Assembly: GCA_032128875.1 (NCBI GenBank)
Contig: JAVLKG010000004.1
Location: 32,001 to 96,000, forward strand
DNA from: Candidatus Melainabacteria bacterium 17Bon1m
GTDB taxonomy: Bacteria; Cyanobacteriota; Vampirovibrionia; Obscuribacterales; Obscuribacteraceae
DNA length: 64,000 nt
Reading direction: 5' to 3'
Position numbers and translations under genes: made by a program. The first letter of the stretch is position 1. Each line of letters starts with the position of its first letter. Below are positions 1 to 64,000 of this stretch, piece after piece. The notes under the pieces were generated by a model, which saw nothing but the letters and a program-made list of their open reading frames with translations, ran no database searches and was not told the DNA's origin.

Positions 1-734
1 GCAAAGAGCAAATCACCGGATTTATCGACGTTTGCCCAATCGAAACGACCTAGAAAAGAGTCATCGCCCGTTTTGCTCTCGTGGAGATAGTAGTCTGTCG
101 TAGTGGCACTTCCGCCGTTTTCAACGAAACCTAGAATGCGCATTTCCAATTCATAACGACCAAGAGATTCAATTGGTTTGCGGTAGATTTGCGGTGATGC
201 GAACTTCTGGTACCCACTAGAAATGCCCTTATCCACAAGAGACCACCCATCTAATGTGAGCGCTTTGTGTTCGTGAAACTCTTCATCCTTTGATAAGGGA
301 ACTACTCTGATATGTCCAGGCAAGGGATTTTTTGGTCCCAAAATCCAGGAATGATAGGAGATCTTTATCTGTGATTCAGATGCAAAGTAACCGCCGCCGT
401 CAGAGCATCCGCAAACTCTCCACAAATTTATAGCGGTCAAGAATGGTGGCTTGCTAACAATGAGAAAAGAGCCCTTATTCTCGCTTTTGTACTGGTGCTT
501 TTCACCTATGTAAATGAGCTTTTCCCCATTTGGAGAAAGTGCCGCCATGCGCTCATAAATACGTCCCTTAAGCCATTGACCGGGCTCAAAGGTATCATTC
601 CAGGTATCCCATCTATAAATCTGAACTAGCTTTGATGGACCCCGCCTAAAAACAACACCCCATGGCCCCTCACTTGCGAGCAGCGCATACAGCCTTACAG
701 ATGGTTGCGGGTTAGCGACTTTTGCGGCGCCCAT
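1..734 (-). CDS. Conserved hypothetical protein, 3' end runs off the window (absent from the ORF track)
   Basis: Manual translation from ATG at 734, preceded by SD GAGGAGGTG, is open to base 1: MGAAKVANPQPSVRLYALLASEGPWGVVFRRGPSKLVQIYRWDTWNDTFEPGQWLKGRIYERMAALSPNGEKLIY...SKPPFLTA...DGGGYF...FDWANVDKSGDLLF. Confidence 0.8.
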   Translation of the reverse strand, partial: MGAAKVANPQPSVRLYALLASEGPWGVVFRRGPSKLVQIYRWDTWNDTFEPGQWLKGRIYERMAALSPNGEKLIYIGEKHQYKSENKGSFLIVSKPPFLTAINLWRVCGCSDGGGYFASESQIKISYHSWILGPKNPLPGHIRVVPLSKDEEFHEHKALTLDGWSLVDKGISSGYQKFASPQIYRKPIESLGRYELEMRILGFVENGGSATTTDYYLHESKTGDDSFLGRFDWANVDKSGDLLF

Positions 735-1185
735 TTTTTCACCTCCTCACCTTCCAGCTTACAAGAGCCCTGGTCGAAACATCAGAATGGATTGAACTTA
801 TCCGCGTTGCGGGTTGATTTCGGCAGAATTTAGGTTCACCATTGAGACAAGCATTCGTTAGTAGCAATCCAGATTCGTGCAGGTACATCAATGCGCCATA
901 TTGAAGAACCGACAGGTGCGCAAAAATTGCCAATGGGCACCTGTAAAAAAGCAATTTTGGAGATCAAAAGTGGCTCGTGATGCTGATTCATGACATGATT
1001 TTGGAAGGGAATGCCTTTAAGCTGCCACTGGGCCCGATTGATTCGTATTCGGCGCCCCTCTCCTTTTTTTTGAGCACCCCTATTAAGAGCCATGGGCGCA
1101 CCGATACGAGAAATCGGCGCCTTTGGCCTTTATCCTGCCTCCGGACCTACGGGCAAAGGCAAAAATGGATAATTATGGGGTACCT

Positions 1186-1385
1186 GCTCAAATTTTCGCT
1201 CCGAAATCATATGAGAAATCCCCCGCCCCCATCTGCCGCTCTGCCCGAATACCGTCGAGCATGGGTCCCGGAGTGAAGGTTGCCGGAGGCATCCGAAGGA
1301 CTCGACCTTCGCTCTGGGTGTTCGGCGGTAGGCTGTTTGCCCGGCAGAATTAGCGGGGGCTACCTTTCGGATTTTGCGCCTGAGT
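1186..1385 (+). other. Long imperfect hairpin, candidate structured RNA or ssDNA element
   Basis: Nested arms: 1267-1282/1303-1318 (16 bp, 3 G.U), CCGAATA/TGTTCGG, TCTGCCG/CGGCAGA, CCCCCGC/GCGGGGG, TCCGAAA/TTTCGGA. Confidence 0.5.
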
Positions 1386-1429
1386 TATGATGCATTTGGT
1401 GGGAAGCAAGGCGATTGGCTTTAGTGAGT

Positions 1430-3667
1430 ATGTTTCTAAAATCGTTAGTTCTGTCGCTTCTTGTTGCGTCTGCCAGTACTTCTGCGAGCGCGACTGATGC
1501 GAGTAACCTGCCATCTGAGCAGGCGACAGATTCACGAATCAAAGCGACGGCAAGAAGTGTTAACGACCTTTCATTGCGAATTATGCAGAGGCTAGTTTCA
1601 GAGAAAACTCCGCGCACGATTGTAATCTCTCCAATTGGTTTGGCGAACTGCTTGAATGCTGTTGCTCTCGGTGCGGGAGGAGATACTCGGAGCGAACTGC
1701 GAAAGGTGTTTTTGAATTCAGAGCTAAATGAGCAAGACTTTGGAACGCTTCAAAAATTTGTTTTGACACCGACAAATGGTGTTGATGTCTCATCTGCAAG
1801 TGCCATGGTGACAGCGAGGGATGTAAAGCTTAAGCCATTGTTTCTAAAGAGCTTTGAAAGCAGTTATGGGGGAACAGCTATCTCCGCTTCAAGCGCCGAG
1901 AATATTAACCAGCGACTCAACGATTGGATTCGAGTCAAAGCTCACGGCATGTTCGATGGTGCCTATCCCCCTATGAAGCCTCACGAGATTAGACTTCTGA
2001 ATGCACTCTACTTTAATGGCAAATGGATTGACCAGTTTGAAGGTAAGGCAACGAAGATCGAGAAGTTTTTTGAGACGGAAAGCTCTCCAATCTCGGTTGA
2101 GATGATGCACAAATCGCTTGAAATGGCGATGTTCTATGGAGAATCCGATGGTAGCCAAATTGTGCGGATGCCGTATGGACCTCCGCACTCAAACCCATTA
2201 ATGCCATTTGCAATGTATGTGGTTCTGCCAAGAAAAGGGCAGTCGCCAGAACAGCTGCTAAGCATGATCTCAGTAGAAAAACTTGAGAGCCAAATCTCTT
2301 CAATGCGTCCACGTGTTGGCGAGCTTTCATTACCGCGTTTTTCACTGCTTGCGAAAAACTCATTTAAGGAACCATTGGCGCAACTTGGCATACGACAAGC
2401 CTTTTCCGCTCCTAAAGCAAACTTTTCTGAAATTACTGACAGTAAACCTCTGTGGCTAGGTGATCTAAACCAAAACATCAGCCTCCTAGTAAACGAACAA
2501 GGAACAGAAGCTGCTGTTTTAACAGATGCGGTCTATTTCCTCGGACCAAATCCATCAAAGCGCTTTGAAATGAATGTGAATCGACCGTTCGTTTTTTTCG
2601 TAAGGGATGATCGAAGTGGAACAATCGTACTGCTTGGAGTTGTACATAAACCACTGATGGAACGCGCTGTCACGGAAGCGGCAGAAACGGAGTTGTTGCG
2701 AAATCTAGATGAGGACGAATCGAAGTGGGCTGTTCTCACTGGTGACGAAAAAAAGGAAGCACACTGGAAACTTGAGAGAGAATTGCGTGGGGCTCGCGAT
2801 TATTTCGTTTCCAAAAGCGACTTTCGGCAAGCAATCCAAATATCTAATCGGTTGATGCACATAGAAAAGCCACATTGCTCTGCACTTTATCAACACGCAT
2901 TCATCCAACTTGCGCTTGGAAATACGGCTGCCGCTGAGTCCACATTTAAAGACATTTTGAAACTCTATGCAGAGGCAAAGGGTAGCTTCGAAAAGACGCG
3001 ACCAGAATGGCTTGAGGCATTTGATAAATACGATGCGATGCTATCGAGCAAGAATCCGAAGGACCCTGAGCGCGCCCCAGTGTTGGCAGCTAAGGAGAGC
3101 TTCTTGATTCAGGACGTAAAGGACGATGTGTTCGTGAAGGAAGGGGTTGTTGGTGCATGGAGGCGTGATCTCTCAACCATCGGAGTTCCAGATGAAGTCA
3201 GCAAAATTACTTTCGATCAATTCATTGAGCGTTTTGACAAGGACACTGCATTGCTTTCAAAAGACATTGTTTCTTTACGTCTGGCGCTGAAGGAAGATAA
3301 GAGCGCGCTTCAATGGAAACCTAGTATGTGTCAGGGCGATCGCATATCCCGTCTTGGGCAATCTCAATCCGCTTTGGCACATTTCTACAGTGAACATGGA
3401 AGTGCCCATACAGCAATTCAGTTGTTTGAACTTTGTGTAATCAATAACATTGAAGATGATTATGTTGAAGGTGTGGAACGCGATCTATCAGACTTGATTG
3501 AAATTCTGAATGCGAACGGCTTCAAAAGTGAAGCGAAGATGGTTTCGCAGCGCCAGTCCCAATTGATGCCAATTGTGCATGAGTACTTGGAACTTCATCT
3601 TAAATGGGAAGAGCTCAAAAAAGAAGAGCAAAGGCGATGGCATGAAACTCCGCACACCAGCAATTAG
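1430..3667 (+). CDS. Secreted serpin fused to a ~340-aa C-terminal helical/TPR-like region
   Basis: Signal peptide (MFLKSLVLSLLVASASTSASA); serpin motifs IVISPIGL, LLNALYFNGKW, LPRF, VNEQGTEAA, NRPFVFFVRDDRSGTIVLLGVV; ATG at 1430 preferred over TTG at 1415. Confidence 0.85.
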   Translation: MFLKSLVLSLLVASASTSASATDASNLPSEQATDSRIKATARSVNDLSLRIMQRLVSEKTPRTIVISPIGLANCLNAVALGAGGDTRSELRKVFLNSELNEQDFGTLQKFVLTPTNGVDVSSASAMVTARDVKLKPLFLKSFESSYGGTAISASSAENINQRLNDWIRVKAHGMFDGAYPPMKPHEIRLLNALYFNGKWIDQFEGKATKIEKFFETESSPISVEMMHKSLEMAMFYGESDGSQIVRMPYGPPHSNPLMPFAMYVVLPRKGQSPEQLLSMISVEKLESQISSMRPRVGELSLPRFSLLAKNSFKEPLAQLGIRQAFSAPKANFSEITDSKPLWLGDLNQNISLLVNEQGTEAAVLTDAVYFLGPNPSKRFEMNVNRPFVFFVRDDRSGTIVLLGVVHKPLMERAVTEAAETELLRNLDEDESKWAVLTGDEKKEAHWKLERELRGARDYFVSKSDFRQAIQISNRLMHIEKPHCSALYQHAFIQLALGNTAAAESTFKDILKLYAEAKGSFEKTRPEWLEAFDKYDAMLSSKNPKDPERAPVLAAKESFLIQDVKDDVFVKEGVVGAWRRDLSTIGVPDEVSKITFDQFIERFDKDTALLSKDIVSLRLALKEDKSALQWKPSMCQGDRISRLGQSQSALAHFYSEHGSAHTAIQLFELCVINNIEDDYVEGVERDLSDLIEILNANGFKSEAKMVSQRQSQLMPIVHEYLELHLKWEELKKEEQRRWHETPHTSN

Positions 3668-4436
3668 TACGGCACTGATTCTCTTTTGCACATTTGCAAC
3701 TCCCAGTGTTGTGCTTGCAGGAGAAACTTCTTCAACTGGCAACCAGATTCATCGGTTGCCTCAAAAAAAGGATGGCTCTGAGATCGAATGGTACCAGGCG
3801 GTCCAGTCATTCCTGAAGTACAAGGATTGTTCCGTTGACGATTGGAAGATGTTTCTCTCTGACTTTGGATGTGAGATAAACGAATATAATCCTGAAAGGA
3901 GAGAACTTTACCTGGAACTCGCTCTAAGAATCCTTAGCAAGACAGGATTTCGTTTTGGCGCGCATAGCATGGAAAGCAGAATGGCTCACTTGAATTATGC
4001 CAGTGCGTTAGCTTTGTCAGAGCAATGCCGAAAGGCTTGGGATGAGTACGATGCAGTTGCTCCCGATCTCAAAGTGGAAAATGTAGATTATCTTGTTGCA
4101 TCACTGTGTTCATTAGGCCTTGCGTTTCGAGCAAATTGCCGAAGTAGTGACGTGATCTATGCATTCCGGCTTGGCGATGAGATCATTAGCAGCAGTAAGG
4201 TGACTGAGGATGTTCAAGCGAGGTTTTACAATTCCGCAAGCGAGGCGGTTTACGTCTCAGATCGTTGTAAGGACGATAACATCAAGCCTTTTTATAGGTA
4301 TGCAGAGAAAGCGATTCAACTCGATGAAAAGCTAGGCAAAGCATACTTCAATCAACTGAGAGAGGTCATACGGCTTAGGAACATTCAATTGCAAAGTGAC
4401 GAAGAACACCGAAAGTGGGCTGAAAAGCATAAGTAA
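3642..4436 (+). CDS. Exported hypothetical helical-repeat protein
   Basis: ATG at 3642 gives a signal peptide (MKLRTPAISTALILFCTFATPSVVLA) and overlaps the end of the serpin gene. Confidence 0.7.
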   Translation: MKLRTPAISTALILFCTFATPSVVLAGETSSTGNQIHRLPQKKDGSEIEWYQAVQSFLKYKDCSVDDWKMFLSDFGCEINEYNPERRELYLELALRILSKTGFRFGAHSMESRMAHLNYASALALSEQCRKAWDEYDAVAPDLKVENVDYLVASLCSLGLAFRANCRSSDVIYAFRLGDEIISSSKVTEDVQARFYNSASEAVYVSDRCKDDNIKPFYRYAEKAIQLDEKLGKAYFNQLREVIRLRNIQLQSDEEHRKWAEKHK

Positions 4437-4510
4437 TGGAAAAGCTGAAACTCTTTCCGATCTCAGTGAGAGATACGACAATGAGGGAACGGAGACAATT
4501 GTAATTTCGT

Positions 4511-5209
4511 TCATTCGCCTTTGGGTGGTAGGGGTGGAGGTTCTTTTGGTGTAAGTCTAGCTACGTTTAAAAATTCCTTTTCGCAGGCTTGTAAAATTGG
4601 TTCAAACACTTCTGCATCGGTATGAGAGCCAGTATTAAAATCATAGACCAGCAGTCGTATCAAACTCTCAATTGTTGGGCGCGCGATTGGAAAGTGAACC
4701 CTCTCCATGTCCTTTGGCCGTGTTGCAGAACCGTTCTTCCAAACTCCGTTTACATGCAAATGTGACTGAGGATAATGTGTTTTTGGAACTCGATTCATTT
4801 CTATTCTGAAAAATTGATCTATTCCGAGATTATCGCTTTGGTAAACCATTCTGGAAGATTCAGTTTTTAGATAGCTGTGGTCTGATTTGTCCAGAAAAAG
4901 GCTGTATTGAAGGTCCAGAAAAAATCCATTCTTCAGTTTCAAGCAAGAGTAGATTTCGCTCCCTTCCGCGGCAGCTTCGAATTCACTACTGTTTCTACGA
5001 TGTGGAGCAATTACAAATGAATCAGTCCAATTGACAGAATGAATCGTCAGAAATGCCTTTGCATCCAAAACAGTATTGCCCAGCAAAAGCATGAGCAGTT
5101 CGTGAAAACTGTAAATGGCATTTTCCCCACCTTGGAGTGTCTCTCGGGTGAGCCTTATTGCTTGTGACTTAAATTCTTCAGGCTGCAACGCTTTCGGTGC
5201 AAATTCCAA
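4511..5209 (-). CDS. Hypothetical protein with FRIE...YPQSHLHVNG...HFP motifs (possible toxin/nuclease)
   Basis: 232-aa ORF overlapping the small upstream gene; His-rich conserved-looking motifs. Confidence 0.7.
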   Translation of the reverse strand: MEFAPKALQPEEFKSQAIRLTRETLQGGENAIYSFHELLMLLLGNTVLDAKAFLTIHSVNWTDSFVIAPHRRNSSEFEAAAEGSEIYSCLKLKNGFFLDLQYSLFLDKSDHSYLKTESSRMVYQSDNLGIDQFFRIEMNRVPKTHYPQSHLHVNGVWKNGSATRPKDMERVHFPIARPTIESLIRLLVYDFNTGSHTDAEVFEPILQACEKEFLNVARLTPKEPPPLPPKGE

Positions 5210-5378
5210 TCAGCTTAAGAAGTCCGATAATGTCACTGTCCTTGCAGCGATCAACTTCGTTTTCTTTCAGCTTTTGAATGTAACTGTCAAAAGCTATGCC
5301 GTAACGCTTGTAGGCCAAAACAGTCACGATTTCAGTGACTTCTTCTTTTGTCCATTGATGTTTTGCGACTTCTGCCAT
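5178..5378 (-). CDS. Small helical hypothetical protein (antitoxin-like position)
   Basis: 66-aa ORF from ATG 5378 (MAEVAKHQWTKEEVTEIV...), overlapping the next gene by 32 nt. Confidence 0.6.
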   Translation of the reverse strand: MAEVAKHQWTKEEVTEIVTVLAYKRYGIAFDSYIQKLKENEVDRCKDSDIIGLLKLIGICTESVAA

Positions 5379-5479
5379 AGCTAGATCCTTCAAGTATTTC
5401 TCATTGTACTTCGCCGCCTTTCCCTTTGCAACAGGATGTTAAGCGAACTGATTAAATCCAGCATTGCGCCTAGGAAAGC

Positions 5480-6550
5480 CTATGTGATTTCACTTGAATC
5501 CTGATCATTGCCCCAGAAAAGGAAATATTTCGGCTCGTATGATTCCTGAAAGAGCTTGTTGATACCATCTGCGAACGGTCCCGATGCTTGAAGTCGAGGG
5601 GTATTCCGCTTCCTCCAACTCGGGTTTTTTGCAAGTAGTTCTCTTGCCCAGTCGAACTCATTTGTTGGTGAGTACAGATAGCGGTTTGAATGATAAAGGT
5701 GCATCCGATTGAAGTAGTCCACACCCTCCTCTCTAAGGCGCATGCACTTTCCGTCGATTTTTTCAAATTCTCGAAAGAAAGATCTTTCGAGGAGGGATAA
5801 GTGAACATTCGGCGACAAGTTAATCATCAATTGAGATCCCTTGGAGAGAATGCCTTGCCCTCCATTCTCATCTTCTGCTCGCGGTACAAACAAGACAGGT
5901 GTGTCGCAGGTGATAAGTTTCCTGCTGTTGGTTGCACTGAACATCCAAACAAATTTATGGAGTTCAGGACCCGCAGCAATTCCTGAATTGAACGTAGACA
6001 AAACATGATGGCCTGCTTTAGCCTCTTTGCTGAGCTGTACATCAAAATCTTGTTCATCAGTGATCTCAACACCATTAGCTTGCAGCTCAGCAATGTACTG
6101 TGCTTTGAGCGATGCTCTAGCAAATGCGATTGATTCTTCCTTCTTGTCTGGAGTCCTTAGATACTGAACGGCTAGAAAGAAACCGAGTTTGATGCGCTCT
6201 TTTTTGTGTAACAGTCGCTCAGACGTGTATGGCAAAGTCTTTTTTCCAATAAATGCATTGACTTTACTTATGAGCATGTCGATAATCGGCTGTCCAAGGT
6301 CTTCTACTTCCTTAAAAGCTCTTTCGCTAATCTGATAGTTCTCTGGCTTACTGGGATCTCTGTCGACGCTTTTCATGTCGTAGAAATACTGAACACACGC
6401 AGTCTTGCTGATAGCGTTTTCAAAACTTCGATCATCCCATTTGTCAAAGACAAAAATTTTCCCCGGTTTGCTTGAAAATCTTTCCAAGCTTTTTTGAGGA
6501 ACAAAGTGTTGCTTTTTTGCTGTCTGTGGCAAAGGAGAATTTTGAAGCAT
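5480..6550 (-). CDS. DUF4238-family protein
   Basis: N-terminal KKQHFVPQKSLERF, F-Y motif, LAVQYLRTP, LITCDTPV, INLSPNVHL, all typical of DUF4238. Confidence 0.8.
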   Translation of the reverse strand: MLQNSPLPQTAKKQHFVPQKSLERFSSKPGKIFVFDKWDDRSFENAISKTACVQYFYDMKSVDRDPSKPENYQISERAFKEVEDLGQPIIDMLISKVNAFIGKKTLPYTSERLLHKKERIKLGFFLAVQYLRTPDKKEESIAFARASLKAQYIAELQANGVEITDEQDFDVQLSKEAKAGHHVLSTFNSGIAAGPELHKFVWMFSATNSRKLITCDTPVLFVPRAEDENGGQGILSKGSQLMINLSPNVHLSLLERSFFREFEKIDGKCMRLREEGVDYFNRMHLYHSNRYLYSPTNEFDWARELLAKNPSWRKRNTPRLQASGPFADGINKLFQESYEPKYFLFWGNDQDSSEIT

Positions 6551-6556
6551 TTGAGA

Positions 6557-7606
6557 CTACATCGGTATGCCGTTAAGGTTATTGAAAAGGCTATAGTTTG
6601 ATGCTGTGTCGAGGACAAACCGCCCTTGAGCAAGCTGGGTCATTTTTCTCTCCATCGTGTCAAATTGATGCCCAATTCCAAACGATCCTCGGTTCCCTGT
6701 GCGAAATGGATATGGTCCGATGAGTACTTCATAACGGCAGTGTGCAAACAACGAAAGTTCAACCTTAATCTTATTCAGCTTCTCGAACACGCGCAAAAGA
6801 TGGAAGGGGATATAGTCCCTTCCTTCATATCCAGGCACTGTAAATCCATGTGGGGTAACAATGACCGGAGACTTTCCTTGAGCACGTATAGCGAAGTCCC
6901 TTATCTTGTCGAATGCTTCTTCATACAAAATGTCTCTAAATCCAGACTCTATCGCGCAGAAAGAAAAGTAATTGAAGGCGATTTTCGCTATTACTCTCTG
7001 CAAGTCGCGATCTATTCTTGAGTCGAACTCTATCTCAAGATTGCCATTGTAATTTAGTGTTTCACTATCACTTGCATTGAACTTCCTGTCGATGCCCCGC
7101 TTCCTAAGTTCACCTATGACTTCGCCGATTCCATCCTCTCCCTGTCCAAAGGCAGTAATTGAAAACTCACGTGAGCCAAGCCATTTGAACCTATTGCTAA
7201 AGCCTTTGTCATCCCTTAGTCCTTCAAGGAAAATTATTTGCTGCTTACCGTCCTTCCTTTCAAAGATAACCTGAGGAAGTAGTTGAACTTCGCCAGTGAC
7301 CGGATTCACTGTAGGAAAAACTCTTCCCAGCAGCGTTTGCACGCCAGTGAGTTTATTTGTCATTTTCATGCGCGTCTTACGAAGGCAAACTGATCGATCT
7401 TGTCGGACTCGAAACAGTGCTGCGATGAATCCTTCAATGCTGTCTTCCTTGAAGACAGTCTCCAACTTGCTGAAGATTCTGTTGCAGACATCGCAAACGT
7501 CTCTAAGAATCAATGACTCCCCCGAGAACGTTCCAAGAAACTGCGGGATTACATGCTCTCTGCCGTTAAAAGGGACATCTGTTTTTAAACAATATATGCA
7601 ACGCAT
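6557..7606 (-). CDS. HNH endonuclease (HNH_5-type zinc-binding N-terminus)
   Basis: CIYC...REHVIPQFLG...VCDVCNRIFSKLE; C-terminal RVIAKIAFNYF motif. Confidence 0.8.
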   Translation of the reverse strand: MRCIYCLKTDVPFNGREHVIPQFLGTFSGESLILRDVCDVCNRIFSKLETVFKEDSIEGFIAALFRVRQDRSVCLRKTRMKMTNKLTGVQTLLGRVFPTVNPVTGEVQLLPQVIFERKDGKQQIIFLEGLRDDKGFSNRFKWLGSREFSITAFGQGEDGIGEVIGELRKRGIDRKFNASDSETLNYNGNLEIEFDSRIDRDLQRVIAKIAFNYFSFCAIESGFRDILYEEAFDKIRDFAIRAQGKSPVIVTPHGFTVPGYEGRDYIPFHLLRVFEKLNKIKVELSLFAHCRYEVLIGPYPFRTGNRGSFGIGHQFDTMERKMTQLAQGRFVLDTASNYSLFNNLNGIPM

Positions 7607-7897
7607 AATCAAGACTCGCTGCCAGAGTTGTAGCTTCTAAGCTATTTGGTATGCTCTCAAGATAACATTTCCGCATTTGCCACCGCCAGCGTGTCCAATT
7701 TTAGTGGTATCGCACTCGATATCACTTTTGCTGTGGATTGGATATCTGACGCGGATTTCTGGAAACGTATATATACGGAAGTTGGTGGCGTCACCTCTTC
7801 CAGTAGCTGTGCTTTCTAATTGATTAACCTTCACTCAATTTGACGTCAAAAAGGCCTCCATTAGGCCTCCGTGAATAAGAGCAAAGTCTGAAAACCT

Positions 7898-7969
<72 letters not shown>

Positions 7970-8159
7970 ACAGGCTATTCATTATATATGTATGTCCGCA
8001 GAACGAGAACTGACGGCAGCCGGATTTGTAACGCCCGGTTGGCCTGGAAAGCGGGCGCATTGCGGGTGCCTTAGACAGAAATATAACTAGAGATTGTCTT
8101 CTGCAAACTGTTTTGATCTCTTGGTAACCGGGTATAAAGTCTAAGCATAATAAGGTTGG

Positions 8160-8938
8160 AATTTACCGCGAGCGTCAGCAAGTGGTAACCGACCGCCTCA
8201 AATCCAGAAAGCTGGGGCCGGACTGCGAAGGCTTGCTGATGGGACGAGGGAGCAGATGTAGCGTTTAGTCGTTGCGTCGAGCTCTTGTATCCGTGGCAAA
8301 AAGCAGCGATGCGGATTGAGAACGAAGTATATGCAATTGATATTGCGTGTATCTCTTTCTTGTCTTGCGCGTCCGACGGGGCTTTGAATCCCCTGATAAC
8401 ATCAGGGTTTTCAGAACCTGTGCAGCACTCCAGCTCTTGAATTGGCCGAGCGCACTTCCTAGTCAAGTGCGTGTCCTTCGGCTGGCCATCAGCATCCTAC
8501 GTGTCTATGCGTAGGATGCTTTGTGGTGTATATAATTTATCGGCAATGCATATACAATCGCTAGATCCGCGTGTTGAGCCAGTTTTCATGGCTTGTTCAA
8601 ACGATCGGATCGATCATGTGATCGCAGTTTTTCAATACCAGCTTAGCGCTGCGCCTTCGGAAAACCGCATGATTAAAAGAAAAACGGGGTACTTCACACC
8701 GTTGGATGTGCTTGGTATATTGAAAGAGTAAACGGTGAGCGGTTAAGCGAAGTAACCGCTTTGAGCCGAGGGACACTACGGAAACGGCAGATCGGCGCCG
8801 ATCGGAAACGACAGTAGGTGGTTCGCCCCGAGTGAAGGACTGACTGAATCTCGAGGAAATACTGAGCCCACAGCAATGGGCAGTCAGGCAGTAGCTTAAA
8901 CATCGCAGCGGAGCAATCCTTGCGATGTTTTTGTTTTT
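8160..8938 (+). ncRNA. Candidate large (~780 nt) highly structured non-coding RNA of unknown class
   Basis: No credible ORF; many local and long-range helices with G.U pairs on the + strand, GNRA-type loops, CATAAT -10-like box at 8146-8151, terminator at 8898-8938. Confidence 0.7.
8898..8938 (+). terminator. Intrinsic terminator closing the candidate ncRNA
   Basis: AAACATCGCAG-C-GGA-GCAA-TCC-TTGCGATGTTT followed by TTGTTTTT. Confidence 0.8.
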
Positions 8939-8954
8939 GCAGGTTTTTCGAAAA

Positions 8955-9008
8955 GGTTGTGTGTAACACGCCCAAAGAAACACGGTCGACGCATGGCGTC
9001 GACCCTAC
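8955..9008 (-). repeat. GTAG-type REP hairpins (one intact, one degenerate)
   Basis: GGTCGACGCATGGCGTCGACCCTAC at 8984-9008, identical to 31338-31362; degenerate GGTTGTGTGTAACACGCCC at 8955-8973. Confidence 0.85.
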
Positions 9009-9546
9009 AATAGAGACGTGCAAACCTCGCAGCGCCACTGAATATGGTGGCACGGTGAAAACACGTCAAAAAATGACCGGCATATACTTTGGCCGCATCA
9101 AGGCTTGTCGAATATTCGTATATATCTAGATTCGAACTTGTGAATGTTCAAACTTTTCAAAGTTCAAATTTTCCACAAGTTCTATAGATAAACAGTCGAA
9201 TTCTTTAGACTTTTGCTATCTTGAGCGAGCCTGAAAGTGGCTGCCAGTCAAAGACTTAGTTAATTTCATTAATACGAATGAAAAATCCAAACATATTTAC
9301 TCTTATGCCATCAAGGCATCTTTTGATTTCTGATCTTTTATAGATCGAGTATATGTTCGGATCCAGCCAATGTCAAGGAAATCAGACGCCGCGAAAACGC
9401 ATCGTTTCAATGTGTTTTTCGCAGTCAAATCTCATGCACGCGAGCCGGTTTCCTAGTACTTTTTCTCTGTGCACACACTACGTGTGAATTTTTCCAGGAC
9501 TCAGTTGCTGCGCGTATCTGAGTGATATTTGTTGGGAGTGCAAAGC

Positions 9547-10017
9547 ATGAACGTTACTTTGAAAGTGAAGCGTCTTCCTCACTGCAAAAATTTGCCCGCC
9601 TACGCGACAAGCGGTTCTGCTGGTATGGATTTGACTGCGGCCATCGAACAACCGGTAACAGTCGAGCCCAACAAGCGCGCGCAAATTCCAACTGGCATTC
9701 AAGTCGAGATTCCCGAAGGTTTTGAAGGGCAAGTGCGTCCCCGCTCCGGATTGGCTCACAAAGCCGGTATCAGCCTGACCAATTGTGTCGGAACCATCGA
9801 CAGCGATTATCGCGGCGAAGTCTGCGTGCTCATCATCAATCATGGCGAGCAAGCTTACACTTTCCAGCCCGGTGAAAAGATCGCGCAATTGCTCATCACG
9901 CCTGTTCCGCGCGTTGAGATTGTGGAAGTGGAAGAGCTTGCCGCGAGCCACGAACGCGGTGAGGGTGGCTTCGGATCTACGGGAAAGTTGATTCAAGCCG
10001 CAGGAGCTAGGGCTTAG
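9547..10017 (+). CDS. dut: dUTP diphosphatase
   Basis: GSAGMDL, RPRSGLA, GTIDSDYRGE, KIAQL, RGEGGFGSTG; ATG 9547 after GGGAG. Confidence 0.96.
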   Translation: MNVTLKVKRLPHCKNLPAYATSGSAGMDLTAAIEQPVTVEPNKRAQIPTGIQVEIPEGFEGQVRPRSGLAHKAGISLTNCVGTIDSDYRGEVCVLIINHGEQAYTFQPGEKIAQLLITPVPRVEIVEVEELAASHERGEGGFGSTGKLIQAAGARA

Positions 10018-10022
10018 ATACC

Positions 10023-10043
10023 GGGCGACGCATGGCGTCGACG
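10023..10043. repeat. Degenerate REP hairpin
   Basis: GGGCGACGCATGGCGTCGACG. Confidence 0.6.
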
Positions 10044-10228
10044 CATCAACTCAATCAAGACGTCGCTAGAGTCTAAAACAGCGCCTGCTGACACTGAAGA
10101 ATTGAACGTAACAAAGGGCTCGGGATAACCGAGTCCTTACGTTATATGGGGGATCTTGAAGGCTCTGGCCAGGTAAAATACCCCTTAACTCGTGTTTATT
10201 TCCTCCCGAAATGCCTGTATTTGGAGGC

Positions 10229-11080
10229 ATGGTGACTTCATCAGCCACATCAAAACCCATTAAAGTCGCGGTAGCCGGCATCAGCGGGCGCATGGGAAAA
10301 GCCTTTGTTCAGGCGTTTTTCAATGATCCCGTCATCAAAATCGTTGGAGCCTGGGGGCGCGAAAACGCCGAATATGTCGGACTTGACATAGGACAGGTCG
10401 CGGAAGTAGCCGGAGGGGCACGGACTGGTATACTTGTCAGCAGTGGATTTATCGAGTGTACAGCCGCCTGCTCGCCAGATGTCATTCTGGACGTAACCCA
10501 GGCGGAAGCAGCCTGGAGGACGGCAACATCCGCCATCGGCAAAGGCATTCGCCCTGTCATCGGTACTTCCGGACTGAGCCAAACGCATCTCAAGGAGCTT
10601 GCTAGCCTGGCTGAGAAGAACAGTGTTGGAGCAATGGTAGTGCCGAATTTTTCAGTCGGTGCTGTTTTGATGATGGAATTTGCGCGTCAGGCAGGGCGTT
10701 TCATTCCCAACGTTGAAATCGTCGAAATGCATCACACTCAGAAGATCGACGCTCCATCGGGCACAGCGATGCACACAGCTAATAAGCTCGCCGACAGTCG
10801 CAGTCATTACAACGCCAAGCGCGTGGAAGAGAAGGAGTTGATGCCGAGCGCTAGAGGCGCCGTTCATGCAAGCGGTGTGCGAGTGCATTCGCTGCGTTTG
10901 CCGGGCATGATCTCGCACCAGGAGGTTTTATTCGGATCGGAGGGAGAGTTGCTCTCAATCCGGCATGACAGCTTTAATACCAAGTGTTTCATCGAGGGTG
11001 AACGCATGGCTATTCAGCATGTTATGACACAAAACAAGCTCGTTGTCGGGCTTGATCAGATTTTATTTGGAAACGCATAG
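10229..11080 (+). CDS. dapB: 4-hydroxy-tetrahydrodipicolinate reductase
   Basis: GISGRMG, VIGTSG, PNFSVG, EMHHTQKIDAPSGTA; ATG 10229 after GGAGG. Confidence 0.96.
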   Translation: MVTSSATSKPIKVAVAGISGRMGKAFVQAFFNDPVIKIVGAWGRENAEYVGLDIGQVAEVAGGARTGILVSSGFIECTAACSPDVILDVTQAEAAWRTATSAIGKGIRPVIGTSGLSQTHLKELASLAEKNSVGAMVVPNFSVGAVLMMEFARQAGRFIPNVEIVEMHHTQKIDAPSGTAMHTANKLADSRSHYNAKRVEEKELMPSARGAVHASGVRVHSLRLPGMISHQEVLFGSEGELLSIRHDSFNTKCFIEGERMAIQHVMTQNKLVVGLDQILFGNA

Positions 11081-11103
11081 TACAGACGGAGGTTAGAGGA
11101 GAA

Positions 11104-12150
11104 ATGGCAGGCAATTCGAAGCGACCAGTGAATGTTGCGATTCTAGGAGCTACCGGACGTGTAGGTACCGAGCTGCTCAAGGTTTTGGAAGAACGCAAAT
11201 TCCCAATCGGTGAGCTCAAACTTCTTGCCAGCGCCCGCTCTAAAGACATGACCATCGAGTTCTGCGGCAAGCAGTACCCGATTATCGAACCGTCCGCCGA
11301 AGCATTCAAAGGCGTGGATATTGTTCTGGCATCAGCAGGTGCAGATCGCAGCCTCGAGTTTGCACCACTGGCAGTGCAAGCGGGCGCCGTCGTAATTGAT
11401 AACACCAGCGCCTACCGCATGGAAAAGGATGTTCCGCTGGTAGTGCCGGAAGTTAACGGCGAAGCCATCAAGGGTCACAAAGGGATCATCGCCAACCCCA
11501 ATTGCTCGACGGCACAGCTAGTTCCTGTGCTCAAAGTTCTCCACGAAATTGGTGGCTTGAAGCGCGTTATCGTATCCACCTACCAGTCCGTTAGCGGTGC
11601 CGGGAAGGAGGCGATGGACGAACTCCAAGCGCAGACGATGGCAATCGTCAACAACGAAGAGTATCCGCCGCAAGTTTTGCAAAAGCAAATCGCATTCAAC
11701 TTGATACCGCATATCGATAAATTCCTCGATAACGGCTATACAAAAGAAGAGTGGAAGGTGATTGAAGAAACCCGCAAGATTTTGAGCTTGCCGGATTTGC
11801 CTGTCACTTGCACCGCGGTTCGCGTGCCGGTCGCCATCAGCCACAGTGAAGCTGTAACGGTCGATCTCGAAAGAGAAGTAAGCCCCGCTCAAGCGCGCGA
11901 GGCTCTGGCTAACGAGCCGATTATCGAGGTTTGGGACGATCCTTCGAAGAACATCTACCCGACGCCGCTCGATGCAGCAGGACAAGATCCTGTATATGTC
12001 GGTCGTATTCGCCGCGATGCTTCGACGGAGAAAGGTCTCAGCTTGTGGGTTGTCGCCGACAACCTGCGCATCGGTGCCGCGCTCAATGCTGTTCGTATCG
12101 CAGAGTATTTGGTAGAGCACAACCTGCTCAAACAAGCAGTAGCAAGCTAA
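11104..12150 (+). CDS. asd: Aspartate-semialdehyde dehydrogenase
   Basis: GATGRVG, IIANPNCST, TYQSVSGAG, RVPV, DNLRIGAALNA. Confidence 0.97.
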   Translation: MAGNSKRPVNVAILGATGRVGTELLKVLEERKFPIGELKLLASARSKDMTIEFCGKQYPIIEPSAEAFKGVDIVLASAGADRSLEFAPLAVQAGAVVIDNTSAYRMEKDVPLVVPEVNGEAIKGHKGIIANPNCSTAQLVPVLKVLHEIGGLKRVIVSTYQSVSGAGKEAMDELQAQTMAIVNNEEYPPQVLQKQIAFNLIPHIDKFLDNGYTKEEWKVIEETRKILSLPDLPVTCTAVRVPVAISHSEAVTVDLEREVSPAQAREALANEPIIEVWDDPSKNIYPTPLDAAGQDPVYVGRIRRDASTEKGLSLWVVADNLRIGAALNAVRIAEYLVEHNLLKQAVAS

Positions 12151-12159
12151 GTTATCGCC

Positions 12160-12311
12160 GGGCGGCATATATGTCGCCCCTACTCAGGAGATGGGCTAGT
12201 CACCCGCAATTCGACAAGTGAGAAGCGTAGTGGCGATGCCATGCATCGCCCGCTAATGTAGGGTCGACGCCATGCGTCGACCGAAGCCGGCGAGCCGCCG
12301 GCGCTCCCAGG
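12160..12311. repeat. REP cluster: three GTAG-type hairpins plus a GGGAGCGCCGGC-type hairpin
   Basis: 12160-12183 GGGCGGCATATATGTCGCCCCTAC; 12227-12251 GTAGTGGCGATGCCATGCATCGCCC; 12258-12282 GTAGGGTCGACGCCATGCGTCGACC; then GCCGGCGAGCCGCCGGCGCTCCCAG. Confidence 0.85.
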
Positions 12312-12326
12312 GAAAAGGAGAGGAAA

Positions 12327-13238
12327 GTGATAGGCACAGACGCACCACTGTTCGGCAGAGTCATCACCGCGATGGTAACGCCCTTTGACGATTCTGACAA
12401 AATCGATTTCAAAGCAGTTGAGAAGCTGGTCAATCACCTGATCCAAACTGGCACCAGTTCAATCGTCGTGTCGGGCACCACGGGTGAAAGTCCGACACTC
12501 GACACGCACGAAAAGAAAGACCTTCTGAAGGCTGTTCTCGAAGTTTCAGGCAGCCGCGCTAAGGTCATCATGGGTAGTGGCTCCAATGACACGCGCAAGT
12601 CTGTGGAGGCGTCGCAAGAAGCTGAAAAGCTCGGCGCACAAGGTTTGCTCGTGGTGGCACCTTATTACAACAAACCGAGCCAAGCCGGTTTGCTCGCACA
12701 CTTCGGCGAAGTTGCTAACAACACTAGTCTGCCGATTTTGGTGTACAACATTCCGGGACGCACAGGTATAAACATCACCAGCGAGACAATGATCAAGCTC
12801 GCCGACAAGCACAAAAACATCCACGCTTTGAAAGACTCCACAGGCAGTGTCGATCAATCGGGCGAGATCGCTGGCGATGCGCGCAAGGATTTCCGCATTT
12901 ATTCCGGCGATGATTACCTGACTTTGCCTTTCCTCTCGGTCGGAGCTGCTGGTGTGGTGAGTGTTGCCAGTCATGTGGTCGGCAATCCGATCAAAGAAAT
13001 GTGCGATGCGTTTTTCGATGGCAAGCTAGATAAAGCTCGTGAGTTGCATTACAAGTATTTGCCGCTTTTCAAAGGTTTGTTCGCCGCACCCAACCCAACT
13101 TGCGTCAAATACGCGCTTAGCAAAATGGGTATTTGCAAGGAAAACTTGCGATTGCCGCTAGTTCCGCTCGATGCTCAACAAAAGGCTGTGCTCGACAAAC
13201 TCTTGGAACAGTCGGCGCCTTCTGCGTCTCCTGTATAG
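12327..13238 (+). CDS. dapA: 4-hydroxy-tetrahydrodipicolinate synthase
   Basis: TAMVTPF, GTTGESPTL, PYYNKP, YNIPGRTG, LKDSTG, SGDD. Confidence 0.97.
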   Translation: MIGTDAPLFGRVITAMVTPFDDSDKIDFKAVEKLVNHLIQTGTSSIVVSGTTGESPTLDTHEKKDLLKAVLEVSGSRAKVIMGSGSNDTRKSVEASQEAEKLGAQGLLVVAPYYNKPSQAGLLAHFGEVANNTSLPILVYNIPGRTGINITSETMIKLADKHKNIHALKDSTGSVDQSGEIAGDARKDFRIYSGDDYLTLPFLSVGAAGVVSVASHVVGNPIKEMCDAFFDGKLDKARELHYKYLPLFKGLFAAPNPTCVKYALSKMGICKENLRLPLVPLDAQQKAVLDKLLEQSAPSASPV

Positions 13239-13244
13239 CCTTAT

Positions 13245-13335
13245 CTAGACCGAGCTAGACCGACCTAATGCGGTCCAGACCAATACAGACCGAGATAGAC
13301 CGATGGAGACCGAGCGAGACTAATTTAGACCTGTC
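13245..13335. repeat. Degenerate 10-bp-period tandem array (AGACC core)
   Basis: AGAC recurs at exactly 10-bp phase in 8 of 9 consecutive units between dapA and rnj. Confidence 0.85.
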
Positions 13336-13379
13336 CAACGTGTCCAAACCCTAACCGAGCTTCTAAAGGTACTAATTCG

Positions 13380-15164
13380 ATGGCAAAACCGAGCGATTCT
13401 TACACCGAAGATGATGCGCCCAAGGCAAGCAAATCGAAAGTGGATACCAGCTCCAATACGATCAAGGTAATACCGCTGGGCGGGCTTGGTGAGATTGGGA
13501 AGAACACAATGGCAATAATGTGCGGCAACGACATTATGCTCGTTGACGCTGGGCTCGCTTTTCCTACTGAAGAACAGTTGGGCGTTGATCTTGTTTTGCC
13601 GGACATCACTTTTTTACGCGAAAACCAAGACAAAATTCGCGGGTTAGCCATTACCCACGGACACGAAGATCACATCGGCGGAATTCCATTTATTCTTCGC
13701 GACGTGACCATTCCTGTTATTTACGGACCGGCTCTGGCACTTGGTTTGCTTGAAGGGAAATTAAAAGAGAATGGGTTGGAAGAAACAACTGTTCTGCGCA
13801 AAGTAAAACCACGCCAGCAAGTAAAAATCGGTTGCTTCCAGGTTGAATTCATTCGCTGCACGCACTCAATTGCAGATTCGTTTAGTTTGATCATCAGAAC
13901 ACCGGTTGGAACGATCGTTCATACCGGCGATTTCAAGTTCGATTTCACTCCTGTTGATGGCGAGCAATTTGACATCGCTAGTCTTTCGCGAGCAGGAGAC
14001 GAAGGTGTTCTTCTCTTGATGAGCGACAGCACCAATACAGAGCGCGATGGATATAGCCCGTCAGAGCGTACTGTGTGGGCTAAGATCAATGAAGTCTTCT
14101 CGACTGCACCACATCGTATTATTGTCACGACATTCGCAAGCAACGTGCACCGAATTCGTCAGGTGTTGCAGGCTGCAATTAAGTACGAGCGCAAAGTCGC
14201 TATTCTTGGTCGGTCTATGCTCAATCTCGCCGGCATTGCGCGCGAACTCGGATATATGACTTTCCCGGATGGATTGCTGGTTCCTGTCGATCAGTTGAAG
14301 CAGTTGCCGCTTGATCAAGTTGTTATTCTCACAACTGGCAGTCAGGGCGAACCTCTTTCTGCGCTGAGTCGAATTGCAAACAACGAACACAAACAGATAA
14401 AAATCATTCCGGGCGATACGGTTGTAATTTCTGCAACACCAATTCCGGGCAACGAACGGTCTGTTGCAAACACCATCAATGCGCTGTTCTTGCGCGGTGC
14501 AAACGTCGTCTATGGGCGCGGTGCCGGTGTGCACGTAAGTGGACACGCTTGTCGTGAAGAACAGAAGCTGATGATCAATTTGTGCAAACCCAAATTTTTC
14601 ATGCCTCTGCATGGAGAATTTAGAATGTTGGTGCGTCACGCAGAACTCGCGGTCGAATGCAACGTAGATCCAGAAAACACTTTCGTGTTGGAAAACGGCG
14701 AAATTCTCGAAGTTTCTAAAGACAAAGCTCAGGTGACAGGCAGAGTTGATTCCGGCGTCATCTTGATTGATTCATCGCGGGCATTCGAGATTGACGAAAG
14801 CATTGTCGACCAAAGGCGTCACATTGCTGAAGATGGACTTGTGATGGTGGCAATGTCGGTTGACTCTACTTATAAGCTAGTAGCAGGACCGGATGTTTCA
14901 CTGCGCGGACTGATTCTTCCAAGAGGTTTGCCTGCTGAAGAATTTGTATTGAAAGTGCAAGAAGAATCGAAGCGCTTGCTGGAAGAAGTCGCGTCTAATC
15001 AGCAGATTCCGAAGGAAGCGATGAAACAGCAACTGGCAATGGGTCTTTCTGAATACTTCGAAGAGAACGTGAAAGCAAGTCCGCTAGTTCAGATCATTCT
15101 CAACGAAGTATCTTCCACGAAGTCACGCACGAGACAATCAACGAGCACCCGCGAAATTTCGTAG
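13380..15164 (+). CDS. rnj: Ribonuclease J
   Basis: PLGGLGEIGKN, THGHEDHIG, HTGDFK, TGSQGEP, HVSGH, PLHGE. Confidence 0.97.
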   Translation: MAKPSDSYTEDDAPKASKSKVDTSSNTIKVIPLGGLGEIGKNTMAIMCGNDIMLVDAGLAFPTEEQLGVDLVLPDITFLRENQDKIRGLAITHGHEDHIGGIPFILRDVTIPVIYGPALALGLLEGKLKENGLEETTVLRKVKPRQQVKIGCFQVEFIRCTHSIADSFSLIIRTPVGTIVHTGDFKFDFTPVDGEQFDIASLSRAGDEGVLLLMSDSTNTERDGYSPSERTVWAKINEVFSTAPHRIIVTTFASNVHRIRQVLQAAIKYERKVAILGRSMLNLAGIARELGYMTFPDGLLVPVDQLKQLPLDQVVILTTGSQGEPLSALSRIANNEHKQIKIIPGDTVVISATPIPGNERSVANTINALFLRGANVVYGRGAGVHVSGHACREEQKLMINLCKPKFFMPLHGEFRMLVRHAELAVECNVDPENTFVLENGEILEVSKDKAQVTGRVDSGVILIDSSRAFEIDESIVDQRRHIAEDGLVMVAMSVDSTYKLVAGPDVSLRGLILPRGLPAEEFVLKVQEESKRLLEEVASNQQIPKEAMKQQLAMGLSEYFEENVKASPLVQIILNEVSSTKSRTRQSTSTREIS

Positions 15165-15178
15165 TATTACCTGTTTTT

Positions 15179-15271
15179 GTGGGGGCGTGTTGCACACGCC
15201 CGTTAATGTAGGGTCGTGGGGGCGTGTTGCACACGCCCAATTTTTTTAGGTCGCATGTAATGCGACCCCAC
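15179..15271. repeat. REP cluster between convergent genes
   Basis: GTGGGGGCGTGTTGCACACGCCC at 15179-15201 and 15216-15238 with a truncated GTAGGGTC between them; GGTCGCATGTAATGCGACCCCAC at 15249-15271. Confidence 0.85.
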
Positions 15272-15299
15272 GCTCTGAAGACAACGCAAAGCGTCGAAA

Positions 15300-18200
15300 T
15301 TAATAAGACCGGTATGCGCGGCGGCTGGGGCTGACTTCTACTTCAACATAGCCACCACCTGCTGGTGCAGCCGGAGCTTTGTGTGCGACAGGAGCGCGTT
15401 TCGGTTTCTTTTTCTTCTTCGGTCTCGGTGGCGCTGCAGGCTTGACCGCCTCTTCATTTGCAGTAACAGCCGCTTTCTTCTCCTCTTCCTTGTTTTGATT
15501 AAAGGAAGGGAAACCGAACCAACCGCCAGTCGAATGTTCTTCTTTCTTCGGTGCCGGGTTTGGCGGTGCTTTTGCTGCTACAGGAGGCTTGGGTGCTGGC
15601 TTTGGTGGAGCGGGTTTTGGAGCCGCTGCCGGTGTCTTCGCTGTCTCTGGTGGCGTCGACGCAGTATTATCACCAGGGGTGGTGCCTTCGTCCGTGACAC
15701 CAGCAGCAGTAGCATTATTTGTAGTGCCTGAAGTTGCAGCTGTTGTGTCGCTCGAGTTAGGCGCAGTAGTCGAATCAGTTGAATTCGCGGTCGAACTGTT
15801 CGCGTTATTTGTGTCTGTGCTCGGAGCAGTCGCAGACTGCGCACTTTCAGTCGATTGTTGATTGTTTGAATTAACGTTGGTCAACAACCAAGTTGCAATA
15901 CCAATTCCAGCGAAAATAAATACAGCAACTGCGACACCGGCGATGAGCAATCCCTTTCCGCCTTTCTTCGCTTGCGGCGCAGAACCATCGAAGTTATCCG
16001 TGCCTTCGTCCGGAGCGTATTCTTTGTCAACAAACGTGGGCAAGCGTCCGCGTTTTTTCGCGCCTTTTGGTGGAGCAGAATGTTCTGATGAAACAGAAAG
16101 GCTGGCAGAGCTTGCTGTTGGTGATGCAACTTCGGTTCCACCTATGTTGTCCGGCATGCCGGTACCAGTAGGCATACTCGCCGAAATCCCCAGGTCGTTC
16201 ACCAAGGTGTTGTTGTCGTTGAACATCTTGCCAAAGTCGACCGGCGCAGAAGAACTCATATTTGTCCAAGGCACCTCCCCTGGTGCATCTGCATTGGGCG
16301 ACGGACTGCCAGGCAACACTGGCGAAATGCGCGAGCTGGATACTTTTGATGCATCTTGAGACTGCGGGTCTGGCGCACCAACATGCGAAATTCCGGGCGG
16401 TGCCTGACCAAACACCGGACCTGTTTGCGGTGCCCAAGCGTTTGCTCCGAATGATGGAGCTGCAGAACCATCTGGTTTTCCAGCACTCGGTGGTGCCGCA
16501 CCAGGCGCACCAAAACCTCCACTCGACGGTCCACTTGAAGCGCTTTGAGCCGCTGGTCCACCTGGCGCACCAGTCATGCCACCTGGCGCACCAGTCATGC
16601 CACCTGGACCACCTGTCCCACCACCTGGTGTAAATGGCGGTGCTGTGCCGGGCGCACCAAAGTCGGCTGCTGCCGATTGTCCAGCAGATCCAAAATCTGC
16701 GCGAGGCTTGAAGTCATCCGGGTTCGAGATCCACGGTACTTCCTGCTTTGCATTCCAATCTGAAGGAACAGGCTGATTTGGTCTTTCTGGCACGACAGCT
16801 TGCTTTGCACTCCAATCAGCAAAAAGCTGCTGGTCAGGCGTTTTTGCAGTAGGTGCAGATGTTGCCGGAGATGGTGGCGGTGTTGTCGGAGCTGGAGCCG
16901 GAACCGGTTTTGGCGGTTGTGCGGGAGCATTCAATGCACCAGGATTAACCGGCGTTGTTGGCTTGGCACCAAATGGTTTCGACCCAGGGTTGAGACTTTG
17001 ATTCAAGTCGGGCGCCGGCCATGTCGATACAGGAAGCGAATCGTGTTCGTCGCTCGAACCATCACTTTGCTTGTTTTGACGACGATCTACAACCGGAACA
17101 ACCTTCGGACCAGGTTGGGGAACGGTCGATTGAGTTGCGGGCGGGGGCATCGACTTAAAGTCGAGCTTGGTCGTTTCTTCCTTCGGCGCTCTACCAAGTT
17201 CTTCTTCGAGCTCCGGCGTAATTTCGATTGATTTCGCATCATCGCCCAGACTGTCACCAAGCGTTTTCGCGATCGCTTGAATGTATGCAACGTCCATTTT
17301 TGTTAGCGATGCACGAGGATTTGGTTTGGGAATCTTCGCGAGCGCTTCCGGCGAAAGCGGATGCGAATTGATATCAACCGCGACGTATCCTTTCGGCGCG
17401 TCCTTTCCAACGGGAGCCGCTTGCTGTGCCGTTGCGTCGCCGGTGGGCAAAGATGCGGAGTCATCAAACGGAGGCTTCGGCTGATTATTTGGCAACGTTG
17501 TCGCCGCATCGAATTGTTTTGGTGTGGCTGATTGTCCAACACCCGGCGGTGGAGTGAAATTTCCTTGTTGAATTGCTTGGTCTGGAGCCGCCTGTGCAGC
17601 TGCACTCTGTCCTGGTGCACTTTGTCCCGCTGCAGTCGGTCCCGCCGAAGTTTGTACAGCTCCGGCACCAGCCCCCGCACCATTTTGCGGCATTGCAGGT
17701 TGTCCCTGCATAGACTTTGTCGGCTTCGGACCGACATTCTTTGCCCACTGCGCGATTTCTGCATCGTCGCTATTCGGCGCCCAGAGCTTGATCGCGTTGT
17801 GGAAATCTTTCATCGTCTGATAACGAAGATCTGGATCCTTCGCCATTGCAATCGCCAAAATCTGGTGCGCGAGATTGTCATCTTTCAGAGAAGGGACAAG
17901 GTCACCGAGTTTTGGTGGCTCTTGCGAAACGTGCATGTTGCGAAGTTCTTCCAGCGATGACGCTTTGAAAGGTAACTGACCGGTCAACCCCTGGAACATA
18001 ACAACTGCCAGCGAATAGATGTCTGATCTCGCGTCCAGCTCTTTTCCGTTCCAGCGCTCCGGACTTATATATGCAGGGCTGCCGCAGAGAGTGCCTGAAA
18101 GAGTGAGTCTTTCCATGTCGCCTTGCAGCAATGCAAAGCCGAAGTCCAGCAAGCGCACGCGTTCATCGGTCTTTTCACGCGGTAGAAGAATAATGTTGTC

Positions 18201-18641
18201 CGGCTTGATGTCGCGGTGCAAAACCCCGCTCTGGTGCGCGTGTGCCAATCCGGCAGACGCTTGAAAGATAATCGCCCGCATCAATTTAGGAGGAATGGCG
18301 CCGCGGTCGTTGAGCAACTCCTCGAGAGTATGTCCATCTAGGTAGTCCATCACGAGGAATGGCTGCCCGTTTGTATGAACAAAGCAGTCGTAGACCGAGA
18401 CTATATTCGGGTGCCGCAATTTGCTGAGCGCGACTGCTTCTTTCTCGAAGCGCTTGATGATCGTTTGGTCTTCAACAAGATTGGACTGCAGCGTCTTCAT
18501 TGCTACAGACCGGTCCATAAAAAGGTGTTGACCCTTATAGACGATGCTAAATCTGCCCGCGCCCACCAGTTCGGTGATACGGTAGCGCTCGGCGAGAATT
18601 TTGCCGATTAATGGGTCGTTTGTTGTTGGGGTAAAAGTCAT
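15300..18641 (-). CDS. Hanks-type Ser/Thr protein kinase with long Pro/Ala/Gly-rich linker, one TM helix and low-complexity tail
   Basis: GAGRFSIVY, VAMK, HRDIKPDN, DFG, GSPAYISPE, DIYSL; TM segment LLIAGVAVAVFIFAGIGIATWLL. Confidence 0.92.
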   Translation of the reverse strand: MTFTPTTNDPLIGKILAERYRITELVGAGRFSIVYKGQHLFMDRSVAMKTLQSNLVEDQTIIKRFEKEAVALSKLRHPNIVSVYDCFVHTNGQPFLVMDYLDGHTLEELLNDRGAIPPKLMRAIIFQASAGLAHAHQSGVLHRDIKPDNIILLPREKTDERVRLLDFGFALLQGDMERLTLSGTLCGSPAYISPERWNGKELDARSDIYSLAVVMFQGLTGQLPFKASSLEELRNMHVSQEPPKLGDLVPSLKDDNLAHQILAIAMAKDPDLRYQTMKDFHNAIKLWAPNSDDAEIAQWAKNVGPKPTKSMQGQPAMPQNGAGAGAGAVQTSAGPTAAGQSAPGQSAAAQAAPDQAIQQGNFTPPPGVGQSATPKQFDAATTLPNNQPKPPFDDSASLPTGDATAQQAAPVGKDAPKGYVAVDINSHPLSPEALAKIPKPNPRASLTKMDVAYIQAIAKTLGDSLGDDAKSIEITPELEEELGRAPKEETTKLDFKSMPPPATQSTVPQPGPKVVPVVDRRQNKQSDGSSDEHDSLPVSTWPAPDLNQSLNPGSKPFGAKPTTPVNPGALNAPAQPPKPVPAPAPTTPPPSPATSAPTAKTPDQQLFADWSAKQAVVPERPNQPVPSDWNAKQEVPWISNPDDFKPRADFGSAGQSAAADFGAPGTAPPFTPGGGTGGPGGMTGAPGGMTGAPGGPAAQSASSGPSSGGFGAPGAAPPSAGKPDGSAAPSFGANAWAPQTGPVFGQAPPGISHVGAPDPQSQDASKVSSSRISPVLPGSPSPNADAPGEVPWTNMSSSAPVDFGKMFNDNNTLVNDLGISASMPTGTGMPDNIGGTEVASPTASSASLSVSSEHSAPPKGAKKRGRLPTFVDKEYAPDEGTDNFDGSAPQAKKGGKGLLIAGVAVAVFIFAGIGIATWLLTNVNSNNQQSTESAQSATAPSTDTNNANSSTANSTDSTTAPNSSDTTAATSGTTNNATAAGVTDEGTTPGDNTASTPPETAKTPAAAPKPAPPKPAPKPPVAAKAPPNPAPKKEEHSTGGWFGFPSFNQNKEEEKKAAVTANEEAVKPAAPPRPKKKKKPKRAPVAHKAPAAPAGGGYVEVEVSPSRRAYRSY
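16558..16607. repeat. In-frame 21-bp tandem repeat in the kinase linker
   Basis: CCACCTGGCGCACCAGTCATG twice plus a partial copy (PGGMTGA units). Confidence 0.8.
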
Positions 18642-18904
18642 GTCAGCTCGCAATCGCTGGGCTTGTCGCTAGGATCCCATCGTACAAAAATCGCCTGTAG
18701 AAAGCTCTGCATAGTAAAACTGTCTGATATTAGATCCAGGTATGTATTAAGGCCTTATATCTGCCCTTTCCAATGGCGATATACCACCTGGGCCGACTAA
18801 ACCCGCAAAATAGAGCTGTCCAACCTGCAAAAAGGGGATTTTGACAAGCCCGTTCGGACTTTTACTCCCCCTGAAGGGATATCGACCCGATATTTAGTGC
18901 ATAC

Positions 18905-18943
18905 GAAGAAGACTTCCCTCCCCGAGGAAATCTGGGAGGGAAG
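18905..18943 (-). terminator. Probable intrinsic terminator downstream of sepF
   Basis: CTTCCCTCCC (18913-18922) / GGGAGGGAAG (18934-18943) stem followed on the - strand by TCTTCTT. Confidence 0.6.
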
Positions 18944-19115
18944 AACTTGTTTGTGGTGGATTAGGTAAGGAGGAAACACTGCACCTGATGGGCTTTCCAT
19001 CAATTGCATTGTCCATCAATGATAGCAGCGGACTTAAAAGGCAGCTGTTAATAAACTTGAAGAGCTGCGAATCAAACACCCAGCAAGCGCTTGATGAAAA
19101 TTCATTAATCCAGGG

Positions 19116-19628
19116 CTACGCGTTTGGCCAGGGTGAGCTGCTGGTTGAAAACGGATTAGAGCCGGCCGGAGAATACAAGAAGTCAAGCGCTGTCCCGGTA
19201 TCGAAACCAGGAGTACCTGCGGCTGTTGCTGCTGCTTTTCCGGGCACTGTGATTTTGATATTGCTCGGGCAGAAGATGTAGACCTGTTCGCTGAGCTTGT
19301 GGAAATCACCATCAAGTGCGGCAGAAGCGCCGGCAACGAAATCTACCAATCTGTTGGCATCAATCTTCTTCATGTTACCCAGCGAAATTGTTGTCGCTGC
19401 GCGGGAGCGCAGGCATTCGACAATTTCTACTGCTTCGTCAAACGAAACAGGCTCGAACATTGAAATCTGGGTGCCGAGTCGCTCTGGTGCTGATGAGCGC
19501 ATTGAGGTCATAGGCACGAGTCTCTTTTCGGCAATTGCCGGAAACAAGTCGACTTCCTTTCTGGCACCACGTCCGCTTCCAGAAGGCAGCGGGATTTCGT
19601 TCATCGTATCTTGGGTGTCGTCAGCCAT
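19116..19628 (-). CDS. sepF: Cell division protein SepF
   Basis: EPVSFDEAVEIVECLR...ANRLVDFVAGASAALDG...YIFCPSNI. Confidence 0.9.
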   Translation of the reverse strand: MADDTQDTMNEIPLPSGSGRGARKEVDLFPAIAEKRLVPMTSMRSSAPERLGTQISMFEPVSFDEAVEIVECLRSRAATTISLGNMKKIDANRLVDFVAGASAALDGDFHKLSEQVYIFCPSNIKITVPGKAAATAAGTPGFDTGTALDFLYSPAGSNPFSTSSSPWPNA

Positions 19629-19865
19629 AGTAGTCCTTCTTCGATTTTTATCGTTGTAGGTATATTTTGTTGATAAGAGACCGACTATCTACCGTCTTGC
19701 ACAATATCGGTTGGAGCATCTATCGAATATGCCACCTGTGATGGTGTCTTATCTTTGCTCTTATCATAGCTACAATTCTAGTTCATTCCAGGTTTTTCGC
19801 AAGTAGAAAAAGGTGCCATCGCAGACGGTAGCACTCTTGAAACCCGCATGATACCTGGCTTTTGG

Positions 19866-20579
19866 TCAACGATTAATTGCGGCCGCAAGTGCTTCGCATA
19901 TGCGTAAGTCTTCTTTTGTAGTGATTTTGATGTTCCATCTTGTACTCAAGACCACACTCACTTTATATCCCGCCATCTCCATGATTGCGGCATCGTCGGT
20001 GGTGACCCAACCATCAGCTTCTGCGCGTTGATGCGCTTTAAAAAGTTCTGAAAAACGTGCTGCTTGCGGCGTTTGGACTGCGACCAAGTTGGTCCTGTCA
20101 ACTGTCTCGCCGATTATATTGTCATCTACGCGCTTCACCGTATCCGATACCGGACTGCCGACGGTGCATGCTGGTTCTTTTTCTACGCACTTGATGACGT
20201 CATCAAGGATGGTGGCAGTGATTAGCGGTCGAGCTGCATCATGTACCAGAACCGCGTCTGGCTGAGATGCTTGCTGGGAGAGGAATTTCAGACCATTGAA
20301 AACGGAGGCTTGTCTGGTTGCACCTCCCGTGGTGACCGATAACTTCTCCAGTCCTCTGGTAATCCACTTACTCACGTCGGCTTTAACTTCGGCTTCCATA
20401 TCGGCGGCAACCACAATTACTACCCGATCGATTCTCGGGTGTTCGAGAAGACACTTCAGCCCCCATGTATATACGGGAGAGCCGTTCAAAAGCTGGTATT
20501 GCTTTGGTGATTCCTCTCCAAAGCGCTGACCACTGCCGGCGCAGACCAAAACTGCGGCAATTGAGTTAAGAGGGCTCAC
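19866..20579 (-). CDS. ispD: 2-C-methyl-D-erythritol 4-phosphate cytidylyltransferase
   Basis: AGSGQRFG..PKQY, GGATRQASV, VLVHDAARP, VQTPQ, TDDA, NIKITT. Confidence 0.95.
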   Translation of the reverse strand: MSPLNSIAAVLVCAGSGQRFGEESPKQYQLLNGSPVYTWGLKCLLEHPRIDRVVIVVAADMEAEVKADVSKWITRGLEKLSVTTGGATRQASVFNGLKFLSQQASQPDAVLVHDAARPLITATILDDVIKCVEKEPACTVGSPVSDTVKRVDDNIIGETVDRTNLVAVQTPQAARFSELFKAHQRAEADGWVTTDDAAIMEMAGYKVSVVLSTRWNIKITTKEDLRICEALAAAINR

Positions 20580-20583
20580 CTAG

Positions 20584-21396
20584 TTAACCGAGGTCACCAG
20601 AACCGTCTGACATACTTTCCATCGCCGCTTCAACTGCAGCTGGGGCAATCGTTACCGCGGGAGTGTCGCTATCAACTCGTGTATCTGCAAATGAGCTGAC
20701 TTCATCTTTTGCTGATTCAGCTGATGTTTCGCGGATTTCTGAATCCATAAAAGAACCGGAGTCAGCACCGGAATCTGCGCCGGAATCTGTTCCAGTTCCG
20801 TTTGCTTCATCATCAAGCGTGAGTTGGACGACCATGCGGTCAGCCTCGCTATCTTCGCCTGGAGTGGCATCAAATGTAGTGCCGTCGTCTTCCCCTTCTT
20901 TGGCTTTCTTTCTGTCGCTCTTACGCAACTCTGTACGCAATGACTTGGCGTCCTGCGTTAGCCTGAAATAGTCTTGGAACTGCTTTGTTGTTGTCAGCAG
21001 TGGCGAGCGACCATCTTCTTTCTTATTAATAAGTTCGCGCTGCAGCAATTCCTTAATATGGTCGTAAGCACCAGCGCCGCGAATCTTGATGATGTCCGCT
21101 TGAGCAACTGGCTGCTTAATAGCGATTGCAGACAAAGTACGCAACAAAGCGAGAGGCAATTCCATCGGAAGGAATTCATCGATAATCGAAGAATATTGAT
21201 CCTTGACCTGAATGATATATCCGTCGTCATCGGCAATCTCCAGGGCACCATCTCTGGTTTCATAATCCTGGATCAGGTCCAATATAGCTTTTCGCACCAA
21301 TTGCACATCTTCATTGACGATACGTGCAATGGCCTGAGCTCTGACCGGTTTTTCGGTCAAAAATAGAACTGATTCAATTTTTGCTTTTAGACTCAT
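20584..21396 (-). CDS. scpB: SMC-ScpAB subunit ScpB with acidic C-terminal tail
   Basis: KIESVLF, LRTLSAIAIKQPV..ADIIKIRG, TTKQFQDYF; ATGA overlap with scpA. Confidence 0.92.
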   Translation of the reverse strand: MSLKAKIESVLFLTEKPVRAQAIARIVNEDVQLVRKAILDLIQDYETRDGALEIADDDGYIIQVKDQYSSIIDEFLPMELPLALLRTLSAIAIKQPVAQADIIKIRGAGAYDHIKELLQRELINKKEDGRSPLLTTTKQFQDYFRLTQDAKSLRTELRKSDRKKAKEGEDDGTTFDATPGEDSEADRMVVQLTLDDEANGTGTDSGADSGADSGSFMDSEIRETSAESAKDEVSSFADTRVDSDTPAVTIAPAAVEAAMESMSDGSGDLG

Positions 21397-22832
21397 GGCT
21401 GCATCTCAATTGGTGTTCCGGTCACCTTAAAAGCCTGTCCCAGAGCGGGCGGTTCGGCTCGTACGATATGTACAGGTCCGTAAAACTCTTCTTGTTCTAA
21501 TACTATTTTACCTGCATTTGACAAGAATAGGATCGCCAAAAACGCGTCAACCCAATCTGATTTTGGTCCGAGCATCTTAATTAACTTCAGCAGGGTGAGC
21601 GCGTCTCCAATCTTGATCGACTCTTCCAATAAGCGATCGACACGCGCAATAGTTACTTCGATATCCTCATCGTGCGCCAATTCGAGTATGTCTTCGACAT
21701 CTCGCACATCGATGTAACCATCTGTCTGAATGCGCTGACGAGGTTTTTTCTCTAGGCGCTCCTTCTCGAGCTTTTCAGCGTCTTTCAGGGCGTCGATGAG
21801 TTGTTGGAGTGTAACTTTACGTTGACGATTTTGTTTGTTGTTGGTGCGGCGAACCAGCGCTTTCTCAAGATCTTTTAGTGTGATCTGTCTGGGCTGGTCG
21901 GTATCCATCGCGAGCAAATCTTCATCGAAGTCGATGAAATCATCACCGCCGACATCCAATTCAGCGGAAGCTGCTGCAAGCAGTGCCTCTGCTTTCATCC
22001 TGAGAAGAACGGAAGCGTGGAAAATGATTCTTCCGCTTTGACGTAAGTTTTCTTTTGGTGCGGCGGCAATTGCCTTCAAGAATTTGTCGGTGACGTCGAT
22101 AATATCGATGTTCTTTGGATCGATGTCGCCGGACTCGGCGAGCTTGATCAAGATTTCGATACCGTCGACAGGCTTTTCTGTAACGCTAGCTTCGATGCCG
22201 GTTGATGGATTGCCACTCTGACCGTCTGTCAGAGCGCCCACAGCCGCCGAAGATTCTATTGAACTTTCTATAGAAACAACTGTTGAAGTAGTTTCTATAG
22301 AAACAGTTTCCGTCAAAACCATTTCAGTCGAAACCGCTTCCGTCGAACCTACACTTACGTTTTTTGCTTGTAACGCATTCTCAATCGCACTTTCGATTGT
22401 TATTTGTTCAAATGGCGTGTCGCCAAAAATTGGAATGTCGAACTTTACCGATCTCGAAGTGCCTTTTGATTTCGAAGTGCTGGCTTTAGCAGTTGCCCCC
22501 TTCACGGTGGCTCCCTTCGTGGTCGCGCCTCTGGAAGCTTTCTCTTTCGCCACAACGGAGACATCAAAGTCTTCCAGGATTACGCCGTCATTCAAATCCA
22601 TTGAAGCTGGTTCGATTGAAACATCAACCGAGCGCTCAATAGAGACCTCTACGGATCTATCGAATGAAACATCAACCGAACTTTCGATCGATACTTCGAC
22701 TTGTGTTTGGTTTGCACTGTTTTCCGCGACAACCGTCTTCAGACCTTCCACCGCTTGGGCAGCCGGATCTACCGCCTGCGCGATAGCAGGGGCTGGACTC
22801 GGGTTTACTGTTGTAGGGTCATGACCGTCCAT
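21393..22832 (-). CDS. scpA: Kleisin ScpA with ~220-aa low-complexity N-terminal extension
   Basis: IEILIKLAESGDIDPKNIDIIDVTDKFL, ASVLLRMKAEALL, FLAILFLSNAGKIVLEQEEFYGPV; ATG 22832 with SD overlapping the smc stop. Confidence 0.9.
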   Translation of the reverse strand: MDGHDPTTVNPSPAPAIAQAVDPAAQAVEGLKTVVAENSANQTQVEVSIESSVDVSFDRSVEVSIERSVDVSIEPASMDLNDGVILEDFDVSVVAKEKASRGATTKGATVKGATAKASTSKSKGTSRSVKFDIPIFGDTPFEQITIESAIENALQAKNVSVGSTEAVSTEMVLTETVSIETTSTVVSIESSIESSAAVGALTDGQSGNPSTGIEASVTEKPVDGIEILIKLAESGDIDPKNIDIIDVTDKFLKAIAAAPKENLRQSGRIIFHASVLLRMKAEALLAAASAELDVGGDDFIDFDEDLLAMDTDQPRQITLKDLEKALVRRTNNKQNRQRKVTLQQLIDALKDAEKLEKERLEKKPRQRIQTDGYIDVRDVEDILELAHDEDIEVTIARVDRLLEESIKIGDALTLLKLIKMLGPKSDWVDAFLAILFLSNAGKIVLEQEEFYGPVHIVRAEPPALGQAFKVTGTPIEMQP

Positions 22833-22839
22833 CAATTCC

Positions 22840-25800
22840 TCAAGCGCTTATAGCGGCTGCATGCTGTTCTTCATCAGGAATGTGAATTTCCTTGATGCCG
22901 ACAGTTCTGGAGAAACCGTCTGCGCGGAGTGAAACTCCAATAGCGTGATCGGAATTTTCGATCATCGGGCGACGGAGGCTAACCACAACGAATTGTGCTT
23001 GCTCCGATTGAGCTTTGACCATACGAGCCAAACGCTCGGCGTTCGAGCCGTCCAACATCATGTCGACTTCGTCGAATGCGTAGAACGGAGCCGGTGCATA
23101 TCTCTGGAACGCGAACACGAAGGAAAGCGCCGTCAGTGACTTTTCTCCACCAGAGAGAGCCTCGATGCGTTGCATCTTCTTCTCTCTTGGTTGAGCGCGA
23201 ATAATAAGACCGCCGCTGAAGGGATCTTCCGGATTCTCCAGTTCCAAGCGACCGGAACCATGTGAGAGTTCAGCGAAGATGGTCTGGAAGTTGGCGTTGA
23301 TAGCGTCGAAGGCTTCCATAAAGGTCCGCTTCTTCAGCTCGTCGTAGCCGGCGATACGTTGGAGAATCTCGTCGTGCTCGACCGTGAGTACATTGAGGTG
23401 GTCGTCCAATTCTTTCTTGCGCTGATCTGTTTGGTTGTAGTCTTCCAGCGCCTTCATGTTGACCGGTTCTAACGCACGCATGCGTTTTTCCAATCTTTCG
23501 ACCTGATGTTTGAGCTGGTCGACCGTACCTTGATTTGGTGGCTCGTATCCAGGGTTTTCTTCCAGGACGCGTTCAATCTCGGCCTTGAGTTGGACCAATT
23601 GATTCTGCAAATCAAAGTGCGCAAGCTTTCTTTCCTTGCGCTGCTCTGCAATATGGATTTGTTCTTGCTCGACTTTGGTTCTGTCTACTTCAAGACCTGT
23701 GAGCTTCTCGTGAATGTTGTCTTTAGCGGCTCTGAGCCCTTCGAGTTCCTCTGAAAGAACGGTAATTTGTTGTTCTTTCTGTTGAATAGATTCGCGCAGT
23801 TCGCTAATAACCTTGTCGAACTGTGGCTTCTGCGCTTCCAGCTCTGCCATTTCGGACGTCGAGGTGGTGAGCTGTTGCGACAGTTGCTCGCGGTTGTTTG
23901 TCTCTAGTCTTTCTTCCGTCTCAAGCGTGTCGGTAAGACGCTGAATGTCTTTCAGTTCTTTCTCGACAGCTTCCAAACCTTCACGCAAGTCTTCGGATTC
24001 AGTGATGAGCTCTTCGATTCGAGTCTTCTTGCCGACATCACGTACTTCATTGAGCGAGTCTTCCAACTTGGCGATCTGCTTGCCGAGATCCTTCAATGAG
24101 GCATCGAGACCGGACATCTCTTGATCGATCTTGTCGATTTCGTCGCCGTGCTCTCTCAATTTAGGTTTGACGCCTTCAATATCATTTTCCAAATCGATCT
24201 GGGCTTTGCGCTTCGCTTCAACTTCTACGAGTCTTTGGGAAAGCTCAGCACGCAAGTTATTTGCCTTAGCGCGCTCATCTGTAAGCGCCGCTTCTGTTTC
24301 TTTGAGCGACTCTTGAGCCCATTTGATCTGATCTCTGAGGTTTTTTGTTGTCTGTTTTAAAACAGCAAGGTCGGTCTCACCACGTGATGAGAAGTGCAGT
24401 TTGGCTTTGTTGTCCATACCGCCGGAAATAGAACCGGACTTGTCGAACAATTCGCCTTCGAGCGTGACCATGCGCGCCTGGTTGATCAGTTTGCGACCAA
24501 CTTCCATATCTTCAACGATGATGGTTTGTCCGCAAGCGTACTGAAAGGCGCGGGCAAAGCGCGGGTTGAAATCAATAAGGTTATAGGCAAAATCAATAAC
24601 ACCCGGGCGATTTGGCAGGAGACCCGGAGGTTGGGTTTGAATCTTATTAAGAGGAACGAAAGTTGCACGACCTGCTTGGTGCTTCTTCAAATAATTGATG
24701 CACTCTTGAGCAATTTGATCGTCGTCGACAACTACGTGACCGAGGCGCGGTCCGATAGCGATTTCCAATGCATTTGTATATTCATCGGAAACATTACCGA
24801 GTTGGCCGATTGTTCCATGAACACCAGGAATATTCGCATTGAGAATAGCTTCGACAGCACGTCCATAGCCGCTTTCGCCGACTACTTCTTTGGTCGTCTC
24901 CAACTCAATCAAGCGCTTTTGCATTGATTCCAATGCCGAACGCTTGCCTTCGATTTCTTCTCTTGTCGATTGCATTTCCGCTTCGAGCTGATGGATTGTC
25001 CTATCCACGCCCGTTACGAGTGCTTCGTGATCTTGATACTTCCGCTCGAACTGAGCGACGGTCGTCTTCGATGCTGACAAAAGTCCAATCGAATTGGTTG
25101 CCTTATCGCGCAAAACGACCAACTCTTTTTCAAGATTGGTCTTGGTAGTTGTAAGCTCTGTCTTTCTAACTTCCAGCTTGTGCCGGTCATCTCGAAGCGC
25201 TTGCAAGTCTGTGTGCAAGCTTGCGACTTTCTCGGAAGAAGAGTCTTTCTCCTGACGCATCACTTCGATTTCGGCCATGACGGCGCTGTAAGCACCTTGC
25301 TTCTCCATCAATCCAAGCTGCACAGCCTGCATATCTTCGCCGTGCTGTTTCTTTTGCTTGGTGATGTCGTTGAGGTGTTTGTCGATCGCTTTGATCTGTT
25401 GTTGAACCGATTTGATCAGCTTCGCTTTTTCGCCAATGACACCGGCGAGGTTGCTGGCTTTGTTTTCTTCCCGGGTCAATTCCCCTCTTTGGTTTTCCAA
25501 TTCTTGTCTGAGGAGAAGCTGCTCGTTGCCGCCCTTCTCGCGGATTTCTTGCTCGAGTGCGCCGAGTTCTGCACGCAACTTCACGAGATTGATTTCAACC
25601 TCTTCGAGTTTTGCTTGCAGTTCTTCTTCTTTCTTGTCGAGTTTTTCCAGCTCTTTGCGTTCGGTTTCGAGCTTGGCTTCAGTCTCGGAATGCCTTACGA
25701 ATACAAGGTCTTTCTCGAGGGTTTCTTTCTGGGTTTTTAGTTCGAGATATTTGAGAGCGTGATCTCTATCCGATCTAAGTTGTTCCAGGCGAACCGCAAT

Positions 25801-26370
25801 TTCTGCCAACACGATGCGCTGGTGGTCTATTTTTTCGGCTACAGCAGCCAGTTCGTTCTTTGCTTGATCGATACGGCGATCGAATTCGGCGACGCCGGCA
25901 AGTTCGTCGATGATTTTGCGACGCTCTGAACCGCTCATGGTCACGATGCCTGTGACGTCACCTTGCATGATGACGTTGTAGCCGGTTGGGCTGACGTTGT
26001 ACTTCGTCAGCTCGTCGTGAATCTCGGAAAGTGTGGCATTACGCCCATTCAGCATATAAGTGCTGGTATAACCGTTATCCTTTACACGGATACGGCGAGA
26101 TACTTCAATCTCCTTTTCCTTATCGTCAGTGAAGCGCACAGTGACTTTCGCTTCGTTTTTGCCGGAGAGATTGTTCAAAAGATCAGGTAGTCTTTCCGCT
26201 CGCATTGTTCGAGTGGACGAAAGACCTAGGGCAAATAGTAGGCTGTCGATGATATTCGACTTGCCCGATCCGTTTGGACCGGAGATGGTCGTAAACCCGT
26301 CTAGAAGCGGAACTCGAGTTACCTTACCGAACGACTTGAAGTTGTCAAGTTCGATTTCCTTGATTCTCAA
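22840..26370 (-). CDS. smc: Chromosome segregation protein SMC
   Basis: NFKSF, GPNGSGKSN, coiled coils, hinge GRATFVPL, LSGGEK, FDEVD. Confidence 0.98.
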   Translation of the reverse strand: MRIKEIELDNFKSFGKVTRVPLLDGFTTISGPNGSGKSNIIDSLLFALGLSSTRTMRAERLPDLLNNLSGKNEAKVTVRFTDDKEKEIEVSRRIRVKDNGYTSTYMLNGRNATLSEIHDELTKYNVSPTGYNVIMQGDVTGIVTMSGSERRKIIDELAGVAEFDRRIDQAKNELAAVAEKIDHQRIVLAEIAVRLEQLRSDRDHALKYLELKTQKETLEKDLVFVRHSETEAKLETERKELEKLDKKEEELQAKLEEVEINLVKLRAELGALEQEIREKGGNEQLLLRQELENQRGELTREENKASNLAGVIGEKAKLIKSVQQQIKAIDKHLNDITKQKKQHGEDMQAVQLGLMEKQGAYSAVMAEIEVMRQEKDSSSEKVASLHTDLQALRDDRHKLEVRKTELTTTKTNLEKELVVLRDKATNSIGLLSASKTTVAQFERKYQDHEALVTGVDRTIHQLEAEMQSTREEIEGKRSALESMQKRLIELETTKEVVGESGYGRAVEAILNANIPGVHGTIGQLGNVSDEYTNALEIAIGPRLGHVVVDDDQIAQECINYLKKHQAGRATFVPLNKIQTQPPGLLPNRPGVIDFAYNLIDFNPRFARAFQYACGQTIIVEDMEVGRKLINQARMVTLEGELFDKSGSISGGMDNKAKLHFSSRGETDLAVLKQTTKNLRDQIKWAQESLKETEAALTDERAKANNLRAELSQRLVEVEAKRKAQIDLENDIEGVKPKLREHGDEIDKIDQEMSGLDASLKDLGKQIAKLEDSLNEVRDVGKKTRIEELITESEDLREGLEAVEKELKDIQRLTDTLETEERLETNNREQLSQQLTTSTSEMAELEAQKPQFDKVISELRESIQQKEQQITVLSEELEGLRAAKDNIHEKLTGLEVDRTKVEQEQIHIAEQRKERKLAHFDLQNQLVQLKAEIERVLEENPGYEPPNQGTVDQLKHQVERLEKRMRALEPVNMKALEDYNQTDQRKKELDDHLNVLTVEHDEILQRIAGYDELKKRTFMEAFDAINANFQTIFAELSHGSGRLELENPEDPFSGGLIIRAQPREKKMQRIEALSGGEKSLTALSFVFAFQRYAPAPFYAFDEVDMMLDGSNAERLARMVKAQSEQAQFVVVSLRRPMIENSDHAIGVSLRADGFSRTVGIKEIHIPDEEQHAAAISA

Positions 26371-26788
26371 AAGAGTCCCCCACTAACGCAATTTTTCACG
26401 CTTTCTTCAGCCGCATTAGACTATACACTGCATCTGGTGTCAAGAAATATTCTGATCTGCGGCGATTTTCTCACAAGATTTTGACACGTTCGAGCAGATG
26501 GGCAGCCGTATTTTAGCCCTTCTGATTTCGACTTGTCACCACTATTGGTTTCACCTTCGTGCCACCACCGGTGATCCTGGCAGACTACTATCGGTAATCT
26601 TAGGTATATCCGCACGATCTCATGACAACACTGTTGATTATATGTCGCTAGACCTGATGGTTGGTGGGAACATATACAAAAGGAGTCCTTTCTTGAAGAT
26701 ATGTTCTTTTCTTTTGTTTGGTGTGGAACATAAAAAAGTGTACTCGGCCTCCACCAGGGAGAGCCGTTAGCGTTAAACCGATTGCCTA

Positions 26789-28372
26789 ATGACTATGCAA
26801 AAGCCATCTCCTAAAGGTCCTACTATTCAGCGGCTACAAAGCCGCCCGCTTTTGAGCGACCTGCAGAAGAACCTGGCCCAGGCTGAATCAAAACCGGGAA
26901 ATAAGGTCGTGGTCTCCTGGGGCGACTCCCAGACAGGCGCCGAATATACGCTCAGCGTCGAGGCCAATAATATTGGGGACGATCCTGAATGGCGCATGCA
27001 TATCTTCAATGAAGCGGTCGCCAAAATCTTGTGGATGTACGTGTCCTCCGACCCTGTGGTCGTCTACAACCTCGTCACCTCGTCGCTTCCGGAGGATGAA
27101 AGGCAGCCTCGTAAGTATGATGGCAGTCTGGTCGAAGGCATTCCGCGCGAGCAGGAAGTCACCTCCAGGCAAACCCGCGATAACCAACCAGTTGACGGTT
27201 ACAACGGTTCGGGCGAGCCCAAGGAAACACCAAAGAAGGCCGGATTAGCCGGCGATCTTTCTCTTGTTCAGGTCACCAATTTGCTTCCATCCATGCAGAT
27301 GGCACGGATGACCGGAAAGCTTACTTTCGAAAACGCGCATTGCCGCACCCACGTGTACTTTGAGGACGGAGCGCCCGTCCACGCATACTCGGAGGAGGAA
27401 GAGGGGCAGGATGCTTTGCTCGAGGTTTTGACCTGGAAAGAAGGTCATTTCAAATTTCACCCCAAAGAAGCTGCACCTAAGAAAACTGTCGATCAGCCTC
27501 TCGATACGCTGATGCTTAAGGGCGTCAAGATCATCGATTGCGCCACTTTTCTCTCTAGCGCCGGTATCGATGCGGATTCGCTGCTGGACAAAAAGCAGAC
27601 GAGTCTCACGAAAGAAGAATTCGACGAGATAGTCAACTCATCCAAACTAGATACAACATCGCTCAAGAAGCTATACGATCGCTTCAATTCGACGACGACA
27701 CTGGCAGAAGCCGCCCGGGGATTGGGCTTGCCCCGGAGCAAATGGGCTGGTCTCGTGGCACAACTTTTGCGCCTCGACTTGATCAAAAAGTGCGAGCCCA
27801 AAATGGCAAGCAGCGTATTGATGCCGAAAATGATCGACTCTGACGCCATAGCCGCCATTGCAAATAGCCTCCGCAACCGGGAATCCGGTATGTACACTTA
27901 TGAGGCTTTTCTATATTTCCTCGAACAAGAATACGTGCGTCGCTTCAGAACCGAGAGCGATATCTCGGTGATTGTCTTTGAGATGAAAACCATCAGACAG
28001 GGCTCGGTGACTGTCAGAGAGCCACTCAGCATGGAGAATATCAGCGCAGCATGCAAGCGGCTCGATCTCATGAAGCGACCTACTGATCTCTGCTGTCACT
28101 ATGAAGGTACTGATTTTGCCTTCCTCTTGCCGAACACAAAAGCGCAAGGCGCGTCGATTTTTGCTCAGCGTATATTAGACAACTTCAGGAAAGAACCCCT
28201 AGAAACCGCCAATGGCAGCGAGCTTGCGCTCTCCATGGGCATAGCCGGCATGCCTGACGATTTCCTCGATCCGCCGTTTTTGCTTGCTGGTGCCGAAGCC
28301 GCGAAAAACGAATCTGTAAGAAGCAACGTCAACATCGTCAAGTTCAAAGACTTGCCCGACATGATGATGTAG
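26789..28372 (+). CDS. DUF4388 (PatA-N-like) + degenerate GGDEF protein
   Basis: LAGDLSLVQVTNLL...TGKL..VYFEDG.PVHA...G.DALLEVLTWKEGHFKF; GGDEF fold with RPTD I-site and YEGTDF replacing GGEEF. Confidence 0.8.
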   Translation: MTMQKPSPKGPTIQRLQSRPLLSDLQKNLAQAESKPGNKVVVSWGDSQTGAEYTLSVEANNIGDDPEWRMHIFNEAVAKILWMYVSSDPVVVYNLVTSSLPEDERQPRKYDGSLVEGIPREQEVTSRQTRDNQPVDGYNGSGEPKETPKKAGLAGDLSLVQVTNLLPSMQMARMTGKLTFENAHCRTHVYFEDGAPVHAYSEEEEGQDALLEVLTWKEGHFKFHPKEAAPKKTVDQPLDTLMLKGVKIIDCATFLSSAGIDADSLLDKKQTSLTKEEFDEIVNSSKLDTTSLKKLYDRFNSTTTLAEAARGLGLPRSKWAGLVAQLLRLDLIKKCEPKMASSVLMPKMIDSDAIAAIANSLRNRESGMYTYEAFLYFLEQEYVRRFRTESDISVIVFEMKTIRQGSVTVREPLSMENISAACKRLDLMKRPTDLCCHYEGTDFAFLLPNTKAQGASIFAQRILDNFRKEPLETANGSELALSMGIAGMPDDFLDPPFLLAGAEAAKNESVRSNVNIVKFKDLPDMMM

Positions 28373-28378
28373 GCAATC

Positions 28379-28458
28379 GTGGGGGCGCGTTGCACGCGCC
28401 CGTTTTTGTAGGGGTGATGCCATGCATCGCCCTCGGGCGGCATGTATGCCGCTCCTGC
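28379..28458. repeat. REP cluster between convergent genes
   Basis: GTGGGGGCGCGTTGCACGCGCCC; GTAGGGGTGATGCCATGCATCGCCC; GGGCGGCATGTATGCCGCTCCTGC. Confidence 0.85.
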
Positions 28459-28470
28459 AGCGGAGCTTGG

Positions 28471-31300
<2,830 letters not shown>

Positions 31301-31304
31301 TAAT

Positions 31305-31362
31305 GTAGGGGCAACGCCTCGCCCGTCTAAATAATGTGGTCGACGCATGGCGTCGACCCTAC
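31305..31362. repeat. Inverted REP pair (REPIN-like) between convergent tgt and pspA
   Basis: GTAGGGGCAACGCCTCGCCC (+) and GGTCGACGCATGGCGTCGACCCTAC (-). Confidence 0.8.
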
Positions 31363-31390
31363 AATAAGTGCGCGTGCAAAGCGTCCAGGT

Positions 31391-32143
31391 CTAATTTTCT
31401 AGTTCTTTTACTTCTTGCGCGTCGACTGAATCGCTGTCTTTGACTTCGATGAGCACAGGCTCTTTGACCGAGAGCTTGGGGGTTTCGGTTGCCTTGCCCA
31501 TGCTGCCTTTGAGTGCGAGCAATTCCATTTCGATATCCGTCTTGCCTTCGAAGTTCTTGAACTGTTTGTCGAGTTGGTCGGTGCCCAACTCAGCAAGCGC
31601 AGCTGCACGTGCTTCGCGCTCCTGGACTTTGGTTTCCATTTTCTCGATCACATTCATAGCACCCGAAGCTGTCGTCTTCGAGAGAATTTCGTTGGCTTTG
31701 CTGGTCGCTTGAGCCGCTTTGTCGCGAGCGATGAGAACTTGCTTTTTCGTATATGCCTTCTGTACTTCGGCTTCCAAATCCGTGAGGCGCTGTCTGAGAG
31801 TATTTGTGGTTTCTTTTTGAACCTTTAACTGCGCTTCGAGATCTGTGGCAGCTTGTTGGTACTGCTGTTTACGCTGCAGCGCCTGTTTTGCCAGATCGTC
31901 GTTGTTCTGCTGAACAGCCATCGCCGCGCGGTTGTGCCACGTCTCGGCTTGTTCTTTATTCTTCTGGAGTTGCTGCTCGAGTTGCTTTTCTGTCGCAATC
32001 GCTTGAGCTACAGCCTGGCGAACTTGAATCAGGTTCGACTGGAGGTCTTGATAGGTTTGTTCCAGCATTATCTGGGGATCTTCCATTCGTCCCAGCAAGG
32101 CGTTGAACATAGCCTTCACTAAGTTGGCTAGCCTGTCGAACAT
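31391..32143 (-). CDS. pspA: PspA/IM30 (Vipp1-like) family protein
   Basis: MFDRLANLVKA..N.LLGRMEDPQIMLEQ, RQAVA, DDLAKQAL, MELLALK, plus a ~30-aa C-terminal extension. Confidence 0.92.
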   Translation of the reverse strand: MFDRLANLVKAMFNALLGRMEDPQIMLEQTYQDLQSNLIQVRQAVAQAIATEKQLEQQLQKNKEQAETWHNRAAMAVQQNNDDLAKQALQRKQQYQQAATDLEAQLKVQKETTNTLRQRLTDLEAEVQKAYTKKQVLIARDKAAQATSKANEILSKTTASGAMNVIEKMETKVQEREARAAALAELGTDQLDKQFKNFEGKTDIEMELLALKGSMGKATETPKLSVKEPVLIEVKDSDSVDAQEVKELEN

Positions 32144-32483
32144 GTGCTGATAACTCCTTTTTACTGGCTTCTATTTGAACTGGACCGGTTTTGCGCCCGT
32201 TGTTGCCAATAATTGGTCGCAAAGGCCTTTGAATAATATGGATTAAATGTAGTGTAGCAAAGTCACACTTAACCTTATGCCCCATTTTCAGACTATCTGC
32301 GCCCTGGCAACCTGGTATGTCCACGGGACCTGCCAAGATTTTTAGGACGTGATGACGATTTTGTACCCGTCAAGCCGTCACCTGGCACTTTTAGCCTTCC
32401 TTACTGTCTAGTCTGGGGTACGCTACTCCTTAAGACTCAGGTGACAAATTTTGGTTTCTACAGGTCTCGATAGATTTCGAATT

Positions 32484-32801
32484 ATGAAAGACACAGATAA
32501 AGCATCATCCGGGCCAAGCGGCTTTCAACGCAATATGTTTGTCGTCTCTGACTTGGTTCTGGGCGCGGCGCTGCTTGTTCTGCTTGGAATGTGGGCTGGC
32601 AACTTTGCTGATGACAAGCTGCATACGGCCCCGTGGGGCTCGATCGGTTTGTCGCTTCTGGGAGCTGGGCTGGGCTTGTGGCGCATGGTCAAGAAGGCCA
32701 CTTCGCTCGACACCCCCGGCACTCCGGCAGGCGCCAAGCCGATTCCATTCAAAAATGACTATGAAAATGACTATGACGCGGAAGATGAGAAAAAGAGTTA
32801 A
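32484..32801 (+). CDS. atpI: AtpZ/AtpI-family ATP synthase accessory protein
   Basis: Two TM helices with GMWAGNFADDKLHTAPW..G...G motif, first gene of the atp cluster. Confidence 0.8.
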   Translation: MKDTDKASSGPSGFQRNMFVVSDLVLGAALLVLLGMWAGNFADDKLHTAPWGSIGLSLLGAGLGLWRMVKKATSLDTPGTPAGAKPIPFKNDYENDYDAEDEKKS

Positions 32802-33010
32802 CTCAGATAGTTAAGGTTCTGTGTGGGGCGTCCAGTCGCGTAAATGTCATCTGATATTATTCATCTCCAGTGCGCTTCCTCTTTGGAAACCGCGCCGGAC
32901 CGGCTCAGTGTGAACAATTCGCGTTGATAAGAGTAATTGTCATAGCGCATATACCGCTGAAATAGCCGTTAGACATATCCCACATCATTTCAAAGAACCC
33001 GGAATAAGAG

Positions 33011-33775
33011 ATGCTCGGACAAAATTTGCCCCTCAAGGAAGTTGTACATGACGCCTCGTGGCTTTCTGAGCCATTTCTAGGAGTACCGCAGCTGGGCACT
33101 TACGGTGACATCCACATCGATACCCTGGTTACTAGCTGGCTCTGCATGGGCTTCATTCTCACCTCATGCGCGCTCATCGTGCCTGCGATGACAAATAAAG
33201 GAGCTGGTTCGAACGCTCAGCAAGTTCTGGAAATGATTTATACGTTCGTTGAAGACCTTATCAAGGGTTTGATGGGTCATCATTACAAGAAATATTTGCC
33301 GCTTATTGCAGCAATCTTTATGTTTGTATTAACGGCGAATTTCATCGGAGTTGGCCCCTGGCTCGCGTTGGAGCACTGGGCACCTCAAATGGGAATTACC
33401 TGGCCGCATGTCGACCATAAACCATTCGAAATTTGCTCGCCAACCACTGATTTCAACGTCACTTTCGGGCTCGCGTGCATCTCACTCATCGTCTATGTAG
33501 TCTCCGGATTCATGGCTCACGGTGCGGGTTATCTCAAGCTTTACCTCAACCCGATTGAGTGGATGGACCTCATCATTCGCCCAGCCACACTGGCTCTTCG
33601 TCTTATGATGGTTATCACCGCAGACGAGTTGATGCGTGCTGCAGCAATCGGAATGGTCCCAGCGCTTGTACCTACTGGCGTTATGGCGTTCGAACTCTTT
33701 ATCGGTGTGATTCAAGCGTTCGTATTCGCGCTTCTCACCTCGATCTACATCGGTTTGACTCTGGAACATCACTAA
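33011..33775 (+). CDS. atpB: ATP synthase F0 subunit a
   Basis: PTTDFNVT, RPATLALRL..ITADEL, IQAFVFALLTSIYI. Confidence 0.93.
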   Translation: MLGQNLPLKEVVHDASWLSEPFLGVPQLGTYGDIHIDTLVTSWLCMGFILTSCALIVPAMTNKGAGSNAQQVLEMIYTFVEDLIKGLMGHHYKKYLPLIAAIFMFVLTANFIGVGPWLALEHWAPQMGITWPHVDHKPFEICSPTTDFNVTFGLACISLIVYVVSGFMAHGAGYLKLYLNPIEWMDLIIRPATLALRLMMVITADELMRAAAIGMVPALVPTGVMAFELFIGVIQAFVFALLTSIYIGLTLEHH

Positions 33776-33837
33776 GGTTTTTGCTGACAAATTCAGCTGA
33801 AAGCCTGATGGACAGTGGCTCTGAAAAATCAAAACGG

Positions 33838-33867
33838 CGAGCTTTTCTCTTGAAAAGCTCGTTTTTT
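33838..33867 (+). terminator. Intrinsic terminator after atpB
   Basis: CGAGCTTTTC-TCTT-GAAAAGCTCG followed by T6. Confidence 0.75.
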
Positions 33868-33979
33868 CGCATGTATTCGGGGTTTCGCGCGCCTTTCACC
33901 ATGAATGGAAATTTACCTGGCGTACCCGTTGACGACCCCGAAAACCGCATAGATTCGACAAAAACGTCAGATCACCTCT

Positions 33980-33988
33980 TGTTATAAT
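33980..33988 (+). promoter_or_regulatory. Extended -10 promoter element upstream of atpE
   Basis: TGTTATAAT ~140 nt upstream of the atpE start, downstream of the atpB terminator. Confidence 0.5.
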
Positions 33989-34129
33989 TTGGGCTGGTTC
34001 GATTGGTTCGTTCCAAGCGAATGCGCTCACGTTCTCACAATTTTGTGAATCGAACGAGGACAACCAATTTTTTAGTACGGCGTAAGCCTGGCTAAGTAGT
34101 CAAAAAAACAGACGTTAAGGAGATCAACT

Positions 34130-34420
34130 GTGGACCACACACTCATTGCCCAAGCTGGAACAGCAGCTGTTGACAGCACAACCATGATCAAAGCAGCAGC
34201 TTTGGTTGGTTCTGGCATCGCCGCAGTCGGCGTAATCGGACCTGGTATCGGTATCGGCGTAGCCGGTTCTAGAGCTCTGGAAGGCATGGCACGTCAACCT
34301 GAAATGGCCCAAAAGCTCTTGGTTAACGCCATCATCATCGCCGCCCTCATGGAAGCTCTCGGTCTTTTGGCATTCGTTATCGCCATCCAGCTCTTCCAAT
34401 TCGGCAGCAAAGTTGGCTAA
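34130..34420 (+). CDS. atpE: ATP synthase F0 subunit c (H+-type signature)
   Basis: GPGIGIG, ARQPE, MEALG; SD AAGGAG; lacks the Q...ES/T...Y Na+ signature. Confidence 0.95.
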   Translation: MDHTLIAQAGTAAVDSTTMIKAAALVGSGIAAVGVIGPGIGIGVAGSRALEGMARQPEMAQKLLVNAIIIAALMEALGLLAFVIAIQLFQFGSKVG

Positions 34421-34540
34421 AAAACGGCACTTGTGTTGAACGGCCTGTCAGGCAGGCCGTCCGCGATCGAGTGAACATACCGATTTTCCCGATTTATTCG
34501 GGTATCTCATTCAGGAATTCCATTTAGGAAACAGGACGAA

Positions 34541-35017
34541 ATGTTCGAGTTAAACGGCACTTTCATCATCTTTATCGCCAGCTTTCTTGTTTTCATGTTC
34601 TTGCTCAACGAGATCATGCTCAAGCCGGTTGGCAAAGCAATTGCAGATCGCAAGGCACTCGTAGCCGAGCACCTTGAGGTCAGCAAATCGAGCCGCCTCA
34701 AAGCGGAGTCCGAGCTTGTCGCTCACCAGGACAAAATCAACAGTGCCCGCCACGAAGCGGCGGGTGTTCGCAACGAAGCAGCTGTGGCAGCACAGAAGAT
34801 TCGTGACGAGAAGTTGAAGAATGTCCAGGACCAGGGACGCAAAAAGCTCGATGCAGCCAAAACAGATTTGGTTGCCGAGAAGAAAGCGCTCGTTGAAGGT
34901 CTTGTCGATCAAGAGCTGGAGTTGGTCAATTCAATCTCCAAGAAGCTTTTGGGCGAATCGGCCAAGACCAATGTTGATCGCGAAAAGGTTCGCAAAGTTC
35001 TCGAGGAAGTCTGCTGA
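34541..35017 (+). CDS. atpF2: ATP synthase F0 subunit b'
   Basis: MFELNGTF..FIASFLVFMFLLN...KPV, coiled coil, position between c and b. Confidence 0.88.
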   Translation: MFELNGTFIIFIASFLVFMFLLNEIMLKPVGKAIADRKALVAEHLEVSKSSRLKAESELVAHQDKINSARHEAAGVRNEAAVAAQKIRDEKLKNVQDQGRKKLDAAKTDLVAEKKALVEGLVDQELELVNSISKKLLGESAKTNVDREKVRKVLEEVC

Positions 35018-35667
35018 TGTATCTCTTTGCTGCTCAAGTTGAAACTCACACGCCTGATGTCGAAGAGACACACGCAAGTGAAGCTGCACCCACAAATGCT
35101 GAACATAATGAAGGGCACGGAGCTGGTCATGAAGCTGGGCTTTTCGATAACAACTTCATCAACTGGCTTTTGCTGCTCGCTTTCCTGGGTTGGTTGATTC
35201 AGAAAAATATGCCCCCGCTTTTCAAAGCTCGTCGCGAATCGATTGACAATGAGATTAGCGCCGCACAACAAGCCAAAGACGAAGGCATCGCTTTTCTTGA
35301 AGAACAACGCAAGAAGCTGGCCAATGTCGAGGAAGAAACCAAGAAAATTCTTGCCGACGCCAAGACTGCCGCTCAGCAAACTGCATCATTGATTGAAGAG
35401 CAGACCTCGAAAGAGATGGCTGAATTGCTCGTCAAATTCGAGGCTTCGATTCAAAACGAAAGACAGCTTCTCGTCACCGAAATGCGCTCTGCAGTCGTAA
35501 AAGCGGCTGTGGCAATTTCGGAAGAGCAATTGCGTCACCAAGTCAATGACAAAGTGAAAGACGAATTGCTCACCAAGTTCATGTCTGAGCTCGACACCAT
35601 CGCTAGTACCGGAGAAAGCTTCGAGCCGGGAAAGCTTGAGTCGGCCGCCCACAGCAGAAACAACTAA
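35017..35667 (+). CDS. atpF: ATP synthase F0 subunit b
   Basis: LFDNNFINWLLL, RRESIDNEI, coiled coil. Confidence 0.9.
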   Translation: MYLFAAQVETHTPDVEETHASEAAPTNAEHNEGHGAGHEAGLFDNNFINWLLLLAFLGWLIQKNMPPLFKARRESIDNEISAAQQAKDEGIAFLEEQRKKLANVEEETKKILADAKTAAQQTASLIEEQTSKEMAELLVKFEASIQNERQLLVTEMRSAVVKAAVAISEEQLRHQVNDKVKDELLTKFMSELDTIASTGESFEPGKLESAAHSRNN

Positions 35668-35681
35668 AGGAGACTTGTCGG

Positions 35682-36233
35682 ATGAGAACGGAACTGCAGG
35701 GAGTAGCGGCGCAATACGCTGAAGCTGCGCTCGATCTTGCATCTGCCGCCGGTGGTAATACCGCCGATGCTGTCGGCGACGATCTGCAATTGATCAATCA
35801 GTTGCTAGAACAAAATCGTCAGTTTGCCACAGTGCTCGAACTTCCTTCTGTCAATGCAGAAGAAAAGAAGGCGCTCCTGAAAGACATATTTAAGGGCAAA
35901 GTAAATGAGCTGACCTTGCGTCTGCTCGACCTGCTTGCCGACAAGCGCAGGCTGGAAATTTTGGGACCACTTGAGCATCAATATAGAGAGTTGCTCAATA
36001 AGAAGAACAATCTGGTTTCGGCAAGTCTCGTCAGCTCGGAAAAACTGAGCGACCAGGCAATTGCCAATATCAAAGCGCGTTTGACCGAGCACCTCGGCAA
36101 GCGTCTGGAATTGGAAGTGAATGTAGACCCTTCGCTTATCGGTGGAGTAGTACTTCGCCTTGGCGACCAAGTAATTGACGGCAGCCTCAAAGGGCAGTTG
36201 AAAGCAATAGAAAAAGCCTTATTGGCTGTGTAA
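35682..36233 (+). CDS. atpH: ATP synthase F1 subunit delta
   Basis: AAQYAEA, LLADKRRL, VDPSLIGGVVLRLGDQVIDGSL. Confidence 0.95.
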   Translation: MRTELQGVAAQYAEAALDLASAAGGNTADAVGDDLQLINQLLEQNRQFATVLELPSVNAEEKKALLKDIFKGKVNELTLRLLDLLADKRRLEILGPLEHQYRELLNKKNNLVSASLVSSEKLSDQAIANIKARLTEHLGKRLELEVNVDPSLIGGVVLRLGDQVIDGSLKGQLKAIEKALLAV

Positions 36234-36269
36234 ACCAAAAGAGAAACTAAAAGAGGTTCAAAGAAGACC

Positions 36270-37793
36270 ATGGCAATCAAGCCCGATGAAATCACATCCA
36301 TCTTGAAAGCGCAGCTGGATAAGTACCAAGCGTCGCTCAACGTCAGCAACGTTGGTAGCGTGCTTCAGGTAGGCGACGGTATCGCCCGCGTATACGGCAT
36401 GGAAAAGGCGATGTCCGGCGAGTTGGTCGAGTTTGCCGATGAAGACAAAACATACGGCATGGTTCTCAACCTTGAAGAAGACAACGTCGGTGTCGTTATT
36501 CTCGGCGAGGGCAGGAAAATTCGTGAAGGCATGGAAGTGCGCACGACAGGCCGCATCGCCTCGACACCGGTTGGCGAAGCAATGCTCGGTCGTGTTGTAA
36601 ACGCGATTGGTCTGCCAATCGACGGCAAAGGACCAATTGCCACCACTGAATACCGTCCGATTGAAATTAAGGCACCTGGTATCGTCGCCCGCCAGTCGGT
36701 TTGCGAACCGCTTATGACCGGCATCTCCGCTATCGACGGCATGATCCCAGTCGGTCGTGGACAGCGCGAACTTATCATCGGCGACCGTCAGACCGGTAAG
36801 ACCGCTATCGCTATCGATACGATCTTGAACCAGAAGAATCAGCCCAACCGCCCGATTTGCATCTACGTTGCAATCGGTCAAAAGGAATCCAACGTCGGTC
36901 GTATCGTCAAAATTCTCGAAGAGCATGGCGCGATGGAATACTCCATCATCGTTGACGCTTCGGCAACAACCGCACCGGCACTGCAATTCTTGGCACCGTA
37001 CACCGGCGCATCGCTCGGCGAATACTTCATGCACAAAGGTCAACACGCTCTCAACGTGTACGACGATTTGTCGAAGCACGCCGTTGCCTACCGCGCAATG
37101 TCGCTCCTGCTCCGTCGTCCGCCAGGTCGTGAAGCTTATCCGGGTGACGTATTCTACTTGCACAGCCGCTTGCTGGAACGCGCCTCGAAGCTCTCAGAAA
37201 AACTCGGCGGTGGTTCGCTCACAGCTTTGCCGATCATCGAAACCCAAGCCGGTGACGTATCTGCATACATCCCGACCAACGTTATCTCCATCACCGACGG
37301 TCAAATCTTCCTTGAAACAGATTTGTTCTACGCCGGTGTCCGTCCCGCTATCAACGCAGGTATCTCGGTTAGCCGGGTAGGTGGTGCCGCTCAAACCAAA
37401 GCCATGAAGATGGTTGCCGGTAAGCTGCGTCTCGACCTTGCGCAGTTCAGAGAATTGGAAGCATTCGCACAGTTCGCTTCCGACCTCGACAAAGCAACGC
37501 AAGATCAAATCCGCCGCGGTCAAAAATTGACCGAAGTATTGAAGCAACCGCAATTCCAGCCGCTGTCCTTGGCTCAGCAAGTCTCCATCATCTACGCCGC
37601 CAACAACGGCTTGCTTGATGACATTGAGCAAAAGGATATTCAGAAGTTCAAAGGCGAATGGTTCAAGTTCCTCGCTGCCCAGTCGAAAGATCTGGAAGGC
37701 AAGATCAACTCGGGCGACAAGCTGACTAAGGAAGACGAAACCGCCCTCACCGACGCAATCAAGAACTTCAAGACCAACTTCTTCAATAAGTAG
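36270..37793 (+). CDS. atpA: ATP synthase F1 subunit alpha
   Basis: [37 protein letters not shown]. Confidence 0.99.
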
Positions 37794-37799
37794 AGAAAA

Positions 37800-38681
37800 A
37801 TGGCAAACCTAAAAGCAATTAGAAACCGAATCAAGTCGGTGCAATCTACGCAAAAAATCACCAAAGCCATGAAGATGGTGGCGGCGGCTAAAGTGCGTCG
37901 GGCACAGATGAAGATGATGGCGGCAAGACCGTTTACGCAAGCCGTTGTCGGCATGCTCAAGCGGGCAGTGTCGGAAATCGCTGAAATCGATTTGCAAGGC
38001 TTGCAGCTTCTAGAAAGACGGCCAATCAAAACGGTTGCAGTGATCATTCTGTCGTCAGACCGCGGCTTGTGCGGCGGCTACAACAGCGTCATCTTCCGTG
38101 AAGCGATGATTCGCATCAGGCAACTTCAAGAAGAAAAGAAAGAAGTCAAACTCATTCTTATCGGATTGAAAGCAGCGGCGTTCTTCAAATCAATCAAGAT
38201 TGAAAAAATCAAGCAACACACCAACCTGCCGGCGATCCCGACGGTTGAAGTGGCCCGATTGATTGCGCAAGAAGCTGCCGACCTCTACGTCGAAAAGAAA
38301 GTCGACGCAGTGGAATTGATAGGATCAGACTTCATCAACCTCTTGCGCTCGCGAGTCATCAATACGAAAGTCTTGCCAATCGAACTGCCTGCCAGAGAAG
38401 AGACCGGAATGCCTTCTGCAGAAACCCTCTTCGAGCCTTCGATCATCGATGTTATGCGCCTAGAGCTTCTGCCGAAATACATGGAAAACGTAATCTTCCA
38501 AGGCTTGCTCGAAGCATCTGCTTCCGAGTTGGCTGCCCGGATGAACGCCATGACGAACGCGTCCAATAACGCTCGCGACCTGATTTCCAGCCTCACTTTG
38601 GAATACAACAAAGCTCGTCAGGCTGGTATCACGCAAGAACTATTGGAAATCGTCGGCGGCGCCGAAGCGCTCAAAGGCTAG
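37800..38681 (+). CDS. atpG: ATP synthase F1 subunit gamma
   Basis: [44 protein letters not shown]. Confidence 0.97.
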   Translation: MANLKAIRNRIKSVQSTQKITKAMKMVAAAKVRRAQMKMMAARPFTQAVVGMLKRAVSEIAEIDLQGLQLLERRPIKTVAVIILSSDRGLCGGYNSVIFREAMIRIRQLQEEKKEVKLILIGLKAAAFFKSIKIEKIKQHTNLPAIPTVEVARLIAQEAADLYVEKKVDAVELIGSDFINLLRSRVINTKVLPIELPAREETGMPSAETLFEPSIIDVMRLELLPKYMENVIFQGLLEASASELAARMNAMTNASNNARDLISSLTLEYNKARQAGITQELLEIVGGAEALKG

Positions 38682-38713
38682 TTCGACCTGGTCTGGAAAA
38701 ATCATCAATGCAT

Positions 38714-38886
38714 ATACAGCGAAATTCTCGAGAATTTCGCTGTATCGCTTTTTTGAGTAAGTGTGCACTGGTGGGCTTTTGCGGCTATATTAATTTCGGA
38801 GCGAAATTTGCGTCCAAGAAAAATCGCCACAGGTTGGGGTTTCAAGGCTCTCAGGCACAGCGAAAAACTCGAGAATTTCGCTGTAT
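38714..38886. repeat. Duplicated ~30-bp palindrome after the atp operon; first copy probably acts as terminator
   Basis: ATACAGCGAAATTCTCGAGAATTTCGCTGTAT (38714-38745, perfect) and ACAGCGAAAAACTCGAGAATTTCGCTGTAT (38857-38886). Confidence 0.85.
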
Positions 38887-39090
38887 CTGAGTGAGCTGGG
38901 TTTGCTCACCACAGACCTTAATTGAATGCTTCGTTCTCTCATTGAATTTCTTGCTCGGCGCGCTGATAGTTCCAAGAGCAGATAAAATGCCGCCAATATT
39001 TGCCATCTGTAGCCGAATAACGCCGCCCGATGGCTAAAAACCTTGATCCTGCCAATGTTTTACTGGGCTGCCAATGGCTATAATCTTGGA

Positions 39091-39435
39091 ATGACAATGA
39101 CAGTAAATATGCCAAACCTCAAAATAGATATCCAACCGGCTCAAGCTGATGCCGGTAGCCAAACTGTCCAGACGGACCCAGCCGAGATTGCTGCGGCAAT
39201 GGCTTGTGTGTTTGCTGTTTTAAAATCGCGAGGATTGGTCCAGAGCGAACCAGAGACTCAGCGCGAGTCTAACTGGGGATTTGCGTCAAAACTCGAGGCA
39301 ATCGGGGAAGCCGAGGTCAAAGAGAGCCCGGTAAGAACCGCTAGCAACCGTACTCGAAGCAATTGGTGGACCGCTAGAAGCGCGCTTCTGTCTGCCATCA
39401 CAGCACTGTCAGGCGTTTTTTTTTACCTAGCGTAG
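39091..39435 (+). CDS. N-terminal part of the frameshifted SpoIID/LytB gene (or a small separate protein)
   Basis: ATG 39091 lies 6 nt after TATAAT; the ORF ends just after a T9 run in the middle of a hydrophobic segment. Confidence 0.6.
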   Translation: MTMTVNMPNLKIDIQPAQADAGSQTVQTDPAEIAAAMACVFAVLKSRGLVQSEPETQRESNWGFASKLEAIGEAEVKESPVRTASNRTRSNWWTARSALLSAITALSGVFFYLA

Positions 39436-39464
39436 CCATCGCTGCTAACGATAATGCAAATGAT

Positions 39465-40931
39465 TTGAATGTCGCGTCGGCTCTACCTGTCGCGCCCTCT
39501 GTTTCTGCAGATGCCTCTCCTTCGGCCGCCGCTTCGCCCTGTACCACGACCCTTTCTGCACCGTTTGCGAAATCAGCGTCGGAAGTAATTAATAGCTTGC
39601 CATCGTATCCGGTGAGTCAAATTGTGCCTTCTCGCTCGGGACAAGTAATAAGAGTTCTCCTGAGCCGCTCGTCTAAAACCCCTGACATAGCCATGATCGA
39701 CGGAGCCAGTATCGTAAATCTCGCGACCATGCAACCTGCGTTCAATGTTGCGGCCGGCAGTAGATTTCAACTGAAGTGCGAGAACAAACGTCTGGTTTTC
39801 TCTGGCGCAGATCAGTTTTGCCTCGCGCAGGCGCCCAGTACAAGCGCCATCCGCCAAGTTGTAGCTATGGCTCCCAGAGTGCTGCCGCCTCTTTCCGGGT
39901 TCCAGCCAAACGGAACAGTACTGAACAAGTTTTCTCTGGCTTTTGATGTTCCGCAACCAAAATTGAACCCTGGCAAGCCTTCCTCTTTGACGCCAGAAAC
40001 CGCCACTGTCGCTCCTCCAGCGCCGAAAGGTGGAATAAAACCGGTCGGCTATTTGGTCGTTCCTCAAGTCAAAGATGGTCTGCTTTCCTATAACGGTCGA
40101 GTATATAGGGGCGCTATCTGGTTTAAGCCTGTGGCAATAGCCGGTGGCGAAGTTTCATTCCAGGCGATCAATTTGGTTGATTTGGAAGATTATTTACTGT
40201 CCGTCGTTCCTTCTGAAATGCCCACAACCTGGCACTTGGAGGCAGTCAAAGCGCAAAGTATTGCCGCCCGCTCGTATGCAGTTGCTAACTACTGGAAGAA
40301 CGAACGAGAAAACTACGATTTGAAAGATACGACAGACGACCAGGTCTATCTCGGTGTCGAAAGCGAGACAGCATCAGGAAATCGCGCTTGTGATGAAACT
40401 TCCGGCATTGTTTTGAAGCACAATCAAAAGGTAATTTCTGCCTTCTTCCATAGCACCAGTGGCGGTGCTACAGAAGCGGGCGAGAATGTTTGGGGAAAGG
40501 AAATTCCATACGTCCAGCCCGTTGTCGATTACGATGACAACTCCCCTCACTTTTCTTGGCAGCGTCGTTTCACAATCGATCAGGCAGAGAAGGCTTTTGG
40601 ATTAAAGCAGGGTACGCTGCTATCTATCCATCCGTTTTGGAAGGTAGCTTCCAACCGTGTGCGGCAGGCGGCGGTTGTGTCAGTCGATAACACCACACTG
40701 GTTTCGGGAGAGCGTCTCAGGCAAGTGTTTAAGCTGCCCAGCTCCATTTTTAATGTGTCGTTTGAAGACGGAAGTTACATATTCGCCGGACGCGGCTTTG
40801 GCCACGGGCTTGGCATGTCTCAATACGGCGCCAGAACTCTTGCAGAAAGTGGCTATAATGCAGCCCAGATACTATCCTATTACTATAGGGATGTTTCGGT
40901 GGAGTACCTGAACAGGTCTCCTGGCATTTGA
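39465..40931 (+). CDS. SpoIID/LytB-domain peptidoglycan lytic transglycosylase (start uncertain, see frameshift finding)
   Basis: YRG, INLVDLEDYLLSVVPSEMP..W..EAVKAQSIAARSYA, DQVYLG, FHSTSGG, GRGFGHGLGMSQYGA, ILSYYY. Confidence 0.9.
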   Translation: MNVASALPVAPSVSADASPSAAASPCTTTLSAPFAKSASEVINSLPSYPVSQIVPSRSGQVIRVLLSRSSKTPDIAMIDGASIVNLATMQPAFNVAAGSRFQLKCENKRLVFSGADQFCLAQAPSTSAIRQVVAMAPRVLPPLSGFQPNGTVLNKFSLAFDVPQPKLNPGKPSSLTPETATVAPPAPKGGIKPVGYLVVPQVKDGLLSYNGRVYRGAIWFKPVAIAGGEVSFQAINLVDLEDYLLSVVPSEMPTTWHLEAVKAQSIAARSYAVANYWKNERENYDLKDTTDDQVYLGVESETASGNRACDETSGIVLKHNQKVISAFFHSTSGGATEAGENVWGKEIPYVQPVVDYDDNSPHFSWQRRFTIDQAEKAFGLKQGTLLSIHPFWKVASNRVRQAAVVSVDNTTLVSGERLRQVFKLPSSIFNVSFEDGSYIFAGRGFGHGLGMSQYGARTLAESGYNAAQILSYYYRDVSVEYLNRSPGI

Positions 40932-40938
40932 GGTCCAA

Positions 40939-42504
40939 GTGGAAAAGGCTTTTGCGATATTAACAATGCTCGGCATACTGAGCGTGCTCATCATCGTGCA
41001 CGAATGCGGGCATTTTCTGGTTGCCAGGTTCTTCGGCTTCCAGACCCCGGTCTTCGGTTTTGGGCTGCCTTTCGGACCTTCGGTCACGATTGGCAAGCGA
41101 TGGAATACCGAGTTCAAAATCCACGCCTGTCTTTTGGGTGGATACGTTGCTATTCCCGAATTGGGCGATGAATCCAACGCTGATGCCTTTGGTCCCCCTG
41201 AAAAACCTTTTCGCAAGTTTCCAATCTGGCAACGCGCTCTGGTCGCTGTCGCCGGGGTTACTTTCAATGTCATCTTTGCCTATCTTGTCTGCTTGGTAAT
41301 GGTCCTGTCCCTGGGCGATCCTGTTACCCGGATTGTTTCTGAAGGGGTGGTTGGCAAGGACAATCCGATTGCTCAAAATGCTGGTTTTCAAACCGGCGAC
41401 ATGATTGTCGATATCGATGGTGCCAAGGTTAAGACTACGGCTGAAGCCATCTCCGCCATCCAGGCACACAAAAACAAGCACATGACGGTGACTATTCGTC
41501 GTCCGGTGGACGTAGACGCTTCTGCCTCCGTTGACGCAAAAGAGCAAACAGAAGCGGATCTCCGAGCTGTCGACGAGAAAGCGTACCAAGCCAAAGAAGA
41601 TGGTATGCAGAAACTGACTCTGGAAATGACTCCAAACGAGAAAGGGCAAATCGGTCTCAAATTGACCGACCGTGTTGCATATTTCAGCAAAGTTGAAGGC
41701 AATATTTTTGAGATTGCTGGTTATGCCGGTTACAAGCTGTATGAGCTGACCAAGCAAATGCTCGATGCTTTAGGGCAGATGGTTCAGGGTCTGGCTCAGG
41801 GGCTAACGGGTGCCAAAAAGGCTGCCGGAGGCGCACCAGCCGTAGGTATCGGTGACTTGCACGGCGTTCTGGCCGTGGTCGTCTTTGGCGCCGATGTTGC
41901 TCAACAAGACTGGAGCAAGCTGTTCATGTTTACCATCATGATCAGCATGGACCTCGCAATCATCAACCTTTTACCGTGGCCAGCACTGGATGGCGGTCAC
42001 CTTGCTTTCATGCTGTTCGAGGCAATTCGTGGCAGACCAATGCACGAGAAAGCGCAAGGCGAAATCGTCAAATGGGGCTTCATCAGTTTGATTGTGCTTA
42101 TGGTCGTCATCATGGTCAATGATGTGAGCGCGTTGATGACCGGCAAGCTGTCATTCAAAGCAATGAAAGAGAAAGCGAAAGAAGTACGGCAGCAGCAAAG
42201 TGATCAAAAGGACGCTTCACAGAGTAGAAGCGACACCGGCACTCCGGCTGCTGATTCGATCCCCGCAACGACGACAGAATCTGTACCGCCGTCTGGTACA
42301 GAATCCACGTCACCCGCGGCCGAAACCAAAGCACCTGCGGCAGAAGCCGTTACACCCGCGACCGAAACCAAAACGCCAGCGGCAGAAGCAGGTACACCCG
42401 CGACCGAAACCAAAGCACCAGCGGCAGAAGCAGGTACACCCGCTACCGAAACCAAAACGCCAGCGGCAGAAACCGTTACGCCGGCACCCGTTCCAGCACA
42501 CTAA
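40939..42504 (+). CDS. rseP: RseP/site-2 protease (M50) with PDZ domain and repetitive C-terminal tail
   Basis: VHECGH, LGGYV, PDZ-like AGFQTGDMIVDIDG, INLLPWPALDGGH. Confidence 0.93.
   Translation: MEKAFAILTMLGILSVLIIVHECGHFLVARFFGFQTPVFGFGLPFGPSVTIGKRWNTEFKIHACLLGGYVAIPELGDESNADAFGPPEKPFRKFPIWQRALVAVAGVTFNVIFAYLVCLVMVLSLGDPVTRIVSEGVVGKDNPIAQNAGFQTGDMIVDIDGAKVKTTAEAISAIQAHKNKHMTVTIRRPVDVDASASVDAKEQTEADLRAVDEKAYQAKEDGMQKLTLEMTPNEKGQIGLKLTDRVAYFSKVEGNIFEIAGYAGYKLYELTKQMLDALGQMVQGLAQGLTGAKKAAGGAPAVGIGDLHGVLAVVVFGADVAQQDWSKLFMFTIMISMDLAIINLLPWPALDGGHLAFMLFEAIRGRPMHEKAQGEIVKWGFISLIVLMVVIMVNDVSALMTGKLSFKAMKEKAKEVRQQQSDQKDASQSRSDTGTPAADSIPATTTESVPPSGTESTSPAAETKAPAAEAVTPATETKTPAAEAGTPATETKAPAAEAGTPATETKTPAAETVTPAPVPAH
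42310..42486 (+). repeat. In-frame 42-bp tandem repeat (4+ copies) in the rseP tail
   Basis: Encodes TPATETK(A/T)PAAEA(G/V) units. Confidence 0.9.
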
Positions 42505-42524
42505 TAAGTCAGAGGTTTCAAGAG

Positions 42525-42776
42525 ATGGCTCAATATGATTACCGCTGCAAAGACTGCCGAGAGGTGTTCACTGTTGAACGATCTATGACGGCAGAATCTA
42601 CCGACTGCGCTTGCGATAAGTGCGGCAGCACTGAAGTTACGCGTATTTGGAACGCATTCATTCGAGCCGGTGGCACCACCCCTGATGTCGGGCAGGGCAC
42701 CAGTAAATCTTCGAGCTCTTCCGGTGGTGGCGGCTGTGGCTCCTGCTCCAGCTCTTCCTGCGGAACTTGCCACTAG
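42525..42776 (+). CDS. FmdB-family zinc ribbon protein
   Basis: YDYRCKDC..F...CDKCG...RI; C-terminal CGSCSSSSCGTCH. Confidence 0.85.
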   Translation: MAQYDYRCKDCREVFTVERSMTAESTDCACDKCGSTEVTRIWNAFIRAGGTTPDVGQGTSKSSSSSGGGGCGSCSSSSCGTCH

Positions 42777-42783
42777 AGTAAAC

Positions 42784-42806
42784 GGGTGGCATTATGCCGC
42801 CCCTAC
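42784..42806 (-). repeat. GTAG-type REP hairpin
   Basis: GGGTGGCATTATGCCGCCCCTAC. Confidence 0.8.
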
Positions 42807-42869
42807 AATGACTTTTGAAGTCATTCTACGTTCTGGACCGAAAGCAGCCTCACACACAATACAGGCATA

Positions 42870-43664
42870 ATGCAAGTCGACAGTTACTTCAGCTCCATCA
42901 CGATATTTACACTCGGTGTAATGTTGTCGGTGGTTGGATTGATCTGGGTTCGTCAGAAAGTCCATATCGATTCGCTTATGGAAAACCACGAGGTTGGTGG
43001 CTACATGCTGTCCGTCGTCGGTACTATGTACGCGGTCTTGCTAGGACTCGTGGTAGTTGATGCGATGACCCGCTTTCAAGAAGCGCGCACAATTGTTGAA
43101 GCTGAGGCTAATAGCCTGGCTGATGTGTTTGTTTTATCCCGACGCTTTCCTGAAGAAAAACAGAAAAAGATTGAGGCAATGTGTCTTGATTACGTGACCG
43201 AGGTTGTTCAGGTCGAATGGGACCTTATGGGCACCCAAAACAAAAGTTTCAAGGCTCGTAAGTTGGTTTTTGATTTGATTCACGAAGTCATTGATTATGA
43301 GCCGGTTACAGAGAGCCAAAAAGCGATCTATCCAATGGCCGTGGAAGCAGTTTGTAACTTGTGGGATAACAGGCGCGCGCGGACAAACATATCCGACAAC
43401 GGAATGCCTATCGAGGAATGGGTCGTTCTCGTCCTTGGAGCCGCGGTCTGCAGTGTGTTTTCGTACTTCTTTGGTTTGAGAAATTTGAAATCGCAGATAA
43501 TCATGACTGCACTTTCATCGTCTTTGATTGCGTTGAACTTGTTTTTGGTATTGATGTTCGGATATCCATTTTCCGGCGACATGAAAATCAAGCCCGATGC
43601 CTTGTACGTAGACAAGCTCATATTCGAGCGTCTTCTCGGCATAAACAAGAACTACGAGATGTAG
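42870..43664 (+). CDS. DUF4239 (bestrophin-like) membrane protein
   Basis: VGTMYAVLLGLVVV, EANSL, Y...V...EW, R..R, YPFSGDMKI.P; four TM segments. Confidence 0.8.
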   Translation: MQVDSYFSSITIFTLGVMLSVVGLIWVRQKVHIDSLMENHEVGGYMLSVVGTMYAVLLGLVVVDAMTRFQEARTIVEAEANSLADVFVLSRRFPEEKQKKIEAMCLDYVTEVVQVEWDLMGTQNKSFKARKLVFDLIHEVIDYEPVTESQKAIYPMAVEAVCNLWDNRRARTNISDNGMPIEEWVVLVLGAAVCSVFSYFFGLRNLKSQIIMTALSSSLIALNLFLVLMFGYPFSGDMKIKPDALYVDKLIFERLLGINKNYEM

Positions 43665-43742
43665 GGACGCATTGCCTGCGCCGTCTAGCGTAGGGACGCA
43701 TTGCATGCGCCGTTTAGCGTAGGAGCGGCATTCATGCCGCCC
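43661..43742 (+). repeat. Three tandem GTAG REPs at 29-bp period
   Basis: GTAGGGACGCATTGCCTGCGCCG, GTAGGGACGCATTGCATGCGCCG, GTAGGAGCGGCATTCATGCCGCCC. Confidence 0.85.
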
Positions 43743-43765
43743 GTCAATTGATTGTGTTCGCAAAC

Positions 43766-44602
43766 CTAGAAGATGTCTTGATCCAATCCAGAAATAACGC
43801 TGCGGTTGTGCTTATTCGTACCTGAATAACCTGTCTCAGGAACCAGTAAACATCCCGTTTTTGCTCGTGGTTCGAAAGTTCCTTTTACTTCCCAGTGTGC
43901 GAGTTCTACTCCATCATCGACAAAGTCTTTCGAAGTGTAATAGCGCTCGATTTCTTTGCGGTACGCTTGCCTGTTTATTGGTTTTGACGCGATAGTCACG
44001 CCTCTGGAAATTGGCACTGCAGCAGTTTCTCCGATTTCCTTAGCGACTTTGCCAAGGCAACTGGGAAGATTGGCGATTGTTTCGCCCGTTTCTTTTGCTG
44101 TTCCTTCTATGCCTTTTGCAGTCACTTCAATACCTTTTGCAGCCCCTTCAATCCCCTTAGCCGCTCCGCCAATGCCCTTTGCGGCACCGCCGATTCCCTT
44201 GCTAACAGCTTTTCCGAGATAGCAAACCACATGTCCAATGCCATCAAGTTCCAGCCTGTCAGCTGCTGCTTTCGATAGATCGATGACACGTTTGCCGTAA
44301 TAAGGTCCGCGGTCCGTCACTGTAACCTGGCATGTTTTGCCGTTGGACGGATTCTCGACCAGAAGTTTTGTTCCGAATGGAAGCGTCTTATGCGCGCACG
44401 TCATGCTATGCATGTTGTAGCGAGTGCCAGAAGCAGTGCGCCTTCCGTGGAATTTCCCGCCGTACCATGAGGCGATGCCGGAAAATAGCTTTTTGAATGG
44501 TTCGTCGATGTTTGCTGCCAGTGCAGCATTTGTCGTTACGAGAGAAGACGCGAACGTAAACGCCACCAAGAGCGCAATGCTCCTTCTTATGTCTCTGTGC
44601 AT
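43766..44602 (-). CDS. rlpA: RlpA-family lytic transglycosylase (DPBB domain) with heptad-repeat tail
   Basis: GIASWYGGKFHGRRTASG, TCAHKTLPFGT, VTDRGPY..RVIDLSKAAA; ATG 44602 with SD GAGGA and signal peptide. Confidence 0.9.
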   Translation of the reverse strand: MHRDIRRSIALLVAFTFASSLVTTNAALAANIDEPFKKLFSGIASWYGGKFHGRRTASGTRYNMHSMTCAHKTLPFGTKLLVENPSNGKTCQVTVTDRGPYYGKRVIDLSKAAADRLELDGIGHVVCYLGKAVSKGIGGAAKGIGGAAKGIEGAAKGIEVTAKGIEGTAKETGETIANLPSCLGKVAKEIGETAAVPISRGVTIASKPINRQAYRKEIERYYTSKDFVDDGVELAHWEVKGTFEPRAKTGCLLVPETGYSGTNKHNRSVISGLDQDIF

Positions 44603-44960
44603 TTCTTTAATCCTCAATACACAACTCACGAAATGAGCAGCGGAGGGCGCACGTGCCCTGATGCGACTAACAGAGTGATTCCCGTCGCTTTGCTGCTGTC
44701 GTGTTTCCCTGACAGTTGCGTTTGCAGCTGTCTGTGTTTCCCTGGCAAAGGAATACAGGCGATGATCGACACTGCTCACCAGGCGCCTGTTTTCGTTTGT
44801 CAGTTGTGGGACAAAACACTGAAACGAAAGTTCCCGCAGCGGTTGCGATCGGTCGCTACCACGCGATTCGTATCCAATCGGCCATCAGTCCTTTGGCGTC
44901 GGAAGACTGCCTATTTGACCGGCTTTCCGGTAATCGTCCGACGCGTTTACGTGTCAGTTA
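44603..44960 (-). promoter_or_regulatory. Long structured 5' leader of rlpA (candidate cis-regulatory RNA)
   Basis: About eight consecutive hairpins and two mutually exclusive long-range pairings. Confidence 0.5.
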
Positions 44961-45056
44961 AAAATCTTAGTTAGCTATAGATAATCTACGGAACCTGTTC
45001 GAAAATCTGCGGAACTTAAATCTGCTCTCACAAATCAGCGAGCTCACTTTGCACAA

Positions 45057-45956
45057 TTAACAAGTAAGTTCGCCTTTCAATTCCATGTCCGCGGCGATCA
45101 ATTGACGCAACTCCAACTCTTCTTCTTCGGAAATTGCAAATGACTCAGAATCATCGGGAAACTGTTTGGACTTCACATCATTCGCATAGCTAACAATTGC
45201 ATCGTTGCAAATGTCTGCCAGATTGGCATAGCGCCTTACGAATCGTGGTTGAAAATCGGTGAATTTGCCGAGCAAATCATCTGTCACCAAAATTTGTCCG
45301 TCGCAGCCGTTGCCTGCACCGATACCAATAGTAGGGATCTTCATTTCTTCAGTGAGGATGGCCGCCACCGCTTTCGGTACCATTTCTAAAACCACACTAA
45401 ATGCTCCTGCTTCTTCCAGTGCTTTAGCGTCGCGTATTAGTTTCACCGCATCTTCGGCTGTTTTGCCCTGTACTTTAGTACCGCCCAATCCGTGGATTGA
45501 CTGAGGGGTAAAACCCAGGTGTCCCATGACTGGAATACCCATCCCTACCAGTCTCTCGACGATTTCGAGGCTGAGCGGTGTGGCTCCTTCGAGTTTTACT
45601 GCATGCGCTTCGGCTTCTTTGATAAAGCGTCCAGCATTTGTTATGGCTTGTGTCACTTCAACCTGATAGCTCATAAAGGGCAGGTCGGCAACCACCAGCG
45701 CCGTCTTCACTCCGCGTGTCACGGCGCGCGTGTGGTGAAGCATCTCTTCCATTGTCACTGCGTGTGTGGTGCGGTGACCGAGCGCGACCATGGCCAGACT
45801 GTCGCCGACGAGGATGACGTCTACTCCCGCGCGGTCGACAATTTGCGCGGTCGAATAGTCATAGGCGGTAAGGCAGACAATTTTTCGACCCTCACCTTTG
45901 TATTTCAAAAGCGTGTGGGTGGAAACTTGCTTGGTTGATTGTGTGTGTTTGGACAT
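45057..45956 (-). CDS. panB: 3-methyl-2-oxobutanoate hydroxymethyltransferase
   Basis: LTAYDY, ILVGDSL, ADLPFMSY, AVKLEG, MGHLGFTPQS, TIGIGAG..CDGQILV; ATG 45956. Confidence 0.97.
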   Translation of the reverse strand: MSKHTQSTKQVSTHTLLKYKGEGRKIVCLTAYDYSTAQIVDRAGVDVILVGDSLAMVALGHRTTHAVTMEEMLHHTRAVTRGVKTALVVADLPFMSYQVEVTQAITNAGRFIKEAEAHAVKLEGATPLSLEIVERLVGMGIPVMGHLGFTPQSIHGLGGTKVQGKTAEDAVKLIRDAKALEEAGAFSVVLEMVPKAVAAILTEEMKIPTIGIGAGNGCDGQILVTDDLLGKFTDFQPRFVRRYANLADICNDAIVSYANDVKSKQFPDDSESFAISEEEELELRQLIAADMELKGELTC

Positions 45957-46073
45957 GGTTTTTGTTTCCCTTGTGGGCCTAATGATAACCGAAATAAATT
46001 CCGGCACAGTAAGCCTTTTTAATACTTGAGAGCCGGTTCTGAAAACTTGTCTTTAATTGCCCCGCGGTACTTC

Positions 46074-47567
46074 TTAATAGCCGCGCTTCTTGAACTCAAT
46101 TTCGCGCGCACGTCTGCGAACGTCATCCTGCTGAATGCTCACGATGTGCCGCGGGTCATATGGATACTTGCCGTCAATCTCGTGGAACTTCTGGTACATC
46201 ATGCCGGCATCGCTCGCCAGACCCATCTTTTCGAGGATGACTCCAAGATTGAAGTAGGCGGCTCCAAAGGTCGGCCGCAACGCCTGCGCCTGCTGGTATT
46301 TTGCGATGGCTCCGTTCAAGTCGCCTGAGATTTCTTGCAGTTCACCAAGGTGCTGAACCGCTTCATAGCATTCGGGATACATCTCGAGAATTCGTCCGTA
46401 GGTCTTCTTTGCGGCCTCATAGTTGCCGCCTTCAATCTCGAATACGCCCCGCTTTACGAGCGCCTGAACCTCGGCCATGTCATACAAAACTTTCTTACGA
46501 GACCCACTGCGCAGTGCCTTTTCTAGACTTTTGATTTTAGCGAGAGTCTCCACTCTGTCCACGCTGTTTTGCATGGCGACCGCTTCTTTATATGTATCGA
46601 CAGCCTCGATACCCAGACCTTTCACTTCGCAGCAAGCGGCTTTGTAGCACTTAAGTTTGTCGAGCGCGACGGCAGGATATTTCTTTGATTCGGCGTACAC
46701 CGGTGTGACCTTTTCCGCCTCGCGCATCGCCAGCAGGCAGCGGTCGACATCGCCACGATAATAGCGAACGCGCCCAAACTCGTAGTTGGCAGCGGCAAAC
46801 TTCGCGTCGCATTGCAGCGCCTTTCGATACTCGGCTTCAGCCGCATCGAACTGCGAATTCGAGCAATAAACGTTGCCCAAATAATAGTGAATCATTGGAT
46901 TGTCCGGAATCAGTCTTTCTGCTTCCTGCAGCTTTTGCAGTGATTCAGAAATGTCGCACAACCCTGATGAATACTTCTGATACATCGCCAATCCAAGATC
47001 TTGCAGAGCATCAAAATAATTGGGATTGCATCTTATGGCGTCATTGAATTGTTCGATTGCACTGTCGAGATCGCCTTTGTCTCTGAGCATCTCGCCCAGG
47101 TGATAGTGTGCGTCTGGATACTTAGGACTGGATTTGATGCACTCTTCAAATGCGCGCTCGGCTTCGTATGTTTTGCCTGTCTTGCGCAAGAAGAGTCCGT
47201 AATTGTTCCGGCATTCTACATAGTTGTAGTCGAGAGTCAGAGCCGAACCGAACCACATGTTGGCGTTGTAAGTGTCGCCGGCTTCAGCATACGCAAGCGC
47301 GAGCATGTGGCAAACTTTTTTGTTGGATGGATCATCGTTCTGAGCCAATTTCAAGAAATTGACTGCTTGAACGTAATCGCCTATTTGAAACGCTTGCAGA
47401 CCCTTCTGATAATTTGCAGACGCGCGCCCACGATTGACGCCAGGCGAGTCCGGATTCATGTATTCATGCTGAGCAGTCGTTTGACCGCCGCTCAAACTTA
47501 CAGTTGAAAACATCAGCAAGACTGCCAACGATTTCAAAAACGAGAAATTTTTGGACCTGTTTTGCAT
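46074..47567 (-). CDS. Exported tetratricopeptide-repeat protein
   Basis: Signal peptide; many TPR units (CRNNYG, AHYHLG, IHYYLG, AYFNLG). Confidence 0.88.
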   Translation of the reverse strand: MQNRSKNFSFLKSLAVLLMFSTVSLSGGQTTAQHEYMNPDSPGVNRGRASANYQKGLQAFQIGDYVQAVNFLKLAQNDDPSNKKVCHMLALAYAEAGDTYNANMWFGSALTLDYNYVECRNNYGLFLRKTGKTYEAERAFEECIKSSPKYPDAHYHLGEMLRDKGDLDSAIEQFNDAIRCNPNYFDALQDLGLAMYQKYSSGLCDISESLQKLQEAERLIPDNPMIHYYLGNVYCSNSQFDAAEAEYRKALQCDAKFAAANYEFGRVRYYRGDVDRCLLAMREAEKVTPVYAESKKYPAVALDKLKCYKAACCEVKGLGIEAVDTYKEAVAMQNSVDRVETLAKIKSLEKALRSGSRKKVLYDMAEVQALVKRGVFEIEGGNYEAAKKTYGRILEMYPECYEAVQHLGELQEISGDLNGAIAKYQQAQALRPTFGAAYFNLGVILEKMGLASDAGMMYQKFHEIDGKYPYDPRHIVSIQQDDVRRRAREIEFKKRGY

Positions 47568-47662
47568 AGGTCGAATGATCTAACTCCATTTCCGAAGCCA
47601 GATCACATATTACAGTAAATGATATCTACGCGCCTTTTGATAACCGCTGGCACCGGTACGCT

Positions 47663-50600
47663 TTAACGTTGTTGCTGCTGTTGCAGTATTGCTTGACGCT
47701 GTTGCTCGGCTGCCAGGAGTTCTGCTGACTGCATGCGATTTTTCAGTCTCTGCGACAGATTCATATCTCCGTCCGGCAGCATGGCAGTGGCTGTTCCTGC
47801 AACGATCGGTGTTGAGTTGCGGTTTGCCCACCAGCGCATTTCGTTCTGGCGTCCTACCAGATTAATGGCGCCTTGCTGGAACGAACTCGTCAGTGCCGAT
47901 GCGCGTGCCTTCAGTGACGGCAGCAATTCTACCGGTCCGTTGGCTCCAACCAAATGTTGAACGTGCGGGTCGCCTGTTTCCAGGTACAGTTGACGCATAT
48001 GGTCTGAGAATTCGGTAACTACTTGGTGCGCTTTCTTCGGCTCCATGCCGCCCTTGATCAGTTTTAGTTCCGCAGGCAGACCCGATCCGAATACTTGTGT
48101 AATCGTGTAGTCTTGCGTGAATTGCTTCGGATCGCCTACTAGATCCGTCACCTTCTTGCCGTCGGCAATGGCTTTGGCCATGGCTTCGCCGAGACCTTCC
48201 ATCTTTGCGTAGTTCGCTTTGAGCGGGGGCAATATGTTGGAGAAAGTCTTGCCTTCCAACACTGTGAGCGGTGTTTCCATCTGAGCCGTGATCAATTCGC
48301 TGACCACATTGTCCATGGTGTCACGGTCGATGACCACCTTTTGACCAGGTTTGTCGAGGTTGTACAGTTCGTAGTCGCCCTTGGTCGAACCTTCACGAGA
48401 CAAGCGCAAGAGTGACTTGGCCTGAGCTTCGATGATTGGATCGCCTTTGCCCAGATATTCCATCGTCTTGGCGCCGATGACCATTCTGAGCGCGTCGATG
48501 GCGTGCACTTCGAAGCCCATCGGGTTGTCCGGAGTTGCCATCTTCTTCGGGCTGAACACATTGGAATTTTCCATCAAGCCGCCGTTGCGACGTCCGCCCA
48601 TGAGCAAGCGGGCAAGGGCAACCGGCATGTTGATACCTGTCCATGCGGTTCCGATAATGTCTGATGTGTTTTCGTCTCTGGTCGCCCTCAAGTAGCTTTC
48701 GATCAAGCGACCATTCGTCCACTTCTCGCCGTTGACCAGCAATTCCTTCGGTGTACCTTCGGGGCTGATGATGGTGGCGACTTCGTTGTATTTTGGTCCC
48801 AATGCCTTTTCAACGGCTTTGGTGAGAACACCGCCTTCACCTGATTTATCGAGAAATTTCGCTATCAATCCGTTCCAGTCATGTCCGATTTCGTGACCAT
48901 AGACGCCGATTGAGGTGGCGCGTTCGCCGGTCATGTTGATTGGGTATTTGACGAGGTCCGGTCCCCAGACTGTGACTTTCTCGCCTGTCTTTGGATCTTC
49001 GGTGATGATGCGGCGCATCGTGTACGGTCCGGCGTTGACTGTTTTGCCGTCCGGAGTTCTGACGAGGTCGGAGGAAACAGCAAAGAGCGGAGGCGTTTTG
49101 CCTTGCAAAATGGTGAACGGATCTTTGATGCCTGCTTCTTTCATCGAAGCGACGAGGAACGTGAAAAATTCGTCGCCCACTAAATTGAGCTGTTTGGCTA
49201 GAGCCTGGTTCGGACCCAGTCCGCCGGCTTGGCTCTGCGTTGCAGCATCTGCGAAGAAACGGAAAAGATCGTCGACTTGAGCGACGTCTTTTGTCGTGTT
49301 GACTTCTTTGCCGAGCGCAAACATGGTATTTGCTGCTGGTCTGTGTTCTGGTCCCAGAGGCGTTCTTTCGGCATTTGGAACTACTGCAGTGTAGACCTGA
49401 CCTTCCATTTGTTGCTTGTATGCAATGACGGCAGTGTCTTCGGCGGTGATGGCTGCGCGCTCATCGGCTGTGACTTTCGCCATTTCTTGCAAGTTTGCGA
49501 CGTTGATTTCGCCGTCTGCTGCAGATTGCTGTGCTGATTTGTCGTAAGGCTTAGTGCCGGGCTGCTCATGCGGTTCGACGGCAGTGGTGCCTTCTTGTTT
49601 TTTGAACTGTTGACCTGTTCCGTGTTCGTCAGCTATCTTCGTCATGTGGTCGTTGATGCCCATGACCTCTTCGCGCGTTCTTCTCATGCCTTCGAGAGCC
49701 GCGTCGAGTTTGACATTCACAAGATCCGGAACATTTGGAATTGGATCTTTGGCGTTGATTTGCTCTGGATTAATGCCTTTTTTCAAGAGAGCCAAAGTGC
49801 GGTCAAAGCCGTGATATTCACCGTCTTGACCTTTCAAACCGTGGCGATAAACCATGTGTGAATCGACAGCTTCGATGTGCTGGCGCTGAGCTTGCTCCAT
49901 CAAAGCTTTGGCCTGCTCGGCAGGAATATTGGCGAGCGGATTCTTAAGTGTGGGCTCTTCTTTCGGCTTGAATTTAGCTGACCACGTATCGATTTTTTCT
50001 GTGGTGCGATTGAGTAGATTGCCTACTTTTGATTCGTCACTAGTCCAGAAGTGCTCTACTTTTTTATCCCATGCGGCAAACTTTGGTGCCAGTTCTTTGC
50101 CTTCTACCCAGGCTCCCATGCGGTTTGCATAGGTGTTGGCTGCAGTTGCTGCTTCGCCTGTCTCGGCTGCAGGAGCTGTTTTTCCAAATCTGCCTACGAC
50201 ACTGTCGGCCCATCCGCCAACTGTTTTGGCAGAGCCGATTGGGTTTTCAATAATTTTGCCGGTCAGTCTTTCGGCTTTTATACCTATGTAGCCGCCTGCT
50301 GCAGCATCAAAGGCGAACATGCCCATATGATTGCCGAAATTGGTGGCGGCTTGATTCAATTCTTGTCTGTTTCGCGCAGCTGAGGCTTCAGAACCGCCTT
50401 GCGCAAATGCTTTGATGCCGTCGACTACGAACATGCCGCCCATGATGGTGGCAACGGCTGCTCGTCCTGCGCCGGTTTTCGGCAAAAATGTCCGCATCGC
50501 CACACCGATAGAACCGGCGAAAAGGGCTTTGCCTGCCGCCTCGCTGGGATTATTCCAGTAGTGCCCGAATGTGTTTGCAACGCCTTCCGGCGTCCTTAAT

Positions 50601-50818
50601 ATGCCTTTTCCAAATACCGTTCCGTATCGCTCTAAGCCGCTCATCTCCTCTGTCTGTACGCTGGAAGCGTCCTGAGGAATGGCTCCCTGGAGCATCTGTC
50701 CTGACAAGCTCAATCTCTCACGAGCTTGTTCGGCGACCTGCTTTTCCTGATTTGCCACACCCGCCAAGTCGTCGGTGGCATTGACCAGCATCTGATCGCC
50801 TAACGTGTTCCCGCCCAT
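47663..50818 (-). CDS. Large hypothetical protein with N-terminal hydrophobic helices and an M48-like zinc metallopeptidase motif set
   Basis: GHEIGHD ... DENTSDIIG ... PVALARLL ... HAIDALR; SD GGAGG. Confidence 0.7.
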   Translation of the reverse strand: MGGNTLGDQMLVNATDDLAGVANQEKQVAEQARERLSLSGQMLQGAIPQDASSVQTEEMSGLERYGTVFGKGILRTPEGVANTFGHYWNNPSEAAGKALFAGSIGVAMRTFLPKTGAGRAAVATIMGGMFVVDGIKAFAQGGSEASAARNRQELNQAATNFGNHMGMFAFDAAAGGYIGIKAERLTGKIIENPIGSAKTVGGWADSVVGRFGKTAPAAETGEAATAANTYANRMGAWVEGKELAPKFAAWDKKVEHFWTSDESKVGNLLNRTTEKIDTWSAKFKPKEEPTLKNPLANIPAEQAKALMEQAQRQHIEAVDSHMVYRHGLKGQDGEYHGFDRTLALLKKGINPEQINAKDPIPNVPDLVNVKLDAALEGMRRTREEVMGINDHMTKIADEHGTGQQFKKQEGTTAVEPHEQPGTKPYDKSAQQSAADGEINVANLQEMAKVTADERAAITAEDTAVIAYKQQMEGQVYTAVVPNAERTPLGPEHRPAANTMFALGKEVNTTKDVAQVDDLFRFFADAATQSQAGGLGPNQALAKQLNLVGDEFFTFLVASMKEAGIKDPFTILQGKTPPLFAVSSDLVRTPDGKTVNAGPYTMRRIITEDPKTGEKVTVWGPDLVKYPINMTGERATSIGVYGHEIGHDWNGLIAKFLDKSGEGGVLTKAVEKALGPKYNEVATIISPEGTPKELLVNGEKWTNGRLIESYLRATRDENTSDIIGTAWTGINMPVALARLLMGGRRNGGLMENSNVFSPKKMATPDNPMGFEVHAIDALRMVIGAKTMEYLGKGDPIIEAQAKSLLRLSREGSTKGDYELYNLDKPGQKVVIDRDTMDNVVSELITAQMETPLTVLEGKTFSNILPPLKANYAKMEGLGEAMAKAIADGKKVTDLVGDPKQFTQDYTITQVFGSGLPAELKLIKGGMEPKKAHQVVTEFSDHMRQLYLETGDPHVQHLVGANGPVELLPSLKARASALTSSFQQGAINLVGRQNEMRWWANRNSTPIVAGTATAMLPDGDMNLSQRLKNRMQSAELLAAEQQRQAILQQQQQR

Positions 50819-51206
50819 TCAGACCTCCAGCGTTTCCGATGTAACCCAGTGTTACGAGAGATTTAAGACGCGCAAAACCGAGTCACCCGGGAGTGCTTCC
50901 CGGGAAAGAGAGGAGGTTTTACTTCGAATTTCCTGGGGGTGAACCAGTGGAAATCGGTCTTAATCCTGCAGCTGCCTCTCTCTTCCAGCTACTTGAGGCA
51001 GCAGCGATTCACTCCTTAAGACTATCTCACCACCTACCGCGGTGTATATTCGGGAAATTACGGTGGCTTGCGTAAGAATCCCACCCCGACATTAAAATCG
51101 TCGTCTGTCATAATTGTGAGCCGTGGCCAGAGGCCATTTTAGATATAGGCGGAATTAGGCGCAGTTGCCGGTTTTAGCCTTTCACAACTGATTTAGAGGC
51201 GACAAC

Positions 51207-52241
51207 GTGGAGAAAAAACCTCAAGGTTCTGTCCCATCAACTTCAAGTTCATTGAAAGGAAAAATTTCCAAAGACGAACTGAAGGACAAGATAAGAGGAG
51301 TGATTCTGGCTGCAGCTTGCGGCAATTCGCTGGGCGGCAGTGCTATCGGGTTAAGCCATAAAGAGATATTGGCGACTGCAGGCTCAAGCCTCAGAGATTT
51401 CGTTCCGGGACTGACTCGCAGTGTTTTGCCGGACCACAAAGCCGGCGAGTGGTTGCCCGAGACTTATCTGGCGGTCAACCTTGCAGAATCCGTCATCAGC
51501 TCGGACGGCAAATTCAACCGTGCCGACTTGAAAGAAAGATTTGTGGCTTTGCTTTCAGATCAAAGTTTCCTTGGTTCAGGGCCAAGCGCACAATTGCTAA
51601 AAGGATTGCGGCGCATGGCTGACGGGGTGGCGCCCCCGGACAAGAGCGCCGGCGCGCTGCACGTCTCTGCCGCATCACGAGCGTTTCCTCTAGCCTGTTT
51701 GCCCGATACGGACGAAGGCTCCCGAGCCGCCGATATGGCTGTAGAGCAGGCTCAGCTCACTCACCTCGACAAAAGAGTTTATGCGGCGGCTGCCGTTTTA
51801 GCTGACAGCGTCGGGTTTTTCTTGCGCGGCAATAAGCTCGATGAAGAAGAACAAGTGCGCGAGTACGTGAAGCGCCAGCATGCGATTGCCGAACGCATCG
51901 ATCCTCGCTTTGCCGAAGCCTGGGACGACGTGGCACCGGATCTCGACTATATGAATCCGGCCGCTCAATTACCTTATTCACTTTTGAATATTGGTCATGA
52001 AGTAAATGAATTGGTACCGACAGCAGTCGGCATATTCCTTATCTTCAGACATAACTTAGAAGAAGCTATCTGTCATGCGGCAGTAGCAGGCGGTGAAACC
52101 GATACGTTGGGCATCATCGTCGGCGCACTGGCGGGCGGTTATCATGGCGCCTCTCAAATTCCGGAGCGCTGGCTTAGCAAGCTGGCACACCGCGAAAAAT
52201 TGGAAGAGATTGCCGAACAACTGTTCGATATGTGGCCTTAG
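51207..52241 (+). CDS. ADP-ribosylglycohydrolase (ARH/DraG)-fold protein with degenerate active site
   Basis: RGVILAAACGNSLG, AQLTH, AVAGGETDTLGIIVGALAGGYHGASQIPERW; TDD motif replaced by LPE. Confidence 0.82.
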   Translation: MEKKPQGSVPSTSSSLKGKISKDELKDKIRGVILAAACGNSLGGSAIGLSHKEILATAGSSLRDFVPGLTRSVLPDHKAGEWLPETYLAVNLAESVISSDGKFNRADLKERFVALLSDQSFLGSGPSAQLLKGLRRMADGVAPPDKSAGALHVSAASRAFPLACLPDTDEGSRAADMAVEQAQLTHLDKRVYAAAAVLADSVGFFLRGNKLDEEEQVREYVKRQHAIAERIDPRFAEAWDDVAPDLDYMNPAAQLPYSLLNIGHEVNELVPTAVGIFLIFRHNLEEAICHAAVAGGETDTLGIIVGALAGGYHGASQIPERWLSKLAHREKLEEIAEQLFDMWP

Positions 52242-52280
52242 CAATTAGTTTTTGTATTTATAGAAATGGAGGAGTGTTAG

Positions 52281-53057
52281 ATGACCGCTTCAGTGTCTCC
52301 TGAAAAGGAAGGACTCAAAAATATCCTTGCCGATAGAGTGGCTTTGGTAACCGGATCCGGGCGCGGTATCGGAAAGGCGATTGCAACAGTCTTAGCGCAG
52401 CACGGAGCCAAGATTGTCATCAGCGATATCAACGTCGAAACCTCTGATGCGACCGCAGAAGAGATGGTGAAAGCAGGTTTTCAGGCAGTAAGCTGCCCGG
52501 CCAATGTCACCAATACCGAAAGCATCGACAAGATGGTCGAATCGGCGATGGAGAAATTCGGACAGATTGACATTCTGGTCAATAACGCCGGTATCACGCG
52601 CGACAATCTTTTATTGAAGATGAGCGAAGAGCATTGGCAAGCGGTAATCGATACCAACCTGACTTCTGCCTTCAAGGTCACCCAGCCAATTGTCAAAATC
52701 ATGTCCAAACAACGCTACGGGCGCATTATCAACATTGCCTCGACAACCGGCGTGCACGGCAATTTCGGTCAGTGCAATTACGCTGCGGCTAAAGCCGGCT
52801 TGATTGGATTTACAAAGACCGTTGCGCTTGAATACGCTAAACGCAACATCACCTGCAACGCTGTTGCACCAGGCTTCATCGACACCGATATGACCAAGGC
52901 GTTGGGTGAAAAAATCATAAACTCGTTCGTTGAAAAAATCCCTGCAGGGCGCATGGGAACGCCGGATGACATTGCTCGTGCGGTGCTTTTCTTTGCCGGA
53001 CTCGGTGATTATGTGACCGGTACGGTTATGGAAGTCAACGGCGGTTTGTATACGTAA
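52281..53057 (+). CDS. fabG: 3-oxoacyl-ACP reductase
   Basis: TGSGRGIG, NNAGITRD, YAAAK, VAPGFI.TDMT; adjacent to acpP. Confidence 0.95.
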   Translation: MTASVSPEKEGLKNILADRVALVTGSGRGIGKAIATVLAQHGAKIVISDINVETSDATAEEMVKAGFQAVSCPANVTNTESIDKMVESAMEKFGQIDILVNNAGITRDNLLLKMSEEHWQAVIDTNLTSAFKVTQPIVKIMSKQRYGRIINIASTTGVHGNFGQCNYAAAKAGLIGFTKTVALEYAKRNITCNAVAPGFIDTDMTKALGEKIINSFVEKIPAGRMGTPDDIARAVLFFAGLGDYVTGTVMEVNGGLYT

Positions 53058-53278
53058 AGTGCCAGAGGCAGTGCCTTCAAGGGCAGTGTCAGGGCACCGG
53101 TTTTTATTGAATTAGTTTGTGTTTACAACGCAGGTTTGACACGTAAACGAATCTATAAAACCGAGACCACCGGAAAGCCGACATGCTATCCTAGGTCGCC
53201 TTGGCACACAACCTTTGGGTTGAATTGCCGCTCAGTGTCGTGTGCGTTTCTAATTGTTTTAAGGGGGTTGTAGTACAC

Positions 53279-53518
53279 ATGGAAGAGAAGGAAGCCTTCG
53301 AACGAGTCAAGAAGGTTGCTGTGGCTCAGCTTAACGTCAATGCCGACGAAGTGACCATGGAAGCGAGCTTCACGAAGGACCTCGGTGCAGATTCCCTCGA
53401 TACCGTCGAGCTGGTTATGGCTCTTGAAGAAGAGTTCGGTATGGAAATTCCGGACGAAGATGCCGAAAAAATCACCACCGTTGGCGAAGCAGTTAAGTAC
53501 ATCGCTCAACACGTGTAA
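53279..53518 (+). CDS. acpP: Acyl carrier protein
   Basis: [37 protein letters not shown] 53279. Confidence 0.98.
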
Positions 53519-53654
53519 TCACGGTTTGACGTAGACTTAGAAGTAGTCGATTCGGCACCGGATTTGATGGCGCAGGCAGGGACATTGTTCTGAGCCGTGC
53601 TCAGCCCGTTGCCGATTTTGACAACTATGTATCAGGTGTGGTGGCATAATCAGG

Positions 53655-54911
53655 ATGACTAAAGAGCGAGTTGTAATTACAGGCATAGGCGTCATAAGTG
53701 CAGTAGGCAGCGGTAAAGATGCCTTCTGGGACGGAATTGTCAATGGACGCTCCGGAGTCAAGAAAGTAACTAAGGTCCCGGAGAATCTCCAGGGTCCATG
53801 CAAAATCGCCGCCGAAATTACTGATTTCGATGTGACGAAGTACATGGATGTGAAGCAAGCGCGTCGCGCCGACCGTTTCATCCAGTACGCAGTTGCTGCT
53901 TCGAAATTGGCAGTTGAAGATGCCAAGCTGGATATGACGAAAGAAAACCCTGAAAGAGTGGGTGTCGCAGTCGGTTCGGCAGCAGGTGGTTTGCAGTCTC
54001 AAGAAGATCAGATTCGTACCCTCTATGAAAGAGGTCCGGATCGTGTTTCGCCATTTACAGTCCCGCTCTTTATCGTCAATATGCCGGCGGGCTGGGTCTC
54101 CATTGTGCATGGAGCCAAAGGTCCAAATGTTTGCAACGTAACTGCCTGTGCAACCTCGTCGCACACTCTGGGCGATGCTTTCCGCATTATTGAACGCGGC
54201 GAAGCCGATGTTATGTTTGCCGGTGGCACAGAGGCACCCATCACACCACTTTCAATGGCAGGATTTGCCGCTGCGCGAACACTCTCAACTCGCAATGACG
54301 AGCCGGAGAAAGCCTCCAGACCGTTCGACAAAGGTCGCAACGGATTTGTAATGGGCGAAGGCGCGGCAATACTCATTTTGGAAAGCCTCAGCCACGCTAA
54401 GGCTCGCGGCGCTCATATCTACGCAGAGATTGCCGGATACGGTCTTACAGCCGATGCTCACGATATCGTGCAACCATGCGGCGATGGCGACGGCGCCATG
54501 CGCGCGATGAAAATGGCGCTTGCACAGGCAAATGTTAAGCCGGAAGAGGTTAATTACATCAATGCTCACGGTACTTCCACACCGTTGGGCGACAAAGCCG
54601 AGACCACGGCCGTCAAGCGTGTTTTTGGCGAACATGCCACCAAGGGTGGTGTGGTAATTTCGTCCAGCAAATCAATGACTGGTCACTTGCTTGGCGCTGC
54701 TGGAGCCATTGAAGCGGCAGTTTGCTGTTTGGCTATCGAGCACGAAACCATTCCGCCGACGATCAATCTCGACACACCTGATCCGGACTGCGATCTGGAT
54801 TATTGCCCGAATGTCGCGCGTAAGAATTCACCAATAAAAGTCGCATTGTCCAATAGTTTCGGCTTTGGCGGTCATAACGCAAGCCTTCTTTTCAAGAAGG
54901 TTACGGGTTAA
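53655..54911 (+). CDS. fabF: 3-oxoacyl-ACP synthase II
   Basis: TACAT, NAHGTST, KSMTGHLLGAAG, SNSFGFGGHN. Confidence 0.97.
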   Translation: MTKERVVITGIGVISAVGSGKDAFWDGIVNGRSGVKKVTKVPENLQGPCKIAAEITDFDVTKYMDVKQARRADRFIQYAVAASKLAVEDAKLDMTKENPERVGVAVGSAAGGLQSQEDQIRTLYERGPDRVSPFTVPLFIVNMPAGWVSIVHGAKGPNVCNVTACATSSHTLGDAFRIIERGEADVMFAGGTEAPITPLSMAGFAAARTLSTRNDEPEKASRPFDKGRNGFVMGEGAAILILESLSHAKARGAHIYAEIAGYGLTADAHDIVQPCGDGDGAMRAMKMALAQANVKPEEVNYINAHGTSTPLGDKAETTAVKRVFGEHATKGGVVISSSKSMTGHLLGAAGAIEAAVCCLAIEHETIPPTINLDTPDPDCDLDYCPNVARKNSPIKVALSNSFGFGGHNASLLFKKVTG

Positions 54912-54964
54912 AATCTAAAGCCTTGCCCTGGGCATTTTCGCTGGGCAATTTGGAGCAGTAGTTA

Positions 54965-56476
54965 ATGACTGAGCTTGTCGGGCGTTCGATAAGTGAATTG
55001 AAAAAGCTGTTGGCGGAAAAGTCAGTCTCCGCCAAAGAAATCTTGGCTGCGCACTTGAAGCAAGTTCAAGCGCATGACTCTGAGATTAAGGCATTCACAT
55101 GCTTGACTGAAGAACGCGCCCAAAAACAAGCCGCACGAGTTGATGAACTAGTCGCTCGTGGAGAGGCTCTTCCTGCTCTTGCCGGAATTCCGGTGGCTAT
55201 AAAAGACAATATTTGCGTTGCCGACTATCCAACCACTTGCTCGAGCAAGATTTTGGAGAGCTTCATCGCACCTTATGAAGCGACTGTCGCGCAAAAGCTG
55301 GATGCCGCCGGTGCGCTTTTCATTGGCAAGACGAACATGGATGAATTCGCCATGGGCTCGTCGACCGAGAATTCCGCGTTTAAGAAAACCGCCAACCCCT
55401 GGGATGTTTCCCGCGTGCCTGGCGGCAGCTCAGGCGGCTCCACTGCTGCTGTTGCAGCCGGTATGGCTGTTGTTGCTCTTGGTTCGGACACAGGTGGTTC
55501 GATACGCCAGCCTGCTGCTTTCTGCGGCGTGAGCGGCATGAAGCCCACTTATGGAATGGTTTCGCGTTTTGGACTGGTTGCCTTTGCTTCGTCTCTGGAT
55601 CAAATCGGACCGCTGGCAAGAAGCGTCGAAGACACAGCCATCGCACTTTCGGTTATCTCAGGTCACGACAAGAATGACTCGACATCGATTCCTGATCCAT
55701 TTAAAAATCAGGGTCCTCGTTTTGAAGAATCGCTTGCGCAGGCTCCGGATAAGCTCATGAAAGGGCTGAGAGTCGGAGTGATTACAGAACTCGTCGCAGA
55801 AGGAATAGAGCCGGAGATTGTCAGTTCTATTCGGCAAGCTGCTGCTGTATTTGAAAAACTGGGAGCGAAAGTCACTGATGTTTCTCTGCCCAATTCAAGA
55901 TTTGCTCTGCCCGTCTATTACTTGATTGCCACCGCCGAAGCGTCTGCCAACCTGGCCCGTTACGATGGTGTCAAATACGGTTTGCGCGAAACAGAAGGCG
56001 CAGCCAAAGATTCTATTTTGCAGATGTATAAATCGACGCGCTCGAAAGGTTTCGGCGCGGAAGTAAAACGCCGCATCATGCTCGGCACCTATGCGTTGAG
56101 CTCCGGTTACTACGACGCATATTATAAGAAAGCACAACAAGTCAGACGATTGATCAAAAACGATTTTGACAATGTCTTCGAGAGTTGCGACGTTCTAATT
56201 TCTCCGACATCACCTACGGTGGCGTTCAAAATTGGAGAAAAAACTGACGATCCCTTGAGCATGTACTTGTCGGATATTGCAACAATCCCGGCAAACCTTG
56301 CGGGGCTGCCAGGTATCTCAATTCCAGCCGGACTTGGCAAAGACAAACTGCCGATCGGCTTGCAGATTTTAGGAAACACTTTGAGCGATGAGGTCGTCCT
56401 TAAGGTCGCTCATGCTTTCCAGCAATCCACAGACTTCCACAACCGTCAGTTTCCGGGACTAGCTACAGTCGGCTAG
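54965..56476 (+). CDS. gatA: Asp/Glu-tRNA amidotransferase subunit A
   Basis: [59 protein letters not shown]. Confidence 0.98.
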
Positions 56477-56504
56477 GCAGAGACTTTTTGAAGGAGTAAT
56501 CGAG

Positions 56505-56984
56505 ATGCATTCGACCAATTGCAGTCAATATCAGACGAGTCAGACAAAGAGAAATCGCATTTTCTTTTCTTTACTGACGGCTGTGATGGCTGCAGGTGGG
56601 CAGCCGGTTATCGCAGGTCCCAACGACTTCTTCGGCTCGGCAATGCCGGCAGGACAGTTGGCGGATCCGAATGCCAATCAGTTCACTACTCCTGGTCAAG
56701 CCAAAGCAAGTGACATGCTCAATCAGTCCAATCCAGGTGATTATACCGACGACGAAAAGCGCATGCAAAAGAAGTATAAAGCCAGCCTCAGCCACGCCAG
56801 AGGTCTGATCGCAAAGGGCGAGCGAATGATGAAGTCGGTCGATCAGAAAGAATCGAAGAAAGGCAAAATCCTCAAAGAAATAGGCGAAAAGCGCCTTGCA
56901 GAATTGGAAGCCAATAATCCGAATCCCAGCCGCATCAAAGATACCGGCGATAAATTCAACGAGAAAAAGGCGGTTGCAGAATGA
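56505..56984 (+). CDS. Hypothetical exported protein
   Basis: SD AAGGAG, signal-like hydrophobic stretch, ATGA overlap with cysK. Confidence 0.7.
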
Positions 56985-57955
56985 CAGCTACTAGAACAGA
57001 ACAGATTGCTTCGGACATCACCCGCATAGTCGGGCACACTCCGATGGTGAGGCTCAACAAGCTCACCAAGGGACTTGGCGCCGAAGTGGTTGTGAAGCTG
57101 GAATCATTAAATCCGCTGGGCTCCGTAAAAGACCGTATCGGTGTCTCCATGGTTAACGAAGCCGAAAAGGCAGGGGTTATCTCACCCGGAAGCACCACTC
57201 TTATCGAGCCGACCTCCGGCAACACCGGTATTGCTCTGGCATTCGTGGCTGCTGCGCGCGGCTACAAATTGATTTTGACGATGCCTGACACTATGTCTCT
57301 CGAGCGCCGCAAGCTGCTAGCTGCCCTCGGTGCAGAGCTGGTTCTTACGCCTGGCGCAGAAGGTATGAAAGGGGCAATTGCAAAAGCAGACGAGCTGGTT
57401 GGAACAACCAAGAATGCGTATATGCTTCAGCAGTTTCAAAACCCTGCCAATCCGAAAGTACATCGCGAAACAACCGCAGAAGAAATCTGGCAAGCTACCG
57501 ATGGCAACTTGGACATTTTTGTTTCCGCAGTAGGAACAGGCGGCACCATCACTGGTGTCGGTCAAGTCCTCAAAGAGCGTAAGCCAAGCATCAAGGTTGT
57601 CGCTGTTGAACCTTCAGATAGTCCAGTTATCACCCAGACTTTGGCTGGTCAGCCGTTAAAGCCGGGACCGCACAAAATTCAGGGAATCGGTGCTGGATTT
57701 ATTCCTCAAATTTTGGATGTCAGTGTTATCGACGAAGTCTTCCGCGTCACCAACGAGCAAGCGCTCGAATACGGTCGTAAGCTTTCCAGTGAAGAAGGAA
57801 TTCTTGCCGGTATCAGCAGCGGTGCCAACGTTTTTGCTGCTCTTGAAATTGCATCTCGACCAGAGAACAAAGGCAAGCGCATTGTCACAGTGATTTGCAG
57901 CACCGGTGAGCGTTATCTGTCCACCTTGCTGTTCGCCGACATCCTCGGCAACTAA
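56981..57955 (+). CDS. cysK: Cysteine synthase A
   Basis: [48 protein letters not shown]. Confidence 0.97.
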
Positions 57956-57960
57956 CGTAC

Positions 57961-58032
57961 GGTCGACGCACGGCGTCGACCCTTTTATGATGCGCATTGA
58001 CCGGTTCTTGTGGGGGCGCGTTGCACGCGCCC
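57961..58032. repeat. REP cluster between convergent genes
   Basis: GGTCGACGCACGGCGTCGACCC; GTGGGGGCGCGTTGCACGCGCCC. Confidence 0.85.
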
Positions 58033-58067
58033 ATTTCTCTGTTATGCCTCTTGGCCTCAAACTAGCC

Positions 58068-60209
58068 TTATTTCGCTAATAAATCCGGATCTTCGGCAAG
58101 AACGCGTTCGGTAAATTTCTTCAGTCTGCTGAAGGAATAGATCAGCGATTCGATTGTTTCCTTAGCTTCGATCCAGTTGTTCTTGCGAGCAAACACGGAA
58201 AGTTTGTCCGAAAGCGTAACCATCTCCTGTGCACCGACTGCTTGTGACGAGCCTCTCAACTGGTGCGACAGTGCAGATAGCGCGACCGCGTCGCGTGATT
58301 CCCGTGCCTCTCGAAGTCCATCGAGGAGAGTTTCGGCAGCAGATAAATAAACAAGGATGATGTCGTGTGCAACGTCCACTCCACAGCTTCTCTTCAATTG
58401 CTCGAAATCTACCGGGTCGCGCAATGGAGTTGCAGCCACGACTGAAGCATCTGGCTTCAAAATGGTCTGCGTAATCCGTGGAGATTTTTCCTGATGTTCG
58501 CCCTTGAGAAAGCGGTCTATGACTTCCATCAATTTGTTTGGCGCGACTGGTTTGATGAGCACCTCATCCATCCCCGAATTCATGCATTTTGCGCGACCTT
58601 CGGCATCAGCGCTGCCGGTCAGCGCAATGACTGGGATATGCTTTCCAGTGCCTTCTTCCAGTTTTCTTATCGCCTTTGTCGCTTGGAACCCATCCATTTC
58701 AGGCATCTGGCAGTCCATGAGCACAAGAGAGTACTCGCCAGTTCTAACTTGCTCAATCGCCTCTTCCCCGCTCGACACAGCGCGCGCCATTAGCCCAAGG
58801 CTCTTCAATTGAAGAAGCGCGACCTTTTGGTTGACCGGGCTATCATCGGCGACAAGAATAACTTTGTCGGCATGAGCAAGTTTTGGTATCTGGACAGTCA
58901 GTCTGCGGTCGAGCTTCGGAGACAGTGATTTGACGAGGATGTGTTCGAGTGTGTTGTACAGACTCCAGTATTTAACAGGTTTGGCAAGCAGTGCGGCAAA
59001 ACCTTCAGCCACCATATGCGATTCCACGTCCTCGTTGTAGTTTGAGGTCAGCAGCAGAATTCTGACTTTTGGTGACAGCAGATTTCGTTGTTCAGCTTCA
59101 ATGAAAAGTCTGTGCGCATCGATAGAATCGCCATCAATGATTACAGCTCCTGCTTTCTTTTGCTGTTCGATCGTTTGCAAAACCGCAAGAGCAGATTCTG
59201 TGGAGTCGGTCGTTATTACTCGCATGCCCCAGGCACCGGCGTAGCTTTCGAGCACGCGCGCGAGTTGTGGAAATGCCGAAATGATCAAGCAAACTCTGCC
59301 TGACAATTCTCTTGTCGCCGTGCCGTTAAGCCCGCCACCTACAGCTTTTAGAGGGATGTCGAACCAAAAGTTGGAGCCACGTCCCTTGGTGCTTTCAACG
59401 GCAAGTTTGCCTCCCATGAGGGTAACCAATCCTCGCGATATTGTCAGTCCAAGACCGGTACCGCCGAATTCACGTTTTACTGAAAGGCTTGCTTGAGTAA
59501 ATGGTTCGAAGAGGCGCTCCAGGTTGCCGCTCTCGATTCCCATGCCTGTGTCCATCACGGAGAAGCGGACAATGACGTTGTCTGCGCCCAATGACTCGAG
59601 TAAATCGGCCTGCATAAGAACGCTGCCGGTTTGTGTAAATTTGACTGCATTGCTGGCAAGGTTGAGAAGGACTTGGCGGATAGAACCTGGATCTCCCTTC
59701 AAGACGGAAGGCAACTTTGGAGACACAAAGGAGATCAGTTCGATTCCTTTCTGGCGAGCCTGTTCTGCAAGCAAATCAGCGATTGCTTCGACGCTGGCAA
59801 TCAGTTCAAAATCGATAATTTCAAGCTCGGCTTTGCCTGACTCGATACGGGAAAAATCCAAAAAGTCGTTGATCAACTCCAGAAGCGAACGCGCCGACTC
59901 GCTGATTACTAGGGCTTGATCGCGCTGTTCGCCATTAAGTGCGGTCTTTAGAAGCAAGTCTGTCATGCCCAGAATGCCATTCAAAGGAGTGCGCAACTCG
60001 TGCGTGAGTTTGGCTATGAATTGCGATTTTTCGCTATTGGCGTGCTGGCCTGTTATTTCAAGCTTTTTCTCGACGTCCCTCAGCTGATCTTGTGTGGAGG
60101 ACGCTTGCTTTTCGTACTGCTTGTTTTTGAGTTTTTCGACCGCCAGCTCAGTTTCCAGCGCTTTGATGCGTTGTCTCAGATCACTGAATTCATCTTCTGA
60201 ATTTTGCAT
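58068..60209 (-). CDS. Cytoplasmic hybrid histidine kinase (HisKA-HATPase-REC-REC-Hpt)
   Basis: [50 protein letters not shown]. Confidence 0.93.
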
Positions 60210-60225
60210 GGCGTGTAATCATCAA

Positions 60226-63063
60226 TCATGCAGGAGTATCTTTATCTAGGCTCCTTTCGGGCTTTTCACTTTCTTTGAGGCTGTTCAAGACAGCGATAAA
60301 AATGTCGACGAGAAATGGATCGAATTGGCTGCCCGCGCCTTCACGCAGAGACTGAATTGCACGCTCCGTAGACATCGCAGGTCTGTAGGGGCGATCGGAA
60401 ATCATGGCGTGATAACTTTCAACGATGTGAATGATTCTAGCGGCAAGTGGAATTTCCTCGCCACTCATACCGTTGGGATAGCCTGTTCCGTCCCAGCGCT
60501 CATGGTGGTGTTCCAAAATTTCGCAAACATCTCGCAAGGCTCGAATCGGCCGCAGCAACTGCGCACCAAGAATCGGGTGCTGTTTGATAATCTCTTTTTC
60601 TTCTTGCGTGTAGACGCCGTCTTTTTGCATCAAGTCCTGCGGAATAGACAATGTGCCGACATCGTGCAACAAACCGGCAACGCGAATTTGCTCGACTTGT
60701 TGCTGCGACAGACCCATGACCTTCGCAAGCAATTCCGAGAGTCGCGCAGTTTCTAAATGGTGGACTTTGTTGTATTCAGACTTCGAGTATAGTGTCGAAG
60801 CCAGCGCTTTGACCATCTCGACGACTTCTGGAACGAGTTCTTCTTTATCTTCGACGCCAGGTGGCACCGGAGGTGGTACGAAATTGGTTGGTTTGTACAC
60901 CGGCTGAACGACTTCTTGCTTCGCGTGTTCAGCTTGTTCTATGGCGATGAGATTGTCTTGATTGAGATCGTTGGCAGCATGAACCTGGTTTCGTCCCAAT
61001 CGTTTGGACAAATAAAGTGATTTGTCCGCTAGGTCGAGGAGCGCTTGCTGACTTTGCGCATGCTCAGGAAATGATGCGATACCCATCGATGCTGTCACAC
61101 TGATTTCAATGTCATCGTGATGAACGACCTCAGCGAGCAAGCTACGCCTGATACGCTCCGCAACGACAATGGCGCCTTCTGTATTTACTTCCGGAAGTAC
61201 AAGGAGAAATTCTTCTCCGCCATAACGCACTGGAATGTCTACATCCCGGCAATCATTTTTGATGATACTTGCTACCGAACGCAAAACGGCATCACCAGCC
61301 GGATGCCCATAATTATCGTTGATTGACTTAAAGTGGTCGACGTCGATCATTACGACCGACACATTACGCTGATAGCGCTCAGCCACTCTTAGCTGTTCCG
61401 CCAACTTCTCTTGACCGGTGCGGTGATTGTACAAAGTGGTCAAACCATCTGTGGTGGCTTGTCGTTGAACTCTCGCGTACAAACGAGCGTTCATAACACC
61501 AGACGCAACCTGATCTGCAACTGATTTTAAGAATGTTTCGTTATCCGGAACCCAGTGTGCGACTCTCTCGCATCTAAATCCGCCGAGCAGTCCCAATAGT
61601 TTTTGCTCATATGTGACAGGTATGAGGAACATCGAAAGAATAGGAACAGACGTGAGGTTTTGCTCGCGGAAAGGCGCGAATTTTCTGTCTGTTTCTGCGT
61701 CATTGCAGACCAACGCTTGCTCGACCTGGTAGTGCTTCTTGAAGATTTCCAGACATTTTATGTCACTGTTTGAACTAATTATGCTGAAGTCGGTCTCGGT
61801 TGTGTACTCAGCTCGTATTGAGTCTTGCGGCTCTTCTTCGCTGGGCAAAACAACAAAGCAACAATCCAGTTCTCTCCACCCGGCCAGTTCTTCCAGCATG
61901 TCGCGAAGATTGGCATTGATGTCGAAAGAACGTCTAATAGTGTTGCTTATGCGATGAAGGAGGTTGTCCTGGTTGCGCAGAAGCTCTGAATCAGATTTCG
62001 CCTTTTGATAATTCGCAGCTTTGATTTGTTCTTCAGCTTTGTCTTTGTGCAGTTTTTCGGTTGCTTCTTCGAGTCTTTGCGCATAATCGTCGAGGAGTTG
62101 CAGTTGCGATGCCAATTCTTTTTCAATGCGACGATGCTTGAGTGACGATTTGACGCGCGCCAACAATTCAGCGTCAGGGCAAGTATCCGAAAGGCAGTCA
62201 TCTGCGCCGGCTTTGAAGCCTTCAATACGCGAGCCGGCATTTGGATCGTTAGACAGTCCGTCGGCAGTGATCAAAATCACCGGCACTTGTTTCCACTGCT
62301 CAGATTCCTTGAGAACAGAGCAGAATGAATATCCTGAAGTGCCTTGAATATCAGCATCAAGCAAGATGAGGTCGATGCGATTTTGGTGCAATAACTCCAT
62401 TGCCTTGTCGCTGCTTTCAGCTTCCAAAAGCTGATAACGATTGCCGAGAACACGCGAATAACGACGGCGCGAAAGTCTATTGGAATGTGCGACCAGGACG
62501 GTGTCCTTTTGAGTGAAACTGTCAGCGACCTCTTCTTCCTCTTCCGGAGCGAGCATATCAATTGCGTTGGGAAGCTTGCTAGTGATGTGTTCGCCAAGCC
62601 GTTTTAAGGTGGAAACATCTTGCGCTGTGATTTCTTTTGAACTGTCAAACGAAATCACACGAATCAGCCCGCGGTGAATACCGCTGCCGAATACCGGATT
62701 TTCCATCATCGGCACGATTACATATGGATAGCCTTCCGGGTCGTCAGATTCGTCTTTGTTCTTGTTGAACGCTCTGCCTACCCATGGTGATTGCGTATGT
62801 GTAACTTTTTGTGCGAGGTGGGTGTTTGCCACCGTCAGTGGTTGCTGATGCTCGTCGTGAAGCTGTTCGACTATCTGCCGCGCCTCGACGTCATCTTCGG
62901 CGGCAGAGAATGTGTAGACATTGAGAAGATCGTGCTGCCTGCTCAAGTCGATAAATCCATAATCGAATCCGAGAATGTGGCAAATATGCCGTTTGACCGC
63001 GTCAAAGAATTCCTCTTTGGGAGGAAGTTTTGCGTCTTGTGAAATGCTTTCCGTGCCGGTCAC
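60226..63063 (-). CDS. GAF-like/REC/GAF/GGDEF/HD-GYP c-di-GMP signalling protein
   Basis: TDGLT, DVDHFKSINDNYGH, RDVD..RYGGEEF; LHDVG, HHERWDGTGYP, DRPY. Confidence 0.9.
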   Translation of the reverse strand: MTGTESISQDAKLPPKEEFFDAVKRHICHILGFDYGFIDLSRQHDLLNVYTFSAAEDDVEARQIVEQLHDEHQQPLTVANTHLAQKVTHTQSPWVGRAFNKNKDESDDPEGYPYVIVPMMENPVFGSGIHRGLIRVISFDSSKEITAQDVSTLKRLGEHITSKLPNAIDMLAPEEEEEVADSFTQKDTVLVAHSNRLSRRRYSRVLGNRYQLLEAESSDKAMELLHQNRIDLILLDADIQGTSGYSFCSVLKESEQWKQVPVILITADGLSNDPNAGSRIEGFKAGADDCLSDTCPDAELLARVKSSLKHRRIEKELASQLQLLDDYAQRLEEATEKLHKDKAEEQIKAANYQKAKSDSELLRNQDNLLHRISNTIRRSFDINANLRDMLEELAGWRELDCCFVVLPSEEEPQDSIRAEYTTETDFSIISSNSDIKCLEIFKKHYQVEQALVCNDAETDRKFAPFREQNLTSVPILSMFLIPVTYEQKLLGLLGGFRCERVAHWVPDNETFLKSVADQVASGVMNARLYARVQRQATTDGLTTLYNHRTGQEKLAEQLRVAERYQRNVSVVMIDVDHFKSINDNYGHPAGDAVLRSVASIIKNDCRDVDIPVRYGGEEFLLVLPEVNTEGAIVVAERIRRSLLAEVVHHDDIEISVTASMGIASFPEHAQSQQALLDLADKSLYLSKRLGRNQVHAANDLNQDNLIAIEQAEHAKQEVVQPVYKPTNFVPPPVPPGVEDKEELVPEVVEMVKALASTLYSKSEYNKVHHLETARLSELLAKVMGLSQQQVEQIRVAGLLHDVGTLSIPQDLMQKDGVYTQEEKEIIKQHPILGAQLLRPIRALRDVCEILEHHHERWDGTGYPNGMSGEEIPLAARIIHIVESYHAMISDRPYRPAMSTERAIQSLREGAGSQFDPFLVDIFIAVLNSLKESEKPERSLDKDTPA

Positions 63064-63271
63064 TTTTAGCGGATACGAACGAAATTAAACGAGTTGTAAA
63101 ACGAGTCAGGGCCCACAATTTGAGTCTAACAGATGCAGCAATTTAGGAACAAGACGCAGGCGCCTTGCACCTAATCAAGAGTTATATGCCCGGTGGGTGG
63201 AAGGCTAACCTTTGCCAGAAGTACCGTCCAAATTAGGGTTTGGGGCTCAACGCTTGGTATGCCGAGGGCAA

Positions 63272-64000
63272 TTAATGCTTGCAATTGCCAACCAGTTCAT
63301 TGGCACGAGATGCCATGAAGAATTTGCGCCACCACCACTGGAATTGAAGAATTGTCCACAATTCTTTGCGTCTGTCCGCAACTCCGTCATCATGCTGTTT
63401 AAGAAGCGCCCTTACATATTCTGGCTGGAAGATACCTTGCTGGCGCAGGAATGCATCATCCAAAAGTTCGTCGACGATGGGGCGAAACTCAGCCTTGAGC
63501 CACTTGCCGACCGGAATACCGAAGCCTTTCTTCGGACGCTTGAGTATATACTCCGGCAATAGAGGCGCTACCGTCTTTCTCAAAAGGAGCTTGGTATTTG
63601 TGTGGCTCAACTTCATGGAAGTGGGCAGGGAGAGCGCAAATTCAACCAGTGGATAGGCAAGGAAAGGCAGGCGAACCTCAAGAGAGGCAGCCATAGACGC
63701 TCTGTCGGATTTTACGAGCAGATCGTCCGGCAAGTATGTGCTCAAATCTAAGCGCATAGCCGCTTCAGCGACATCTCTTCCTGTCGAGGAAGGCATAAGT
63801 ACACGTTCAAAACCTGGCGAATCGAAAAGTTCTTCTTCATTTTCCGAAAGGTTACCGGCACGTGCCATCGCGTAGATTTCGGGATTGAGCAACCCGGTGT
63901 GTTCTTTGACCGGAATCGAACCCATCCAGCGCAGGTGACGGCGCATGGGCGGCTCGTCGACAGCAGAAAGAAACTTTTTGACTTTGAAGTCAAAGCTCAA
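63272..64000 (-). CDS. asnB: Asparagine synthase (glutamine-hydrolysing) family, C-terminal part; 5' end outside the window
   Basis: YLPDDLLVKSDRASMAASLEVRLPFL, K.LLR, RPKKGFGIP. Confidence 0.88.
   Translation of the reverse strand: MSFDFKVKKFLSAVDEPPMRRHLRWMGSIPVKEHTGLLNPEIYAMARAGNLSENEEELFDSPGFERVLMPSSTGRDVAEAAMRLDLSTYLPDDLLVKSDRASMAASLEVRLPFLAYPLVEFALSLPTSMKLSHTNTKLLLRKTVAPLLPEYILKRPKKGFGIPVGKWLKAEFRPIVDELLDDAFLRQQGIFQPEYVRALLKQHDDGVADRRKELWTILQFQWWWRKFFMASRANELVGNCKH

Follow-up and report, generated by a model that had tools for sequence, protein, structure and literature searches.

The window analysed here is a stretch of 64,000 nucleotides, bases 32001-96000 of contig C4 in a 7.55-Mb assembly. 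Within it, a region without a credible gene lies between a tRNA-Thr(CGT) gene on the − strand at 7898-7969 (ARAGORN; Rfam tRNA, 71.2 bits) and a dUTPase-like open reading frame (ORF) at 9529-10017. At Rfam curated thresholds, the whole 64-kb window gave two matches: this tRNA and, on the + strand, the small RNA poplar-1 (RF03041). A first-pass annotation had proposed a single new RNA of ~780 nt at 8160-8938, GOLLD- or ROOL-like and transcribed divergently from tRNA-Thr. Its observations were largely right and its interpretation was half right; the novelty is reduced.

BLAST against 40 relatives showed the full 800 nt of 8140-8940 in 9 of 12 same-genus genomes (83-93% identity). The three same-genus genomes without a match are 64-79% complete. 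In an alignment running from the tRNA to the dUTPase gene, mean pairwise column identity was 0.28-0.55 in 8043-8122, climbed to 0.90 at ~8123, stayed at 0.56-0.99 across 8123-8922 and was 0.18-0.45 in 8923-9082. Because these conservation borders are sharp, we treat 8120-8938 as a discrete conserved unit. No ORF of at least 40 aa was found at a shared position in all 10 orthologues, in line with the earlier claim of no credible ORF, and indels were mostly 1-2 nt.

The + strand of 8160-8938 folded to −302.5 kcal/mol, beyond its shuffled controls (z −5.49; 0 of 20 shuffles equal), and the − strand to −257 kcal/mol (z −4.75). The structured non-coding region divergent from tRNA-Thr is conserved on the + strand, which the G.U pairs also favour. 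The conserved, ORF-free, strongly folding + strand block at 8120-8938 is real.

Consistent with the first-pass annotation, we found no match to RNase P RNA, tmRNA, 6S RNA, SRP RNA or an intron (Rfam, E up to 10, over 7800-9600 and 8150-8740). RNase P RNA (256.2 bits) and 6S RNA (48.4 bits) both lie elsewhere, on contig C7. The Rfam comparison that the annotation had recommended placed poplar-1 above its cut-off at 8760-8898 and left GOLLD, ROOL, OLE and HEARO unmatched (no covariance-model match at E up to 10 over 7800-9600 and 8150-8740). The locus resembles these large RNAs in being long and ORF-free, with a multibranch fold adjoining a tRNA gene, and GOLLD often adjoins tRNA genes. It differs from them in that the new structured part, called X below, is ~370 nt and not 600-800 nt, that two genes are probably present and that the range covers three genera. 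One quarter of the element belongs to a known family, its middle is probably regulatory DNA and the remaining ~370 nt are a candidate for an undescribed structured RNA of narrow range.

The poplar-1 gene and its copies

poplar-1 matched 8760-8898 (+) with 134.7 bits against a cut-off of 110.5 (E 5.2e-30; model positions 1-141 of 141) and with only 2 non-standard pairs. The match fits the whole 141-position model, and all nested helices are present, as in the 144 copies aligned below. RF03041 is listed in Rfam as Gene; sRNA. To our knowledge, poplar-1 has been described from metagenomes, with no known host. The motif reportedly comes from Weinberg et al. 2017. The word 'poplar' is absent from the main text of that paper (PMC5737381). 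A metatranscriptome study of drinking water counts poplar-1 as one of the small RNAs that are enriched in the intracellular RNA fraction (10.1101/2025.10.18.683149). Our literature search found nothing joining 'Obscuribacter' with 'small RNA'.

The genome carries eight poplar-1 copies. The window copy differs from the others in having the lowest score of the eight and in being the sole one preceded by X: the 5' 600 nt of the block precede this copy alone. Among 150 other genomes of the class, poplar-1 occurred in 29 of 30 from the window's family and in 2 of 2 from the sister family in the order; it occurred in 0 of 118 from nine other families of the class. Copy number was 1-10 per genome in the sampled genomes. 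An exact-pattern scan of GTDB genomes returned at least 115 stretches that matched the poplar-1 pattern. Among 80 of the listed matches, most titles name Candidatus Obscuribacterales, Obscuribacteraceae, Obscuribacter or Melainabacteria, which agrees with the Melainabacteria guessed in the first-pass annotation. Some of the remaining listed matches stand under different MAG labels (Bryobacterales, Actinobacteria, Planktothrix, Oculatellaceae, Flavobacterium, Alphaproteobacteria and delta proteobacterium). These data map the poplar-1 family to Obscuribacterales and so tie a catalogued orphan small RNA to an order of non-photosynthetic relatives of cyanobacteria.

We aligned 144 poplar-1 copies, which comprise the window copy and 143 unique sequences out of 158 found. 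Both-side changes were present in 6 of 7 model helices (92-99% of cells paired), and model helix P4a was 99.5% paired with no both-side change. The pairing of CTGACTG (8840-8846) with CAGTCAG (8881-8887), first noticed by eye, proved to be a pseudoknot inside poplar-1 (+). It was 99.8% paired across the copies, and slid controls were 12-46% paired. Two of its positions switch jointly (G-C in 116 and A-U in 24; A-U in 101 and G-C in 29). The helix of AGCGGTTA with TAACCGCT at 8738-8760 (+), also seen in the first pass, is a 5' hairpin of poplar-1, P0, and covaries in the 144 copies. The terminator is likewise present at 8900-8938 (+), as a hairpin (8900-8907/8921-8928) with an inner stem (8910-8912/8917-8919) and a T-run (8929-8938); both stems covary across the 144 copies. 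With a loop longer than 8 nt, it went unlisted in the terminator scan. The unit at this locus thus differs from RF03041 by adding a promoter module, P0, a covarying pseudoknot beyond the nested structure line and a terminator conserved in sequence. From the family match, the helices and RNA-library contigs, we place the poplar-1 gene at 8729-8938 (+), with a putative 5' end at 8729.

An internal promoter-like site, P2, lies at 8693-8721 (+). It consists of TTCACA, 17 nt and TATATT with a TG (TTCACA-17-TGgTATATT), has GGGGTAC before it and gave 10 of 12 matches in the promoter scan. The P2 hexamers are unchanged, and the spacer between them is variable, in the 10 orthologues and in G015, a genome of another genus. 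All eight copies in the genome align from ~210 nt upstream of the model to the terminator end, which corresponds to ~8547-8938 in the window. The shared blocks of the paralogues follow the order TATAY-GATCG, GATCCGGCGCTTGTTAAC-like, GGGGTAsTT, a variable spacer and a -10-like TAnAnT; ACGGTGAGC, 7-8 nt after TAnAnT, opens the poplar-1 5' hairpin. The distance from GGGTA to GGTGAG was 45-47 nt in 106 of 122 scorable copies. Upstream of 147 copies, GATC recurred at fixed positions more often than expected (2.5 vs 1.2 per 260 nt). HIP1 palindromes were rejected as the cause of this GATC cluster (GCGATCGC; 2 found vs 2.47 expected in the window). Sigma-54 and NtcA-type readings of GGGGTAsTT were also rejected, as the spacings, judged by eye, do not fit the consensus. 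The same promoter module was called upstream of poplar-1 in L042, a locus from the genus of genomes G050 and G051.

Four poplar-1 copies in the window's genome surround unrelated genes, including a 2915-aa GH94 (cyclic glucan synthase-like) ORF. At locus L030, a copy lies between two genes on the strand opposite to both neighbours. Genome G099 carries nine copies convergent to tandem genes, and 6 of 8 scanned ORFs there encode Ser/Thr kinases; a seventh ORF, outside the scanned set, has the same size. Because several copies are convergent to, or on the opposite strand from, their neighbours, we ruled out a 5' leader or 3' UTR element. poplar-1 appears to be an independent small-RNA gene, larger than the Rfam model, and not a cis element.

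Qrr and RsmX/Y/Z are multicopy small-RNA families with shared promoter architecture. poplar-1 resembles them in having 1-10 copies per genome, a shared upstream module and terminator, and high abundance in a metatranscriptome. It differs from them in being compact and pseudoknotted; it is neither a string of GGA hairpins nor a linear seed. Searches of the window's own 93%-complete genome gave 0 matches to CsrA (PF02599) and 0 matches to Hfq (PF17209). A CsrA sponge of the CsrB/RsmZ type, prompted by six GGA motifs counted by eye, was set aside because no CsrA gene was found, and an Hfq-dependent base-pairing sRNA because no Hfq gene was found. poplar-1 may be an abundant, compact, pseudoknotted trans-acting RNA. 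We consider protein binding most likely, and a base-pairing sRNA less so, because poplar-1 is compact, pseudoknotted, multicopy, co-regulated and abundant. These data present poplar-1 as a family of multicopy genes whose promoters share one architecture and whose structure is extended by a 5' hairpin, a pseudoknot and a conserved terminator. They also make the question concrete: what factor acts on the upstream module common to the copies, and to what protein the pseudoknotted core binds.

Candidate RNA X and the spacer behind it

The 5' part of the block holds X, a candidate structured RNA of ~370 nt at 8158-8532 (+), delimited by folding and consensus structure and with a putative 3' end at 8532. 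An upstream promoter-like region, P1, lies at 8121-8151 (+; TTGGTA, 19 nt, CATAAT) and was recognised by its conservation. Its CATAAT box at 8146-8151, reported in the first-pass annotation, was kept unchanged in all 10 orthologues. P1 escaped the promoter scan because the nearest -35-like TTGGTA (8121-8126) sits 19 nt from CATAAT. The X transcript probably starts near 8156-8160.

We observed a minimum free energy of −161.7 kcal/mol for X (8158-8532; z −6.11; 0 of 100 shuffles equal) and a z of −3.17 for its reverse complement. The RNAalifold consensus of 10 orthologues was −119.6 kcal/mol on the + strand vs −62.2 kcal/mol on the − strand. For the poplar-1 part, the corresponding values were −72.0 (+) vs −59.1 (−) kcal/mol.

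The predicted structure, all on the + strand, opens with a 5' hairpin (8163-8169/8182-8188), followed by a C-rich linker (CCGACCGCC). A long-range helix (8211-8217/8428-8434), in which one pair is G.U in 4, A-U in 3 and G-C in 3 sequences, closes a multibranch domain. Further hairpins lie at 8255-8278 (8255-8263/8270-8278), 8324-8355 (8324-8337/8342-8355) and 8391-8407 (8391-8397/8401-8407). These three and the 5' hairpin are among the best-supported helices, as are the long-range helix and the two hairpins that follow. The hairpin at 8444-8483 (8444-8457/8465-8483) contains three pairs with both-side changes. The terminal hairpin at 8491-8520 (helix 8485-8503/8508-8527), with one pair that is U-A in 5 and C-G in 4 sequences, is followed by TTTGTGGTGTAT. 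The hairpins that had been drawn by eye at 8391-8407, 8450-8472 and 8491-8520 survive in this structure, with compensatory pairs.

The 128 pairs of the X consensus were 97.3% paired, and slid controls were 31-45% paired. Both-side changes occurred in 7 pairs and 17 cells; the pair count was reached by 29 of 500 shuffles and the cell count by 0 of 500. The covariation set consisted of 10 sequences that share 81-92% identity with the window over 8120-8760. As these are closely related and also supplied the alignment from which the structure was drawn, the covariation support for X is real but modest.

Other helices proposed by eye fared less well. The middle pairs of 8173-8183/8231-8241 were retained in only 2, 3 and 5 of 10 orthologues. 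In 8629-8637/8718-8726, one pair was retained in 2 of 10 orthologues and another in 7 of 10. A pairing of 5' TTTACCG with CGGTGAG is compatible by eye, although the conserved 5' hairpin would compete for the same bases. For the long-range arm, 8311-8316/8565-8570 together with 8327-8335/8547-8555, the evidence is divided. It does stay paired (59 of 60 cells over 8311-8335 with 8547-8570; 70 of 70 in the first 7 pairs). It does so solely via G.U changes, however, and RNAalifold favours the local hairpin 8324-8337/8342-8355. The 3' strand of the arm sits in a motif that is also kept by paralogues without X.

X had no Rfam match at E up to 10 (7800-9600 and 8150-8740), and no second copy of X was found in the window's genome. 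We also rejected X as a diverged poplar-1 copy, as no second poplar-1 match appeared at E up to 10.

Behind X, a spacer and upstream DNA common to other poplar-1 genes occupy 8533-8692 (+), as delimited by the paralogue alignment. From ~8547 onwards the spacer carries a TATAC-ATCG block, a GCTTGTT block and GATC sites. The 196 nt of 8533-8728 gave a z of −1.01, and 36 of 200 shuffles folded equally well. The RNAalifold consensus for the spacer (alignment columns 457-600, 10 orthologues) was −7.7 (+) and −14.3 (−) kcal/mol. No canonical terminator was found between X and P2 in the window's genus, where the terminator scan left the TTTGTGGTGTAT tail uncalled. The middle of the element appears to be regulatory DNA.

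X and tRNA-Thr synteny in other genera

BLAST of 8120-8760 against 104 genomes of the family matched 8120-8660 in the nine same-genus genomes only; two short pieces were matched in G015. Six further loci, from 5 other genera, share the synteny of a poplar-1 copy divergent from tRNA-Thr(CGT). The gap from the tRNA to the poplar-1 model is 790 nt in the window (genus g1), 351 nt in G056 (g32), 392 nt in G114 (g11), 747 nt in G051 and 748 nt in G050 (both g30), 820 nt in G014 (g3) and 1088 nt in G020 (g9). The gaps of 351 and 392 nt fit the shared upstream module only and therefore leave no room for X. By eye, the gaps in G020 and G014 appear to hold small ORFs.

The loci of G050 and G051 start as X does, with CTCTTGG..., a -10-like box, GGTTGG, a hairpin ACCGC...GCGG and CCGAC. 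The hairpins after this X-like start differ from those of X, and the X region of G051 had no Rfam match at E up to 1. In L042, terminator-like sites lie at 1197-1216 and 1249-1266 (4 sites in the scan vs 1.1 expected), and a promoter was called at 1540-1568, directly before poplar-1. Terminator-like sites in genus g30 (G050 and G051) thus stand ~330-400 nt upstream of poplar-1. G015 has an X-like start and an X of comparable length, but its locus includes no neighbouring tRNA. The scans of the G015 locus called neither a promoter-like site nor a terminator-like site on the + strand.

Searching with a genus profile of X, nhmmer recovered no more than the two ends of X from G015 and a weak 3' piece from G050 and G051; the other syntenic loci gave no match. 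An exact pattern of the X start occurred in 7 of 12 other same-genus genomes and in the window's own genome, in G015, in G051 and at one further site; it was absent from the remaining 92 genomes of the family. We rejected that further site, in G106 and the sole match outside the three genera, as chance (coding-like sequence, no poplar-1 nearby). Matches of the X 5' motif in metagenomes were also taken as chance, as none of the at least 119 loci had a downstream poplar-1 core. Because only the start is shared between genera, we describe X as a conserved promoter and first ~45 nt with a fast-changing body. X appears to be confined to a few genera (three) of Obscuribacteraceae, and would be a previously undescribed structured RNA candidate of narrow range.

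RNA libraries and gene models for the locus

The RNA-library data are assembled contigs; these reveal which stretches are present and bridged, but carry no information on ends, strand or level. Libraries X2 and X4 contain RNA from what may be the source sample of this DNA. Flanking genes were covered there at depth 22-33, so DNA or background is present in both. In library X2, one contig spans 7933-9015 (depth 118.5). In library X4, depth was 47.7 over 7933-8513 and 155 over 8498-9012. The contigs of both libraries over 7933-9015 had 2-6 times the depth of the flanking contigs.

Library X17 is an independent wastewater metatranscriptome in which the flanking genes had depth 0. It contains two 157-nt contigs over 8741-8884, at depths of 629 and 781, of which one matches the window exactly and the other has 11 differences; adapter letters are joined to these poplar-1 contigs directly at 8741. 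It also contains one 263-nt contig identical to the window over 8223-8485 (depth 2.1). Library X18, a lake metatranscriptome, contains contigs over 8116-8276 (7 differences each) and 8821-8936, and a contig over 8668-8850 that has no differences (depth 12.6) and bridges P2. The gaps in X17 (8486-8740) and X18 (8277-8667) are absence of cover and were not used as evidence. X and poplar-1 both occur in RNA libraries. Where the contig data allow a judgement, the abundance of the poplar-1 core far exceeds that of X. Transcripts that cross P2 may exist, because the X18 contig 8668-8850 and the X2 contig 7933-9015 bridge it.

With moderate confidence, we favour two tandem + strand RNA genes, of which a read-through isoform is likely a minor product. 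The first gene would be X, from ~8158 to ~8530, a single-copy, highly structured RNA of ~370 nt presumably driven from the promoter-like P1. The second, at ~8729-8938, would be a standard multicopy poplar-1 gene with a terminator and its own sigma-70-like promoter module, which we suppose to be active. Part of the X transcripts would run on to the poplar-1 terminator and yield a minor species of ~780 nt. Some probably do so because the strong terminal hairpin of X has only an imperfect U-tract. We prefer two genes because poplar-1 stands alone elsewhere, has its own promoter-like module and follows an unstructured spacer vs a folded X. The short syntenic gaps, the terminator-like sites in G050 and G051, the unequal depths in X17 and the raised depth of the contigs over 7933-9015 in X2 and X4 point the same way. 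Several observations weigh against two genes: no canonical terminator is present in the genus, contigs bridge P2, and libraries X2 and X4 contain DNA. In addition, the X covariation comes from 10 close sequences, G015 has no called sites, and P1 and P2 are putative promoters.

The ~780-nt RNA proposed in the first-pass annotation is probably not GOLLD-, ROOL- or OLE-like, and probably not one RNA. Large-RNA families gave no match, and its 3' 140 nt are Rfam poplar-1. This 3' part has a promoter-like module of its own, as in copies that lack the 5' part, and the middle is without conserved structure. One functional RNA of ~780 nt could still be read as a 5'-extended poplar-1, with X as an added domain and the short form processed or made in parallel; we regard this as possible but doubtful. 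It would account for conservation throughout 8123-8938 between sharp borders, for the lack of a strong terminator between the parts, for the bridging contigs in X18 and X2 and for the arm 8311-8335/8547-8570 that stays paired via G.U. However, the internal promoter module is the same as in seven copies without X, the spacer has no structure, and paralogues without X keep the motif to which the 3' strand of the arm belongs. Terminator-like sites also separate X from poplar-1 in G051, and the depths in X17 are very unequal.

It is improbable that X has no RNA function and that transcription from P1 across P2 tunes the poplar-1 copy by transcriptional interference or promoter occlusion. X does lie directly upstream of the poplar-1 regulatory region and is co-oriented with it, and between genera it is poorly conserved save for its promoter and first ~45 nt. 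Within the genus, however, many 40-nt bins of X are at least as well conserved as the neighbouring dut gene. Its consensus structure is strand-specific and has compensatory pairs, and interference alone would not select these. A decaying pseudogene or mobile-element remnant with helices by chance would fit the narrow distribution and the lack of a known function, but is very improbable given the folding of X beyond all 100 shuffles, its sharp borders, the twofold strand asymmetry of its consensus fold, the absence of ORF remnants and of a second genome copy, and the recurrence of promoter and 5' hairpin in three genera.

With two genes as the preferred reading, X may be a lineage-specific trans-acting or scaffold RNA, whose conserved 5' hairpin and C-rich linker would be its functional end. 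The conserved part of many regulatory RNAs is their functional part. More speculatively, and in our view unlikely, X could found a new large structured RNA class that works with poplar-1, either as a covalent 5' domain (~780 nt) or as a docking partner. In that case, the poplar-1 system of Obscuribacteraceae would have its ancestral 'master' copy at the tRNA-Thr locus. X adds a family-less structured RNA candidate of ~370 nt in a lineage in which no RNA biology is known to have been done. We rate this gain as moderate, not large, because its range is narrow.

Outside the RNA block, a REP-like hairpin repeat lies at 8984-9004, with 84 copies in the genome at up to 2 mismatches and 0 for a control pattern. 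The RNA-library contigs end at this repeat.

Arrays of poplar-1 genes and their neighbours

We observed an array in a relative's genome (locus L187, G099:C8:163000-182999), where nine poplar-1 genes are interleaved with tandem open reading frames (ORFs) of 572-636 aa that run on the other strand; the pattern repeats every ~2.25 kb. Ser/Thr protein kinases are encoded by six of the eight ORFs scanned; a seventh ORF, outside the scanned set, is of the same size. The stop of the preceding ORF directly adjoins the poplar-1 terminator. The window's own genome carries four poplar-1 genes within 13 kb (locus L028, G000:C1:136500-154500), flanking ORFs of 344 aa, 360 aa and 2915 aa. The 2915-aa ORF is cyclic beta-1,2-glucan synthase-like, with GH94 and glycosyltransferase domains. 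No Pfam family was found for the 344-aa and 360-aa ORFs, the latter having a weak PspA-like match. Four poplar-1 genes in another relative (locus L047, G017:C1:2646436-2649503) lie head to tail, 500-870 nt apart, too short for intervening protein genes.

Among the matches listed, poplar-1 contigs also carried MAG labels outside Melainabacteria (L067, L073, L078, L083, L088, L092, L096, L098, L102 and L132), namely Bryobacterales, Actinobacteria, Planktothrix, Oculatellaceae, Flavobacterium psychrophilum, Alphaproteobacteria and delta proteobacterium. These contigs are probably Obscuribacterales DNA that was mislabelled or mis-binned.

Upstream region and adapter junctions

We counted GATC sites in window 8547-8692 and in the 260-nt stretch preceding each of 147 poplar-1 genes (loci L028-L030, L061-L175 and L187). 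The mean was 2.5 per 260-nt region vs 1.2 expected, with fixed positions at ~-180, -140 to -120 and -80 relative to the ACGGTGAGC start region. This GATC-bearing region may serve as a control module that is either bound by a factor or sensitive to methylation. HIP1 (GCGATCGC) was not enriched in the window.

Adapter letters were joined directly at window 8741 in two contigs of two strains from an independent wastewater metatranscriptome (run X17), and at 8498, with 8 extra letters, in the RNA library of a sample possibly the source of the DNA (run X4). These junctions may be frequent fragment ends, or else artefacts.

Repeat and conserved block downstream of poplar-1

A REP-like dispersed-repeat hairpin with a perfect 9-bp stem lies 3' of poplar-1 (window 8984-9004), reading GGTCGACGC CAT GCGTCGACC on the - strand. 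The genome holds 84 copies at <=2 mismatches; the control pattern gave 0. Contigs from both RNA and DNA libraries break or branch at this repeat.

Conservation reaches 0.72-0.89 at window 9243-9376, inside an otherwise variable spacer that precedes the dUTPase gene. A strong promoter-like site, TTGACA-17-TATACT (11/12 matches), lies on the - strand at window 9376-9348. Another small transcript, directed towards the REP-like hairpin, may arise from here.
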